From NCBI GenBank assembly GCA_964508015.1, contig CAZDRG010000001.1, positions 1 to 48,292 of the forward strand: DNA of 48,292 bases. Direction: 5' to 3'. Shown here in pieces: positions 1 to 48,292 of this stretch; within the stretch, counting starts at the first letter, position 1, and every line of letters begins with the position of its first letter. The stretch is from an uncultured Bdellovibrionales bacterium. GTDB lineage: Bacteria; Patescibacteriota; Minisyncoccia; Moranbacterales; UBA1568. Both the position numbers and the translations under genes were made by a program. The notes beneath the pieces were generated by a model. The model saw only the letters and a program-made list of their open reading frames with translations, did no database searches and was not told where the DNA came from.

Positions 1-42
1 GTAAGCGTTATCAAAGACAAAAAAGTAAAGAAGGGAAAATCT

Positions 43-1050
43 ATGGACGAATCGTCGAATAACGAAAGCAAACCTGTTGCCATTCATGTGCAGGAGAAAG
101 TACCAAAGGTACGTATTGTGTTCATGGGAACACCTCAGTTTGCTGCGACGCTGCTCGGAGGTCTTATTGATCATCACTATCAGGTGGTCGGCGTGGTCAC
201 GCAACCAGATAAAGCAACCGGTCGTGACCAAGAGCTCATACCAAGTGCCGTCAAAAAACTTGCTCTTGAGTATAATCTTCCTCTCCTCCAACCAATCAAA
301 CTGGATGCAACAGCATATTCAGATCTGAAGCTCTGGAAACCAGATTTGATAGTTGTAGCCGCATACGGGAGAATCCTTCCAAAAAACATACTCTCACTTC
401 CTGGGTTTGGCTGTGTCAATGTCCATGCTTCATTGCTTCCGAGATGGCGAGGTGCCTCACCAATTCACAATGCATTACTAGCTGGAGAAGCCGAAACAGG
501 TATCACACTTATGCTGATGGATGAAGGTGTCGATACGGGAGACGTTATCGCAATGGAAAGAACGGACATTGATGCTAATGAAACCAGAGCGGCGCTCGAA
601 ACGAGGCTGGCAATGATTGGCGTCGAACTCCTCACTCATACTCTGGTGTCCTTCATTGAAAGAAGAATTATTCCAACCAAACAAGACTCTGACGGAGCGA
701 CGTTTTGTCAGCTTATCGATCGCGAAGATGGGCGTATCTTTTGGAATGACGATTCCCAATCACTCTATAATCGTTATCGGGCGCTCACTCCTTGGCCGGG
801 TATATTCACGTTTTGGAAAAACAAAGATTCGTTACAGCGTCTTAAACTTCATGTTGTTTCTCATATCAAACAACCCCCTCAAGTCAAACATGCTCTCGGA
901 GAAGTGTTTGAAATTGGAGAATCTGTAGGCGTGCAGACGGGAACAGGTATACTCCTCCTCGAAGAGGTTCAGCTCGAAGGAAAAGAACGAGTTGATATAC
1001 AAACGTTCACGCGTGGGTACCGAAATTTTGCGGGAAGTATCCTTCAATAG
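43..1050 (+). CDS. fmt: methionyl-tRNA formyltransferase
   Basis: 335-aa ORF with VFMGTPQFA, VVTQPDKATGR and HASLLPRWRGASPI motifs typical of Fmt. Confidence 0.9.
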   Translation: MDESSNNESKPVAIHVQEKVPKVRIVFMGTPQFAATLLGGLIDHHYQVVGVVTQPDKATGRDQELIPSAVKKLALEYNLPLLQPIKLDATAYSDLKLWKPDLIVVAAYGRILPKNILSLPGFGCVNVHASLLPRWRGASPIHNALLAGEAETGITLMLMDEGVDTGDVIAMERTDIDANETRAALETRLAMIGVELLTHTLVSFIERRIIPTKQDSDGATFCQLIDREDGRIFWNDDSQSLYNRYRALTPWPGIFTFWKNKDSLQRLKLHVVSHIKQPPQVKHALGEVFEIGESVGVQTGTGILLLEEVQLEGKERVDIQTFTRGYRNFAGSILQ

Positions 1051-1053
1051 TAT

Positions 1054-1923
1054 ATGGAACGTCACCAAAAACAACGTTCGCATCAAAAAGAAAATACAGT
1101 TCTCTTTATAGGGACACTCGCTATTTTATGCGTCGGTATTTTTATTTTTCTCAAGCCATTTTTCAAGAATGCATCTCTCCCTTCATTGACTCACGCTCCA
1201 GCCAATCTCGCTGAGCCAGCTTTATCTTTATCCACTGACGAGAAAGAGCTCCCATTTATCTCCGTTCAGGATATTTGGCTCGCATTTGGACAAGGGAAGG
1301 ATCTTCAATTTGTCGATATTCGATCCCAAGAAGCTTTCACTCGGTCTCATGTTCCTCATTCTGAATACGTATCTCTAGAAAAGCTCTCTGCATATTTTCC
1401 TAAAAGAAAAGACTCTTATACGATTGTTGTTTTCTCTCTCGATCAAGCATCATCTCTACAAAAAGTACACGAGACTCTCAAAAAATCAAATATCTCTCAT
1501 TTTTTTGTCACAGGCGGAATGCTCGCACTAGAAAAAGAACATTATCCGGTCATTTCTTTCGGTGATCCCGATTCTTTCTCTGATCGATCGAAGGTTACCT
1601 ACTTTACCGCCGTCGAAGCAAAAAAATATATGGATGAAAATCCTGATAATGGTTTCATTTTCCTTGATGTGCGGAGCTCACAAGAATTTTCTTTCGCTCA
1701 TGTCAAAGGTGCAAGAAGTGTCCCTCTTGAATCAATTGAAGATCATTCATCTTCTCTAAATCGAGCAACTCTGTTTCTCGTCTACGGGAATACTATGCTT
1801 GATGCCTTTCAAGCGGCTGTTCGATTGTCTGACTTAAACTTTGCTCTTGTTCGAGCAATATCCGATACACCGCCAGATATCGAGAAAGCTGGTATTCCTA
1901 TCGAAAAGGGAGTCGGTCGTTAA
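1054..1923 (+). CDS. membrane-anchored tandem rhodanese-like domain protein
   Basis: 289-aa ORF starting 4 nt after fmt. It has an N-terminal hydrophobic helix (VLFIGTLAILCVGIFIFL) and two rhodanese-like segments (FVDIRSQEAFTRSHVPHS; FLDVRSSQEFSFAHVKGARSVP). Confidence 0.6.
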   Translation: MERHQKQRSHQKENTVLFIGTLAILCVGIFIFLKPFFKNASLPSLTHAPANLAEPALSLSTDEKELPFISVQDIWLAFGQGKDLQFVDIRSQEAFTRSHVPHSEYVSLEKLSAYFPKRKDSYTIVVFSLDQASSLQKVHETLKKSNISHFFVTGGMLALEKEHYPVISFGDPDSFSDRSKVTYFTAVEAKKYMDENPDNGFIFLDVRSSQEFSFAHVKGARSVPLESIEDHSSSLNRATLFLVYGNTMLDAFQAAVRLSDLNFALVRAISDTPPDIEKAGIPIEKGVGR

Positions 1924-1949
1924 AAAATCTGATCGTTTGTGAAAAGAAA

Positions 1950-1976
1950 GTCACCCCAACTCATGATTGGGGTGAC
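1950..1976. terminator. stem-loop between convergent genes (rhodanese gene / groES)
   Basis: gtcaccccaa-ctcatga-ttggggtgac forms a perfect 10-bp stem. T-rich sequence follows on the + strand and A-rich sequence precedes it. Confidence 0.6.
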
Positions 1977-2004
1977 TTTGTCGTATTTTTCTTGATTGCT
2001 CAAT

Positions 2005-2286
2005 TTAATCCAATGACACTACCGCTAAGATATCTTTATTCGCCACCAGAAGATATTCTTCTGTACCAGCTTTCACTTCTGTACCACCGTATCGGTTAAA
2101 GATGACTTTTTGACTCACAGAAACTTTAATCTTTTCGCTTTCGCCGATAGCCATCACCCGTCCCTGTTGTGGTCGCTCTTCACGAGCAGTTTCTGGGAGA
2201 AATATGCCGGCGGATGTCTTTTGTTCAAGCTTCTCAGGCAGAATGAGGACGTTTTCTCCAAGCGGCTTGATATTCGGTTTTTTCAT
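2005..2286 (-). CDS. groES: co-chaperonin GroES
   Basis: 93-aa ORF with KPLGENVLI..EKTSAGIFLPE..GRVMAIG..YGGTEVK..EEYLLV..DILAVV, the typical Cpn10 pattern. Confidence 0.9.
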   Translation of the reverse strand: MKKPNIKPLGENVLILPEKLEQKTSAGIFLPETAREERPQQGRVMAIGESEKIKVSVSQKVIFNRYGGTEVKAGTEEYLLVANKDILAVVSLD

Positions 2287-2346
2287 ATACCTTTACATTA
2301 TTCTGATTAGTAGCACTCATAAGTATAGAGTGCTAATAAAGAAGAG

Positions 2347-4230
2347 TCAAGAAGCAGTAAAAACCGCTTTAATACGCCGTACTCCAGCCGAACAAGCTTC
2401 TTCTTTTTGAATGTGAAAGTGGCCAAATCGGGTGATATCTGCCATCGTTTTTACATGAGGTCCTCCACACAGTTCTTGGGAATAAATCTTCTCATCTGGA
2501 CCTACTACTTGATACACAGTAACCTTTTCTGGATACTTCTCCCAAAAGCTCCCTTCTACGCCAGTAGTTCGAGCACTCTCTTTTTCCATGATTGTCGATT
2601 TCACCTGTGCTCCAGAATCGATAGCTGCATTCACATACGATTCCACTCGATCTAAAACTTCTCTCGGTACTTTTTCTGGAAAAGTAAAATCAAAACGTGT
2701 ACGTTCATCGGTGATATTTGACCCTGCCTGATGCACATTATTTCCGAGTTCCTGGCGAAGTCCGGCCAACATGAGATGCGTGGCTGTATGAAAAGCAGTA
2801 ACTTTCTCGCTTTGATCGGCAAGGCCTCCTTTAAATTTCCCCGCGCTCGCTGTACGTGATAATTCCTGATGAAGCTTCAGTTCCTGCTGAAACGCAGCTG
2901 TATCGACTGATTTTCCTAATTCTCTTGCCAACTCTTCTGTAATTTCAATCGGGAAACCATAAGAGGAAAAAAGAACAAAAGCATCAGCGCCGCTAATAGT
3001 ATCTCCAGAAAGTTTCTGAAATTCCTTTAACCCAAGCTCTAAGGTTTTTCGAAATTTTACCTCTTCTCGGGAAAGTTCTGCCACGATCGAAGCGCTTTCA
3101 AGAGCAAGATTCGGATAAGCTCGAGCATAGGTAGCTATAAATGCCTCTCCGACTTGAGCGGTAAAATTATTTTCGATTCCAAGCGTATCACCAAAACGGA
3201 CAGCTCGGCGCAATAAACGTCGAACAAAGTATCCTTGATCCTTATTTGAGGGCACAATACCATCACCGATAAGAAACACGGCTGCACGAATATGATCAAG
3301 CACTACTCGATAGGCGTATGTTTCGTTTTCGTTGTCACCGTATTTCTTCCCCGAAAGAAGAGCTAGACGCTGTCTCGCATTTTCAAATAGATCAGTTGCA
3401 AAAATATCCGGATTATCGAGACTGGCCGCCATGAGTCTTTCAAGACCACCGCCAAAATCAACATTTTTCTGCGTAAGTTCTTCAAAACCATCGGCACTTT
3501 TTCGATATTGCATGAACACATTGTTCCCAATTTCCATGAAGCGGCCGCAATCACAATTCACATGACAAAATTTTCCTGAAAATGGGGTTCCCGGAATACA
3601 GTTTTCACCAAGATCAGGCCGAAAATCAAAAAACATTTCCGTGTCTGGACCACCTGGCTCACCAACAGGCATCTGAGCCGGAATACCTACTCGGCTCCAC
3701 CAATTTTTTTTCTCATCATAATAGAAAATCCTGCCACTTTGCATTCCATCTCGTTCTGAAAAATCAATAATTTTAGCGTCAATGCCTACTGTAGCGAAAT
3801 AGTGTTTCCACAGCTCTGCCGACTCAGTATCACGAGGTATATTCAAATCGTTATTTCCACGGAAACAAGTGAAATAAAGTCGATTGGGATCAATGTGCAG
3901 TTCTTGAGTCAAAAACTCCCACATCCAGGCAATCTGCTCTTGCTTGAAATAATCACCAAAAGACCAGTTCCCCAGCATCTCAAAAAACGTCGTGTGGCGA
4001 TTATCGCCTACTTCTTCAATATCCTGCGTGCGAAAAGATTTCTGGGAGTCAGCAATGCGTTTCCCAAGAGGATGAACTTCTCCAAGGAAATAGGGCAACA
4101 TAGGCTGCATGCCAGATCCAGTAAAGAGTGTCGTCGGATCATTTTCAGGACGAAGAGGAGAGGAGGGAACAATCGCGTGCCCATGTTTGGCAAAAAAACG
4201 CAGATACTGCTCACGAAGAGAATCAGACAT
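2347..4230 (-). CDS. alaS: alanine--tRNA ligase (short form, 627 aa)
   Basis: The catalytic core has GNWSFGDYFK and the editing domain has HTATHLM and CGGPHV motifs. The ORF ends soon after the editing domain. Confidence 0.9.
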   Translation of the reverse strand: MSDSLREQYLRFFAKHGHAIVPSSPLRPENDPTTLFTGSGMQPMLPYFLGEVHPLGKRIADSQKSFRTQDIEEVGDNRHTTFFEMLGNWSFGDYFKQEQIAWMWEFLTQELHIDPNRLYFTCFRGNNDLNIPRDTESAELWKHYFATVGIDAKIIDFSERDGMQSGRIFYYDEKKNWWSRVGIPAQMPVGEPGGPDTEMFFDFRPDLGENCIPGTPFSGKFCHVNCDCGRFMEIGNNVFMQYRKSADGFEELTQKNVDFGGGLERLMAASLDNPDIFATDLFENARQRLALLSGKKYGDNENETYAYRVVLDHIRAAVFLIGDGIVPSNKDQGYFVRRLLRRAVRFGDTLGIENNFTAQVGEAFIATYARAYPNLALESASIVAELSREEVKFRKTLELGLKEFQKLSGDTISGADAFVLFSSYGFPIEITEELARELGKSVDTAAFQQELKLHQELSRTASAGKFKGGLADQSEKVTAFHTATHLMLAGLRQELGNNVHQAGSNITDERTRFDFTFPEKVPREVLDRVESYVNAAIDSGAQVKSTIMEKESARTTGVEGSFWEKYPEKVTVYQVVGPDEKIYSQELCGGPHVKTMADITRFGHFHIQKEEACSAGVRRIKAVFTAS

Positions 4231-4250
4231 ATGAAAAGACGTAACGGAAA

Positions 4251-4469
4251 TTACCAGCCAAGTTTTTTTGCGATCTCATCATACTCCCAATCTTTGATTC
4301 GCCATTCAAAAATCTCTCTTAACACCTTGACGGCGTCTTCTGGGGAAGTCGAGTAACTTATTTTACTCTTGATTTGGTCACGATTGTAACCTGAAAGATC
4401 CAATTTGTCAGATCGGCTCGAATTCATTTCTTCGAGTATAGAGAGTGCTTTTTCGTCAGTGCCTGACAT
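4251..4469 (-). CDS. hypothetical small protein (72 aa)
   Basis: Clean ORF in the operon direction between the coiled-coil ORF and alaS. No family recognised. Confidence 0.4.
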   Translation of the reverse strand: MSGTDEKALSILEEMNSSRSDKLDLSGYNRDQIKSKISYSTSPEDAVKVLREIFEWRIKDWEYDEIAKKLGW

Positions 4470-4492
4470 ATGAGTAAAAATTAATTATATTA

Positions 4493-4762
4493 CTATCGTA
4501 TTGAGTTTAATCGTTTTTTTTGTATTCCTATTTCTGCCTTGATTCTTTCTAGATTCGCTTCTTGCGTCCGAAGCAAACTTCTATTGCGATCGGATTCGAG
4601 TAAGATGCGTTTCTTCTGATTCTCGAGTGATCGATTCTCTGTCTGAAGCGTCGCCACCATACGTTCTGCTTTCTTCATATCTGATGAAAGGAGCATGATT
4701 TCAAGCTCAATTTTCCGTTTTTGAGCAACTTCGCGTACATCTTTGCCTGTATTAATTTGCAT
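4493..4762 (-). CDS. hypothetical coiled-coil protein (89 aa)
   Basis: Charged, heptad-like sequence rich in E/K/R/L/Q with no TM segment. Same strand as its neighbours. Confidence 0.45.
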   Translation of the reverse strand: MQINTGKDVREVAQKRKIELEIMLLSSDMKKAERMVATLQTENRSLENQKKRILLESDRNRSLLRTQEANLERIKAEIGIQKKRLNSIR

Positions 4763-4823
4763 ACTATTCTATCAAAAATCAATCGGGTAATCAAGGATGT
4801 GAGAAGGCTTCACGTGAACCATT

Positions 4824-6887
4824 CTACTGTCCTGCCATCACTTGAACCGAAACCCTCTTCTCGTCGCTCGGGATATTATGGAAGAGAAATTCGGGAGAAA
4901 AACTCACCTCGATTTTCTTTATTTCAGGATGTTTTTCTAAAATTGATTTAATCCCATTCTCATCCAAACCAAGCAGCTCTGCTCGTAGCATATCCGTTTC
5001 AATCACTGAAGCCAACGTAAGTGTTGAACGGACATTGAAAGCTACCTTGTCTTCTTCGTACCGGGGAAAAACGCTTTCAAAAGAAAGTGTTGCTCCAGTG
5101 ACTTGAAAAGAAACTCCCTTCTTTTCGGGAAGATTGCGAAGAGCCAGTTTTTCTTTGAGGATTTTTTCAGAAACAACAAAGGCACGTCCCGTAAAACTCC
5201 CCTTTAGGTCGAAATGTTCTCCGAGAGATCCGACCAACGGAAGAGGTTCTATCTGAGTATCAACGACTTCAAGAGAGTTTACGAGAAGACTTTCGTCTGG
5301 CAAAAGCTCTTGTTGCAACGCAGCAAGAAAATCATCCTTGGATTGTTCTCTGAGTTTCTGTATACCGGAATCGATATCTTCTTTTGTGATACTTGGCATA
5401 CTTTCTTCATTTCCTCCTCCGCCTGAGAAACTCTTGCTGGATGTGGCACGAATTTTCTCATATTTTGGCCCTCCCTTGAATCCGGTAATCAGAAAATCAG
5501 AAGGTGCGATATTATACATCTCTCCTGGCACATCGGCGACAATGATAGCTTCGACAATCCCTGGCTGTCGTTTACCATCAGTAATGGTCATACCAGGAAC
5601 AGATGTCGATTCTGCCAAACGAAACACTTTTCCATCGCTCGTCTCAAAACGAGTTGTCGCAATTAATGGCTGAGTATCGCTTGAATATTCATTCGTAATC
5701 ACTACTGTTCCTCTCGATTTCTGATTTCCTGAAGATGCTCGCCCTGTCGCATCCACCATCACAGAACTCTCATAACTTTTTTCAATCTTACGTACTGGTA
5801 CGACATCGCTCTCCTGATCACCGATGGGAACAATAGTCTTTCCTTGGAATTTTGCCTCAACTTCATGCGTAATTTCATGTGGTGTAATAAGAACAGATGC
5901 CTTTGGGAGAAAAAAATACACCGACGCACCGATGCCCGATAGTACCAAGATGCTTCCCAAAGAAAAAACCAGTGTTTTCCACGGAAACGATGTTCGCATT
6001 GATTGCGGATGAGCAATAGAAGGACTCGGAAGAAGATCTTTATTTTGAAGAACGGAGGGGGTTGATAGTTTCTGGGAAGAAATGAGTCTGCCGTCTTGAG
6101 TCGATGAGCGCTGAAGCGCCTCGCCTGGCTCGCGCTGAAAAAAAAGCTCCAGCCTTTGATTTCGTTCCGAGGAATCAGTCTCCTTGGTATGAACAGGCAC
6201 AGATGGAGGAATGAGCTGTGGTCGATTCGTTAAAACTCTCGATTGAATAGATGCGGGCTTATTGATAGACACTGGCTGTTGCGTACTTTTCGGTATCGCT
6301 ACAGGAGGCTGCTTCATATCATTACGAACCGAATTTAAGGATGTCTGATACTGAGGTGAAGTATCTCGAATTCTCAGACGGCGTTCGTTTGACTGTGAAA
6401 TTTCATTCTGTTGCCCTGAAACACCACGGGAATATGCCTGCGTTTTTGGAAGAGTTTCCGAAGATACCTGGGCAGTCATTGAAGAAGAAAATGTATCTGA
6501 CCCGAGGTGATTTGATGTCGGCATAACAGGAGATCGCTCGCTTTTTATCACTGAACTTGATTCGCTCGAAGGAGCCTGTTTGATATTTTTTTCCGAATGC
6601 AATGTTGGCGACACCGGACGTAGAGAGTTTATTTCCGTTGCGTATTCTTTAGTCGAAATACCTACGCGTTCAGCTAATTGTCGACCATTTTCATCTTGCG
6701 ATATGATTGTGATGCGCTTACCTTGTTTTTCAGCCTCACGTTGAAATAAACGCAAATTCACAGCACTCTGCAACACAAGTGATCGCTTTGGAAATACAAA
6801 ACAATTGTCGGCATCTGGTGACTTTCTAAGATATCCGATAACAGAAATAATTTCCTCATCAGAATCAATAAAAAAAGTTTGTGCCAT
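4824..6887 (-). CDS. hypothetical single-pass membrane protein with a long disordered linker
   Basis: 687-aa ORF starting 11 nt after ftsA. It has a folded N-domain, an S/P/Q-rich low-complexity stretch, one TM helix (WKTLVFSLGSILVLSGIGASVYFF) and a large C-terminal domain. Confidence 0.6.
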   Translation of the reverse strand: MAQTFFIDSDEEIISVIGYLRKSPDADNCFVFPKRSLVLQSAVNLRLFQREAEKQGKRITIISQDENGRQLAERVGISTKEYATEINSLRPVSPTLHSEKNIKQAPSSESSSVIKSERSPVMPTSNHLGSDTFSSSMTAQVSSETLPKTQAYSRGVSGQQNEISQSNERRLRIRDTSPQYQTSLNSVRNDMKQPPVAIPKSTQQPVSINKPASIQSRVLTNRPQLIPPSVPVHTKETDSSERNQRLELFFQREPGEALQRSSTQDGRLISSQKLSTPSVLQNKDLLPSPSIAHPQSMRTSFPWKTLVFSLGSILVLSGIGASVYFFLPKASVLITPHEITHEVEAKFQGKTIVPIGDQESDVVPVRKIEKSYESSVMVDATGRASSGNQKSRGTVVITNEYSSDTQPLIATTRFETSDGKVFRLAESTSVPGMTITDGKRQPGIVEAIIVADVPGEMYNIAPSDFLITGFKGGPKYEKIRATSSKSFSGGGGNEESMPSITKEDIDSGIQKLREQSKDDFLAALQQELLPDESLLVNSLEVVDTQIEPLPLVGSLGEHFDLKGSFTGRAFVVSEKILKEKLALRNLPEKKGVSFQVTGATLSFESVFPRYEEDKVAFNVRSTLTLASVIETDMLRAELLGLDENGIKSILEKHPEIKKIEVSFSPEFLFHNIPSDEKRVSVQVMAGQ

Positions 6888-6897
6888 AGGAAGGAAA

Positions 6898-8160
6898 TTA
6901 TGAGTGATCGCTGATACGCTGCATACTCCTCTGAAGAATCTGTGTTAACTCTTTCTCTTCATCTAAGATCTCGATCAATGCTAAATTCGCGAGACCAATT
7001 GGTGTGATATCTTGAGGATTAATCAATTCGCCAGTTGTATCAACAATACGAGCGATATCCTTAGGCTGTAAATAACTCACCTGTGGTGGTCGAGCAAAAG
7101 GAAGAGTTTTTGCCCACTCTGGAGATAATAACGCTTCCCGAATTCCTGGAAGTGCCGAGCCTCCACCGCACAAGAAAATACGAGATGGAAGCAAATCGGT
7201 TTCAGCGAACTCGCTCAAAGAAAGCTCAACTCCACCGAGCCAAATACGACAATCATCAGCAAAAATCTCTGCGATATTCGTGATATCTTCTGGATGAAGT
7301 TTCCCGTTCGCGTAATCAATTTTCATCTGTTCCGCAATATCGAAAGTGAGACCGAATTCTTGTGCAAGACGTTTCGTAAAAGCTCGACCACCAAGCGCAA
7401 ACATTTTTGTGCCTTCCAATCCACCGTTACGTACCACTGCAATATCGCTCGTTCCTCCTCCAATATCGATAAAGATAGCGCTAAAGTCATTCATGTCATT
7501 CACTTCAACTGAGCGTGCAACTGCGTACGGTTCAGCCGCAATCGAAAGAAGATCAAGTCCAAGCGACTTGGCTATCGTTTCCAGTGCCCCCAAATGAATC
7601 AACGGCGCATAAGCGTTAAATATACTCATTGATACTTCTTTCCCCTGAAAATTAGTCGGATTTTGAATATGATACCCATCAATACTCACGCTTACCATCG
7701 CCGCATTAATCAGTTTGACATCAATATTTCCCTGTCCCGTTTCCCATGCCAGTTGCTTCTTAATTCGCTCGAAGGCTTTTTCTTGCACCTTCTTGATAAT
7801 CATTTTCAATTCAGATGATCCAATCTCTAAATTTGTATTCACTCGACTATAATGTACGGTCGTTGTTGTCCCCCGAACTAACTCTCCTGCTATACCAATA
7901 ATACTCTTCCCGATTTTTTTCACCTGCGCTTTCTCAGTCGCAATACTAATCGCCTGTCGAGATGATTCAATAACACCATTAATATCAGCAACAGCTCCAC
8001 TTCTCATATTTCCAGGTTGTTGCGCTACTTTTCCTACGCCAATAATAACGCCTCGACCCTCGTTCTCTTCAATGCGTAAAATCAAAGCTTTGACAACTTC
8101 AGTGCCTATATCAAGAGCAAGAACTACCTGTGGGCCATTTCCCCACGAAAAAAATTTCAT
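6898..8160 (-). CDS. ftsA: cell division protein FtsA (actin-fold ATPase)
   Basis: 420 aa with LALDIGTEVVKA, IDIGGGTSDIAVV and LCGGGSALPG phosphate/adenosine motifs. It is distinct from MreB at 28584. Confidence 0.75.
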   Translation of the reverse strand: MKFFSWGNGPQVVLALDIGTEVVKALILRIEENEGRGVIIGVGKVAQQPGNMRSGAVADINGVIESSRQAISIATEKAQVKKIGKSIIGIAGELVRGTTTTVHYSRVNTNLEIGSSELKMIIKKVQEKAFERIKKQLAWETGQGNIDVKLINAAMVSVSIDGYHIQNPTNFQGKEVSMSIFNAYAPLIHLGALETIAKSLGLDLLSIAAEPYAVARSVEVNDMNDFSAIFIDIGGGTSDIAVVRNGGLEGTKMFALGGRAFTKRLAQEFGLTFDIAEQMKIDYANGKLHPEDITNIAEIFADDCRIWLGGVELSLSEFAETDLLPSRIFLCGGGSALPGIREALLSPEWAKTLPFARPPQVSYLQPKDIARIVDTTGELINPQDITPIGLANLALIEILDEEKELTQILQRSMQRISDHS

Positions 8161-8294
8161 AATCTCTTTTTTGTTTTGAGGATATACCGAAAGTATACCA
8201 TAAATACCTCTGCAAAACGACTTCTTAAGAAACCTCGTCTCGCAGAGACAATCTTCTTATCGCGTACAAAAACATCCTAGATACATACTTTTGG

Positions 8295-9317
8295 TTACCA
8301 CGTCGTGACTTTCACGTCTGCAAGCAAGCGCTCACAATCTGTCTTGCTTTGTAATCCGTCAATAGCACCGTAGTGAGTCACTACACCACCGCTGTTCAAC
8401 ATGCCCATAGCCAGTGATTGACGAAGAGATAGACCATGCACCTGACCGGCCAAAAAACCTGAGGTGAAAGCATCTCCGGCTCCCGTGCTATCTACTACTG
8501 GCCCGAGCGTATGAATCGGAGCAAACAAAAAATCAGTTCCATCCGTTGCCCACGCACCGCGCTTACCATCAGTCAACCCTACGTAGCGAACCCCTTTTGC
8601 CAGAAGTGCCTCAAGAAGAAAACGCTCATCATTGAGAAGATCTTGATTATTCCCTGATTCATGCATGAGAAGTTCAATAGCCTCATCCTTATTGAGTACT
8701 ACGACATCAGCACGAGCGATCATTGACAAAAGGAGAGCCGGATCATCTTTCAGATTATGCTGTCCTGGATTGAGTGCCAGTCGCGTAGATGATTTATCCA
8801 GATGGGCCATCACTTTGGACACGTTTGTTTTCCAATCACCGTTCAACGCACTCATGAAAATCCAGTCTGTATTCGAAAGGTTTTTCTCTTCCACAAGGAG
8901 ACGTTCATTCGCATCCCGATTATGAAAAATAATTCGATCTCCAGATTTTATCAAAACCACTATGGCTGAAAGATCTGTTCGGATACCCGATTCCCGTTGC
9001 ACCAAATGAGTGAGCACAGATTCTTTCTCAAGTTCATGAAGAACCCAATCACCAAGATGGTCTCGACCAATATGGGTATAACAAGCTGAAACCACACCAA
9101 GGCGAGCGAGACCAATGGAAGTATTGGATGCAACACCACCAATGGCTTCATATCGATTCGGAGAACGAAACTTGCCTCCAACCTCAAATGCAGCCTTCTG
9201 TTTTGAAGTGATATCATCTGGCGTGTCGTAAATCACATATTCATCGCTCGAAAAAAAGACATCCTGAGAACATGATCCGATGCAGATAACCTGAGTTGTT
9301 TTTGGCTGAAAAAACAT
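8295..9317 (-). CDS. PfkB-family carbohydrate kinase
   Basis: 340 aa with the C-terminal PfkB signature DSTGAGDAFTSGFLAG. Confidence 0.8.
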   Translation of the reverse strand: MFFQPKTTQVICIGSCSQDVFFSSDEYVIYDTPDDITSKQKAAFEVGGKFRSPNRYEAIGGVASNTSIGLARLGVVSACYTHIGRDHLGDWVLHELEKESVLTHLVQRESGIRTDLSAIVVLIKSGDRIIFHNRDANERLLVEEKNLSNTDWIFMSALNGDWKTNVSKVMAHLDKSSTRLALNPGQHNLKDDPALLLSMIARADVVVLNKDEAIELLMHESGNNQDLLNDERFLLEALLAKGVRYVGLTDGKRGAWATDGTDFLFAPIHTLGPVVDSTGAGDAFTSGFLAGQVHGLSLRQSLAMGMLNSGGVVTHYGAIDGLQSKTDCERLLADVKVTTW

Positions 9318-9354
9318 AGGTAATAAAATAATCGGATGAACATCTGTCCACCTT

Positions 9355-10641
9355 CTACGCAGAGTGCAATTCAGAATAGATGCGGAGAAGACGGTTATAC
9401 TTAGCCAAGCGCTCTCCGCGCGAGAGAGATCCTGTCTTAATAAAGCGTGAACCAGCCCCTACGGCAAGATCCGCGATAAAATCATCTCCTGTCTCCCCCG
9501 ATCGATGGGAAACAACTGTGTCAAGGCCATTCGAGTGAGCCAAAGTCATACAAGCCAATGTTTCAGAGAGCGTTCCAATTTGATTCGGCTTTATCAGAAC
9601 GCTATTACAAGATTTCGCGACCAATGCCTTCTCAACTCGCTCTTTATTCGTTACCAAAAGATCATCACCAATGATGAGTAGCTGCTTCCCCCAACTTGCA
9701 GGAGTAACAGTTAATTTGTCACTCATCTCACGCCAACCGTTCCAGTCCTCTTCATGGAGTCCATCTTCAAGAGAAACAATGTGATATTTTTCAATCCATT
9801 CTCGATACAAATTCGTGAGTCGATCACGAGTGAGATTCGCCCCTTCAGGCTGCATCTGATACATATCTTGCTCGGGAACATAGAAGGAATTTGCTGCGAC
9901 ATCAAGGCCAAGAAACACCTGTTTACCACTCTCATAACCCGCTTGCCCAATGGCTTGATTAATTTTTTCCAACGCCTGCGCGTGACTTTCGAGGCGAGGC
10001 GCAAATCCACCCTCGTCTCCAACGCCTGTTGAGAAATGATCAGTTTCAAGTAGTTTTTTGAGTGCATGAAAAATCTCGCTCCCCGCTCGCAATTGTTCTG
10101 GGTAAGAAACAATGCCGCTCGGCACTAATTTAAACTCTTGAACTGAGAGCCCGGAGTCACTGTGTTTCCCTCCATTCAGAATATTAAACATCGGCGTTGG
10201 AAAACGATTCATATCGAGAGACACCGCCATCATTTCGGCAATATACCGGTAGAGAGGAATCTGACGACTGAGAGCAGTAGCCCGAGCGGCTGCCAAAGAA
10301 ATACCAAGGAGTGCGTTTGCGCCAACACGGGATTTGTTTGGAGTCCCGTCGCATTCTCTAAGAATCGTGTCCAAGGAAAGCTGTTCGGCTGCATCGGTTC
10401 CCCTGACAGCATCACGCAATTCTCCGTTAACAAAACCAATCGCCTGCAACACACCAAGCCCGCCATAACGTCCAGCGTCACCATCACGAAGTTCGTGCGC
10501 TTCAAAAGTACCCGTTGAAGCACCCGACGGGACTCCGGCGACTGAAACCGTTCCATCTTCCAGGATCATGGTGACTTCGACTGTTGGATTACCACGAGAA
10601 TCAAGAATCTCACGCCCAGAAATATCTTTAATTATAGTCAT
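9355..10641 (-). CDS. eno: enolase
   Basis: 428 aa. The N-terminus IKDISGREILDSRGNPTVEV and the SHRSGET motif are present. Confidence 0.95.
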   Translation of the reverse strand: MTIIKDISGREILDSRGNPTVEVTMILEDGTVSVAGVPSGASTGTFEAHELRDGDAGRYGGLGVLQAIGFVNGELRDAVRGTDAAEQLSLDTILRECDGTPNKSRVGANALLGISLAAARATALSRQIPLYRYIAEMMAVSLDMNRFPTPMFNILNGGKHSDSGLSVQEFKLVPSGIVSYPEQLRAGSEIFHALKKLLETDHFSTGVGDEGGFAPRLESHAQALEKINQAIGQAGYESGKQVFLGLDVAANSFYVPEQDMYQMQPEGANLTRDRLTNLYREWIEKYHIVSLEDGLHEEDWNGWREMSDKLTVTPASWGKQLLIIGDDLLVTNKERVEKALVAKSCNSVLIKPNQIGTLSETLACMTLAHSNGLDTVVSHRSGETGDDFIADLAVGAGSRFIKTGSLSRGERLAKYNRLLRIYSELHSA

Positions 10642-10704
10642 AAATATGTCAGATCAATCTATTTAGTCGAAAGAAAACTCTAGCACGGCAACTCCTCGGT
10701 TTGC

Positions 10705-11766
10705 TTATTGCACCCGAGCGTCTCGGAGAGCGACGATACCTGGCAAGTCAACACCACTCATGTATTCCAACATGGCACCACCACCAGAAGAAACAAAACT
10801 AACCCGATTCATTGCATCAGCCGCTTCCAATACTGCGAGTGACTCGCCACCACCAATTATCACTTCCGCTTCTGTATCAAGAATAGCGTGTAAAATAGCA
10901 TCGGTTCCAATATCATAAGGCTTTTCCTCAAATTTCCCCATCGGCCCATTCCAGACAATAGTCTTAGCCGTTTTGATAATCTTGGTGAAGTAAGCAATCG
11001 TTTGCGCACCAATATCGAAACGTTCAGGAGCATTAAAATCTATTGGGAGAAGCACCTTGGGCGAAAATTCTATCTTTTGATCGAGCGCTTCATTCGCAAC
11101 CATTCCTCCGACGAGAATACAATCATAATTTGGCTCAAGAGCCTTAATCAAAGGAAGTTTTGTTTCAATTTTTGCCCCGCCAATAATAGCGATGGCTGGA
11201 TGCTCAGGATTAAGTCTTGTTTGATCCAGTTTTTCCATTTCTTCGAGTAAACGATAACCTGCAAAAGAAGGAAGGAACTTCGGAATCACTGTCACCGATG
11301 CATGATTTCGATGACAGACGCTAAACGCCTCATTCACAAATACATCAAATGGTCGTGCGAGATCCTTAGCTAATTCAATATCGCCTTCCTCTTCACCCTT
11401 TTTAAAACGGACATTTTCGAGAAGAAGCAACTCGCCTGGTTGCTGCTGTGCGAGCGCTTTCATAACCACATCCCCGGTACAATCAGAAACAAAAGTGACT
11501 TTCTTGCCTGTTGCATTTGCAACGCTCGCCACCAAACGCTCCGTCGAAGACGCAGCATCATACGCTCCTTCTTTCGGTCTTCCAAAATGAGTGAGCAAGG
11601 CTATTTTTGATCCCTCCTGCTCCCCTAAAAATTTCAGTGTTTCTTTGACAACATGAAATCGAAAATGTTCGTGAACATTCTTTATATCATCAAGCTCAAC
11701 ATTGTAATCTACTCGGACAAGTATATTTTTTCCTTTGAAATCTCCCTGGCGAAGTGTTTTCAGCAT
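10705..11766 (-). CDS. pgk: phosphoglycerate kinase
   Basis: 353 aa with LVRVDYNV, an N-terminal domain and a C-terminal GGGAMLEY-type nucleotide-binding region. Confidence 0.88.
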   Translation of the reverse strand: MLKTLRQGDFKGKNILVRVDYNVELDDIKNVHEHFRFHVVKETLKFLGEQEGSKIALLTHFGRPKEGAYDAASSTERLVASVANATGKKVTFVSDCTGDVVMKALAQQQPGELLLLENVRFKKGEEEGDIELAKDLARPFDVFVNEAFSVCHRNHASVTVIPKFLPSFAGYRLLEEMEKLDQTRLNPEHPAIAIIGGAKIETKLPLIKALEPNYDCILVGGMVANEALDQKIEFSPKVLLPIDFNAPERFDIGAQTIAYFTKIIKTAKTIVWNGPMGKFEEKPYDIGTDAILHAILDTEAEVIIGGGESLAVLEAADAMNRVSFVSSGGGAMLEYMSGVDLPGIVALRDARVQ

Positions 11767-11850
11767 ATATGTATTATTTTATCAGAAATTATGAACTCCT
11801 CTTCATTATTATAAACGATTTTTTACGAAGACGCTCCTACCCCCTCAATC

Positions 11851-12957
11851 TTAACGCGATCCCATGCCCAGAATTGCCATAATGACTCCAAGAAGTGCTG
11901 TCACAGCAGTGAATATCCAGGCCCGCATAACCACCTTAGGTTCTGGCCAGCCCTTCGCCTCAAAATGGTGATGGAGAGGTGCTGCTAAAAAAATCTTTCT
12001 GCCAAAAAAACGCTTACTCGTCAGCTGAAGTACAACACTTAAAGATTCTAATCCATAAATAGCTACCACTATAAACAGGGCGATAACCGAGTTCGTCAGA
12101 AGAGCCACGACACCCAGTGTTGTTCCGAGGGCGATCGCTCCGGTATCACCCATAAAAAATCGAGCTGGATAGATATTGAACCACAAGAATGCAAGAAGAG
12201 CGCCAGATACGGCCGCGCAAAATGACGCCAGGTCAGCTTTATTGTGCATAAAAGCAATAAAGGTAAAGGCGGTAAACGCAACCAGAAGCACTCCTCCGTT
12301 CAGACCATCGAGCCCGTCCGTTTCATTAGAAGAAATTGCCATGAACAAAATCACGAAAATAAACAATGGGATATACCAAAGTCCGATAGTGAAGTCGCCC
12401 ACTGCTGGAATGTGAATTGAGTCCCAACCAAGTTTGGCATAAAACCACCAAGACCCAAGCCCAGCAATAAGAAAAAGCCACCAGAATCGAAAAGCAAATC
12501 GTATCCCTCCTCCCTTATTAGAACCAATTTTCCTGACACTACAGTAATCATCAAGGAGTCCTAATACACCTGCTGTGACCAAAGCAAAAAGCGGTAGCCA
12601 CGTCTCTCGACGTCGAAGAAAATCAAGATTGGCGATAAAATTCGCTCCCGTCCAATCGGCAATAAACGGAAAGACAAACTGAGAAGCAAGAATCAACACG
12701 AGAACCGACACCCAAACAATAACTCCGCCCATGGTTGGAGTCCCTTCTTTGGCAGCGTGTAACTTACTGACGAAAGTGAGCTCATCACCCTGAACGCCGG
12801 TTTTCTTAATTTTAATTCCTATTTTGAATCGGTAGAGAATATGTGTCCACAATGGAGTAATCGCAAAAGCCAAGAGGAAAGAGAGTACTCCCGTAATGAG
12901 AATCTTAAAAACATTCGCCATTTCTGGAGCATATTGTACCTGTGGAATATCGAACAT
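11851..12957 (-). CDS. mraY: phospho-N-acetylmuramoyl-pentapeptide transferase
   Basis: 368-aa polytopic protein with NETDGLDGL and MGDTGAIALG motifs. Confidence 0.9.
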   Translation of the reverse strand: MFDIPQVQYAPEMANVFKILITGVLSFLLAFAITPLWTHILYRFKIGIKIKKTGVQGDELTFVSKLHAAKEGTPTMGGVIVWVSVLVLILASQFVFPFIADWTGANFIANLDFLRRRETWLPLFALVTAGVLGLLDDYCSVRKIGSNKGGGIRFAFRFWWLFLIAGLGSWWFYAKLGWDSIHIPAVGDFTIGLWYIPLFIFVILFMAISSNETDGLDGLNGGVLLVAFTAFTFIAFMHNKADLASFCAAVSGALLAFLWFNIYPARFFMGDTGAIALGTTLGVVALLTNSVIALFIVVAIYGLESLSVVLQLTSKRFFGRKIFLAAPLHHHFEAKGWPEPKVVMRAWIFTAVTALLGVIMAILGMGSR

Positions 12958-13032
12958 ACTGTATGATTAAATACTCTTTTTAGGACACTGTGCAATGAAA
13001 TATTCTCTTACTTTATCCTAGCAAACTTGTGA

Positions 13033-14070
13033 TTACTGCCAATCGAATGACCGAAAGCTCCAGTCAAACATCGAACGAATACTCTGCCACCGATACTGAT
13101 CATCCAGGACAACTGCTACCACCCGGTGATTTGATTCAGGGTGATGAGCCACTGCCAGGAGCGTCCGACCAGCCAGTGGTGTAAATCCAGTTTTCGTGCC
13201 AATGAGATTCGGCATTTGTCCGAGTAGTTCATCAGTGTTTAAGATATCATGCTGATACTTCCCGTCCACCGAAGAAATTTTCGCCGTCTCGAAACGCATC
13301 ATTTCCCAGAGGATATCGTGTTTCAAGGCCTGCATAGTCATCTTGGCCACATCTCGAGCACTTGAGTAACATTCATGCTCACGCCCGTCAGGCTCAAGAC
13401 CTGAAGGTGTACAAAAGTGAGTTTCTGTCATGCCGAGCTCCTTTGCCCGCTTATTCATGATTGTAGCAAATCCAGATTGAGTTGTCCCAATATGCTTCCC
13501 CAAAGCGATGGCTGCATCATTCGCGCTATTCATCAACGCTGCTTTGAGTAAATCTCGGACAGTAATCTGTTCACCGATTTTCAATCGTTCACCGATGCAA
13601 TATCCGCTTCTCGGACAACCAACGCGCGTTCCTTCCGCATAGACCGCTTCTTCATCAATAGTCACTGGTTCATCAAGATTCTTTACCTCCTCAACCGTAA
13701 TAAGAGCCGTCATCAATTTCGTCAGCGATGCAATCTGTCGATGATCATTCGCATTATCTTCGAATAGCGTTTCTTGTGAATCAGTATCAACAATCACCGC
13801 TGAATGCGCTGTCGGAACAGCAAGTTTTGATGCTGATGGTTTGAGCACTGGCTGATAAGTCGATGAAAAAGCACGATTTTCAAGAGCAATCGGATCTGTG
13901 TTCTTTTTCGGTTCAGGCTTCAATAAAAGTGTTGCTTCTTGGTAAGGAAAGGTCTCTTGTAATTGCACTGGTTCATGATTCACAAGAGCGCCCAACAAAA
14001 CCCGAAGCTCACCAGCATTGAACCAGAGCACCCCACACAGAAATAGAGCCGCTAAAACTCTCAAATTCAT
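13033..14070 (-). CDS. D-alanyl-D-alanine carboxypeptidase (S11 family)
   Basis: Signal/anchor helix followed by SLTK (SxxK), SAN (SxN) and KTGFT (KTG) motifs. Confidence 0.8.
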   Translation of the reverse strand: MNLRVLAALFLCGVLWFNAGELRVLLGALVNHEPVQLQETFPYQEATLLLKPEPKKNTDPIALENRAFSSTYQPVLKPSASKLAVPTAHSAVIVDTDSQETLFEDNANDHRQIASLTKLMTALITVEEVKNLDEPVTIDEEAVYAEGTRVGCPRSGYCIGERLKIGEQITVRDLLKAALMNSANDAAIALGKHIGTTQSGFATIMNKRAKELGMTETHFCTPSGLEPDGREHECYSSARDVAKMTMQALKHDILWEMMRFETAKISSVDGKYQHDILNTDELLGQMPNLIGTKTGFTPLAGRTLLAVAHHPESNHRVVAVVLDDQYRWQSIRSMFDWSFRSFDWQ

Positions 14071-14078
14071 ACACCATT

Positions 14079-14684
14079 TCAGACAGAAGAAGTATCACTT
14101 TGCATATCGGTACTCGCAGGCGGCTGCACTGATTTCTCTTGCTCGATCAATTGAAGGAGTCGCTCATCATTCTTCAGTGTTTCAAAATCAGGCAAATCCG
14201 AGACAGAAGAAACTCCCAGTGACTGAAGAAATTTAAAGGTTGGTTGATAGAGATATCCGCGACTCTCTTGGGGATTGCCGATTCGCTCAATCAGGTCTCG
14301 AAGAAGAAGATTCCGGAGCGTGAAACTGCAGTTTACTCCACGAATAGCCTCGATTTCAGATCGGGCAATTGGTGCGCGATATGAAATGATGGCCAAAACC
14401 TCAAGTGCGGCACGAGAGAGAGTCTCCTGAAGCGCCGCCTTCGTGAGCTGTTCCATAAATGGAGCATACAGGCCCTTGGTAGCCAATACCAAGCTTCCGC
14501 CATGTTGTACTACCTGAAGTCCTGATGCCTCATCATGTTCGAGTTTTTCTCGAAGCGTATCGATGAGATCAGCAAGTTCGGTAGTCGTTATGTCGAGTAT
14601 TTTTTCCAGGCGAACCAATGTCACCGGTTCTCCACTCACAAACAGGGCTGCTTCAAGCGCTCCGACAAGTTGTTTTTTCTCCAT
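14079..14684 (-). CDS. scpB: segregation and condensation protein B
   Basis: 201 aa with the EAALFVSGEPV start and tandem winged-helix-like layout. Lies downstream of scpA. Confidence 0.8.
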   Translation of the reverse strand: MEKKQLVGALEAALFVSGEPVTLVRLEKILDITTTELADLIDTLREKLEHDEASGLQVVQHGGSLVLATKGLYAPFMEQLTKAALQETLSRAALEVLAIISYRAPIARSEIEAIRGVNCSFTLRNLLLRDLIERIGNPQESRGYLYQPTFKFLQSLGVSSVSDLPDFETLKNDERLLQLIEQEKSVQPPASTDMQSDTSSV

Positions 14685-14751
14685 AATGAATGAATATTAT
14701 ACGCTCTACTAATTCATCTTGAGTCCTTATGGCTTTCGTACCATGGTAGAC

Positions 14752-15513
14752 TCATTCATTTGATACTATGTCCACCTGTTTTTTTGTTAAATCATGTTCA
14801 ATCCGACGCAGACGAATACCCTGAAAAAAATCATCCTGCTCAGCCACGAGAAAACATTGTTTGATCAATTCCAGCAGAGCAAGGAATGAAACGATTACCT
14901 CAGTCTTTTTGGAAGCAGATCCAGAAAACTCAGCAAACGATGTCTCTATACGATCCGCTAAATGATTCTGCAAGTGGAGAATTCTCTCTTCAAGAGACGC
15001 TACCTGTTCCACTATCTTCTCGGGTATTTCTTCGTACACCGGAATGTCTCCCAGCAGTGAGCGAAAGTGTCGCGCCAAATCATCGGCTGAAAAATCTTTC
15101 GGCGGGTAGAAGACCACTTGCGAACCCAAAAAACTCTCGCGAGAGAAAGATTCCTTTCGAAGTGTAAACGATGCACCAAGTACCACTGCCGCATCACGAA
15201 ACAATCTGTATTGACGCAGCCGCCATTCAAGATCATCTACCGATTCTTCTTCCTCCTCCGTAAATGTAAGCACCGGGAGAAGAGCTCTCGATTTGATTAA
15301 TAGTAATCGTGAAGCCACCGAGAGGAATGCCGCAAGATTTTCTAATGTGACATTTTTTTCGGTTGAAAGGTACTCCAGATACTGATCCGCAATCTGAGCC
15401 AGACTCACTGTTGTGATATCAAGCTTCTCTCGCTCAATAAGTGAGAGGAGTAAGTCCAACGGGCCCTCAAAATGATCCAATCGAAAATGATACCCCATAG
15501 GGAAACGAAACAA
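14752..15513 (-). CDS. scpA: segregation and condensation protein A
   Basis: 253 aa with FEGPLDLLLSLIEREKLDITTVSLAQIADQY, typical of ScpA kleisin. Confidence 0.85.
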   Translation of the reverse strand: MFRFPMGYHFRLDHFEGPLDLLLSLIEREKLDITTVSLAQIADQYLEYLSTEKNVTLENLAAFLSVASRLLLIKSRALLPVLTFTEEEEESVDDLEWRLRQYRLFRDAAVVLGASFTLRKESFSRESFLGSQVVFYPPKDFSADDLARHFRSLLGDIPVYEEIPEKIVEQVASLEERILHLQNHLADRIETSFAEFSGSASKKTEVIVSFLALLELIKQCFLVAEQDDFFQGIRLRRIEHDLTKKQVDIVSNE

Positions 15514-15738
15514 TCATCAAGAGAATACCCACAAACAAAAAACCTGACTGTCCAATAACACGAGCCAGTCATCCACTACCATAGCATTTTTCTGGCAGAG
15601 GAGAAAGAGAGAGGATGAAGCATCACTCTGGCGGTCCTCGGGAAGAAATTTGTCTTTATTAAAAAAATAATTGGTATTCATCAAATTATACCTCAATTGT
15701 TCCGCTTGGAAACATAAAAATATCTTGTAAAATGAAGC

Positions 15739-15769
15739 CGCCCCAGCACAGAATATTCTGCGTGGGGCG
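15739..15769 (-). terminator. stem-loop after the orphan gene 15792..16163
   Basis: cgcccca..cagaat|attctg..tggggcg forms an interrupted long hairpin 23 nt after the stop. The tail on the - strand is moderately T-rich. Confidence 0.5.
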
Positions 15770-15791
15770 ATAACGTGATCACTCGCACTCA

Positions 15792-16163
15792 TCATTTGGG
15801 CAAGGAATCCCTGGGACGGCAATGCCATTCCCAATTATTTCCTTTCTCTCGAGTCAGCACGAACAGGCATACCTGACCCGTGTGAGGATCCCTGACCCTG
15901 GTGGCGGGGAATGGGATGGACTCCACTTCTGGACACCGCCTCGACAGGTGGTTGAGAATCGAATGCTGCCTATGCAGACAGTACTCCTCCCAAAGCGCCA
16001 TCATTTGGCGTCCACCCAAGCGCTTGTCAGAGCGCCTCAAATGGCGCATGCTGACCCTCTTCAGTCGTCTGGCATCCCGTTTTTCACGGGTGAGCCATTC
16101 GTCAAAAAGAAAAAGGCCTCTGTCGAATACTTCCGGGACCGGCAATCCCTTCTTCGCGCACAT
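15792..16163 (-). CDS. orphan G+C-rich hypothetical protein (123 aa)
   Basis: ATG preceded by an AGGAG Shine-Dalgarno sequence 7 nt upstream. It has its own consensus promoter about 175 nt upstream and its own hairpin. The protein is basic and Cys/His-containing; no family recognised. Confidence 0.45.
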   Translation of the reverse strand: MCAKKGLPVPEVFDRGLFLFDEWLTREKRDARRLKRVSMRHLRRSDKRLGGRQMMALWEEYCLHRQHSILNHLSRRCPEVESIPFPATRVRDPHTGQVCLFVLTREKGNNWEWHCRPRDSLPK

Positions 16164-16346
16164 GATTCACTCCTCTTATCAGTGGCCTGACACTCAAAGC
16201 GAGTGAGTATGCCACGATACCGAATCACTGAAATCTGGCTGTGTCCCCAAGAGGTCCTGGAGAGAAACTTCAAGCCAATTTTCGGAAACTCTGTATCGCA
16301 ACCTACATCATGCCACCAAACAAACGATCGTTCATTTCGACTATAT

Positions 16347-16375
16347 ATTATACTCCTATTTATATTACTTGTCAA
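16347..16375 (-). promoter_or_regulatory. sigma70-type promoter TTGACA-N17-TATAAT
   Basis: - strand reads ttgaca agtaatataaataggag tataat. Both hexamers match the consensus exactly. Confidence 0.6.
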
Positions 16376-16394
16376 TGTCTCGCTCTCCATTCTC

Positions 16395-17618
16395 TCACAC
16401 AGAGCGCGTTTTCAGTTTGTGCGTTCTTTCGAATTCGCTTTCCGTGTCCGTCAGTTCAAAAATATGAAAGAGCGCGAAGAAAAGCACTATCACGACGGCA
16501 CCAAATACTGATGGCAAACCAAAGAAAGACAGAAGCCCAACAGAGATCACCGCCCCAAGCATATTGGCAGCCGGACGAGCCATACGAAAAAAAGCAATAA
16601 TTTGTGTATCATCACCATCAATTTGCTTGTAAAAATACGAGTCACGCAATACCTCGATGGCTGCCACTCCGATACGTGATACAAACAGTATCCCTGCCCA
16701 TACCAAAAGACTCTTTCCGTCGTACAAAATAACACCAATCGTCGCTACGATAGTAAGCAGAAAAGAAAGGGCAAGCATTTCTTTTTCTCCAAACCGTTTA
16801 TCCGCTAGCACACCGACCGGGTATTGAAGAAATACAAAAGGCAGAAGCATGATCGTAAAAATCAGACCAATTTCATTCCACGAAAATCCGATATTCTGGA
16901 GATGGAGCGCCATATAAATAATCATGATGGAGTAGAAGAACTCAATCGCGAAAGAAACAGCGAAGATGTGCTTGAGCGATGACCGGTGCATTACATCTCG
17001 AAGTGTTTGGAAAAAATACATTTTTGGATGGTGTATAATTCGATGTTCGGATCGAAAAAGAAGTACCGCTAAGAGTAAGACCACTATATATCCGACAAAC
17101 ACGATAATAAAAATAGCTGGATGCCCATAACGAGAAAGAATCTGAGTCGAAAGATACGGAGCAAGCAAGAAGCCCACATTCATGACCATCAAGTGAAAAC
17201 CGCGGATTCTTCCTGAGAGGTGATCTTCCGAGTAATTCTCCAAAAGAACATCCAGCGCCACCCAAACGGTATTGGAAAATGCGAGATACAAAATACCAAA
17301 AAAGAGCCCAATCACTCCCGCAGAAACACTCGGTAGAATACCTATCGCCAGAAGAGAGAGACCGAGACAAAAAACAAGATAGCGCACCCTTCCTATCTGA
17401 CGCACAAAAGCATCGAGCGAAAGGAGTAAGCCCAAATGAATACTGAAAATCACAAAATACACCACTCCGACCAACTGCTCCCCCACGATACTTGAAAAAT
17501 AGCTTGAGAGAGTATAGATCACGAATGCATCAATGAAGCCGAGCAAAAAAGAAAGTAACGAAATACTCGATGTTTTTTTCTTGCTGAATTGTTCTTCGTG
17601 TTTCAAATCAGGAGCCAT
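16395..17618 (-). CDS. MFS transporter
   Basis: About 12 hydrophobic segments. The start is moved to M50 (MAPDLK...) because the longer ORF overlaps the upstream gene. Confidence 0.75.
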   Translation of the reverse strand: MAPDLKHEEQFSKKKTSSISLLSFLLGFIDAFVIYTLSSYFSSIVGEQLVGVVYFVIFSIHLGLLLSLDAFVRQIGRVRYLVFCLGLSLLAIGILPSVSAGVIGLFFGILYLAFSNTVWVALDVLLENYSEDHLSGRIRGFHLMVMNVGFLLAPYLSTQILSRYGHPAIFIIVFVGYIVVLLLAVLLFRSEHRIIHHPKMYFFQTLRDVMHRSSLKHIFAVSFAIEFFYSIMIIYMALHLQNIGFSWNEIGLIFTIMLLPFVFLQYPVGVLADKRFGEKEMLALSFLLTIVATIGVILYDGKSLLVWAGILFVSRIGVAAIEVLRDSYFYKQIDGDDTQIIAFFRMARPAANMLGAVISVGLLSFFGLPSVFGAVVIVLFFALFHIFELTDTESEFERTHKLKTRSV

Positions 17619-17665
17619 ATTTTTTCTTATTGTACCGCAAAGTACACTCATTCCACAAGCCGATT

Positions 17666-18100
17666 TTACTTCACGCATCCTTGTTTCAGCCCACGCGCTT
17701 CCGCTTCGCTCTTCTCCTGAAAACACAATTTGTTCTCTGGTTTTATACGCTTCACAACCGCGCATGTTGCCGCGTGAAATAGTTTGGAATTTCGACTCGC
17801 AACAAAGGCGCAGACCCCCTGTGGAAGATTCTTAGTATCACTGAGAGTTGCGTTTATACGCTGACCCGATTCTTCTTGAGCATCATGAGTAGCTTGACCG
17901 AGAGAATGAACCCCTTCTTCGGGAGCAAGTTCAATACGAAGTGGCTCCTGATTCTTAGACATCCCATGAATAAACCCCGCCTCAAACCCAAGTATCCCCA
18001 CCGCGAGCACCCCGCCAAAAAGAATCAAAGAATCACGGTTTTTTCGAAACCACTTTCTCAAACTCCCAAACCGCCGAGAAATTTCTGGATTCCATTTCAT
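17666..18100 (-). CDS. membrane-anchored protein with C-terminal Ada-like (sunset) metal-binding domain
   Basis: TM helix LILFGGVLAVGILGFEAGFI, then a C-terminus FVASRNSKLFHAATCAVVKRIKPENKLCF..EAEARGLKQGC that resembles sunset/Ada N-terminal-like domains. Start chosen at MKWNPE. Confidence 0.6.
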   Translation of the reverse strand: MKWNPEISRRFGSLRKWFRKNRDSLILFGGVLAVGILGFEAGFIHGMSKNQEPLRIELAPEEGVHSLGQATHDAQEESGQRINATLSDTKNLPQGVCAFVASRNSKLFHAATCAVVKRIKPENKLCFQEKSEAEARGLKQGCVK

Positions 18101-18189
18101 AGGATAGTGACTGATATTGACAGTATCGCAAAGCATGTTATACTCTTTCAGTATACCGTACAGGTGATAAATACGTAATATCTGAAACT

Positions 18190-18477
18190 ATGGCACATAG
18201 AAAAGCCGGTGGTTCAACTGACCTTGGCCGTGATTCGATTTCAAAGCGTCTTGGAGTCAAAATTTTCGGTGATCAACGAGCAGAAACTGGCAACATTATC
18301 CTTCGTCAGCGTGGTACAAAATTCCATCCCGGCAACGGTGTGGCTCGCGCATGCGACGATACGCTTTTCGCCATGATTTCTGGCAAAGTACACTTCCAGG
18401 TAAAAAAAGTGACCAGTTTCACTGGCCGCCTTGTCAAACGCACTTTCGTGCACGTAGTCACTGAGGAGAGCAAATAA
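18190..18477 (+). CDS. rpmA: 50S ribosomal protein L27
   Basis: [40 protein letters not shown], the canonical L27 pattern. Confidence 0.92.
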
Positions 18478-18998
18478 CCGCTTGGTCTCAAGAAGAAAAA
18501 AGCAAAATCCCCGACACCAGTGGTTCGGGGATTTTTTGGCCGATATTTTTCGGCAAAACTATCGGGGAGAGAATTTTTCGAAGGAAATCTGCATGTCCCA
18601 TTTTCCAGTACCTGCATCGTATACTTTAGCAACCTGATTTTCACTTGCGCAAACAGGAAGTGAAAGCGTACAGCGAAACCCTGGGCCGAATCTTGAGGAG
18701 AAATATGCCGTAACTGTTCCATAAGAATACTCCGGTTTCTCATATTTCCTTTGCGGATTTTCAGATCCTCACCTCCTTCCGGCGTATCGCCGAAAATCAC
18801 GTAAAATGAATACAAGTCCATCCAGTGTATCGAAACCGTCTTGGCTGTATTCCACTTGGGAGTAAACTGTATTTCCCCCACCGGACTCTCGTCAACTGAT
18901 GGAAACAGCGCTCCATAAAACGTGGAATCTGTGAATAACTGTCTCACGAATGTAAGCAATTCGCTGGCGAACGCACTTGGTTTCTTTGAAGGCGACAT
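18306..18998 (-). CDS. hypothetical protein; 3' part doubtful (runs through the rpmA terminator and into rpmA)
   Basis: Good start (AGGAG 6 nt before the ATG at 18998, promoter-like TTGACT-N17-TATCAA upstream). The frame stays open across the rpmA terminator and 172 nt of rpmA, so a frameshift or pseudogene is possible. Confidence 0.3.
18505..18538 (+). terminator. rho-independent terminator of rpmA
   Basis: aaatccccga-caccagtggt-tcggggattt followed by a T-run. Confidence 0.7.
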
Positions 18999-19138
18999 GT
19001 ACACTCCTCTCTTTCGGTTTGTAAAAGACTTTTCCACTCTCGATTCAGAGCCTTTCTTGATACCACGAATATTTATCAAAGTCAAAAAATCCCCTCCTCA
19101 TTCTGAGGTCTTCTTATCTCTCAAAAATACCCTCGGAA

Positions 19139-19215
19139 TGGTGGTCGCACCTGGACTCGAACCAGGGACCTCTGCAATGTGAATGCAGCGTTCTAACCAA
19201 CTGAACTATGCGACC
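19139..19215 (-). tRNA. tRNA-Val (anticodon CAC), CCA encoded
   Basis: Manual cloverleaf: GGTCGCA/TGCGACC acceptor stem, GTTC/GAAC D stem, CTGCA-TTCACAT-TGCAG anticodon arm, CCTGG-TTCGAGT-CCAGG T arm, A73, CCA. Confidence 0.9.
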
Positions 19216-19219
19216 CTAG

Positions 19220-19424
19220 ATCTCTCTCGAATCTCACCGCCCAAGGAAAGCAAAAAAGAATGCTTACCGGTGAAAACAAGAATATTTCAGCTGTAAACCT
19301 CTCAAAGCTTGTCAGGTTATCTCGATAGCCTGCCCAAGTCAGTGGCAGACAAGCCTTTCGCACTTTTCAAGGTTTCCATCTCGAAATATTCTTGTTTTCC
19401 CTCGATATGAGATTTGAGAGAGAT
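19220..19424 (-). ncRNA. ~205-nt extended imperfect hairpin (rod-like RNA, or MITE-like inverted repeat)
   Basis: Outer 17-nt arms 19220..19236 / 19408..19424 have one G.T position. Inner perfect 17-bp arms are 19272..19288 / 19383..19399. The apical 94 nt pair further (aaacct/aggttt, aagcttgtc/gacaagcct, ctgcc/ggcag). Strand inferred from the upstream promoter and the tRNA. Confidence 0.4.
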
Positions 19425-19453
19425 ACTAAAATACTCACCCTTCTAACGCTCGT

Positions 19454-19482
19454 ATTGTAGGCAAAAATGAGCGTCTTGTCTA
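19454..19482 (-). promoter_or_regulatory. candidate promoter TAGACA-N17-TACAAT driving the hairpin RNA and tRNA-Val
   Basis: - strand reads tagaca agacgctcatttttgcc tacaat, about 30 nt upstream of the hairpin element. Confidence 0.45.
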
Positions 19483-19513
19483 GCACAAAGCAGATCCCCG
19501 TCTCGCCGTGAAA

Positions 19514-19543
19514 CTTGCTCCCAATCGCGGATGAACTCAGAAC
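19514..19543 (-). repeat. 30-nt intergenic element, copy A
   Basis: - strand GTTCTGAGTTCATCCGCGATTGGGAGCAAG. It shares GTTCT.A......T.C.......GGAGCA with copies at 42065, 42569, 43254 and 43983. Confidence 0.6.
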
Positions 19544-19600
19544 TATTTAGTGGGGAAATATCAGGAAAATGATTGGGGAAATAATGATGGTTTTGGAATA

Positions 19601-19643
19601 AAAAAGTAAAAGACCCGGGAGAAGCAGTCTTCTACTCCCGGGC
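19601..19643 (-). terminator. rho-independent terminator of 19690..20190
   Basis: cccgggag / ctcccggg forms an 8-bp stem followed by a T-run on the - strand. Confidence 0.65.
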
Positions 19644-19689
19644 CTCACGAATAGTCTCGTCCACCATCTCCCCATCAGGCCGACACCGA

Positions 19690-20190
19690 TCATGCTGCGT
19701 AACGGTTATCCGCGATCCATTTCACCAGTTCTTCATCCGAGAACTCATCATCACCATTGCTACCAATCGCTGATCGTATTCGACGTCTTGGTAGCTCAGT
19801 CAACCCGTCACCTACACGGTATCTGTGCGTGAAGCCACGACCGTTAACATCGATGAGAGAGAAATTTCGCGCTGAATGAGACAGCCACACCCTTCCTTCA
19901 TCATGATAAGTATAGATCACAGCGAGGAATCGCTTCTCTTGTTCAGTATTAGTTATCAAGAATGGGAAAAGGGCGAACACGCTCACGCCCATACATATGT
20001 TTACCCTGCGTACGTTGCCATCCTTTACCGAGCCGGCAGTGTCCACTGTAAATTTTTCCGCCGCAAACAGTTGAGCGCCGAGTTGCACGCATTGTTCCCT
20101 CGTGATGTTGTTATCCATGTTGTCCACGATTACGCGCGAATCAGCGTCCATGGTGTATCCAGATAGCCACTCTCTTACGCTTGTCACCAT
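19690..20190 (-). CDS. G+C-richer hypothetical protein (166 aa)
   Basis: Start moved to MVTSVREW (GAGGAG Shine-Dalgarno upstream). It has its own promoter-like TTGACT-N17-TAATCT at 20307..20335 and its own terminator. No family recognised. Confidence 0.55.
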   Translation of the reverse strand: MVTSVREWLSGYTMDADSRVIVDNMDNNITREQCVQLGAQLFAAEKFTVDTAGSVKDGNVRRVNICMGVSVFALFPFLITNTEQEKRFLAVIYTYHDEGRVWLSHSARNFSLIDVNGRGFTHRYRVGDGLTELPRRRIRSAIGSNGDDEFSDEELVKWIADNRYAA

Positions 20191-20400
20191 GATCAGTCTC
20201 TCCTCTTTTTTTAACGACACAAAAACTGGCAATCAAATAATTCATACATTTTGAACTATTCAACGGCCAACCAATTCACATTATTTTGTTAATGTACTGA
20301 CTGAAAAGATTATCAAGTAATATGATAAAAGTCAAAACTACAGAGAAAAAAGGCTAATACAGGCCTCTCATTTAGCTGCTCTCTTCAGCGCAGGCCTTCA

Positions 20401-20733
20401 TTAACCTCGTCGTTTCTTTGGCTTCGGGAATGGAAGAGCTGCCTCAGTAATACGGATCAGTTGCTCGAACCACTCTCGATCTTCCATCATATCTTCATCG
20501 ATGCAGATTGACGGACGAGCACCCGGGTAGGCAATTCCTTCTTTATACTGCTTTCCGACCCATTCGCGACCCGACTCGGTGATTTTGACAAAAAGTGTAT
20601 TATCACAAACAAGCGCCACGACCTTATCTCCACAGTACAGTGCGTACTCACCAAACATCTTGCGCGAATGAATACTAGGGATACCAGACAGCTGATCTTC
20701 AATGTACTCAATAGTCGATTGTGCTGTAGCCAT
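20401..20733 (-). CDS. TfoX N-terminal domain protein
   Basis: 110 aa with RKMFGEYALYCGDKVVALVCDNTLFVK, the typical TfoX_N pattern. Confidence 0.7.
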   Translation of the reverse strand: MATAQSTIEYIEDQLSGIPSIHSRKMFGEYALYCGDKVVALVCDNTLFVKITESGREWVGKQYKEGIAYPGARPSICIDEDMMEDREWFEQLIRITEAALPFPKPKKRRG

Positions 20734-20805
20734 ACAGAAACGGTCTTATTCGATTTTTCTCGGTTCTTTCCTCAATCAGATGAAGCATCGGTGACACGAT
20801 ACTCA

Positions 20806-21456
20806 TTATTTTGGCAACTTGAGCACATTGACTACCAGACCATTGATAACGAAATTATCCTCATCGGTCAGAAAAATCGGCTGATGTTTCTTATCGGTTG
20901 ACTCTGGTATCAACGCAATAGTCTTGCCATCCACGGTCCGATAGGTCTTTACTGTGGCGAGTCCATCAATAACGACTAAGACACGGTCATTATTCTTATA
21001 TTCTTTCACTCCGCCATCTACCAGCACAAAATCGCCACTCTCTATTGTTTTGCTATTCACCACTGCTTTATTCATGGAGGTTCCGTTCACCTGCACCGCA
21101 AAGATATCCCGATCTTTCACTAAGCGCTTGGATACTCGAAGGTATCCCTCAACATACTGATCAGCAAACATTGCTGCCGCCCCAGCACTCGCCGAACCAA
21201 AAACCGGAACCTGCACAAAATTGTCACTCGTCACTCCCTTGAGCAAAATTCCCCGATCCTCTGAAGTCCGCTCGATATACCCTTTCTCTTCTAAAGCGTT
21301 CAGGTAGAGAAAAAAACTCCGTACACTTTTCAAATGTAAACCTAGGCGAGAACTTTCGTCCTTGATTTCGCGCACCGTCGGCATCTGACCATGCTCGGCG
21401 AAAAACTGCTTAATGGCCTGCAGCACAATCTTCTGCTTCTGTGTTAAAATTTCCAT
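20806..21456 (-). CDS. lexA: LexA repressor
   Basis: N-terminal wHTH (LTQKQKIVLQAIKQF..PTVREI), an AG cleavage region (SASAGAAAM), the Ser nucleophile in VNGTSMN and a Lys in ATVKTY. Confidence 0.85.
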   Translation of the reverse strand: MEILTQKQKIVLQAIKQFFAEHGQMPTVREIKDESSRLGLHLKSVRSFFLYLNALEEKGYIERTSEDRGILLKGVTSDNFVQVPVFGSASAGAAAMFADQYVEGYLRVSKRLVKDRDIFAVQVNGTSMNKAVVNSKTIESGDFVLVDGGVKEYKNNDRVLVVIDGLATVKTYRTVDGKTIALIPESTDKKHQPIFLTDEDNFVINGLVVNVLKLPK

Positions 21457-21601
21457 AGTCTTTTCTGTGTTTACCTAACTTACACTATCATATACATAGT
21501 CTAAGAGTTTTTTGGAAATGCGTCAAATATGTTCTCTGTTACCAGAAAATATGCCTGTTCTCCTGATAAATCTCGCAATGAAACAGGTAGTAAATATCCC
21601 G

Positions 21602-22210
21602 TTATTTTTTCTGTAATTCAAAAATTGCCAAACAGCGAGTGCAAGTTCCGTGCTCTCCGAGCTCAAACAACCCGACAAGATCCGAGACAAAAGAAAAATT
21701 CTGAGGCTTCATATCAGTCACTTTCTCTGGATTAGGTTCTGCTAATCGCGAAAAAGTCAGGTGCGGATCGAAGAGGGTATCCACTGCATGCCAGCCATAC
21801 TCACTCGCATTCGTTTGTTGTTCTGGAGACCATTCTTTGTTCTTCTCCTTCTCTTCGATCTCCCTCGACCAAAAAGGCTTCAATGATTGAAGAACTGCTT
21901 GGTGTAGATTCAGCAATGATTCGCTTTTTTCATACCCCACATTTACGAAGCCACTCCTGGCTGAACGATACTCGCTCTGCTTGAGTGGCATCGGCTGAAT
22001 ACCAGCAAGAGTTTCCTGAAGTACTCGTATGACCCCCTCTACTTTTTCGGGATCAAGCGGTACATGATAGAGTGAGATGTGTGGATAGACATGCGTGCTA
22101 TCAAGTGTAAACATACCCCCATTTCCCTCGAACATTTGACTCATCTCTATTGCGTGAATACCGACCACTTCAGACGGAATCAGAGCAACATTATATTTCT
22201 GGTATGCCAT
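21602..22210 (-). CDS. 2H phosphoesterase (LigT-like) family protein
   Basis: Two H-x-S/T-x motifs (HISLY, HLTFS). Start moved to MAYQKY. Confidence 0.6.
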   Translation of the reverse strand: MAYQKYNVALIPSEVVGIHAIEMSQMFEGNGGMFTLDSTHVYPHISLYHVPLDPEKVEGVIRVLQETLAGIQPMPLKQSEYRSARSGFVNVGYEKSESLLNLHQAVLQSLKPFWSREIEEKEKNKEWSPEQQTNASEYGWHAVDTLFDPHLTFSRLAEPNPEKVTDMKPQNFSFVSDLVGLFELGEHGTCTRCLAIFELQKK

Positions 22211-22310
22211 ACGGTTTGCTTTATTAATCGGGATAAAAACAGCTCTCAATCATTACGAATCTCACTCTCAATACTCTAACACCCAGTGTTCCTCCTCGCA
22301 ACAATATCAA

Positions 22311-22952
22311 ATGAGCTTAACCAGACTATCAAAAAAGGCTCGATCATGCTACTGTTTATCACATATGAACGACTTGGGAATCAAAACTGCACACGCTTAC
22401 CCGGCATTTGAAGAAACAAATCGCTACGCGATAGAAATCGCCGTGAATAATTACGACGATATTTTCAATGAATGGGATCGAGCACCCTTTGAACGTCGAG
22501 GATTAGACCCTGAACTCCAGTGCTTTCTCGAAGAGTGTTCCCGCGATATCGCTCTTGCTCACCCGCTTGCGATTGTTTTCTACATGCCCACCAGTGAACA
22601 CGATACCAAAAAAGAAACACTCTGTGCCGCTGGCATACGCAATCAATTTGCTCTTAAGATTCACGTCCTCAATAAAGAACTGCATGGAGTCATGATCGGA
22701 GTATTGCGGAATTTTCTGATCGGTATCAGTTTTCTATTTATCTCTTTTCTTTACGCAGAAACTCTTAATACGACTCTTTCTTTGCAGGTTCTTGGCGCCG
22801 GTCTTTCTATCGGTGGTTGGGTTTTCATTTGGGAAGCGCTTGCAACCATTGGATTTAAGAATCGATTGCTGCATCATACCATCAAAGAATGGGGGCGCTT
22901 CCTGGATGCGCCTATCGTCTTCAAGAAAGAACCACTCCCAGAACAAAGCTGA
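22311..22952 (+). CDS. hypothetical membrane protein
   Basis: 213-aa ORF with two C-terminal TM helices. The start could instead be M19 (22365). Followed by a strong hairpin. Confidence 0.5.
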   Translation: MSLTRLSKKARSCYCLSHMNDLGIKTAHAYPAFEETNRYAIEIAVNNYDDIFNEWDRAPFERRGLDPELQCFLEECSRDIALAHPLAIVFYMPTSEHDTKKETLCAAGIRNQFALKIHVLNKELHGVMIGVLRNFLIGISFLFISFLYAETLNTTLSLQVLGAGLSIGGWVFIWEALATIGFKNRLLHHTIKEWGRFLDAPIVFKKEPLPEQS

Positions 22953-22973
22953 ATACCATCCTCCTCCAACTAA

Positions 22974-23005
22974 AAACCTCACCTATAGATAGAGTGAGGT
23001 TTTTT
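22974..23005. terminator. bidirectional terminator (22311 gene / lysS)
   Basis: aaacctcac-N11-gtgaggttt with flanking A and T runs. Confidence 0.65.
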
Positions 23006-23025
23006 AATGAAGAGAAATCCACCGT

Positions 23026-24519
23026 TTACTTTTGGCGGGCATTTTCATGGTTCTCCATCTTTGATACTGATCGAGTAGGTGGAAAAATAACTGTTTCCCG
23101 GACGGAGCGATTCAACAAGATTGCAAACAAACGCTCACTCATTCCGAATCCACAGGCTGGAGGCATACCATACTCAAGAGCTTCAAGAAAATCTTCATCA
23201 AGCATCATGCCTTCGGTATCACCCGCTGCGCGAAGCCGCATTTGATCTTCAAAACGCTTCCGCTGATCGGCTGGGTCATTGAGTTCCGCGAAACCATTCC
23301 CAAGTTCGCTCGTCGCAGCAATCGGCTGAAATCGCAAGGCGCGCCTCGGATTTTCGGGATCAACCTTAGAAAGAGGAGAGACCAAGAGCGGATGTCCCAC
23401 CAAAAAGCACGGTTGAATGAGTCGTTTACGCACGGTTTTCTTGTAGATTGTATCAATGAGACGTCCCTCTCCCGCTGCCCGTTCATACTGAATACCCAGT
23501 TCGTCAGCTTTGGCACGCAATATCTCAACCGAAACATCACCCGAGAGATCAATGCCTGTTTCCTTCTGAAATTCTTCGAAATAATCAATCCGAGCAAACG
23601 GCTTACTCCAATCAATCGTCACACCTTCGTATTCAGTGATGAGAGACTCCCCAGCCACTGCTCGTACGATATCTCGGTATAACTCTTCAGTGAGCGCCAT
23701 GCCACCTTCCATGTCCATAAATGCAGCATACCACTCCATATGATCAAATTCTTGCAAGTGTTCTCGATCGATGCCCTCATTGCGAAAAACCCGACCAATC
23801 TCAAACACTCGCTCGTAACCGCCTACTAACAGTCGCTTCAGCGAGAGTTCGAGAGATATCCGAAGGAAAAAGTCCTGATTCAAAGCATGATGATGCGTAA
23901 CAAACGGCTCCGCCTCTGCCCCGCCAGGAATATGTTCAAGAACCGGTGTCTGGACTTCAAGGTAACCACGTGCTGCCAAAAAAGTTCGGGTCGTCTGCCA
24001 AAAAATATTTTTCTTCACAAAAATATCTTTCGTCTCAGGATTGGCAAGCAAGTCAAGATAACGACGACGAAGTCGCTCTTCTTCATCCTGCAGACCGAAA
24101 TGCTCGGTCGGAATGGGTCGCATCGATTTACTCAAGATACACCATGAAGCCACATCGAGAGTCTTCTCTTCTTTCTTCGTCAAAAAAACAGTCCCACTCG
24201 CTTCGACAAAATCGCCAATTTCAATAGTCTCGGCAAATAGTTTCAAGGCTTCTATCCCAGTTGTTTGTTCTGAAAGAAAGAGTTGGAATTTCCCACTCCC
24301 ATCCTCGATGTGAGCAAAACCAATCTTTCCCATCATACGAAGAGAGCGGACACGCCCAGCGATAACCACTGTTTTCTTAGAAAGCGCCAATTCATCAAAA
24401 TGAATAAGGAGCTCTGCGTGATTCGTTGTCCTCTTCGTCTTTTCTGGGTAGGCTGTACCGAAGGCTTCATGCAGACGGGCTAATTTCTCTTGCTTGGTAA
24501 TCAGGATATCTTCACGCAT
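23026..24519 (-). CDS. lysS: lysine--tRNA ligase (class II)
   Basis: 497 aa with an OB-fold N-domain, then RVFEIGRVFRNEGIDREHLQEF and C-terminal class II motifs. Confidence 0.9.
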   Translation of the reverse strand: MREDILITKQEKLARLHEAFGTAYPEKTKRTTNHAELLIHFDELALSKKTVVIAGRVRSLRMMGKIGFAHIEDGSGKFQLFLSEQTTGIEALKLFAETIEIGDFVEASGTVFLTKKEEKTLDVASWCILSKSMRPIPTEHFGLQDEEERLRRRYLDLLANPETKDIFVKKNIFWQTTRTFLAARGYLEVQTPVLEHIPGGAEAEPFVTHHHALNQDFFLRISLELSLKRLLVGGYERVFEIGRVFRNEGIDREHLQEFDHMEWYAAFMDMEGGMALTEELYRDIVRAVAGESLITEYEGVTIDWSKPFARIDYFEEFQKETGIDLSGDVSVEILRAKADELGIQYERAAGEGRLIDTIYKKTVRKRLIQPCFLVGHPLLVSPLSKVDPENPRRALRFQPIAATSELGNGFAELNDPADQRKRFEDQMRLRAAGDTEGMMLDEDFLEALEYGMPPACGFGMSERLFAILLNRSVRETVIFPPTRSVSKMENHENARQK

Positions 24520-24584
24520 ACGGGATTCATTAAATTCAACAGTCTTCTTGTACTCTACCGATTTTTTCTCTTTCAGGCAAGAAA

Positions 24585-24608
24585 AAGCCGCCCAAAATCA
24601 GGCGGCTT
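24585..24608 (-). terminator. terminator after greA
   Basis: aagccgcc-N8-ggcggctt with a T-run on the - strand. Confidence 0.6.
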
Positions 24609-24630
24609 GATCAAGGAAATTTTGATACGA

Positions 24631-25086
24631 CTACTTTACCTCAAGGATTTCGTATTTAACCTTACCAGCCGGGGCCTGAACCTCTACCTTGTCACCCTTT
24701 TGCTGCCCCATAAAAGCTTTGCCAAGTGGAGACTCGTTGGATATTTTTCCTCGCGCTGGATCAACCTCATTAGAACCGACAATTTCAAAAGAAAGTTCTT
24801 TATTCCCAAGCTTGACCGTCAACTTCGATCCCATGCTCACATCTGACCCTTTTACTTTAGTATCAGCCAAAACAGCGTCACGCAAAAGTGCCTCTAATTC
24901 CATTATGCGATTTTCGTTTTCGTCCTGTTGACGCTTTGCTTCACTGTACTCAGCGTTCTCTGACAAGTCGCCTTGTTCTTTCGCTTCTTTGATTGCTTGA
25001 GCGATAGCAATACGAGTTAAGCTTTTGCGTTCTTCAAGTTCAGTCTGAAGTTTTTTTAGCCCCTCCGCAGTATAAATTCTAGACAT
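24631..25086 (-). CDS. greA: transcription elongation factor GreA
   Basis: 151 aa with an N-terminal coiled coil (LQTELEE..AKEQGDLSENAEY) and a C-terminal FKBP-like domain. Confidence 0.9.
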   Translation of the reverse strand: MSRIYTAEGLKKLQTELEERKSLTRIAIAQAIKEAKEQGDLSENAEYSEAKRQQDENENRIMELEALLRDAVLADTKVKGSDVSMGSKLTVKLGNKELSFEIVGSNEVDPARGKISNESPLGKAFMGQQKGDKVEVQAPAGKVKYEILEVK

Positions 25087-25309
25087 GTTTTTCTCTTACA
25101 AAATAAATCGAGTCAACACTCTTCTCTGTTTTCTCTTTTTTACATCACATTATCATCATTTCGTTCACCCTTCGAAACGATGGAAGACTTTTGCGCAGAA
25201 AAACTGCGCGCAAGCACAGCTGTCCTCCTTGAAACGTATACATGTTAACAGACAGCACAGAAATGTCAACTCTCAAGAAATGCTCACTTCTTAAGCTTTT
25301 CTGAAGCCT

Positions 25310-27208
25310 CTAATGAGATTCCCTCTGACTCGTTTGATTTTCAAAATACCACTGATACACATCCTTGGTCACCGGGACAGCATTATATCCTTCTTCGCCT
25401 TGTCCCTCAACCAATACAATCAATGCAATCTCTGGGCCCTCGAAGGGAGCAAAAGATACAAACCATCCGTGAGTATCTTTTCCAGTACCAAATTGAGCCG
25501 TGCCTGTCTTTCCTGCTACAGGAACAGGTAAATCCTTGAGAGGTTGAGCGGTCCCCTCCGTGACTGTTTCTCTCATTCCCTCGCGTACGATTTTAAGTAT
25601 ATTGGCATCAATAAAGTCTTTCCGTACAATGGGTGATTCGATTGAGGACAATTTACCAGAAATATCCCGAGTGTTTGAGACCAGGCGTGGCTCTCTCAGG
25701 ATTCCACCATTACTAATCGTTGCGATCGAATTCAAAACTTGTAGCGGAGTGGCCGTCACGAATCCCTGGCCGATCGCTGCATGGTAATCATCACCAATAT
25801 ACCAACGTTCCCCAAAACGATTTTGCTTCCAATCAGGATCGGGCAAAAATCCACTCGCCTCCCCCGGAATATCAATACCCGTCTTTTTCCCATACCCAAA
25901 AAATTCTTCGTATGCTTTCATTCTTTTCATACCAAGACCTGGAATACCCCCATACCCACCACCGACTGAATAAAAATACACATCGCTCGAAACAGCAATG
26001 GCACGACGAATATCGGTAAAGCCATGCGCCTTCCAATCGCCAAAAAAGAATTTTCCGATATTGATACCTCCACGACTTTCGATTTCTGTATGTTCATTTA
26101 CCACTCCTTCTGCTAAAGCCGCAGCAGCAATAACTGGCTTCAGAGTAGATCCAGGAGGATATTCGCCGTTTACCGCACGATTAAAAAGTGGTCGAGCATC
26201 ATCTCCCAAAAGTTCTTCGTAGTGCTTCTGACCAATACCCCCCGAGAAAAGATTATTATCGTAGCTTGGGAGGCTGACTAAAGCAAGGATTCCCCCGGTC
26301 TGTGGATTCATCGCGATTGCAGCAGCTCGTTTCAACTTCTTCGTTTCCAGTAACGTACTCAGACTGTCAAATAACTTCTTTTGCAATCCCGCATCAACAT
26401 GCAGAATAATATCATTTCCAGGAATTGGCTGACTGATTCCAAGATCTTTCTTCACCTTCCCAAGCGCATCTACTTCAACCCGTTGCGTTCCGCTGCGTCC
26501 ACGCAAAAAAGTCTCGTATGCTCTCTCTATACCCTCTTTTCCAAGCGTGTCTGAAGAACCGTATTCTGGATACAGGGCCAGCTCTTCTTGTTTAATTCTC
26601 CCCTCATACCCAATAATATGTGAAAAAATGAGCCCATCTTTATATTCACGCTTCGCAGATTGCGCTATCACTACTCCAGGGAAATCTGATTTTCTACTCA
26701 GAAACAGAAGCATTTCTTCTTGAGTCAGACCAGACTTGAGAAGAACGGGCGATGCTGTATTTCTTAAGGATCCATAAACAATTGCGGACGTCTGTGCGTC
26801 AATATCGAAAGTGCTTGAAAGAAGCTCTTGTTGCCGCGCTCTGATATCTTCTTCGCGTGGAAGATCCGACGGGATAGCAACGAGATCAAGTGTCGGAATG
26901 TTTTGCACCAATGCCTGTCCAGCACGATCATAAATAATCCCACGCGGAGCGGAGATAGACAGTGTTCGTAGGCTATTACGCTCTGCCATACTTTGATACT
27001 TTTCTCCTTGCACAGTATTAAGGGTAAAAACCCTTCCTGCCAAAATCATTAAAACGAGTACGGAAATCCACCAGATAACTCGAAACCATCCCTTCGACAG
27101 TGGCCATTCCAGACGTGCCGCTTCCTCTTCGGTGATAGTGAGCACCGCATCGTCGATTTCGCGACCATGGCGGGATGGGTGGACCAAGTTTCGAATAAAA
27201 AGTTTCAT
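25310..27208 (-). CDS. mrdA: penicillin-binding protein 2 (elongasome transpeptidase)
   Basis: 632 aa with a TM anchor, STLKP (SxxK), SSD and KTGTA motifs. Lies directly downstream of mreBCD. Confidence 0.85.
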   Translation of the reverse strand: MKLFIRNLVHPSRHGREIDDAVLTITEEEAARLEWPLSKGWFRVIWWISVLVLMILAGRVFTLNTVQGEKYQSMAERNSLRTLSISAPRGIIYDRAGQALVQNIPTLDLVAIPSDLPREEDIRARQQELLSSTFDIDAQTSAIVYGSLRNTASPVLLKSGLTQEEMLLFLSRKSDFPGVVIAQSAKREYKDGLIFSHIIGYEGRIKQEELALYPEYGSSDTLGKEGIERAYETFLRGRSGTQRVEVDALGKVKKDLGISQPIPGNDIILHVDAGLQKKLFDSLSTLLETKKLKRAAAIAMNPQTGGILALVSLPSYDNNLFSGGIGQKHYEELLGDDARPLFNRAVNGEYPPGSTLKPVIAAAALAEGVVNEHTEIESRGGINIGKFFFGDWKAHGFTDIRRAIAVSSDVYFYSVGGGYGGIPGLGMKRMKAYEEFFGYGKKTGIDIPGEASGFLPDPDWKQNRFGERWYIGDDYHAAIGQGFVTATPLQVLNSIATISNGGILREPRLVSNTRDISGKLSSIESPIVRKDFIDANILKIVREGMRETVTEGTAQPLKDLPVPVAGKTGTAQFGTGKDTHGWFVSFAPFEGPEIALIVLVEGQGEEGYNAVPVTKDVYQWYFENQTSQRESH

Positions 27209-27216
27209 GTGGTGCT

Positions 27217-27732
27217 TTATTTTATCGCAAACTGCGCCTCTTGTCTGAGTGTACGAATAACTGACTCAAACCATCTAAGCAAAGGTGCCAAGAGAAAAAA
27301 GAGAGAGAAAGCCAACAGAGAGTCTGATAGCATGCTCCAAAAAGGATAACTCTCTTTTGTTATTCCAATCACCAATTGATTAAAAAAAACATACCCGCCC
27401 GCTGCTCCGCCTGCAAAAATCGCCAGGATAAAAAAACCGAGCCCGCTCCTCTCGCCCAGCAGTGTCCGCTTCATAAAAAAACTCACTGCATAGGCTACCA
27501 AAACAAAATACAATGATGCGAATTGAATGGAACCAAATAAAATGCTATCACAGATAACTACGACAGAAAGAAGCGGAAGCAATACCGCGGGGAAACCAAG
27601 AAGCGCCGTCCAAACTACTGCCACTACCACGAGTGCGATAGGTGTCGACACTCCTGAAAAAAATACCGGTACTATGGCAATATGTAACACAACGACACTG
27701 AATATACTCACAAATCGTACCCAAGTACTCAT
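27217..27732 (-). CDS. mreD: rod shape-determining protein MreD
   Basis: 171-aa polytopic protein between mreC and PBP2, overlapping the mreC stop by 4 nt. Confidence 0.65.
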   Translation of the reverse strand: MSTWVRFVSIFSVVVLHIAIVPVFFSGVSTPIALVVVAVVWTALLGFPAVLLPLLSVVVICDSILFGSIQFASLYFVLVAYAVSFFMKRTLLGERSGLGFFILAIFAGGAAGGYVFFNQLVIGITKESYPFWSMLSDSLLAFSLFFLLAPLLRWFESVIRTLRQEAQFAIK

Positions 27733-28547
27733 GGCTTTGATTTTAGAATAACAGACACAAAACGGATATCGGTGTATTTTATTGGGGCAATTACTGGAGC
27801 CCGTTGGAACAGTTTATCCGGAGTATATTCTGGATCTTGAAGCGTCCCTACAAGCAGTCCTCGTGGGAACTCCCCCCCCAAGCCTGATGTCACAATAGTG
27901 TCGCCACGCTTAAAAACATCCGTACGAGGAACCATATCAAACAAAAGTCCTAAACCATGTTCTCCACGAACAATTCCCTTAGCCGAACCATCGGGTGTGG
28001 TCATAGCCACCATACTTTCCGGATTTGAAAGTAGGTCGACTCGGGCACTTCCGACAAACACCTCTGTAATCTTCCCAACGAGAATACCTTTTCCCACAAT
28101 CACTGGCATACCCGTCTCTACATAAGCACCACTCCCCTGATTGATAATCAGCGATTGTCCTTGCATGAGTCCGCTTAGCCCAATAACTTCAGCAGCCACA
28201 AGTTGATATTGATTTCGTAAGTCGAGATCGAAGTCTCTTCGAAGTGTTTCGTTTTCATGACGTACTTCTTTTAAGAGTGCCTCTTCAGCCCGTAAATCAA
28301 GATTCTCTCGGAGAAGTTCTTCATTTCTTGTCTTCAGCTCGCCAATCGAAGAAAGAAATCGTACGGTCTCTCGTGATTCAAAAGCGACATATGAAAACAA
28401 TCTCTCAAATGGGAAAAAAAGAATCTGCGTAACCGCCGCAATCGGTTTTACAGCAAACGCCGGATTCCACCAGGCCAAAAATCCCAGTATACACAGAGCC
28501 AGAAGTGCTTTTGACAGCTTTGTCTGAAAAAATAGTTTTCTGACCAT
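27729..28547 (-). CDS. mreC: rod shape-determining protein MreC
   Basis: 272 aa with a TM anchor, a coiled coil (ELKTRNEELLRENLDLR) and beta-barrel domains with G..V.T.G..G.FP.G..VG. Confidence 0.8.
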   Translation of the reverse strand: MVRKLFFQTKLSKALLALCILGFLAWWNPAFAVKPIAAVTQILFFPFERLFSYVAFESRETVRFLSSIGELKTRNEELLRENLDLRAEEALLKEVRHENETLRRDFDLDLRNQYQLVAAEVIGLSGLMQGQSLIINQGSGAYVETGMPVIVGKGILVGKITEVFVGSARVDLLSNPESMVAMTTPDGSAKGIVRGEHGLGLLFDMVPRTDVFKRGDTIVTSGLGGEFPRGLLVGTLQDPEYTPDKLFQRAPVIAPIKYTDIRFVSVILKSKP

Positions 28548-28583
28548 TTGTTTTGAGTCTCTATATAACGAGATAAATCATGC

Positions 28584-29681
28584 TCAAGAAGACAAATACT
28601 CTCGTGTCACTTCTTCTTCGATAAGTACCTCTTGCAGGTGTTCCATATCATCCAATACCAATCCAGTGCCACGCACGACGGCAGTCAAAGGGTCTTCCAT
28701 CATTCGCACGCTGATGCCAGTTTGATTCGCTAAAAGTCGATCTAAGCCGCGAATGAGCCCTCCTCCACCAGCTAGAATAATCCCTCTCTGCATGACATCA
28801 GAAAGAAGCTCTGGCGGGGTTTCTTCAATTATCGTTTTCACATTATTCACGATAACTCGAATCGATCGGGATAATGCCTCACGGACATGTTCATCATTCA
28901 TAATGACTTCTTTCGGCAACCCAGACACGAGATCTCGACCCCGAAGTGCGTATGTCAGACGCTCCCGCAGAGGAAAAGCATTCCCGATCGCAATTTTCAC
29001 TTCTTCGGCTGTTTTCTCGCCGATGAGAATATTAAACTCATCACGGCAATAACGAACGATATCCTCATTCATTTCATCACCGGCGATTCGAAGACTCCTT
29101 GAAACGACCACTCCGCCTAATGAAATAACTGCAATTTCCGTAGTCCCACCTCCAATATCAACTACCATATTGCCCCCAGCTTCGGTCACAGGTAAGCGAG
29201 CGCCAATAGCTGCCGCCATTGGTTCGTCAATCAGAAATGCCTGACGCGCGCCCGCATTCAAGGCTGCTTCAATTACAGCGCGCTTTTCCACCTCCGTGAC
29301 ACCTGACGGAATACCTATCAACACACGCGGTCGACGGAGAAACGAAAACTTTCCTCGATTCACTTTATTGATAAAATAGCGAAGCATCTGCTGCGTCACT
29401 TCAAAATCGCTCACCACACCATCAACCAGCGGTCGAGTGGCTACAATATGACTCGGTGTCTTTCCAACCATTTTCTTGGCCTCACGTCCGATTGCGAGGA
29501 TTTGACCAGTTCGTTGATTGACTGCCACAACTGATGGCTCGTTAATCAAAATACCGCGCCCTTTCACATACACCAGCGTATTCGCCGTGCCCAAATCAAT
29601 ACCGATATCCGGTGCCAAATGCCCGAAAAACCGATTGATCAGATCCTTTTGGATTTTTCGCAGAAATAAGGAGAATGTCAT
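28584..29681 (-). CDS. mreB: rod shape-determining protein MreB
   Basis: 365 aa with DLGTANTLVYV, DIGGGTTEIAV and LAGGGGLIRGLD. Confidence 0.9.
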   Translation of the reverse strand: MTFSLFLRKIQKDLINRFFGHLAPDIGIDLGTANTLVYVKGRGILINEPSVVAVNQRTGQILAIGREAKKMVGKTPSHIVATRPLVDGVVSDFEVTQQMLRYFINKVNRGKFSFLRRPRVLIGIPSGVTEVEKRAVIEAALNAGARQAFLIDEPMAAAIGARLPVTEAGGNMVVDIGGGTTEIAVISLGGVVVSRSLRIAGDEMNEDIVRYCRDEFNILIGEKTAEEVKIAIGNAFPLRERLTYALRGRDLVSGLPKEVIMNDEHVREALSRSIRVIVNNVKTIIEETPPELLSDVMQRGIILAGGGGLIRGLDRLLANQTGISVRMMEDPLTAVVRGTGLVLDDMEHLQEVLIEEEVTREYLSS

Positions 29682-29764
29682 AGCATCATAAAACAGGATA
29701 GTCTATTCTACCCTGTTTTCAAGAATTATTCCAATCCGTCTCACACGCATACCCCCAACCAGAC

Positions 29765-31156
29765 CTATTTTTTCAATACAATTCCGAGTTCTCCGAGTTG
29801 CACTGTTGTTATAGTGGAAGGTGCTCGCATCATGAGATCACGACCCTCTCCTGTCTTTGCAAAAGGAATGACCTCACGGATATTCGGCTCATTCTGAAGA
29901 AGCATCATCAAGCGATCGAAGCCGAAAGCAATGCCACCATGCGGCGGTGTCCCGGAAGCGAGAGCTCGAAGCATATGTCCGAAATTGTCCACAATACGCT
30001 CATCTGAATATCCCATAATCTGAAAAACGCTCTTCAGAGCATCCGGATGATGATTACGAATACCTCCTCCACCAATCTCATATCCATTCAATACCATATC
30101 GTACTGAGCCGCCACGATTTTTTCTATATCCCGCTGTTCCGCCAGGTACTGCGCATACTCTGGCTTGGGCGCCGAAAAAGGATTATGCGTGAATGTCCAT
30201 CCGCCCTTATCATCTTTCTCAAAAAACGGGAAATCAATTACCCAGCAAAAAGCAAGCAAATTCGGATTCTCCTTGTCTTTTCTTAGGTCTGGCTTATCGG
30301 AACCATAACGATCCATGGACTCTTGATACGTCAAACGGGGAAACGGCAACTCCTGAATTATCTTTTCTGGATAGACTTTCTGCACAGCGTCCACAATCAT
30401 CGCCTCATTAATGCGCATGGCATCTTCCTGAGAAACAAAGCTCATCTCCACATCAATCTGGGTAAACTCCGGCTGACGATCACCCCGCGTATCTTCATCA
30501 CGAAAACAACGCGCAATCTGAAAATATTTCTCAAAGCCGGCAGTCATCAACAGCTGCTTATACTGTTGGGGAGACTGCGGAAGCGCATAAAACTTCCCTT
30601 TCTCAGTACGGGAAGGTACCACATAATCACGTGAGCCCTCGGGCGTCGACTTCGTCATATAGGGCGTCTCAATTTCCAAGAAGCCTTCATTGGAATAAAA
30701 GTTCCGAACATGCAACATCATTTCATGCCGCTTGCGAATATTCTGCTGCATTCTTTCTCGACGTAAGTCAAGATATCGATACGTCAGACGGGTTTCTTCC
30801 CCGACTTCCTTCCCATCAGTAGCTATATCGAACACTGGCGTTTCAGCTTCATTCAAAACCTCCATGGAGAATGCCTCGATTTCCACGCGTCCATTTGGCT
30901 GTTCATGATTCACTAACTTTTCGGGTCGAGCATTCACCATGCCATGGATTGCCACCACCCATTCACTGCGTACCAATGCCACTGCCGAACATGCCTCGGC
31001 ATGCTGTGGCAACACCACCACCTGTACCGACCCTGAGCGATCGCGCACATCAAGAAAAACCAATTTTCCGTGATCTCGACGCACGCTTACCCAGCCCTGG
31101 AGAAACACCTCTTCCCCTACATGTGAGGGGACATCACGTATCAATATCCGTTGCAT
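29765..31156 (-). CDS. aspS: aspartate--tRNA ligase, bacterial-type core without the GAD insertion
   Basis: 463 aa with FRDEDTRGDRQPEFTQIDVEMSF. GSDKPDLR is followed almost directly by WVIDFPFFE. Confidence 0.9.
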   Translation of the reverse strand: MQRILIRDVPSHVGEEVFLQGWVSVRRDHGKLVFLDVRDRSGSVQVVVLPQHAEACSAVALVRSEWVVAIHGMVNARPEKLVNHEQPNGRVEIEAFSMEVLNEAETPVFDIATDGKEVGEETRLTYRYLDLRRERMQQNIRKRHEMMLHVRNFYSNEGFLEIETPYMTKSTPEGSRDYVVPSRTEKGKFYALPQSPQQYKQLLMTAGFEKYFQIARCFRDEDTRGDRQPEFTQIDVEMSFVSQEDAMRINEAMIVDAVQKVYPEKIIQELPFPRLTYQESMDRYGSDKPDLRKDKENPNLLAFCWVIDFPFFEKDDKGGWTFTHNPFSAPKPEYAQYLAEQRDIEKIVAAQYDMVLNGYEIGGGGIRNHHPDALKSVFQIMGYSDERIVDNFGHMLRALASGTPPHGGIAFGFDRLMMLLQNEPNIREVIPFAKTGEGRDLMMRAPSTITTVQLGELGIVLKK

Positions 31157-31171
31157 ATCATTATATCCTTT

Positions 31172-32011
31172 CTACTGATGATTACGATCACGCTCCCGAA
31201 AAAATTTTGTCACTTCATCCGCCAACTGACTCGGCACAATCTTTGTTTTCAAAAACGCCCGAATCGCCCCAGCAGACAGCATATCATTCATATCATCATC
31301 GTCAACTGAAGCTGAGATAACAAAAATCGGCACCCGTGATGACTCTGGAGCCTGATGAATTCCGGACACCAGGTCTTTCCCATTGATCCCTGGGAGCATA
31401 GCATCAGTGATAATCAAATCGAGATTCTGCTCTTGCTGCGCTCGTTCAAGCCCTTGCGTCCCATTTCGTTCAACAACCACATCATACCCTTCATCTTCCA
31501 ATTTCCGAACAAACATATCCACAAATACTTCTTCATCTTCAATAAAAAGTATGCGTTTTTTCCCCGAGACAGATTGATGCGCGGGCTTACTGATTGCTGT
31601 TTCACCCACGAGGCGACGACTTTCGTTTTTCCCTTGTTCACCAAACTGCCGCAAATACCGATTCACTTCGTCAACCACCTGTGAGGGCGAAAAATCTGTT
31701 TTGGGGATGAAACCATTCGCACCAAGTTGCACAGCTAACTCTCGGTCTTCTGGATTGGAGAGATTGCTAAAAATAACAATCGGGAGACCGGTGGGATACC
31801 GAGGCCCACGAAGTTCTCTTAAGACATCCAAGCCAGACATCTCCGGAATCACCAAGTCAAGCAAAATGATATCGAAACGCTGCTCATCAATTGCCTTGAG
31901 AGCTGACCGACCATTCGTGATATTCAAAACTTCAAATCCTGATGATTCAAATTTCTTCTTGTAAATATCAGCGATAAAAGGGTCGTCTTCTACTAAGAGT
32001 ATCTTTGCCAT
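31172..32011 (-). CDS. tandem receiver (REC-REC) response regulator without output domain
   Basis: Two receiver domains (KILLVEDDP..DIILLDLVIPEMSG; KRILFIEDEE..DLIITDAMLPGING). No DNA-binding domain. Confidence 0.8.
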   Translation of the reverse strand: MAKILLVEDDPFIADIYKKKFESSGFEVLNITNGRSALKAIDEQRFDIILLDLVIPEMSGLDVLRELRGPRYPTGLPIVIFSNLSNPEDRELAVQLGANGFIPKTDFSPSQVVDEVNRYLRQFGEQGKNESRRLVGETAISKPAHQSVSGKKRILFIEDEEVFVDMFVRKLEDEGYDVVVERNGTQGLERAQQEQNLDLIITDAMLPGINGKDLVSGIHQAPESSRVPIFVISASVDDDDMNDMLSAGAIRAFLKTKIVPSQLADEVTKFFRERDRNHQ

Positions 32012-32057
32012 ATCGAAAAAGAAAAAGTATTACTTTCTGTCCGCTACTCCACTTATA

Positions 32058-33740
32058 TTACACGGAATCTCGGGAAATCGGAAGTTCAAGAATAAACTCC
32101 GATCCATGTCCATGACCGGCTGATTCTGCCCAGAGACGACCTCCGTGTTTCTCGATAAAAGTCCGTCCAACGTAGAGTCCGAGACCAGTTCCTCCAACAT
32201 AGAGCTTTTCAGTCTCTTTGCTCCGAGCAAATTTCAAGAAGATATGCTCCAAATCCTCTTTATTAATTCCGATACCCGTATCCTTTATTGACAATCGCAC
32301 CTTCTCATCTCCCAATTGTTCCATCTTGACAATCACAGAACCCTTTTCAGTATATTTGAGAGCATTGTCAATCAGATTAGAAAGAACCTCTCGTATTTTC
32401 CCAGCGTCCAGAGAGAGGAGCGGCAAAGGCATTTCCGGAGTCAACACTTCAAGGTTAATATCTCGCTTCTTTGCGACCACAGCGAACATGCTCATCGCCT
32501 CATCCACGACATCTGCCAATTGTACTAACTGATAATTATACTGCATTCTCCCTGACTCAAGTCGTGAAATTGAAAGGAGATTCTCCACGAGTTCAATAAG
32601 ACGATTATTTGCCGAATAGACCTTATTAATAACATCCTGAATCTGATTATCGATCTTTCCATAACTCCCCTCGAGAATGAGTGAGGTGTAACCCTTAATC
32701 GCAGTCAGTGGTGTCCGCAACTGATGCGATGCAATTGAGATAAATTCCGACTTGGCATTATCCAACCGCTTAAGCTCCTGATTTGCAATCGCAAGCCGAT
32801 CCGACATGGTTTGCAGTTCTTCTTTCCGATCGATTTCCTTCTGGACGGATTTTACTAAAAACCAACCAGCGCCAGTAGTGATAATCATAGTCAGTAATGT
32901 CAGAAATCTATTCACTTCACTCTTAGCAAAGAACAGCATAGATCCAATAAGAACAAATTGGGCGATCGTCAATGCCTGCACACCCAAAAGTTTGATATTG
33001 AAGGCATTAAACTTCACGATGAGATAAGCAAGAAAACCAATAAATATCGGCATCCCAAAAAGACCGTACTGTTCCATTCCCCACTGCAATGTCAGGCTTC
33101 CGAACAAGTTTCCCCAAGAGAATGACAACAAAAAAAGAAATATGCCGAGGAAGAAAATATGCTGACGTTTCGTTTCTTCGATATCAGCGATCCGCCGGTA
33201 TCTCATGAAAAAGTATCCAAATGTCCACGCTAATGAGAATACCTGAACAAAGTAGGCGTATCGAGTAAGCCACCCCTGAGTCGCCTCACAGCTTCGTAAA
33301 TCGAAGCCAAGAAGTAAGTCTTTCGTTGACATCATCGCCACAAGTGGGAGCAAAAGGAGAACCCCAATCAATTCGCTCCAAAAAGGAGGTTCTTTTTTTT
33401 CAAGAAAAACGTAAGAGAAAAAAAGTGTCGAGAGAACGATAGCACTTTGCAAAAAATACAGTTTAGACCAATAAAACATAATGACACTCCCGTTCACACT
33501 CGTCCAGAGAATCAAATCTACTAAATTCCACAATGTAAAAAATACTGAGATTGCGAGAAGTGCTCCTCCGATAAGGGTCCTGCTCTTCCAAAATACGAAA
33601 ATCCCTAGCAACAAAGCTATGATCGATGTGGGTATATGTGAATAATACAAGAGTGACGGCAATTCAATGTGGCAAGATTGAATGTTATCTATCAGGTTGA
33701 AACTCATATATTTTATGTTGTTATTATTTGATCCAACCAA
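32058..33740 (-). CDS. sensor histidine kinase with polytopic N-terminal domain
   Basis: About 7 TM segments, the H-box SHQLRTPLTAIKGY and HATPase N/G boxes (NLIDNALKY, DTGIGI, GGTGLGL). An alternative start at 33707 would avoid overlap with the upstream gene. Confidence 0.85.
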   Translation of the reverse strand: MVGSNNNNIKYMSFNLIDNIQSCHIELPSLLYYSHIPTSIIALLLGIFVFWKSRTLIGGALLAISVFFTLWNLVDLILWTSVNGSVIMFYWSKLYFLQSAIVLSTLFFSYVFLEKKEPPFWSELIGVLLLLPLVAMMSTKDLLLGFDLRSCEATQGWLTRYAYFVQVFSLAWTFGYFFMRYRRIADIEETKRQHIFFLGIFLFLLSFSWGNLFGSLTLQWGMEQYGLFGMPIFIGFLAYLIVKFNAFNIKLLGVQALTIAQFVLIGSMLFFAKSEVNRFLTLLTMIITTGAGWFLVKSVQKEIDRKEELQTMSDRLAIANQELKRLDNAKSEFISIASHQLRTPLTAIKGYTSLILEGSYGKIDNQIQDVINKVYSANNRLIELVENLLSISRLESGRMQYNYQLVQLADVVDEAMSMFAVVAKKRDINLEVLTPEMPLPLLSLDAGKIREVLSNLIDNALKYTEKGSVIVKMEQLGDEKVRLSIKDTGIGINKEDLEHIFLKFARSKETEKLYVGGTGLGLYVGRTFIEKHGGRLWAESAGHGHGSEFILELPISRDSV

Positions 33741-35019
33741 GAAGAGTCAATGTTTCGCGATCTTCATGGATAAATTTGTTCCCAATATCAGTCCTATAAA
33801 ACATCTTAGGGACAATAACTGAATCAACAAGAGAATAGGCATTCAGTCGCGCTTCTTCAACTGTTAATCCTGTCCCAGTAACGAATGCCAATTCGCCCGT
33901 TACCCCAGAGATGCGATACGAACTATTTTCATAACATACCTGTTGAAAACAGAACCGATTTAACTCCTCCTCAGAAAGATTCTTTTTGAAAAAAACATCC
34001 ACTCCTCGCATAAGATGTTCAGGGTCGATACGGGTATATGAAAAAAATGGAAATGGTGGAACGGCCAATGAAACAACAACCCCATACCCTGCCTTGTATT
34101 GTAAGTCGTAAGACTCACCATCGGCAAGTGCCTTCAAAAAATCGCTCCATGGAGAATGGTGCAGAGCAGCTTGCAAATGAATTGTTGGACATCCAAAACG
34201 CATCGTCGCTTCAAGTGGCCACACGCCCTCGTCATTTACAATGCAATTAATATCAGCATATCCCTTGAAACCAAATTCCTTTAAGTACGGCGTCAACTTA
34301 TTCAGTATGTGTTGAGAAAGGCGACTCTGTTCTGCATCCTCGTACCACATAAGTGTCCCCATCTCACCAGTCATTGGACCAATATTTCCGTTGAAAAGTG
34401 GCTTGTGTTCAAAATTAATGCAGGATGGCCCTACCCAATCCAAGCCATTAAAAAAACGACCCACTGCGACCTCAACGCCTTCCAATTTCTTTTGCAATGA
34501 TATGTTTTTGATGCCAAGATGCTTGTAATTTCCGAGCAAGCTCAAAACGTCACTTCCATCTGACATCATGCCGACATAATTGAGTGTGCTCTGATGATCA
34601 TCTTGTTTGACCACCCATAAGCCACCATTCTGTTTCACAAAATGTATCGCTTCATCGGCGTTTCCAAAACTCAACAGGGGCACGGTGCTCATTCCAGACT
34701 TTTCGAAAACCGACTGTCCGAATGCGCGATCTAACTCAAGGCGATCCGCCTGAGCACTTCCTCCAATAACACTAAATCCGTCACGACGAAGACTGTCTTG
34801 AATCTCACCATAGCCAACATCATCAAAGACAATAAGTCCGTTTTTACCCACCCATTCGAGATCTTGTTTCCAATCTTTCGTTTTATCAATCATTCCATCC
34901 AAACACCCCTCCTGAAGTTCGCTGTCGATAAAAACTTTCACTTCACATCCTTCGCGTTTTAAGCGAACAACAAGATCTGCTCCAATCAGACTTTGAGACA
35001 AAACAGCAAGTACTTTCAT
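33724..35019 (-). CDS. ATP-grasp protein (PurD-like fold)
   Basis: 431 aa from MKVLAVL, with an overall PurD-like N/A/C layout. No other purine genes are nearby, so the function is open. Confidence 0.5.
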   Translation of the reverse strand: MKVLAVLSQSLIGADLVVRLKREGCEVKVFIDSELQEGCLDGMIDKTKDWKQDLEWVGKNGLIVFDDVGYGEIQDSLRRDGFSVIGGSAQADRLELDRAFGQSVFEKSGMSTVPLLSFGNADEAIHFVKQNGGLWVVKQDDHQSTLNYVGMMSDGSDVLSLLGNYKHLGIKNISLQKKLEGVEVAVGRFFNGLDWVGPSCINFEHKPLFNGNIGPMTGEMGTLMWYEDAEQSRLSQHILNKLTPYLKEFGFKGYADINCIVNDEGVWPLEATMRFGCPTIHLQAALHHSPWSDFLKALADGESYDLQYKAGYGVVVSLAVPPFPFFSYTRIDPEHLMRGVDVFFKKNLSEEELNRFCFQQVCYENSSYRISGVTGELAFVTGTGLTVEEARLNAYSLVDSVIVPKMFYRTDIGNKFIHEDRETLTLLGWIK

Positions 35020-35124
35020 GACATACAACTTTATAAGTAACAACTTTAATACTACTCACTGTATTCTTCGAAAAAAATACACTCTACGCAATACGTCTCC
35101 TCCTCAAATATCATACCAAAAAAC

Positions 35125-36066
35125 CTATGCGACAAATACGATGGCCCCGACAAGACAAGCCGTCGCAAAAATTTTCACGCCCGATCCGGATACCTGTTTT
35201 AGGAGCACTTGTTCAACAATACGATTCTGACGATGCAGAATCCGATACAACCAAATCATGGCAATACTAATCATCATAATAAAAATCGGAACAAGCGCCT
35301 CAATAACTACCACCAATGTAGCTGATGACGCTAGGCTTAAAGCTCGCTGCGAAGTAACCGTTCCGATGAAGTAGAGCCCTTCAGAGAGGATAAACCAATG
35401 AAAATTCTTCTTCACCAAAGAAATAATTCCTCGAAAACGAGAAATAAAACCGAATCGATATCTGAGTGCCAAGATGAAAAGCGAACCGATGGAAGCACTC
35501 AAGCAAAAAATGAGCAACACATCAAAAAAGCCGGCTCCCGAATATGCTTCTTTTGAAAAAATCATACTCAATGAGAAAAGCACCGTTGCGCCCATCATCG
35601 GAAGCGAGAAATTCTTTATTTTGACTTGGCGTATTACTTTTTGATAGAAGGCAAGCGCAAGCACGCCAAGGAATGAGATAGTTACTCCGGCATAGTGTCG
35701 AAACTCCAAAACCTCACCAAACAAAATCCAGGCCAAAAAAGGCACAATGGGCACGGTAAAATTCCAGAAAGCCATAGCAAGCGAAGAATCATTATCATTA
35801 AACAGGGCGGTAAAATAGTAGTAGAATGACCCGATAAAAGCCAATCCAGAGCTTATAGCGAAAAAAAAGACCCCCGGTGACGGAGGCGTAAACGGTATAA
35901 TACCAAAGACAACAAGGAACACGGGTAATGACTGAAACACTCCAGACACGACAATCGCATCGTATTTATCACGATACCAATTCACGACAAAGTAACTATC
36001 CAGAACGGCCGTCAGCGCCCATAAAAAAGGTGCTACAAGAGCAATTATCAACCAAGAGTAGTCCAT
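35125..36066 (-). CDS. EamA/DMT-family transporter
   Basis: 313 aa with about 10 TM helices in two halves. Confidence 0.7.
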   Translation of the reverse strand: MDYSWLIIALVAPFLWALTAVLDSYFVVNWYRDKYDAIVVSGVFQSLPVFLVVFGIIPFTPPSPGVFFFAISSGLAFIGSFYYYFTALFNDNDSSLAMAFWNFTVPIVPFLAWILFGEVLEFRHYAGVTISFLGVLALAFYQKVIRQVKIKNFSLPMMGATVLFSLSMIFSKEAYSGAGFFDVLLIFCLSASIGSLFILALRYRFGFISRFRGIISLVKKNFHWFILSEGLYFIGTVTSQRALSLASSATLVVVIEALVPIFIMMISIAMIWLYRILHRQNRIVEQVLLKQVSGSGVKIFATACLVGAIVFVA

Positions 36067-36107
36067 AGTATTCTATTCCGCAAACATTAAAAAATCTTTA
36101 TTCTAAT

Positions 36108-36136
36108 ATTATACACCATATAAAATATATTGTCAA
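36108..36136 (-). promoter_or_regulatory. sigma70-type promoter TTGACA-N17-TATAAT for the EamA gene
   Basis: - strand reads ttgaca atatattttatatggtg tataat. This shows that host core genes also use consensus promoters. Confidence 0.55.
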
Positions 36137-36229
36137 TATTCCAAAAAGGAGCCCTGTGGATTATTTGCAGTATCTCATGAAGATACTTCCTGAATTCTTC
36201 AGGATTTTCTTGTAAATATGCTCTTACTG

Positions 36230-36721
36230 CTACTCCCCTTGAGCGTTACCGCCATCCATCATTTCAGTTTCTAATTCAGTCTGTACCAGAGAGTCTTTTT
36301 CTTCCGTGGTTTTCTTGGTCGTTTCTTCTGTAATAGAATGCATTCTCAAATATATGTCTGGGTCAGAACAAACAGCATCTTCCACTGATGAGTCACAAAG
36401 CGTCACAAAGCAATCTTCTTCCATACTTTGACAAGACGAGGCTAGACAACCGGCTGCTTCTGGATCACAGATCGGGATATTCTTGGCATTCCGATGGAGG
36501 ATTTTGAAATACGTAATATCTTCTTGTAAGTTACCCGCGCATTCCTCACCATTATCAGGATCACATACGGAAATAAAACACGCTTCCATCGTTTGGTCAC
36601 AATTGATCTGTGCTTCAATGATGTAATCCCGAATCACGATGTACTTATAATAAGTCGCTAGTACTGAACCGGCCAAAACGATGAAAAAAACCAGGAAGAG
36701 TATTCTCGATTTCTTATCCAT
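36230..36721 (-). CDS. secreted/anchored Cys-rich hypothetical protein
   Basis: N-terminal TM helix, about 16 Cys in two similar CD..C...C blocks and an acidic tail. Confidence 0.5.
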   Translation of the reverse strand: MDKKSRILFLVFFIVLAGSVLATYYKYIVIRDYIIEAQINCDQTMEACFISVCDPDNGEECAGNLQEDITYFKILHRNAKNIPICDPEAAGCLASSCQSMEEDCFVTLCDSSVEDAVCSDPDIYLRMHSITEETTKKTTEEKDSLVQTELETEMMDGGNAQGE

Positions 36722-36954
36722 ACTTATTCAGGAATCAATATTAATACGGTATCTGTTTCATTCTACCATATATAACTCGGTTCAGTATTCTTTATCTTTG
36801 AGTATGTGCTATTTAATCCGCCAAAAGAAATATCATTTAGACATAGTTTCGATGCCCCCCTAAGTTTCTGGTACGGACAAACCAGAACTTCTTTCTGGTA
36901 TCCTATCGATGTTGTTAAGCAAGCGACTGCCGCTCAACCAATCGTAGCTTCGTC

Positions 36955-37347
36955 TTATCCTAAAAATTCACGCTCTCCGTTAAAGCGTGCTTCCCAGGAA
37001 ATATAATTCAACAAGAAGAAAACAAAAATTGAAACAACAAAAATACCCGATTGATGATCAGTCGTCAACGACAAATTTTGAAAAATATGATACAAGAGGA
37101 AAAACCCGATAAGTGGCAATAACGCGTCTGTCACCCTATTGAGAAATGTCTCATGAATTCCCATCCACAATTCAAAACACTCCCAAATAAAGGCCATCAG
37201 AATAATACTCCCAAAAAAATACCAAAAATGAACAGGGAAAACACCAATAAAACTTGCTGCCATCACACCGAAAAAAAAGTGTGGCACTGACCATACATCA
37301 AATATTTTCTTGCGACCATAAAACTGTGAGTACCAATTCTTTTTCAT
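36955..37347 (-). CDS. hypothetical small membrane protein
   Basis: 130 aa with 4 predicted TM helices. Confidence 0.5.
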   Translation of the reverse strand: MKKNWYSQFYGRKKIFDVWSVPHFFFGVMAASFIGVFPVHFWYFFGSIILMAFIWECFELWMGIHETFLNRVTDALLPLIGFFLLYHIFQNLSLTTDHQSGIFVVSIFVFFLLNYISWEARFNGEREFLG

Positions 37348-37442
37348 GTGTTCACTCTACCATTCTGAAAACAACAAAGCAAAGGAAGCGCCTCTCTTTT
37401 CCGTTTCTGAACGGTATGTAGTCAAAATTGAATGTCTATCCA

Positions 37443-38732
37443 CTATTCGTAGAATAATTTATTCTCTTTATTGTAACGTGCGATAGCTTGATTGCTCTTC
37501 TCAACTAAGGAGTTATACCCTGAAATGTGCCGTCCAAAGTCTACGACTAATCGATTGTAAGATTTGACTAAATCATTATATTCTTTATATCGTTTTTCCC
37601 GTTTTAGCTGATTCAGTTGAGCATTATATTGACTCAGTCGTTTTTCTTCATTTGCAATCACTTCACTTTGTTCTGCTAATTCACGTTTATACGCATAGAT
37701 AGTTTTTCTTAGTCGGTCGATCTCATCACGAGTTCTCACTGTATCAATGATTCCCGTGTATTCTTTTCCGACAACTGCATTTAAAATCTCTACTCGACCC
37801 AATGCCTGATACTGATGCTCTGACTGGTCATGGAGAACATCCCCGATTTCAATCTGAGCAGTCGCCACTCGGCTTGCCGAAAACAATGACGGCACGATGC
37901 CGATTTTATTGCCTGTACTGGTTGTTTCAAGAAAACAATACCGAGAACCGTAATTGGCATACTCTCCTGGGCACTGCACTCCAACCGCCATATGATTATC
38001 GCGAGGATCCGGAAACAAGAAAATAGAAACACCTATTCCGAGTTCCTGTAAAAGACGATACGCAAGATAGCTTTTATCCTGGCACACTCCCGTCTCTGTA
38101 TACAGCACTTCATAAGGATATGACGTCTTTTCGCCTTCCCCATTCAAACCAGCTTCTCGACGATTCGTTTTCTCCTGATCATACGGGAGACTTTGAACAA
38201 AAGAAGCGACAAGTTCTACTATTTGATTCTCACTCAATTTGTTCTGTTCTCCGAGTTGACGAATTCTATGCGCAACATCAGCAAAAATCGTGTCGCCAGG
38301 AACCGAAGACAGGAAAAGATTATTCAATTTCGTCCACCATACAAGGTTACCTTGTCCCTCATCTCCCGCTAGTGGCACACCCGTTGGAAGAGACGTATAA
38401 AACTCATAATATGATTCATACAGTACTGTCTCGAGAACGTAGGTCTTCCCTTGATACTTCCAAGTGAAATCCTTTCGATATGGAATATCGGGTGCTGGAA
38501 ATTTGAGAACTTTCGCCTCTCCTATCTGGAGCAAGCCTCCTACACTTGATGGCTTCTGAAGAACGATCTGCGATATCACCTCAGCCATTCTCGTGCCGAC
38601 AAACATGAGGCAGCCAAAAGCAGTGAGGAGTAACAATATCTTGATACTACTCATACCTCTCATACATTCCAATCGGGTTCTCCGAAAAAACATACCCATT
38701 CTTTCTACTAGACCACCCACTGATTTAAACAA
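37443..38732 (-). CDS. transglutaminase-like protein with C-terminal coiled coil
   Basis: TM anchor, then a Cys..His core (TGVCQDKSYLAYRLL ... DNHMAVGVQC). The C-terminus is a long charged coiled coil. Confidence 0.55.
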   Translation of the reverse strand: MFKSVGGLVERMGMFFRRTRLECMRGMSSIKILLLLTAFGCLMFVGTRMAEVISQIVLQKPSSVGGLLQIGEAKVLKFPAPDIPYRKDFTWKYQGKTYVLETVLYESYYEFYTSLPTGVPLAGDEGQGNLVWWTKLNNLFLSSVPGDTIFADVAHRIRQLGEQNKLSENQIVELVASFVQSLPYDQEKTNRREAGLNGEGEKTSYPYEVLYTETGVCQDKSYLAYRLLQELGIGVSIFLFPDPRDNHMAVGVQCPGEYANYGSRYCFLETTSTGNKIGIVPSLFSASRVATAQIEIGDVLHDQSEHQYQALGRVEILNAVVGKEYTGIIDTVRTRDEIDRLRKTIYAYKRELAEQSEVIANEEKRLSQYNAQLNQLKREKRYKEYNDLVKSYNRLVVDFGRHISGYNSLVEKSNQAIARYNKENKLFYE

Positions 38733-38738
38733 GAGTGA

Positions 38739-40535
38739 TTAAGGACGAGTGATCAAAAGCCTACCTTGAACGCTCTTCACTGAATTCTTCTCATTCATTC
38801 TCTGGAAGTCTAATTCATCGAACACCAATTTTATCTTCAGCTTTCCCTGATTTTTCTCAAAAGTCATATCCTGTAGGCTTACTATCTTGCGCATATTCGG
38901 AGAGAGCGGAGTAATTTCTGGAGTCTGTTGTTGAACAGCGTACTGTGTCAGGAGCTCTTGTGATTTTTCTACGAGATCTACTGTAACTATTACTTTTCCT
39001 CCCTGATCTTTTACTTGCAATACTCCATTCTCGAATGCGATACTCTCCTTCCCCTCACCAGATAAGCAGACATCTCGGCAAGTGAATTGATACAGACGAG
39101 AAAAGCCGCTGATATCGAGAACATCTCTGTACTCAACCTGAAAAACGTACCGCGGACTATCCGCATCTGTCTGATCAGATGCTAAGGTATGTTCCTGTTC
39201 TACGGCATACCCAATACCAAACAAAGCAAATGCTTGCTCAGGATTCAACCCCTCCAAGGAAATTCCCAAACGCATGCCGACCGCATCAAGACCTCGAATA
39301 CTCCAGAGATACTGTATCACCGATCTCAACCGGTATCTCTCATCCGGTGAAATTAAATCCTGATGTTCCTGACTGATGACGCCGTCAACTTGAATCGCAT
39401 TTTTCATCAATAAGAGCTCCAACTGATGTATCTGACTCGTTCGGGCAGCCGAAAAAACACTCAAGGGACCGAAAGAAAATACGAAAATACTCATTGCAGT
39501 CACAAAAAAGAGTAACCGAATATCATCGCGTTTTTTCGTCAAATTGAAAAGAGACACTCCGATCAACCAAATCCCAAACATGATCATCCCTCCCCGATTC
39601 GCGGTCAGTCCATATTCTGAGGCACGGATAATGACTGCGCCAAGAAGCAATGTTGCCAATGGAATAAGCGTAACATAAAAGAACTTTACCATCGGCCGAA
39701 TCCATAATGATTGGTCTCTACGCGGAAAGAGAAAGAAACATATCGCAATTCCCAGTAAGGCGTACCAAAAGACCAGAGTTGATACCATCCCCTTCGGCCA
39801 TTCCCCCAGAAGAAGTATTTTTCCGCCATAGACATACAAGGTGCTCCCATACAGTATGAGCAATGGCACCAAGACATATCTTGAAAAGACCTCAAATGCG
39901 TATGGATAATCACCTGCCACTTCTAGGTGATCTAATTGTTTAGGAATACCCGACAAAAACACGATTGGACTCACGAGCCCAACAATCAGTATCAATATCC
40001 AAAAATACCACTCCTGCTGCATCTTCCAATCGAAAAGAAACTGTGTACTCATTAAGGATATTATAATACCAATAAACAGTGTTCCCGTAGAAATTGCTGT
40101 AAAAAGAAACCTACTTATAAGTTGCCTACAGTACTGCCAAAATCCATTCACTTGTTGATGTAAGAGATACGGTGCTGAAAATATAGCGATGATGCTTACT
40201 ATAAGAAGGCAAAATATCTGCGCAAAATCGATACTTCTCATCATTTCAAATCCTCTCGGGAGAAACCAAAAATATGCTTCTGCAAAAATAACCAAGAGGA
40301 GCCCCACAGCAACGTCTCCTTTCCCGAGTCGCATAGCAAATAAATACCCAGCCAATCCGACAAAAAAGCTCACTCCGCAAACAACCGCGAGCGTTTCAGC
40401 CCACGCTGGCGCTGAACCATCAACGACGTTCACCATTAATCCGGTTGCTATAAACGCAAACAATACCACGACAGGAAACCGAGCGATAACTCCCCGAATG
40501 ATATCGACACTTAATCGAAGAAATACGAGATTCAT
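38739..40535 (-). CDS. large polytopic membrane protein with soluble C-terminal domain (possibly DUF4153-like)
   Basis: 598 aa with more than 10 TM helices followed by a soluble tail of about 200 aa. The family assignment is from memory only. Confidence 0.55.
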   Translation of the reverse strand: MNLVFLRLSVDIIRGVIARFPVVVLFAFIATGLMVNVVDGSAPAWAETLAVVCGVSFFVGLAGYLFAMRLGKGDVAVGLLLVIFAEAYFWFLPRGFEMMRSIDFAQIFCLLIVSIIAIFSAPYLLHQQVNGFWQYCRQLISRFLFTAISTGTLFIGIIISLMSTQFLFDWKMQQEWYFWILILIVGLVSPIVFLSGIPKQLDHLEVAGDYPYAFEVFSRYVLVPLLILYGSTLYVYGGKILLLGEWPKGMVSTLVFWYALLGIAICFFLFPRRDQSLWIRPMVKFFYVTLIPLATLLLGAVIIRASEYGLTANRGGMIMFGIWLIGVSLFNLTKKRDDIRLLFFVTAMSIFVFSFGPLSVFSAARTSQIHQLELLLMKNAIQVDGVISQEHQDLISPDERYRLRSVIQYLWSIRGLDAVGMRLGISLEGLNPEQAFALFGIGYAVEQEHTLASDQTDADSPRYVFQVEYRDVLDISGFSRLYQFTCRDVCLSGEGKESIAFENGVLQVKDQGGKVIVTVDLVEKSQELLTQYAVQQQTPEITPLSPNMRKIVSLQDMTFEKNQGKLKIKLVFDELDFQRMNEKNSVKSVQGRLLITRP

Positions 40536-40610
40536 GTTTCTGTGGTTATCTCTTAATTACCTCTTAATTATACTCCTGAATTGGATTTATACACCACACA
40601 GACAAAAAAA

Positions 40611-40632
40611 GGGCAGGACTTACGTCCTACCC
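40611..40632 (-). terminator. rho-independent terminator after the CxxC gene
   Basis: gggcaggac-ttac-gtcctaccc with a 7-T run on the - strand. Confidence 0.7.
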
Positions 40633-40653
40633 TCTCTTGAATTGTTTCGATGA

Positions 40654-41283
40654 CTACGCTTTCTTTGCCACTGGCTTCTTTTTGGCGACTTTCTTCTCAG
40701 ATACTTCTTCTTCCTTTTTTGTTGCCTTCTTCGTCGTCTTGATATCCGCAACGATGCTTTGTATCGCTTCCTCTACTGCTTCGGTATTGCTCTTCTTCTT
40801 TGATGATTTACTTTCAGGAGCTACTCCTGCATTTTGCGTGCTGAGGATATGCAAGATCTGATCTACTTTCGCGCTGACATCATCTAATTGTCTCTTCAGA
40901 CCATCAATGCGTTTATCCTCCATCGGAGGTTTTGGTGTGGCGAAAGATGGAGTTCGTTCCTGCCGAGAAAAACGAGATTCGCCTCCTCGGTCATCTCGCC
41001 GACCGCGAGTATCTGGAGTTGACCCCCCCTCTGAACCAAAACAATCCCGGCAATAGACAGGACGCTCTCCGCTTGGACGGAAAGGAATCTCGCATGATTT
41101 ATGGCACGAGGAACAAGTCGCAGGAAACATCTCGCGTGGTCCATTATCACGATCACCTCCGCGATTAAAACTTGGTCTTCCCCCACCAAAACTCGGACGT
41201 CCACCACCAAACCCGCCCTCTCTCTTTCCGCCAAAACCTCCAGCTTTTCTGTATTCACCCATAACAATATGTTCACGCTTCAT
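40654..41283 (-). CDS. CxxC-x17-CxxC zinc-ribbon protein with RGG-rich N-terminus and Lys-rich tail
   Basis: CSSCHKSCEIPFRPSGERPVYCRDC, flanked by GGFGG repeats and a KKxxKK tail. Confidence 0.7.
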   Translation of the reverse strand: MKREHIVMGEYRKAGGFGGKREGGFGGGRPSFGGGRPSFNRGGDRDNGPREMFPATCSSCHKSCEIPFRPSGERPVYCRDCFGSEGGSTPDTRGRRDDRGGESRFSRQERTPSFATPKPPMEDKRIDGLKRQLDDVSAKVDQILHILSTQNAGVAPESKSSKKKSNTEAVEEAIQSIVADIKTTKKATKKEEEVSEKKVAKKKPVAKKA

Positions 41284-41418
41284 AAAATTATCTGCACCTA
41301 CTCTAAAACAACAACCCCCTATTTATCGTCTGTTCTTTCGACACTCAAAACAATAACACAAAACTATTAAAATTGCAAATATCTTGAGAATCTCTCTTCC
41401 TCGATTCAGTGACTCAGT

Positions 41419-41463
41419 AAAAAAAGAATGGTCCGCCCGAGTCTGAGAGACTGCGAGCGGACC
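41419..41463 (-). terminator. rho-independent terminator of cassette gene G1
   Basis: ggtccgc...gcggacc stem followed by a T-run on the - strand. Confidence 0.7.
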
Positions 41464-41484
41464 GTGGTGGGTGGCAAGGCGATG

Positions 41485-41799
41485 CTAGCCGACGTCGACA
41501 ATTTCGAAAGTGAAATCGACGTTGCCGATGACAATAATCACCGGCTTGCTAGTCTCCACTTCGACCGAGTCGTGGGGCACCAGCAGATTGTTACCCATGC
41601 GGGCCGTTCCAAGCATCTTAATGCTGGCCGCCGTATCACTTATTGAATTCAGATTCACGATCGCGATGATTTTGGGGAAGGCCGCCGTGATGTACCGATC
41701 GTGTCCGAGAGAATCCCGCTCAAACCGACCGACCGGTTCTGAAAACAACTTCGTGAAATTCTTGCCACCCATTATGGCACTGACTTTCAAAACTTTCAT
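41485..41799 (-). CDS. G+C-rich orphan protein G1 (104 aa)
   Basis: ATG preceded by GGAGG. It has its own promoter and terminator. No family recognised. Confidence 0.55.
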   Translation of the reverse strand: MKVLKVSAIMGGKNFTKLFSEPVGRFERDSLGHDRYITAAFPKIIAIVNLNSISDTAASIKMLGTARMGNNLLVPHDSVEVETSKPVIIVIGNVDFTFEIVDVG

Positions 41800-41861
41800 C
41801 CCTTACCTCCTTCTTGGAATACGTTGAAAAAACGAACTCTTTGCCACACATGTGACTCTAT

Positions 41862-41891
41862 ATGATAGCCATATTATTTATAAAGTGTCAA
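41862..41891 (-). promoter_or_regulatory. candidate promoter TTGACA-N18-TATCAT for G1
   Basis: - strand reads ttgaca ctttataaataatatggc tatcat. Confidence 0.45.
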
Positions 41892-42064
41892 TATCCGCGA
41901 TTAATGACTCAGGCGATTCAGACATTCTTGCACACGCTCAACCGTTCGAGAAAATGACTCCAGTGTCAGAAACCGAATCAAATTTTAACCAACCTCCTAC
42001 AGGAAGAAAATAGGCATTAAATCCTAGAGCTCACCGAAAGAGGCTTTGTTAAGCATCAAATTTC

Positions 42065-42094
42065 AATGCTCCCCCTAGTGGACAGACTTAGAAC
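42065..42094 (-). repeat. 30-nt intergenic element, copy B (followed by degenerate hairpin 42040..42059)
   Basis: - strand GTTCTAAGTCTGTCCACTAGGGGGAGCATT. Confidence 0.6.
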
Positions 42095-42150
42095 GTTTGA
42101 TTGGGGAAATATTGGGAAGATGATAGAAGAAATGGAGCGAGTTTTGGAAT

Positions 42151-42190
42151 AAAAAGAGTCTGAGGCCGCTGGGTGATACCATGCGGCCTC
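42151..42190 (-). terminator. rho-independent terminator of G2
   Basis: gaggccgc / gcggcctc forms an 8-bp stem followed by a T-run on the - strand. Confidence 0.7.
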
Positions 42191-42194
42191 GAAG

Positions 42195-42416
42195 TCACGG
42201 CGACACTGCGGCGACAACGGCTCTGAGAGCCAGAGCCACTTCGTAAGCCGTCGGTTTGCCAGGTAGGGCACCATCAGGGATCAGGTTCTTGTGCACGTCA
42301 TAGCCGCTGCGGCCACCCGTACCAACGATGATGAGTGCCTTGCCGCAGGGCAATACGACGCCACTGCCACCGGGGAACGTAAAGGTATCCCCGTTTTCAA
42401 AATTGATTGTTGCCAT
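42195..42416 (-). CDS. G+C-rich orphan protein G2 (73 aa)
   Basis: ATG with AGGAGG 7 nt upstream; Gly-rich protein (MATINFENGDTFTFPGGSG...). No family recognised. Confidence 0.55.
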   Translation of the reverse strand: MATINFENGDTFTFPGGSGVVLPCGKALIIVGTGGRSGYDVHKNLIPDGALPGKPTAYEVALALRAVVAAVSP

Positions 42417-42496
42417 GAGCAACCTCCTGTGAGATGTGAAACTTTCCCATTCAGCCGGGAACGTGGCTGTTGCTCAGTCAAAACTTGCAACTATAC

Positions 42497-42525
42497 AGTA
42501 TAGCACCTTTCTCAGCCGGTGTCAA
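42497..42525 (-). promoter_or_regulatory. promoter TTGACAcc-N17-TATACT for G2
   Basis: - strand reads ttgaca ccggctgagaaaggtgc tatact. A 13-bp palindrome (42491..42503) overlaps the -10. Confidence 0.6.
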
Positions 42526-42540
42526 TAATAAAACATACAT

Positions 42541-42560
42541 AGAGGTTTACAAAAGCCTCT
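42541..42560 (-). terminator. insulating hairpin (AGAGGCTT-N4-AAGCCTCT family)
   Basis: agaggtttacaaaagcctct lies 15 nt upstream of the G2 -35. Related copies are at 43226, 43957 and 48122, with a degenerate one at 42040. Confidence 0.5.
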
Positions 42561-42568
42561 ATTTAGAA

Positions 42569-42598
42569 GTTGCTCCCCCTAGTGGATAGACTTAGAAC
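42569..42598 (-). repeat. 30-nt intergenic element, copy C
   Basis: - strand GTTCTAAGTCTATCCACTAGGGGGAGCAAC. Confidence 0.6.
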
Positions 42599-42653
42599 TT
42601 TTGATTGGGGAAGTATTAAGAAGATGTTAGTGGAGGTTGATCTCTCTCTTGCC

Positions 42654-42710
42654 AAATAGAAAACCCGCCGTGCAACAAGTGGAGGATCTCCTATGCCTGT
42701 TGAGGCGGGT
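42654..42710 (-). terminator. terminator of G3
   Basis: acccgcc ... ggcgggt stem starting 1 nt after the stop codon, then tttctattt. Confidence 0.55.
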
Positions 42711-42711
42711 G

Positions 42712-43107
42712 CTAGATGAGCGTCTTCAGCCGCTCTTTCACTTGCTCCGGGATTCCGTCGTTTTGCAGAGCGTTGCGGAACCACGCCTCAAAGTAGAGAA
42801 AGTTTTCGCTCAAACCGCTGGGCCTTTGCCAGAACTCTTTGATCGCGCACAGCTCTTGCCACGTGCAAAGGTGGCGATGCTCCACGACCGGCGCCGGGAT
42901 GGTTCCATCAACTCGGGCAACGTCCAGGTTCGTGAACACGTACCCGGAATCGCATGGACGGACGACGAACTCTGACATCTTGCAGATTGCCCGGTAGTGA
43001 TGAGGGTCATCCTCAACATCACGGAAGCAGTACAGCAGCTCAAGTGAGGTATCTGATACCAGTGTCGAGATGCAAAGAGCGCCGAAGGGTGGCGTGAACT
43101 TGATCAT
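42712..43107 (-). CDS. G+C-rich orphan protein G3 (131 aa)
   Basis: ATG (MIKFTPPFG) with a GGAG Shine-Dalgarno sequence. The longer ORF-track start lies inside the promoter/leader. No family recognised. Confidence 0.55.
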   Translation of the reverse strand: MIKFTPPFGALCISTLVSDTSLELLYCFRDVEDDPHHYRAICKMSEFVVRPCDSGYVFTNLDVARVDGTIPAPVVEHRHLCTWQELCAIKEFWQRPSGLSENFLYFEAWFRNALQNDGIPEQVKERLKTLI

Positions 43108-43181
43108 GGCTTTCTCCTGTAAATGTGCTTTCCCTTTCTGCCGGGAACGTGGCCGTTGCTCTAACAAACTTGCAACTATAC

Positions 43182-43210
43182 AGGATAGCACCTTTCTCAG
43201 TCGGTGTCAA
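43182..43210 (-). promoter_or_regulatory. promoter TTGACAcc-N17-TATCCT for G3
   Basis: - strand reads ttgaca ccgactgagaaaggtgc tatcct, nearly identical to the G2 promoter. Confidence 0.55.
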
Positions 43211-43225
43211 TACTAAAACATACAT

Positions 43226-43245
43226 AGAGGCTTACAAAAGCCTCT
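43226..43245 (-). terminator. insulating hairpin (AGAGGCTT family)
   Basis: agaggcttacaaaagcctct lies 15 nt upstream of the G3 -35. Confidence 0.5.
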
Positions 43246-43253
43246 ATTTAGAA

Positions 43254-43283
43254 ATTGCTCCGCGGACTGGACGCTATTAGAAC
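43254..43283 (-). repeat. 30-nt intergenic element, copy D
   Basis: - strand GTTCTAATAGCGTCCAGTCCGCGGAGCAAT. Confidence 0.6.
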
Positions 43284-43345
43284 CTGTTTACAGGGTCAGG
43301 GCTACCAATATATCCCTGACATTGGCTCGGCTTGTAAGTGCTGGC

Positions 43346-43918
43346 TTACTTAGCTATGTCCTTCGCAACAATTCCTGCCTTTACTATTCCCCAGTCAGCA
43401 AAACCATTTGTATTGAGTCGTTCATAAACATTATCAAGCTTACCGAGAAGTTTGGCAAAGTACATGTTTATCGTGTAGCCATGGCCAACCACCAAAATCT
43501 TTTCGTTTTCGTACTGACTATCTAATTCTTCAATTTTCTGAGAAAACCGTCGTAATGCACTTTCGGCTGTTTCCCAGCTATTCACTGATTGTTTGGGATT
43601 CAGCAAACAATACTCCACCGCCTGTTCATATGCTTCGGCTTCCATGAAACCACCCTTATCCCGATTGAGCTCACTTATTTCTTCCAGTTGAATTACTTCT
43701 TTCTCTAACCTATCAGCAATCGGCCTGGCAGTTTGATAGGCTTTTCCCTCTGTCGAAGAAAAAACGATTTCTACCTCATCAAAAACTCCTTCTTGCGCTA
43801 ACTGATTTGCTTGCCCCTCACCAACATCTGAAAGAACCCACTGACTAATAGGGAGTTCTTTATTTACATTGGTTTTCCCATGACGGAGAAAATAAAATGT
43901 ATTGTTCATAGGCTCCAT
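43346..43918 (-). CDS. histidine phosphatase (phosphoglycerate-mutase-like) family protein
   Basis: FYFLRHGKT (RHG motif) near the N-terminus and VVGHG near the C-terminus. AT-rich like the host genes. The start could be 43909. Confidence 0.75.
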   Translation of the reverse strand: MEPMNNTFYFLRHGKTNVNKELPISQWVLSDVGEGQANQLAQEGVFDEVEIVFSSTEGKAYQTARPIADRLEKEVIQLEEISELNRDKGGFMEAEAYEQAVEYCLLNPKQSVNSWETAESALRRFSQKIEELDSQYENEKILVVGHGYTINMYFAKLLGKLDNVYERLNTNGFADWGIVKAGIVAKDIAK

Positions 43919-43956
43919 TATACCAGGTTCTAACCTACATCTGGGGGTATAAAAAA

Positions 43957-43976
43957 TGAGGCTTTAGTAAGCCTCA
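43957..43976 (-). terminator. rho-independent terminator (AGAGGCTT-family hairpin plus T6)
   Basis: - strand reads tgaggcttactaaagcctca tttttt. Confidence 0.65.
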
Positions 43977-43982
43977 AATTTC

Positions 43983-44012
43983 ATTGCTCCGCCTACTGAA
44001 CACTATTAGAAC
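43983..44012 (-). repeat. 30-nt intergenic element, copy E
   Basis: - strand GTTCTAATAGTGTTCAGTAGGCGGAGCAAT. Confidence 0.6.
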
Positions 44013-44085
44013 CTCCATACAAGAGGATAGAGCCTCAAAGTTCTACTACTTCGGGCTAAAGAAGTTTATGGAACAAGGTGTGTAA

Positions 44086-44114
44086 GATTTACTCCACCCT
44101 GCCACTCACTATAT
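44086..44114 (-). repeat. direct repeat, left copy (21-bp perfect core 44094..44114)
   Basis: ccaccctgccactcactatat is identical to 48178..48198. It covers the last codons (IVSGRV-E-stop) of the HTH gene. Confidence 0.75.
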
Positions 44115-44307
44115 TTCCAATTTCATACTCAACCCTTGCAACAATCTGCCTGACCCGCGTCCCGCTGATATGAAATTGGCTACCACACTCATCCAAAGAA
44201 TGCTTTTCGCCATTAGCCAGGCCGTGCCTATACTCAAAAATATCCAAGTATCTCGGCTTGAGCCTCAGCACATTCTTATAAGATTTGTATTCTTCTAGAA
44301 TGTCCAT
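44089..44307 (-). CDS. stand-alone sigma-70 region-4-like HTH protein (72 aa)
   Basis: LDIFEYRHGLANGEKHSLDECGSQFHISGTRVRQIVARVEYEI resembles the region 4.2 pattern (RfGL...tL.EiG..fgvTRERVRQIe). Start taken at MDILEEY, downstream of the Fic stop. Confidence 0.55.
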   Translation of the reverse strand: MDILEEYKSYKNVLRLKPRYLDIFEYRHGLANGEKHSLDECGSQFHISGTRVRQIVARVEYEIGNIVSGRVE

Positions 44308-44323
44308 AGTAAACCAGGCTTCA

Positions 44324-45385
44324 TTACAGCTTCCGATACCTCGTGCTCCGACCTGAACCGATTTTTTCAATCCTCTCCACCTTGAGAAGCCTGGTAAGAG
44401 CTTGGTTGACCGTTGGTCTGACAACTCCAGTCTTCTCCGCAATTTCTGATGGTGTGGCTTCTGAAACACCCTGAATATACTCCCAGACAGCAAGTTGCTT
44501 GGGAGAAAGAAGTTTTTCTATCTGCTCACTTTCCATCAGTTCCAGAGCTAGTTCGGATTGTTTGAGGAGCATCGTGAGAAAAAAATCTAACCAAGGAGTG
44601 ATGTCTTCTTTTTCTGTTCCAAAACTCTTCTGGCTTCTTCGCAAAGCGATGTAATAGTTCTCCTTGTTGTCCTCAATCAGCTTTTCGTGAGAGACATAGG
44701 GCGCATAGGCATAATCCTTTTTGAGTAAGAGAAGATTCGTCAAAACGCGAGAGAGTCTGCCGTTACCATCTTGAAATGGATGGATTCTCAAAAACTCCAC
44801 GATGAAGTTGCCAATCACGAGAAGTGAATGGATTTTCTTCTCTTCCAAAGCAGTGAGTGTAAAGCTCACCAGTTCCTGCATCTTCTTCGGGGTGAGATAG
44901 GCGGGCGTTGTTTCAAAGACAACTCCAATTTCCTTACCCTCTGTATCGAACATTTTGACCAAGTTTTCCCCTTTCTTGTATTCTCCTCGGTGTCGTTCGT
45001 CCTTTTCCACATACTTCAAAAGCTCTTTATGAAAATGCTTGATGGCACTCTCACTGAAAGAGAGGGCTCTCCAGACATCAAAGACATTGCTAAGCAGTTC
45101 ATAATACCCCTGCACTTCCTGCTCGTCTCGACTCTCCCACTTCCCAGGCTTTACGCCCTGAATGAAAGACTCGACTTCTGCATCAGAAAGCTTAGAACCC
45201 TCAATACGAGTGGATGCTCCAGAAGAAGTTACGAGCACTGATTTTTTCAGGCGAATCAAAATCTGGGGACTCAATTTCAGTCCACCAGTCCACCGCCCCT
45301 TGATTTCATCAATTTTTGCTATTTTAGCCCAGATTTCCCCTGGTAAAAGGGTGAATCTAGCTTCAAACTGGCTGTTATTCTCCAT
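44324..45385 (-). CDS. Fic-domain protein with C-terminal winged helix
   Basis: Fic motif HPFQDGNGRLSR, plus a C-terminal wHTH (ATPSEIAEKTGVVRPTVNQALTRLLK). Confidence 0.85.
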   Translation of the reverse strand: MENNSQFEARFTLLPGEIWAKIAKIDEIKGRWTGGLKLSPQILIRLKKSVLVTSSGASTRIEGSKLSDAEVESFIQGVKPGKWESRDEQEVQGYYELLSNVFDVWRALSFSESAIKHFHKELLKYVEKDERHRGEYKKGENLVKMFDTEGKEIGVVFETTPAYLTPKKMQELVSFTLTALEEKKIHSLLVIGNFIVEFLRIHPFQDGNGRLSRVLTNLLLLKKDYAYAPYVSHEKLIEDNKENYYIALRRSQKSFGTEKEDITPWLDFFLTMLLKQSELALELMESEQIEKLLSPKQLAVWEYIQGVSEATPSEIAEKTGVVRPTVNQALTRLLKVERIEKIGSGRSTRYRKL

Positions 45386-45436
45386 AATCTTATATAATAC
45401 TATGACTATATAAGATTATATGAGATTGTATAAGAT
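45386..45436. promoter_or_regulatory. inverted/direct TATAAGAT repeats between the RT stop and the Fic start
   Basis: aatcttatata (45386..45396) and tatataagatt (45407..45417) form a perfect 11-bp inverted repeat. A third tataagat lies at 45429..45436. Confidence 0.4.
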
Positions 45437-45439
45437 AAG

Positions 45440-46558
45440 TCAAATTGTAACCTCACCTTCTAAAAGACTGTCTTCAATCCTCTTCCGCAGCTTATACCCA
45501 TTCCCGTGCCGCAGAAGACCGAGATAAGACTCAACCGTTTCCCGCTTACCCTCCTTCTCACGGATATTCCGAAAGGCTCTGTTTTTGGTAACAGTGCGCA
45601 ATACCCGATGGTCTGGAAAGTGCGTCCATCCGAGAAAGTCCACGCCAGAAGCCACCGTCTTGATGAACACCTTATCAGGATGGAGCTTGAGACCCAGACG
45701 AAATTCAAGAAAAGCGCTTATCTGCAAGAGAGTTGTTTTCAATTGTCCCTTATCATCGGAAAATATCACAAAGTCATCAGCGTAGCGGATATAGTATTTC
45801 GCCTTTGCCTGATGTTTCATAAATTGGTCAAACTCGTTCATATAGACGTTTACCAGAAGTTGAGAGGTGAGGTTGCCGAGTGGTAAGCCCTTGCCTCTCT
45901 CTGTATGAAAGCTCCCAATGATTTCTGAAAGGAGATTAAGAATATCTTGGTCAGGAATATGCTTTTTCAGGATACTAAGCAGAACATCCTGGTCAATGGA
46001 AGCAAAGAACTTCCTTACGTCGCATTTGAGCGCCCACACAGTCCGTGTGTGATTATGGGAAGCCTTGCGAGCAAAGCTACGGAAGCGGTCAAGAGCCTTA
46101 TGGATTCCTTTATCATTTCGGCAAGAGTAAGAATCGGCAATGAACAGTCGGTCAAAGAAAGGATAGAGAATGCGGTAAATGGCACGATGGACTACTCTGT
46201 CTCTCACTCGCGCTTTATGGATATTTCTGGGCTTGGGGTCGGAGATGCTAAATGCTTCGTAGCGGGAGTGGCAATAGGTTTTGGAAGCGAGTTCCCGATG
46301 GATTGCAAGAAGGTTATCTGCGAGATGAAGTTCAAACTCTTCCACGTCTTTGCGTTTGTGTTTCCCTCGGATAAACTCTTTCCACGCCTCAAGGAGATTT
46401 TCGGGAGAAATGATATGATGATAATTGTCCGATAATTTTACTTTTTCCTTATGCCTACTTTTAACACCCCCCCCCCGCAGGTCTTGCCTCTTTTGCAAAG
46501 GCTCAAGGCCGTTTATCAATTGTGGCACAGCACGGTTGCACATATTCCAAAACTTCAT
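45440..46558 (-). CDS. DGR reverse transcriptase
   Basis: 372 aa with RT motifs including PLGNLTSQLLVNVYM (the DGR-type [IL]GxxxSQ) and YIRYADDFVIF (YxDD). TR/VR pair adjacent. There is no in-frame ATG/GTG/TTG closer to the conserved N-terminus (IISPENLLEAW), so the start at 46558 or 46543 overlaps avd. Confidence 0.85.
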   Translation of the reverse strand: MKFWNMCNRAVPQLINGLEPLQKRQDLRGGGVKSRHKEKVKLSDNYHHIISPENLLEAWKEFIRGKHKRKDVEEFELHLADNLLAIHRELASKTYCHSRYEAFSISDPKPRNIHKARVRDRVVHRAIYRILYPFFDRLFIADSYSCRNDKGIHKALDRFRSFARKASHNHTRTVWALKCDVRKFFASIDQDVLLSILKKHIPDQDILNLLSEIIGSFHTERGKGLPLGNLTSQLLVNVYMNEFDQFMKHQAKAKYYIRYADDFVIFSDDKGQLKTTLLQISAFLEFRLGLKLHPDKVFIKTVASGVDFLGWTHFPDHRVLRTVTKNRAFRNIREKEGKRETVESYLGLLRHGNGYKLRKRIEDSLLEGEVTI

Positions 46559-46828
46559 CGTTACACATTTGGAGGGAAAATAGACAAGCTCTTTCTTGAG
46601 GTATTAGAAATTGTTTTCCGAGCACAATACGCCAAGCCAGCAGAGAAGCTTCAATACCTGATTGCGGGGAGCGGCAAAATTGACCTGCTCAAATTCTTTC
46701 TCCAAATAGGATGGGAGAGTAAGTTGATTGATAATAAAAAATACCTCGCACTTTCCACTGAACTCCAGGAAATCGGGCGGATGCTTGGTGGTTGGAAAAA
46801 AGGCTTAGAAACAAAACTCTCGCCCTAA
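46451..46828 (+). CDS. avd: Avd-like four-helix-bundle accessory protein
   Basis: 125 aa with LPLLQRLKAVYQLWH..PKLHRYTFGGKIDKLFLEVLEIV...KIDLLKFFLQIGWESKLIDNKKYLALSTELQEIGRMLGGW, the pattern of four-helix-bundle (23S rRNA IVS/Avd) proteins. Encoded on the strand opposite RT and TR. Confidence 0.75.
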   Translation: MPTFNTPPPQVLPLLQRLKAVYQLWHSTVAHIPKLHRYTFGGKIDKLFLEVLEIVFRAQYAKPAEKLQYLIAGSGKIDLLKFFLQIGWESKLIDNKKYLALSTELQEIGRMLGGWKKGLETKLSP

Positions 46829-46837
46829 AGACGAGAG
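46817..46837 (-). other. small hairpin 15 nt 3' of TR, spanning the avd stop
   Basis: ctctcg-N9-cgagag followed on the - strand by ttttgtttc. Confidence 0.3.
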
Positions 46838-46851
46838 AAACTTTACACGTG

Positions 46852-46967
46852 GCCTGGGCAGAGAACCTGGTTGTCAGCGTTCCAGTTGCCATTCTCGTCG
46901 AGCTTCCAGTCGTTGACGTTCCACTTGCGGTTGTCGGAGTTCCAGTTGACATTCACGGCGAAGACTT
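46852..46967 (-). repeat. DGR template repeat (TR)
   Basis: Ungapped 116-nt alignment to 47306..47421 (offset 454). In the target frame it encodes VFAVNVNWNSDNRKWNVNDWKLDENGNWNADNQVLCPG, with AAC/AAT codons at the variable sites. Confidence 0.85.
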
Positions 46968-47191
46968 TGTGCCTTGAACCATCCGTTCCACCACCCCTCG
47001 ACTACTCTTGGGGTTGTATCGTATGCGGGACATAGAAGTCCACCAGTTCAAGACACCAACGCATTATATTTTTTTGAAAATAAAACGACACGCTGACTGA
47101 AGACCCTTTCCGCAATCATTCTGGCACATTTCACTTCCAGTATCCTGACCTTTCAGCCGTAGCCGAAAGAAATTTCCAACATACCTTCTTC

Positions 47192-47200
47192 ATTATATCA
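47192..47200 (-). promoter_or_regulatory. extended -10 (TGaTATAAT), candidate TR-RNA promoter
   Basis: - strand tgatataat lies directly after the target-gene terminator, about 225 nt upstream of TR. Confidence 0.35.
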
Positions 47201-47245
47201 AAATAAAAAGACCCGAGGAATCTGCGATGCAGTTTCCAAGGGTCT
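47201..47245 (-). terminator. terminator / post-VR hairpin of the DGR target gene
   Basis: - strand agacccttggaaactgc-atc-gcagattcctcgggtct followed by tttttatttt, about 60 nt downstream of VR. Confidence 0.65.
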
Positions 47246-47290
47246 AAGAGACTAAGCGTCCAAGGGTCTTTTGCCCAATGGACTGAAGGG

Positions 47291-48010
47291 TCAGAGTGCC
47301 GCGTTGCCTGGACAGAGAACCTGGTTGCCAGCGTTCCAATTGCCATCCTCGTCGAGCTTCCAGTCGTAGACGCTCCACTCGCGGTTGCCGGAGAACCAGC
47401 GGACAAACACGGCGAAGACTTCACCGTTTTTGCCCTCGACGTAGAAGATGTTCGCGTAGCCGTTATTGAGCAGGAAACCCGACTTGCCGTTGGGCTGTGC
47501 TTCGATGAGGCCTGCGATGTCTTCCAGCGTGGACAGGTGGGTTTCCGGCAGTTCCTTGCGGATGTCCTTGTCGTAGGCGTTCGCTTTGAGGAGCGAGGCC
47601 ACATAGGGACGTTCGGGAGCCGAATCCACCGTCTGCCTGGCGCTCAAGTCGAGGCGGTCTGCGAACGTGTCGTAGACGTAGAGGCCGGTGCCGGTCTGGT
47701 AGAACTCTGCCGCATTGAAGGGCTTTGTCCTGGCCGGAACGGTTGACTTGCTGACAGGCTTGAGGAGCCTGGTTTCAGCGAGCACCGGGTAGCGCGAGCT
47801 CAACTGCTTGAGAGCGTTGATGGTTGCCCGTTCGATGGCAACCTTGAGCTCGTCGCCGCGCACGATGACCAACTGGGCACCGTCCTTGTCGAGAAAAGTC
47901 GCTTGAGCTACTGCCGTTTTGGCGGCGCTTTCAGCGGCATCCGCGACGAAACGCACGAGTTGCTTGTCCTGTCCTGGCGTAATTGCTGACGTGATTGACT
48001 GTGTCATCAT
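47291..48010 (-). CDS. DGR target (variable) protein, 239 aa
   Basis: ATGATG start with AAGGAG 5 nt upstream. VR occupies the C-terminal ~40 residues. No hydrophobic signal or TM segment seen. G+C-rich. Confidence 0.8.
   Translation of the reverse strand: MMTQSITSAITPGQDKQLVRFVADAAESAAKTAVAQATFLDKDGAQLVIVRGDELKVAIERATINALKQLSSRYPVLAETRLLKPVSKSTVPARTKPFNAAEFYQTGTGLYVYDTFADRLDLSARQTVDSAPERPYVASLLKANAYDKDIRKELPETHLSTLEDIAGLIEAQPNGKSGFLLNNGYANIFYVEGKNGEVFAVFVRWFSGNREWSVYDWKLDEDGNWNAGNQVLCPGNAAL
47306..47421 (-). repeat. DGR variable repeat (VR)
   Basis: Encodes VFAVFVRWFSGNREWSVYDWKLDEDGNWNAGNQVLCPG. It differs from TR at 14 positions, 12 of them TR adenines. Confidence 0.85.
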
Positions 48011-48084
48011 CGTCTCCTTTGTCAAAGAAAATCCCCTGGATGCCGGGAATCGAGGCAGTCGGAAGCTTTCACTTACAACCCATA

Positions 48085-48113
48085 ATTATACACCTTTTTA
48101 GGCTTGGTGTCAA
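48085..48113 (-). promoter_or_regulatory. promoter TTGACAcc-N17-TATAAT for the DGR target gene
   Basis: - strand reads ttgaca ccaagcctaaaaaggtg tataat. Confidence 0.6.
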
Positions 48114-48121
48114 TACAAAAA

Positions 48122-48141
48122 AGAGGCTCTACAAAGCCTCT
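48122..48141 (-). terminator. terminator hairpin (AGAGGCTT family) of the upstream partial gene
   Basis: - strand agaggctttgtagagcctct followed by tttttg, 8 nt before the -35. Confidence 0.6.
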
Positions 48142-48168
48142 GAAAAACCCATTTATGCTATTTTCGAT

Positions 48169-48198
48169 GATTTTACCCCACCCTGCCACTCACTATAT
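48169..48198 (-). repeat. direct repeat, right copy (perfect core 48178..48198)
   Basis: Identical 21-mer to 44094..44114. It covers IVSGRV-G-stop of the partial ORF. Confidence 0.75.
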
Positions 48199-48292
48199 CC
48201 AAGAGCTGATTCGGGTTAGCTTTCAGGTCAATGAGGATGAACTTGTCCAAAGCCCCTTTTTCAATCAAGACACTCTTCTCTCCTTCAAATTG
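48173..48292 (-). CDS. 3' end of a hypothetical gene (partial, runs off the window)
   Basis: Open frame ...QFEGEKSVLIEKGALDKFILIDLKANPNQLLDIVSGRVG-stop, followed by a terminator. Confidence 0.4.
   Translation of the reverse strand, partial: QFEGEKSVLIEKGALDKFILIDLKANPNQLLDIVSGRVG

Follow-up and report, generated by a model that had tools for sequence, protein, structure and literature searches.

Three small genes on the minus strand of a contig from an uncultured Candidatus Moranbacteria raise the question of what process placed them side by side. The window analysed here, the whole stretch of 48,292 nucleotides, belongs to a 78%-complete MAG of this CPR lineage. G1 (41485-41799, 104 aa), the Gly-rich G2 (42195-42416, 73 aa) and G3 (42712-43107, 131 aa) lie next to a DGR and are separated by similar intergenic modules. 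The initial annotation regarded them as promoter-equipped orphan cassettes divided by a reusable regulatory unit, and proposed either cassette shuffling or co-regulation of a hidden functional set linked to the DGR. Our analysis supports shuffling and gives the modules a different origin: the segment from 41.9 to 48.3 kb is probably a portion of a genomic island, with units bounded by relics of large serine recombinase (LSR) attachment sites. The array is real but wider than G1-G3, as a histidine phosphatase (His_Phos_1) gene (43346..43918, minus strand) is bounded by the same modules.

Intergenic modules and recombinase gene ends

Four modules, all oriented on the minus strand, make up the array. 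W1 (43927..44114) is complete. It contains an inverted 'right arm' GGTTAGAAC (43927-47), which is the counterpart of ..FEP.. codons in LSR genes, a hairpin (43958-43975), a 30-nt element (43986-44012), a type-C tail LLRLLNTIRTSIQEDRASKFYYFGLKKFMEQGV* encoded on the plus strand (43984-44082), and an end piece of 27 nt (44088-44114) encoding the C-terminus of the upstream gene product, ..NIVSGRVE*. W2 (43214..43332), on the other side of the phosphatase gene, has a type-C 30-nt element (43257-43283) with ...GAGCA ending at 43256 and a hairpin (43224-43247), and is without the type-C tail, in place of which the hairpin GTCAGGG..CCCTGAC (read from the letters, not folded) lies upstream, behind the phosphatase gene. 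W3 (42529..42659) and W4 (42037..42149) are of type A. The former comprises a 30-nt element (42572-42598, ...GAGCA end at 42571), a hairpin (42541-42560) and the plus-strand tail LLPLVDRLRTFDWGSIKKMLVEVDLSLAK* (42570-42656), and the latter a 30-nt element (42068-42094), a degenerate hairpin (42040-42057) and the plus-strand tail MLPLVDRLRTFDWGNIGKMIEEMERVLE* (42066-42149), with a second partial copy beside it (41977-42004). The tail of the only copy outside the array (19499..19605, minus strand) is type-A-like and contains an internal TAG; this copy is located ∼300 nt upstream of tRNA-Val (19139-19215), the only match in an Rfam gathering scan of the whole window. Genome-wide, the 30-nt pattern occurs just five times, in W1-W4 and in this copy, and thus always inside the window.

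Among 31 relatives, 16 contain the 30-nt pattern, compared to 0-1 for reversed-pattern controls, and the modules are specific to Moranbacteria. Dispersed repeats of the REP/MITE type were rejected because the copies occur in clusters and have one orientation per cluster; in seven mapped arrays they are usually found just 5' of a gene on the same strand. Read on the opposite strand, the copies give conserved peptides, while the start codon is not conserved. At codon positions 1/2/3, entropy averages 0.69/0.38/0.78 for type A (16 copies), 0.78/0.63/1.16 for type B (31 copies) and 0.30/0.31/0.53 for type C (15 copies). Small antisense protein genes on the plus strand were also rejected as an explanation, since the first codon varies (TTG, CTG, TGG, TAG, CAG, ATG) and intact LSRs read into the tails.

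The reading frames of these LSRs point to the source of the module. In L012, an LSR with Resolvase and Recombinase domains continues in-frame through the right arm, the hairpin and a type-B tail; L066 is an intact LSR with the C-terminus ..LVLAWRDSFRTFEWEQ..LLIFAF*, and the LSR of L090 terminates inside a type-C 30-nt element, in a different frame. Other LSRs of the family, including the one on contig C90 of the genome studied here, finish antisense in real tRNAs (LLRRQDSNL*, WRGRRDSDPRPPQ*). Two LSRs that are 81% identical match up to ...TGCTC and then split, one into a tRNA and the other into a type-B tail, which places the junction at GAGCA. The site GGTTCGRAAGCTGTCCCGCCAAGCGAGCA resembles the tRNA end GGTTCGAATCCTGTCGCCGGAGCA, the 30-nt element being a mimic of a tRNA 3' end. 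In L012 a complete 13-kb LSR element, with GmrSD/EVE and two DNA methyltransferases as cargo, is located between direct type-B copies (2132-2158 and 15235-15261). Homology to LSR 3' ends, likeness to tRNA 3' ends, and flanking direct copies or breakpoints are thus all found for the modules.

We therefore consider it likely that, in reverse complement, the 30-nt element and the AGAGGCTT hairpin are the final ∼30-50 codons of an LSR gene that runs across its own attachment site. The module would then be a leftover LSR junction without the recombinase body, a reading for which the odds seem good, rather than the DGR-tied regulatory device originally envisaged. All parts of such a relic are present in W1, whereas the type-A modules W3 and W4 match by shared architecture and core consensus only. 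In-frame fusion to an LSR is observed for type B only, and the window modules are of types A and C; no intact LSR with a type-A or type-C tail occurs in 107 genomes of the family. Across the order (319 genomes), type A was never seen beside an LSR, which would follow if integration leaves the native tail stranded at the distal end of the element. No LSR gene is located in the window, and the sole LSR in the 78%-complete genome, that on C90, is at a tRNA.

Resident and mobile genes

None of the three proteins matched Pfam, PHROGs, NCBIfam, PADLOC or PDB sequences, in line with the earlier statement that they have no recognised family, but they are not without relatives: G1 has homologues and the G3 family comprises 27 cluster representatives. 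G1 adjoins zf_Tbcl and DUF4153, and homologues with 23-34% identity hold the same position, syntenic with both genes and G+C-rich there too, in three genomes of the same genus. A C-terminal motif (GNV.FTFEIVDV) is conserved. The G1 promoter is homologous to those of the same-genus homologues and is hence part of the resident gene and distinct from the shared module. G1 is evidently a resident, fast-evolving gene at the island edge, and the proposal that it is a cassette must be abandoned. A plain insertion between G1 and a glycosyltransferase cluster of the relatives was not demonstrable, as the cluster here is on contig C6 with other neighbours, and a candidate GT gene ending in ..IVSGRVG was rejected.

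G2 and G3 behave differently, both being found in other Moranbacteria between different neighbours. Core orthologues of L001 are 34-64% identical to those of this genome, and G3 is 92% identical; at the nucleotide level the G3 unit shares 87.5% identity with L001 over 763 nt, non-coding parts included. Homology of the G3 unit with L007 extends from 43260 to 42572, from the upstream 30-nt GAGCA to the end (..GAGC) of the downstream element; with L003 it stops at 42571, and with L001 at 42533, just past the hairpin. G2 has homologues that are 92% (L009) and 82% (L010) identical in other contexts and with a different native promoter, and homology with these native loci begins at 42434. Shuffling of cassettes is thereby strongly supported, by the different neighbours, the breakpoints at module borders, an identity far above the genome background and a common leader before at least six gene families (see below). 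The genome is an ultra-small one of Moranbacteria, and with reasonable confidence we regard its G2 and G3 as cassettes of a single gene, each equipped with promoter and terminator and exchanged horizontally. The histidine phosphatase gene and the DGR-Fic block appear to be additional cargo units.

Whether a site-specific recombinase was involved is a separate matter. The modules could be a lineage-specific repeat that merely derives from LSR genes, the cassettes having been moved purely by homologous recombination. Identity of 75-90% between modules of different loci, over 60-200 nt, suffices for homologous exchange, the window is without an LSR, and the breakpoints are mixed (left edge of the 30-nt element, GAGCA, just after the hairpin, Shine-Dalgarno sequence). 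The promoter swap at G2 was clearly not site-specific: the promoter-leader of G2 here is a copy of a G3-type block joined at the Shine-Dalgarno sequence, so that the native promoter would have been lost and the G3-type one gained by recombination at that point. However, two independent G3 comparisons stop within one base of ...GAGCA, the point at which LSRs switch partners, and in L012 a complete LSR element has a 30-nt element of this kind on either side. Moreover, the copies form clusters of strictly uniform orientation, resembling integration arrays, and the tails keep a coding substitution pattern. Homologous recombination as the only process is accordingly unlikely, albeit credible. Some breakpoints are located just past the hairpin or at the opposite edge of the 30-nt element, and one G2 locus elsewhere is without this element, so that not every event was a single clean crossover at GAGCA, and homologous or illegitimate recombination also contributes.

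The attachment-site reading can be put as follows. An LSR gene would lie at the edge of a mobile element and read outward over its own attachment site, its final codons running from the right arm GGTTCGAACC (..FEP..) through the hairpin to LL (TGCTC). Beyond LL, the frame would continue either antisense through a tRNA 3' end or into the 30-nt look-alike and a conserved tail of ∼30 codons (types A, B and C). The G3 and G2 units would each consist, in order, of a junction relic (...GAGCA / spacer-hairpin), a strong sigma-70-type promoter, a 5' leader, the coding sequence, a terminator, and the next tail with its 30-nt element. Such units have probably been swapped horizontally among divergent Moranbacteria and re-assorted at module borders. 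We infer that an LSR catalysed the insertions at this locus, and that the units without a recombinase are moved in trans and are not full elements in decay.

A bolder extension is possible and is offered tentatively: Moranbacteria may maintain an LSR-driven, integron-like cassette economy in which recombinase-less single-gene cassettes are complete substrates for capture, excision and exchange in trans at ...GAGCA, with tails under protein-level selection. Tails A, B and C would then each be the recombinase C-terminus in one state of the element, constituting a built-in switch between integration and excision, and a cassette would be made up of a hairpin, a consensus promoter, a stabilising leader, a coding sequence, a terminator, a tail and a tRNA-end mimic.

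A HMMER search retrieved distant relatives of G3, and the AlphaFold pLDDT, 39 with eight close homologues, rose to 94.5 when these were added. The confident model has seven strands and three helices; Foldseek found no match in PDB or BFVD (best TM <0.4, E >0.02). Structure prediction has thus yielded a fold for G3 but no known structural relative, which makes the family a target for experiments.

Expression signals, the shared leader and the DGR block

A promoter scan detected 18 promoter-like sites, compared to 9.0 ± 3.1 in shuffled sequences, and the top-scoring sites are located exactly 5' of G1, G2, G3 and the DGR target. All four are on the minus strand: TTGACA-18-TATCAT for G1 (41862..41891, 11/12 consensus positions), TTGACA-17-TATACT with TG for G2 (42497-42525, 11/12), TTGACA-17-TATCCT with TG for G3 (43182-43210, 10/12), and a 12/12 match for the DGR target (48085-48113). 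Intrinsic terminators, each a hairpin followed by a U-run on the same strand, were identified behind G1 (41430-41463, -26 kcal/mol, z -7.1), G2 (GAGGCCGC-AUGGUAUCACCCA-GCGGCCUC, 42162-42190, -21.1 kcal/mol, z -5.7) and G3 (42664-42709, -24.3 kcal/mol, z -3.4), and the G2 terminator loop is kept 3' of unrelated cassette genes in other genomes. The near-consensus promoter, Shine-Dalgarno sequence and strong terminator first reported for each of the three genes are hence confirmed. Consensus promoters with an extended -10, strong Shine-Dalgarno sequences and individual terminators imply, as far as sequence can tell, that G1-G3 are expressed autonomously and probably at a high level.

The near-identity of the G2 and G3 upstream regions also stands. 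A 165-nt block is common to both (118 nt at 88% and 41 nt at 85%; 87% over 150 nt from the hairpin to the ATG), and includes promoter and leader at 42417..42525 for G2 (P1 42469-42491, P2 42444-42461) and 43108..43210 for G3 (P1 43155-43176, P2 43130-43147), both on the minus strand. Upstream identity to G3 is 65% for the DGR target and 51% for G1. The module ascribed to all three genes is therefore shared by G2 and G3, whereas G1 is without the promoter-leader and the module upstream of it is degenerate. The hairpin-TTGACAcc design attributed to the DGR target is there, with a hairpin at 48122-48141 in front of the promoter and a leader hairpin at 48032-48049, but its leader has diverged.

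The leader reads GTTGCAA..GCAAC, then UUCCCGGC-N5-GGGAA, and forms two predicted 5-bp hairpins. It could be a cis-regulatory device, a riboswitch-like or protein-bound 5' UTR that together with hairpin and promoter controls G2, G3 and the DGR target as a regulon. Conservation from the -35 to the Shine-Dalgarno sequence, with an invariant CCCGGC, extends to G3 orthologues and unrelated coding sequences in other genomes, so that the block precedes at least six gene families that are mutually unrelated by BLASTP, and one stem pair covaries (UUCCC/GGGAA to CUCCC/GGGAG). However, this is the only compensatory change in ten predicted pairs and is seen among G3 orthologues only, folding energy is not in excess of shuffled sequences (z -0.2 to -0.45), and the leader matches no Rfam family. 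It is present in only 5 of 107 genomes of the family, and a pattern scan of metagenome contigs gave three true instances, three further matches being chance hits in G+C-rich sequence. The native G2 loci carry another promoter and leader, and recent spread of one promoter block explains the conservation equally well. A regulon is for these reasons quite improbable, and co-regulation via the shared leader stays a weak possibility. Reuse of promoter-leader and terminator blocks around unrelated coding sequences would allow an incoming gene to be expressed at once.

The DGR-Fic block (44089..48198, minus strand) is located between 27-nt repeats (44088-44114 and 48172-48198). It contains a sigma-r4-like gene (44089-44307), a SoFic-like Fic gene (44324-45385), the RT (45440-46558), avd (46451-46828, plus strand), the TR (46848-46967) and the DGR target (47291-48025) with its VR (47302-47421). 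The contig ends at 48292, without a visible tRNA anchor for the island. G1-G3 do not belong to the accessory or target set of the DGR: no TR-like repeat was found in them, and no RT among the called genes at the G2 and G3 loci of other genomes. In the other DGR seen in the genus (L015), the target has a leader unlike the one shared here. With G1 resident as well, the idea of a functional set tied to the DGR is not supported; the DGR would be one more cargo unit of this island, with no functional link to the cassettes.

Base composition changes at gene borders. GC3 is 0.66 in G1, 0.70 in G3 and 0.75 in the DGR target, all within the top ∼2% of the genome (mean 0.45, sd 0.07), which would fit chimeric joins at the modules with genes from a higher-GC organism. 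Such an assembly or binning artefact is nevertheless very improbable, as independent assemblies of other samples (L001, L003, L007, L009, L010 and G009) contain these coding sequences within the same A+T-richer modules, G1 is syntenic and G+C-rich in three relatives, and the modules are confined to Moranbacteria. Island accretion explains both the G+C mosaic and the 'orphan' repeats, and makes the modules a handle for the accessory gene pools of Moranbacteria (defence genes, DGRs, Fic).

Relation to known integration systems

The closest parallel is provided by the ssrA-specific islands of Dehalococcoides, where the serine recombinase DsiB directs integration to the 3' end of a tRNA-like gene, short direct repeats of the ssrA 3' end bound tandem islands with strain-specific cargo, and several units without an integrase were proposed to be cis-mobilizable or accreted (McMurdie et al. 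2011, PMC3146451). The Moranbacteria units likewise occur at tRNA-like ends, with direct repeats, integrase-less units and strain-specific cargo. The Moranbacteria repeat differs in that it combines a diverged tRNA-end mimic with a recombinase coding tail, which places the attachment site inside the LSR reading frame. In addition, units can be a single gene with consensus promoter and terminator, the host belongs to the CPR, and neither a DsiA-type helper nor a six-gene integration module was seen in the Moranbacteria arrays. Accretion of a recombinase-built island in this form is apparently an undescribed variant.

Large serine integrases of the phage type (A118/LI Int, Bxb1, phiC31, SPbeta SprA) have the Resolvase and Recombinase architecture, with the integrase gene beside one end of the element and direct but non-identical attL and attR; to our knowledge, they mostly target protein-coding genes and have attP outside the integrase ORF. 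The Moranbacteria LSRs share the domains, the location near an element end and the direct, non-identical attL and attR. In contrast, their ORF crosses the crossover point, so that integration alters the C-terminus of the enzyme, and their targets are tRNA 3' ends or mimics thereof. The mimics would let islands extend away from the tRNA itself, and LSRs with such short sites are possible tools for genome engineering. An attP inside the int gene and a tRNA target are known from SSV1-type fuselloviruses of archaea, the integrases of which are tyrosine recombinases; the SSV integrase gene is split near its 5' part and orphan gene fragments are left at island borders. The attachment site of the Moranbacteria elements is similarly inside the integrase gene, matches a tRNA end and leaves fragments at borders, but the enzyme is of the serine class and exchange is confined to the final ∼30 codons. 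Gene gain is little understood in the tiny genomes of CPR bacteria, and a recombinase spanning its own attachment site offers a concrete route.

The outcome resembles integron arrays, with small, unrelated, co-oriented ORFs, related sites between them and content that varies among relatives. A classical integron, with the modules as attC sites and the tyrosine integrase IntI off the contig, would account for such ORFs between similar imperfect palindromes but can practically be dismissed, given site ends of GTTCKRA...GAGCA rather than RYYYAAC...GTTRRRY, repeats whose homologues are the ends of serine-recombinase genes and the 3' ends of tRNAs, and no IntI or other tyrosine integrase gene beside any array examined. 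The Moranbacteria arrays differ from integrons in recombinase class, site structure and site origin, and their cassettes carry promoters, leaders and terminators of their own.

Three small genes beside the DGR

Three small minus-strand genes adjoin the DGR, G1 (41485-41799), G2 (42195-42416) and G3 (42712-43107), as the initial annotation had placed them. It had recognised no family for them, and the protein-family libraries we searched likewise give them no name. Its assignment of a promoter and an intrinsic terminator to each gene also holds. Near-consensus sigma-70-type promoters lie directly upstream of G1 (TTGACA-18-TATCAT), G2 (TTGACA-17-TATACT, with TG) and G3 (TTGACA-17-TATCCT, with TG), and the region contains 18 promoter-like sites versus 9.0 +/- 3.1 in shuffles. 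Each gene is followed by a strong hairpin and a U-run, with folding energies of -26 kcal/mol (z -7.1) for G1, -21.1 kcal/mol (z -5.7) for G2 and -24.3 kcal/mol (z -3.4) for G3. GC3 is an outlier in G1 (0.66), G3 (0.70) and the DGR target (0.75) relative to the genome-wide 0.45 +/- 0.07; the genome comprises 0.87 Mb in 109 contigs, of which the window is contig 1, and has 45% G+C.

G1 differs from the other two in its surroundings. In three genomes of the same genus a 109-114-aa gene, 23-34% identical to G1, adjoins zf_Tbcl and DUF4153 in the same place; the DUF4153 neighbours are 56-80% identical. These G1 homologues (loci L031, L032 and L034) have elevated GC3 throughout and a promoter homologous to that of G1, and in the relatives a glycosyltransferase cluster comes next, which here lies on contig C6. 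Synteny and the shared promoter argue that G1 is a fast-evolving resident gene and that the island starts upstream of its promoter.

The proposed cassette shuffling is borne out for G2 and G3 and not for G1. G3 has seven close homologues (71-92% identity), and its neighbours in other Moranbacteria vary: 123-aa and 155-aa unknowns, HD_4 and NUDIX, or methyltransferase and glyoxalase. Homology to the window spans 43260..42572 in locus L007, from the GAGCA of the upstream 30-nt element to the end of the downstream one (..GAGC), 43292..42571 in L003 and 43290..42533 in L001; breakpoints are heterogeneous. The two homologues of G2 lie in contexts different again. Between the L001 organism and this genome, identity is 34-64% for core orthologues and 92% for G3 (87.5% over 763 nt at the nucleotide level, non-coding parts included); G2 is 92% identical to its L009 copy. 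Identities so far above those of the core indicate that G2 and G3 recently moved horizontally.

In a search of 1.84 billion representatives (HMMER), G3 has 27 relatives with E-values of at most 0.001, which share the motifs CFRD..D..HY..IC and HRH.CTW.EL.AIKRLW. The AlphaFold model from this alignment is confident (pLDDT 94.5, pTM 0.87) and consists of seven strands followed by three helices; Foldseek found no match to it in PDB or BFVD, and the predicted structure may be a new fold.

The hairpin of the G2 terminator (42162-42190, minus strand) has a conserved loop, AUGGUAUCACCCA, which recurs behind unrelated cassette genes at L036, L009, L010, L001, L060, L083 and L095, on a stem that varies (GCCGC/GCGGC vs AACUG/CAGUU in L095). 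Of 31 relatives, 5 have the loop, in a single copy each, with 0 hits for reversed-pattern controls, and this hairpin may do more than terminate.

The intergenic module and serine recombinases

The 30-nt element between the genes follows the pattern GTTCKRA-N5-TYC-N8-GAGC and is present in 16 of 31 relatives (0-1 for the reversed-pattern control). Loci with the repeat come from Candidatus Moraniibacteriota or Patescibacteria MAGs and a few implausibly named TPA bins. Copies are clustered, co-oriented within each cluster and, in the mapped arrays, usually directly 5' of a same-strand gene. The genome-wide search suggested at the outset, run with a whole-module profile, returned only five copies, four from the island plus one at 19.5 kb, and none outside the window. 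The island copy W1 (43927-44114) has all module parts, the inverted right arm among them.

On the opposite strand, the 30-nt element and ~60-90 nt beyond it encode conserved peptides with a stop and no conserved start codon: type A (LLPLVDRLRTFDWG.I.KM..E.E..), type B (LLAWRDSFRTFEWEKAFPDP..SL.EI..LL.L.*) and type C (LLRLLNTIRTSIQEDKESKFYYFGLKKFMEQGV*). All three tails substitute as coding sequence, third positions being the most variable (mean entropy at codon positions 1/2/3 of 0.69/0.38/0.78, 0.78/0.63/1.16 and 0.30/0.31/0.53, respectively).

Large serine recombinases (LSRs), present in 75 of 107 family genomes, provide a source for this reading frame. At locus L012 of genome G014, a protein of 500+ aa with Resolvase and Recombinase domains runs in frame through the right arm (TTCGAA), the hairpin and a type-B tail. 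LSR C-termini follow one plan: ..[RT]FEP.. (GGTTCGAACC), the hairpin-coding stretch and LL (TGCTC). Beyond LL some enter the 3' end of a genuine tRNA in antisense (LLRRQDSNL*, MLRGSDSNRRP.. or WRGRRDSDPRPPQ*), and others finish in a type-B tail that has a proper stop (L066); at L090 the end falls inside a type-C 30-nt element in a different frame. Two LSRs 81% identical to each other match as far as TGCTC and part there, one running on into a tRNA, the other into a type-B tail, which places the junction on the gene-sense strand at ...GAGCA. The type-B element itself is a diverged copy of a tRNA end (GGTTCGAATCCTGTCGCCGGAGCA). Together, this plan and the tRNA likeness argue that the 30-nt element with its hairpin is an LSR attachment junction, tRNA-end mimic against LSR 3' end, with the recombinase body absent. 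Types B and C are tied to LSRs directly, type A indirectly.

The L012 element (G014:C7, 2132-15261) shows a complete arrangement, 13 kb between two direct type-B elements, with the LSR described above and defence cargo (EVE+GmrSD nuclease, D12 methyltransferase and Eco57I/TaqI-type methyltransferase). The only LSR detected in the present genome (C90:11-1567, minus strand) lies on a 2.4-kb contig and ends ..TWRERRDSDPRPPQ*, running antisense through the 3' end of a tRNA at the contig edge. The window itself contains neither an LSR nor a tRNA anchor, owing to the contig end. Among described systems the nearest are the Dehalococcoides ssrA islands, which are tandem, bounded by ssrA 3'-end repeats, built by the serine recombinase DsiB and include integrase-less units (PMC3146451). 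We found no literature description of CPR-bacterial LSRs with an ORF that spans the attachment site.

The fifth module copy (19499-19605, minus strand) lies outside the island, behind a terminator and ~300 nt upstream of tRNA-Val (19139-19215, minus strand). Its tail is type-A-like with an internal TAG, and the 300-nt spacer has a promoter-like site.

The promoter-leader block and the DGR

The near-identity claimed for the G2 and G3 upstream regions was confirmed: they share 118 nt at 88% and 41 nt at 85%, with 87% identity from hairpin to ATG. Homology of G2 with its homologous loci reaches no further upstream than 42434, 18 nt ahead of the ATG, and the native G2 promoter and leader are unlike those in the window; the promoter-leader in front of G2 here is therefore a copy of the G3 type, joined to the gene at the Shine-Dalgarno sequence. 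Over the same stretch the DGR target is 65% and G1 51% identical to G3. The design attributed to the DGR target is present, with a perfect TTGACA-17-TATAAT promoter directly upstream and the leader block, in diverged form. This block of hairpin, TTGAC(A/T) promoter and leader also precedes orthologues of G3 and, in this genome alone, G2, as well as genes of 87-89 aa (G009, L098), 129-131 aa (G064, G017), 124 aa (G096) and 117 aa (L095); the six CDS families behind it have no mutual relation by BLASTP. The leader is rare (5 of 107 family genomes). RNAalifold gives two 5-bp hairpins with one compensatory pair, and the leaders fold no better than shuffles; a riboswitch is less likely than a 5' stabiliser or plain co-inheritance.

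The DGR, complete with RT and bAvd (Pfam) and a VR/TR repeat, lies in a 4.1-kb block with a sigma-r4-like gene and a Fic gene (44324-45385, minus strand), whose product fits the PADLOC SoFic model (1.8e-41) and is an anti-phage defence candidate. On either side of the block is a 27-nt repeat (44088-44114 and 48172-48198), which is the type-C module's outer end. A hidden functional set linked to the DGR had been suggested, which the comparison does not support: no RT occurs among the called genes of other G2 or G3 loci, and a same-genus DGR, also between modules, has a target with a different leader. The DGR is a cargo block alongside these genes rather than a functional partner of theirs. Fic genes between modules also occur in L001 and L013.

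The contig end truncates an ORF (48173-48292, minus strand) that matches a 139-aa L003 gene at 88% identity over 34 aa; in L003 the gene belongs to a ResIII / HARE-HTH / DUF2726 cluster directly upstream of G3, and the island probably continues past the contig end with such genes. The 27-nt repeat supplies the last ~8 codons and stop (..[IV]V[SE][GS]RV[GE]*) to unrelated upstream genes, namely the sigma-r4-like gene, the window-end ORF and HD_4 in L003 (upstream of G3), and is kept past the tail's stop codon in 15 copies.

Follow-up and report, generated by a model that had tools for sequence, protein, structure and literature searches.

A complete, probably functional diversity-generating retroelement with a repeat tract in its inverted avd gene in Candidatus Moraniibacteriota

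Results

Organization of the locus

The window analysed here is a stretch of 48,292 nt from a Candidatus Moraniibacteriota (CPR/Patescibacteria) chromosome. It carries the parts of a diversity-generating retroelement (DGR) in the order target gene with the variable repeat (VR), structured RNA and template repeat (TR), inverted avd (accessory variability determinant), and reverse transcriptase (RT). Target, VR, TR and RT all lie on the − strand, and avd on the + strand. The features are as follows.

45440..46558, − strand: reverse transcriptase; maximal ORF of 372 aa; RVT_1 match at 7.7e-26
46435..46464, − strand: promoter-like site on the RT strand, directly downstream of the G-run; TTAAAA-18-TAAAAT, 9/12, a consensus match only
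46451..46828, + strand: avd, 125 aa, opposite to the strand of VR, TR and RT
46467..46476, both strands: homopolymer tract; reads C10 in avd, over codons 6-9 ('PPP'), and G10 on the strand of the RT
46807..46837, − strand: 9-bp hairpin (46837..46817) plus TTTTGTTTCT, beginning 10 nt 3′ of TR
46848..46967, − strand: TR, 120 nt, with 33 A in its 116-nt core
46968..47060, − strand: conserved structured RNA of ∼93 nt with three covarying helices, directly 5′ of TR
47206..47272, − strand: inverted repeat followed by a T-run, 3′ of the target stop codon; function predicted
47291..48010, − strand: target gene, 239 aa, ATG at 48010, AAGGAG ribosome-binding site
47302..47421, − strand: VR, target codons 198-235, nine of them recoded relative to TR
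48085..48113, − strand: promoter-like site for the target gene; TTGACA-17-TATAAT, 12/12 consensus matches

The order target-TR-(avd on the opposite strand)-RT was found in 79/79 related loci, all of them with avd inverted. We first suspected the inverted avd to be a novelty and then dropped the idea, as TR-(avd)-RT is already known as architecture B3, typical of CPR DGRs and defined in Wu et al. 2018 (PMC5758913); CPR/DPANN DGRs form DGR clade 2 of Roux et al. 2021 (PMC8144416). Having TR, reversed avd and RT in this order in a Patescibacteria genome, the locus belongs to B3 and thus adds one more member to a catalogued class of CPR DGRs. The first-pass annotation was silent on the avd inversion, on the lack of an obvious RT start codon and on the fact that this architecture had been catalogued for CPR bacteria. 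We found no fundamental difference between the element and CPR/DPANN DGRs, with which it shares the avd inverted between TR and RT, a cellular Patescibacteria host, a target lacking recognizable domains, signal peptides and transmembrane segments, the occurrence of some non-A substitutions, and further target paralogues elsewhere in the genome.

Neighbouring genes are cellular and encode aminoacyl-tRNA synthetases, PBP2 and a histidine kinase. A 27-nt direct repeat flanks the cassette (44088-44114 / 48172-48198), and an att-site duplication was considered for it; no integrase is present. One of the two copies coincides with the 3′ end of an upstream gene, conserved and HAD-like, which also precedes the targets in two related loci (L012 and L017).

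TR and VR differ at template adenines

On the − strand, 46967..46852 and 47421..47306 aligned gap-free over 116 nt with 14 mismatches, and our recount reproduced the first-pass count throughout. Twelve of the 14 carry A in the 46.9-kb copy and G, T or C in the 47.3-kb copy (+ strand positions 46874, 46893, 46914, 46919, 46926, 46934, 46940, 46941, 46946, 46947, 46952 and 46953). The other two (46858 and 46885) are synonymous changes from C in TR to T in VR (TGC/TGT, Cys233; AAC/AAT, Asn224). As described before, nine codons are recoded, from N/N/N/D/K/N/N/N/D in TR to F/R/F/G/E/S/Y/D/G in VR. The 33 adenines among the 116 nt of TR sit mostly in AAC, AAT, GAC and AAG codons, and the enrichment of mismatches at TR adenines held on recount (hypergeometric P=3.1e-6 for at least 12 of 14 on A). 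The repeat proved slightly longer than first noted, at 120 nt (46848-46967 / 47302-47421). TR/VR identity is 88%, with non-synonymous differences at adenines only. TR lies 454 nt downstream of VR, outside any credible ORF, and is the sole TR-like copy within the 48-kb window. On the 3′ side, 46 nt of invariant homology stop at a fixed difference, A in VR and C in TR (GGCAACG vs GGCCACG), that is conserved in six loci; we looked at this difference as a possible distinction of the IMH/IMH* type.

RT and Avd are homologues of the Bordetella proteins

The LGNLTSQ and YADD motifs noted earlier are both present in the RT ORF and align to the Bordetella RT (bRT), and the ORF is intact through all motifs. 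The best PDB relative was bRT itself (8ub7_A, E=3.9e-45, residues 48-347 aligned), whereas the best group II intron RT match reached only 2e-23. The fingers motif LPLGNLTSQL aligns to IPIGSLTSQL of bRT. By its PDB match and this motif, the RT is assigned to the DGR clade. Conserved RT sequence begins at residue 48 (46417), and the first 108 nt of the ORF overlap avd in antisense. Between the tract and residue 48, no ATG, GTG or TTG occurs in the subclade of the window; in-frame starts exist upstream and are not conserved as an ORF in the related locus L006. The Avd-like ORF was likewise borne out: it matched PF22296 (bAvd) at 8.1e-15 with 55.7 bits, against a Pfam gathering cut-off of 40, and NCBIfam NF033474 (DivGenRetAVD) at 5e-19 with 68.5 bits, under the cut-off of 80.

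These matches also bear on the view that the two repeats are an ordinary partial gene duplication which diverged by drift, the RT beside them being of retron or group II intron type and having nothing to do with them. Such an origin would accommodate the two C-to-T mismatches off adenines, and the top NCBIfam match of the RT is a group II intron RT by name, albeit far under its cut-off. It is at odds with the adenine bias (P=3e-6), which recurs in 10/10 gap-free TR/VR pairs from related loci (e.g. 20/20, 20/20, 20/21 and 16/17), with bRT leading the structural-database matches by 22 orders of magnitude in E-value, with the presence of Avd, and with an Rfam search over 44000-48292 whose sole match was a chance lncRNA and which returned no intron or retron RNA family. 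We regard a partial duplication as effectively refuted.

Variability of the target is confined to TR-adenine codons

VR lies at the 3′ end of an intact ORF, in agreement with the earlier proposal that the C-terminus of the 239-aa protein is the diversified site. The protein is helical in its N-terminal region and has an alpha/beta domain at the C-terminus, in which VR resides, and the inverted repeat with its T-run at 47206..47272 is probably the terminator of the gene, judging from its position and sequence. The target has 189 homologues, of which the named ones are hypothetical proteins of Candidatus Moranbacteria/Moraniibacteriota; its sequence matched nothing in Pfam, NCBIfam or PDB. Searches by exact protein sequence gave no match for the target, Avd or Fic of the window. 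An AF2 model of the full protein had a pLDDT of 78.8, and the model of the C-terminal domain had a pLDDT of 78 and a pTM of 0.79, with only one of five models confident. Foldseek searches of both models against PDB and BFVD yielded nothing below E=0.08, the best E in PDB being no better than 0.087, and DGR variable proteins and C-type lectins were absent among the best 50 matches listed per search. For this reason we refrain from naming the VR domain a C-type lectin: the models suggest a domain with no detectable fold of this kind. This negative is weak, and with a single confident AF2 model among the five we make no claim to a new fold.

Among 78 full-length target homologues, entropy exceeded 3 bits only at TR-adenine codons, and the residue spectra fit A-to-N changes (GAC to D/G/V/A, CAG to Q/R/P/L). 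The restriction of variability to TR-A codons was also seen within the closest 90%-identity cluster.

That the element is a relic, in which recognizable parts persist, the target is no longer diversified and TR and VR differ only through activity in the past, draws support from the recurrence of identical target proteins, VR included, in three to six contigs for several relatives, which implies that VRs are often static. The unclear RT start codon and an avd ATG that in most related loci does not share the frame of the Avd core point the same way. Against this stand the RT ORF of the window, with all its motifs, and its avd, which is in frame; the 88% TR/VR identity with an adenine-only pattern of non-synonymous differences; and VR sites with as many as 10 different residues within one 90% cluster, where most other sites show only two or three variants. 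We consider a relic improbable. Taken as a whole, the locus is best explained as a complete and probably functional DGR, a reading in which we have high confidence; each defining component proposed by the first-pass annotation (TR/VR adenine bias, RT, Avd and VR within an ORF) was tested and found.

Structured RNA on either side of TR

The RNA element directly 5′ of TR was recovered in 65 of 68 loci by iterative nhmmer. RNAalifold predicted 23 pairs, 18 of them with compensatory changes; 95.2% of cells were paired, compared with 75.0% in shuffled alignments (0/500 shuffles reached 95.2%), and paired cells fell to 32-47% when the partners were slid. Its 12-bp closing helix stops 3-4 nt short of the start of the TR/VR homology. 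A TATAAT at 47068..47063, just upstream of the element and a candidate part of a promoter for the TR RNA, is conserved only in the near subclade. The element had no match in Rfam, and we found no description of it in the DGR literature compared, a coverage outside of which lies Paul et al. 2017, reportedly the first survey of CPR/DPANN DGRs.

On the other side of TR, the 9-bp hairpin straddles the avd stop codon of the opposite strand and recurs in 47 distinct related sequences, in which the sequence of the stem varies. With its U-tract it is terminator-like, and could instead be an Avd-binding stem-loop by analogy with the Bordetella DGR, whose Avd-binding stem-loop just 3′ of TR it resembles in position and 9-bp length. 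Such 9-bp stem-loops just 3′ of TR have been described for 207 DGRs (bioRxiv 10.1101/2023.10.23.563531).

The layout of the RNA departs from that of Bordetella, in which TR is followed by a 140-nt structured spacer with the priming adenosine and an RT-binding stem-loop. In the window, TR is followed only by the 9-bp hairpin and U-tract before the antisense avd, and the large conserved structure is on its 5′ rather than its 3′ side. A structured non-coding segment 5′ of the reverse-transcribed template, within one small RNA, is also a feature of retron msr-msd RNA. This is a resemblance only: there is no sequence or Rfam relation, the RT of the window falls into the DGR clade, and a retron product accumulates as msDNA whereas a DGR product replaces a gene segment.

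A simple repeat tract in the 5′ coding region of avd

The C10/G10 tract is the only G/C run of at least 9 nt within the 48-kb window. A homopolymer or other simple repeat is kept at this place in 75 of 78 loci, five of which have non-homopolymer tracts in the same position, namely (CTGG)9, (GT)8 and (GA)7 to (GA)>12. Tract lengths are evenly spread over the three residues mod 3, i.e. regardless of reading frame. They also vary between otherwise identical sequences: two contigs, L088 (G10) and L092 (G8), have 0 mismatches over 5,771 nt and differ only by 2 nt in the tract, L120 (G11) and L121 (G10) differ in tract length, and five loci with an identical 30-nt flank have lengths of 8, 9, 10, 11 and 11. 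An ATG-initiated frame is open into the tract in 75/75 loci. In the window, the avd ATG is in frame at the present length (C10); across the related loci, where it is mostly out of frame with the Avd core, the frames are distributed 17/34/24, and a canonical in-frame start of avd is lacking altogether in 31 of 70 loci. The ATG upstream of the tract is antisense to an RT histidine codon. Of 54 loci, 53 use CAT for it, where the background is 60%; by this codon usage, the antisense avd ATG is under selection.

Contingency loci of Haemophilus, Neisseria and Campylobacter undergo phase variation by slipped-strand mispairing. As in avd, their repeats (homo-, di- or tetranucleotide) lie a few codons past the start, vary in length out of frame and differ between otherwise identical sequences. 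Contingency loci control surface or restriction-modification genes, whereas here the affected gene encodes a cofactor of a mutagenic retroelement, and the switching is predicted from sequence in uncultured CPR hosts. Since tract length varies with no regard to frame, even between otherwise identical contigs, the tract suggests a phase-variable switch. We infer that the C10 tract sets whether Avd is made, and that changes in repeat length turn mutagenesis on or off.

Alternatively, the tract may be conserved as an N-terminal Pro-Pro-Pro of Avd or as a G-rich ribosome-binding or promoter element of the RT, its length differences being assembly noise. The tract does read PPP in the Avd frame, lies ∼13 nt upstream of the RT ATG in typical loci beside an SD-like GAGGA, and shows a near-uniform frame distribution, as expected of a non-coding tract; moreover, sequencing of homopolymers is error-prone. 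These explanations are harder to reconcile with the five loci that swap the run for a di- or tetranucleotide repeat, the even spread of lengths over residues mod 3, the loci lacking any canonical in-frame avd start, the selected antisense ATG, and the contig pair that is identical but for 2 nt in the tract. A function other than a switch is possible, but we are inclined to doubt it. In the literature on homopolymers, simple sequence repeats or phase variation together with DGR or Avd, we found no description of a tract in avd (Paul et al. 2017 again lying outside the coverage).

Discussion

A working model

On the reading of the locus as a functional DGR, an RNA would be made from the − strand that spans TR (120 nt) together with the 93-nt element on its 5′ side and the hairpin on its 3′ side. 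RT together with Avd would copy TR into cDNA, misincorporating opposite template adenines, and the cDNA would take the place of VR in the 239-aa target gene, at its 3′ end. This could recode as many as 18 adenine-containing codons, at alternating positions of the C-terminal beta-strands, and the interleaved V/W/S/R/L/G scaffold of these strands would stay fixed. That the transfer runs via cDNA, that it requires Avd and what each RNA element does are carried over by analogy from the Bordetella system, and on the same grounds the 5′ helix would serve as a stop for reverse transcription. The hypermutable repeat, which follows the avd start by a few codons and sits within the divergent 5′ end of the RT gene or just upstream of it, would put Avd stochastically in or out of frame, such that at any time the target would be diversified in a subpopulation only. 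For the clade at large, we see about even chances for the joint proposal that an avd repeat stochastically gates mutagenesis and that the DGR RNA is laid out unlike that of Bordetella.

The prototype of these elements is the DGR of Bordetella phage BPP-1 (mtd-avd-TR-brt), to whose RT (E=3.9e-45) and Avd those of the window are homologous. Both transfer sequence from TR to VR with adenine specificity, and both have VR at the 3′ end of the target. They differ in that the window avd is on the opposite strand, in place of the 140-nt spacer RNA, that the window element resides in a cellular host rather than a phage, and that neither the sequence nor the predicted fold of its target shows a detectable relation to Mtd.

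Significance

The DGR itself is an ordinary further example of a catalogued class. What goes beyond the first-pass annotation are the avd tract, the 5′ structured RNA and the 3′ hairpin with its U-tract, and we see more value in three side results. The target family has ∼190 members, no annotation and no detectable C-type-lectin fold, and its variable residues alternate along the beta-strands. We regard it as a candidate new scaffold able to accommodate massive variation. The 5′ RNA element is a defined candidate DGR RNA in a setting where avd fills the place of the Bordetella spacer, and its layout bears on the priming and stopping of reverse transcription beyond one model system. To our knowledge, how cells restrain DGR hypermutation is poorly understood. 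The repeat-length switch in avd, if true, would offer a simple and testable answer for this CPR clade, and would explain why many assembled CPR DGRs seemingly have no intact avd or RT ORF.

Adenine-directed divergence between TR and VR

Recounting the gapless alignment that the first-pass annotation had claimed between 46967..46852 and 47421..47306 (both − strand) gave the same 14 mismatches, 12 of which have A in the 46.9-kb copy, the template repeat (TR), and G, T or C in the other, the variable repeat (VR) of the target gene. Because the TR contains 33 A among its 116 nt, the chance that at least 12 of 14 mismatches fall on A is 3.1e-6; the enrichment at TR adenines withstood the recount. 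The two other mismatches are, as described, synonymous C-to-T changes, and the nine recoded codons read as claimed (TR: N, N, N, D, K, N, N, N, D; VR: F, R, F, G, E, S, Y, D, G). The full repeat is 120 nt, longer than first given; no third copy exists in the 48-kb window. Just past the final shared base the VR has A (47305) and the TR has C (46851; GGCAACG versus GGCCACG). This fixed difference is shared by six loci and is the probable 3′ limit of cDNA transfer.

Features of the element and its neighbourhood
48113..48085, − strand, sigma-70-type promoter-like site for the target gene, perfect consensus match
47291..48010, − strand, target ORF of 239 aa (ORF prediction)
47060..46968, − strand, structured RNA of ~93 nt directly 5′ of the TR, conserved in 65 of 68 related loci
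46837..46807, − strand, 9-bp hairpin plus TTTTGTTTCT (U-tract), 10 nt 3′ of the TR
46451..46828, + strand, avd, above the Pfam bAvd threshold
46467-46476, C10 (avd strand)/G10 (RT strand) tract in avd codons 6-9, situated at the diverging 5′ ends of avd and RT
45440..46558, − strand, reverse transcriptase (RT) ORF, RVT_1 match
44324-45385, − strand, Fic-domain protein with C-terminal winged-helix domain, directly downstream of the RT

Both the observation and its interpretation as a diversity-generating retroelement (DGR) were upheld. As claimed, the RT carries LGNLTSQ and YADD, and both align with motifs of its closest relative of solved structure, the Bordetella phage DGR RT (PDB 8ub7_A, E=3.9e-45, residues 48-347); the best group II intron RT match was 2e-23. 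The proposed Avd-like ORF is also present, with a score under the NCBIfam equivalog cut-off, and sits between TR and RT on the strand opposite to both. A genome scan returned 38 loci; avd or RT adjoins the target in 13, and each of these shows the arrangement target-TR-(avd)-RT. Scanning metagenomes with the RT as query added 80 further loci, and avd was inverted in 79/79 loci having both genes.

Variability and fold of the target

As evidence for DGR activity, variability was measured in an alignment of 78 full-length target homologues, in place of reads. The 12 codons templated by AAC, AAT or AAG showed an entropy of about 2.9-3.5 bits, GAC codons yielded D/G/V/A, GAG codons E/G/V and CAG codons Q/R/P/L, while the V, W, S, R, L and G positions between the variable codons were almost invariant. 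The same pattern was seen in 15 members of the closest 90% cluster, and adenine bias was found in each of the 10 TR/VR pairs of related loci that align without gaps (e.g. 20/20, 20/20, 20/21 and 16/17). Identical target proteins recurred in 3-6 contigs each for several relatives, which counts against constant DGR activity.

The homologues are hypothetical proteins, the named ones from Candidatus Moranbacteria/Moraniibacteriota. The target sequence had no match in Pfam, NCBIfam or PDB and no visible signal peptide or transmembrane segment. In the AF2 model the N-terminal region is helical and is followed by an alpha/beta domain (pLDDT 78.8; domain model pTM 0.79), with the VR on the last four strands of the domain. 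Foldseek searches of PDB and BFVD with the AF2 models produced no match under E=0.08, and the matches listed include no DGR variable protein, a negative that is weak because only one of five models was confident. G+C content is 55% in the target-gene region (47001-48000) and about 44% elsewhere in the window.

In other genomes, paralogues of the target, 234 aa long and without a nearby RT, lie directly after parA-parB (related loci L125-L128 and L134-L139), and one genome can have as many as three copies of the target (L001/L011/L016), pointing to diversification in trans or to dormant copies.

RNA elements flanking the TR

From the target stop to the TR, six loci share 85% identity; their RT proteins are 66-89% identical. 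The predicted fold of the 5′ RNA has three helices and 23 pairs, of which 18 show compensatory changes; 95.2% of cells were paired, a level that 0 of 500 shuffles reached (75.0% in shuffles), and slid controls gave 32-47%. The 12-bp helix that closes the element stops 3-4 nt ahead of the TR/VR homology. By analogy we infer that this helix would serve as a stop for reverse transcription, a role likened to that of the "cPRT Stop" duplex of the Bordetella DGR, which halts reverse transcription (bioRxiv 10.1101/2023.10.23.563531).

The 3′ hairpin, which on the opposite strand overlaps the end of avd (its C-terminal codons and stop codon), is kept with differing stem sequences in 47 distinct sequences across the clade. 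It could terminate the TR RNA ahead of antisense avd; alternatively, it could be an Avd-binding stem-loop, as reported just 3′ of the TR for 207 DGRs. The RNA elements matched no Rfam family.

Between the probable target terminator and the 5′ RNA, block 47110-47185 (−) is almost invariant in six loci, with TGATATAAT ahead (about 47205-47197) and an ATG ORF of 9 codons inside.

A homopolymeric tract at the avd/RT junction

The C10/G10 tract is the sole G/C run of at least 9 nt in the 48-kb window. Other C runs of at least 7 nt are only C8 (27872-27879) and C7 (41023-41029), both inside − strand ORFs. Among 78 related loci, 70 carry a run of 5-12 G at this junction, with lengths spread evenly over the three residues modulo 3, and in five of the remaining eight the position is taken by (CTGG)9, (GT)8 or (GA)n. 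Length differs between near-identical contigs: over 5,771 nt, L088 and L092 differ solely in the tract (G10 vs G8), L120 and L121 have G11 vs G10, and five loci sharing one 30-nt flank have lengths of 8, 9, 10, 11 and 11.

An ATG-initiated frame enters the tract in 75/75 loci and matches the Avd-core frame in only 17; a canonical in-frame avd start is absent in 31/70. The avd ATG is antisense to a conserved RT His codon, which is CAT in 53/54 loci against a background of 729 CAT vs 496 CAC, a codon bias that points to selection on the ATG.

On the RT side (46417-46558), the maximal RT ORF runs antisense across the first 108 nt of avd; no ATG, GTG or TTG lies between the G-run and the conserved N-terminus in the window or its subclade, and in L006 an in-frame stop breaks the same 5′ extension. 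Typical loci have the RT ATG about 13 nt downstream of the tract. We give roughly even odds to the tract being a contingency-type switch on Avd; in the window it is in the in-frame state. Alternatively, it may encode a PPP motif in Avd, take part in ribosome binding or promoter function, or be a site of slippage, ribosomal or transcriptional.

Genomic surroundings

The remaining window genes are cellular housekeeping genes. A 27-nt direct repeat (44088-44114 and 48172-48198, 26/27 identical) flanks the whole cassette, which comprises the target, TR, avd and RT together with Fic and a small HTH gene. Recombination or insertion may have left this repeat as a scar; there is no integrase. One copy forms the 3′ end of a HAD-like gene, which also precedes targets in L012 and L017, and the other ends an ORF resembling sigma-70 region 4. 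Fic adjoins the RT also in L006 (Fic 90% identical) and L140, and L025 has a Fic of 96% identity after a target paralogue that lacks an RT.

The target-TR-(avd)-RT order is architecture B3, reported for 90% of DGRs of ultra-small CPR bacteria (Wu et al., 2018; PMC5758913), and CPR DGRs have been placed in clade 2, with targets lacking recognizable domains (Roux et al., 2021; PMC8144416). The window element therefore belongs to a known kind, and as a DGR it is ordinary among CPR bacteria; what merits follow-up is the repeat tract, the 5′ RNA and the VR scaffold, which is unclassified.
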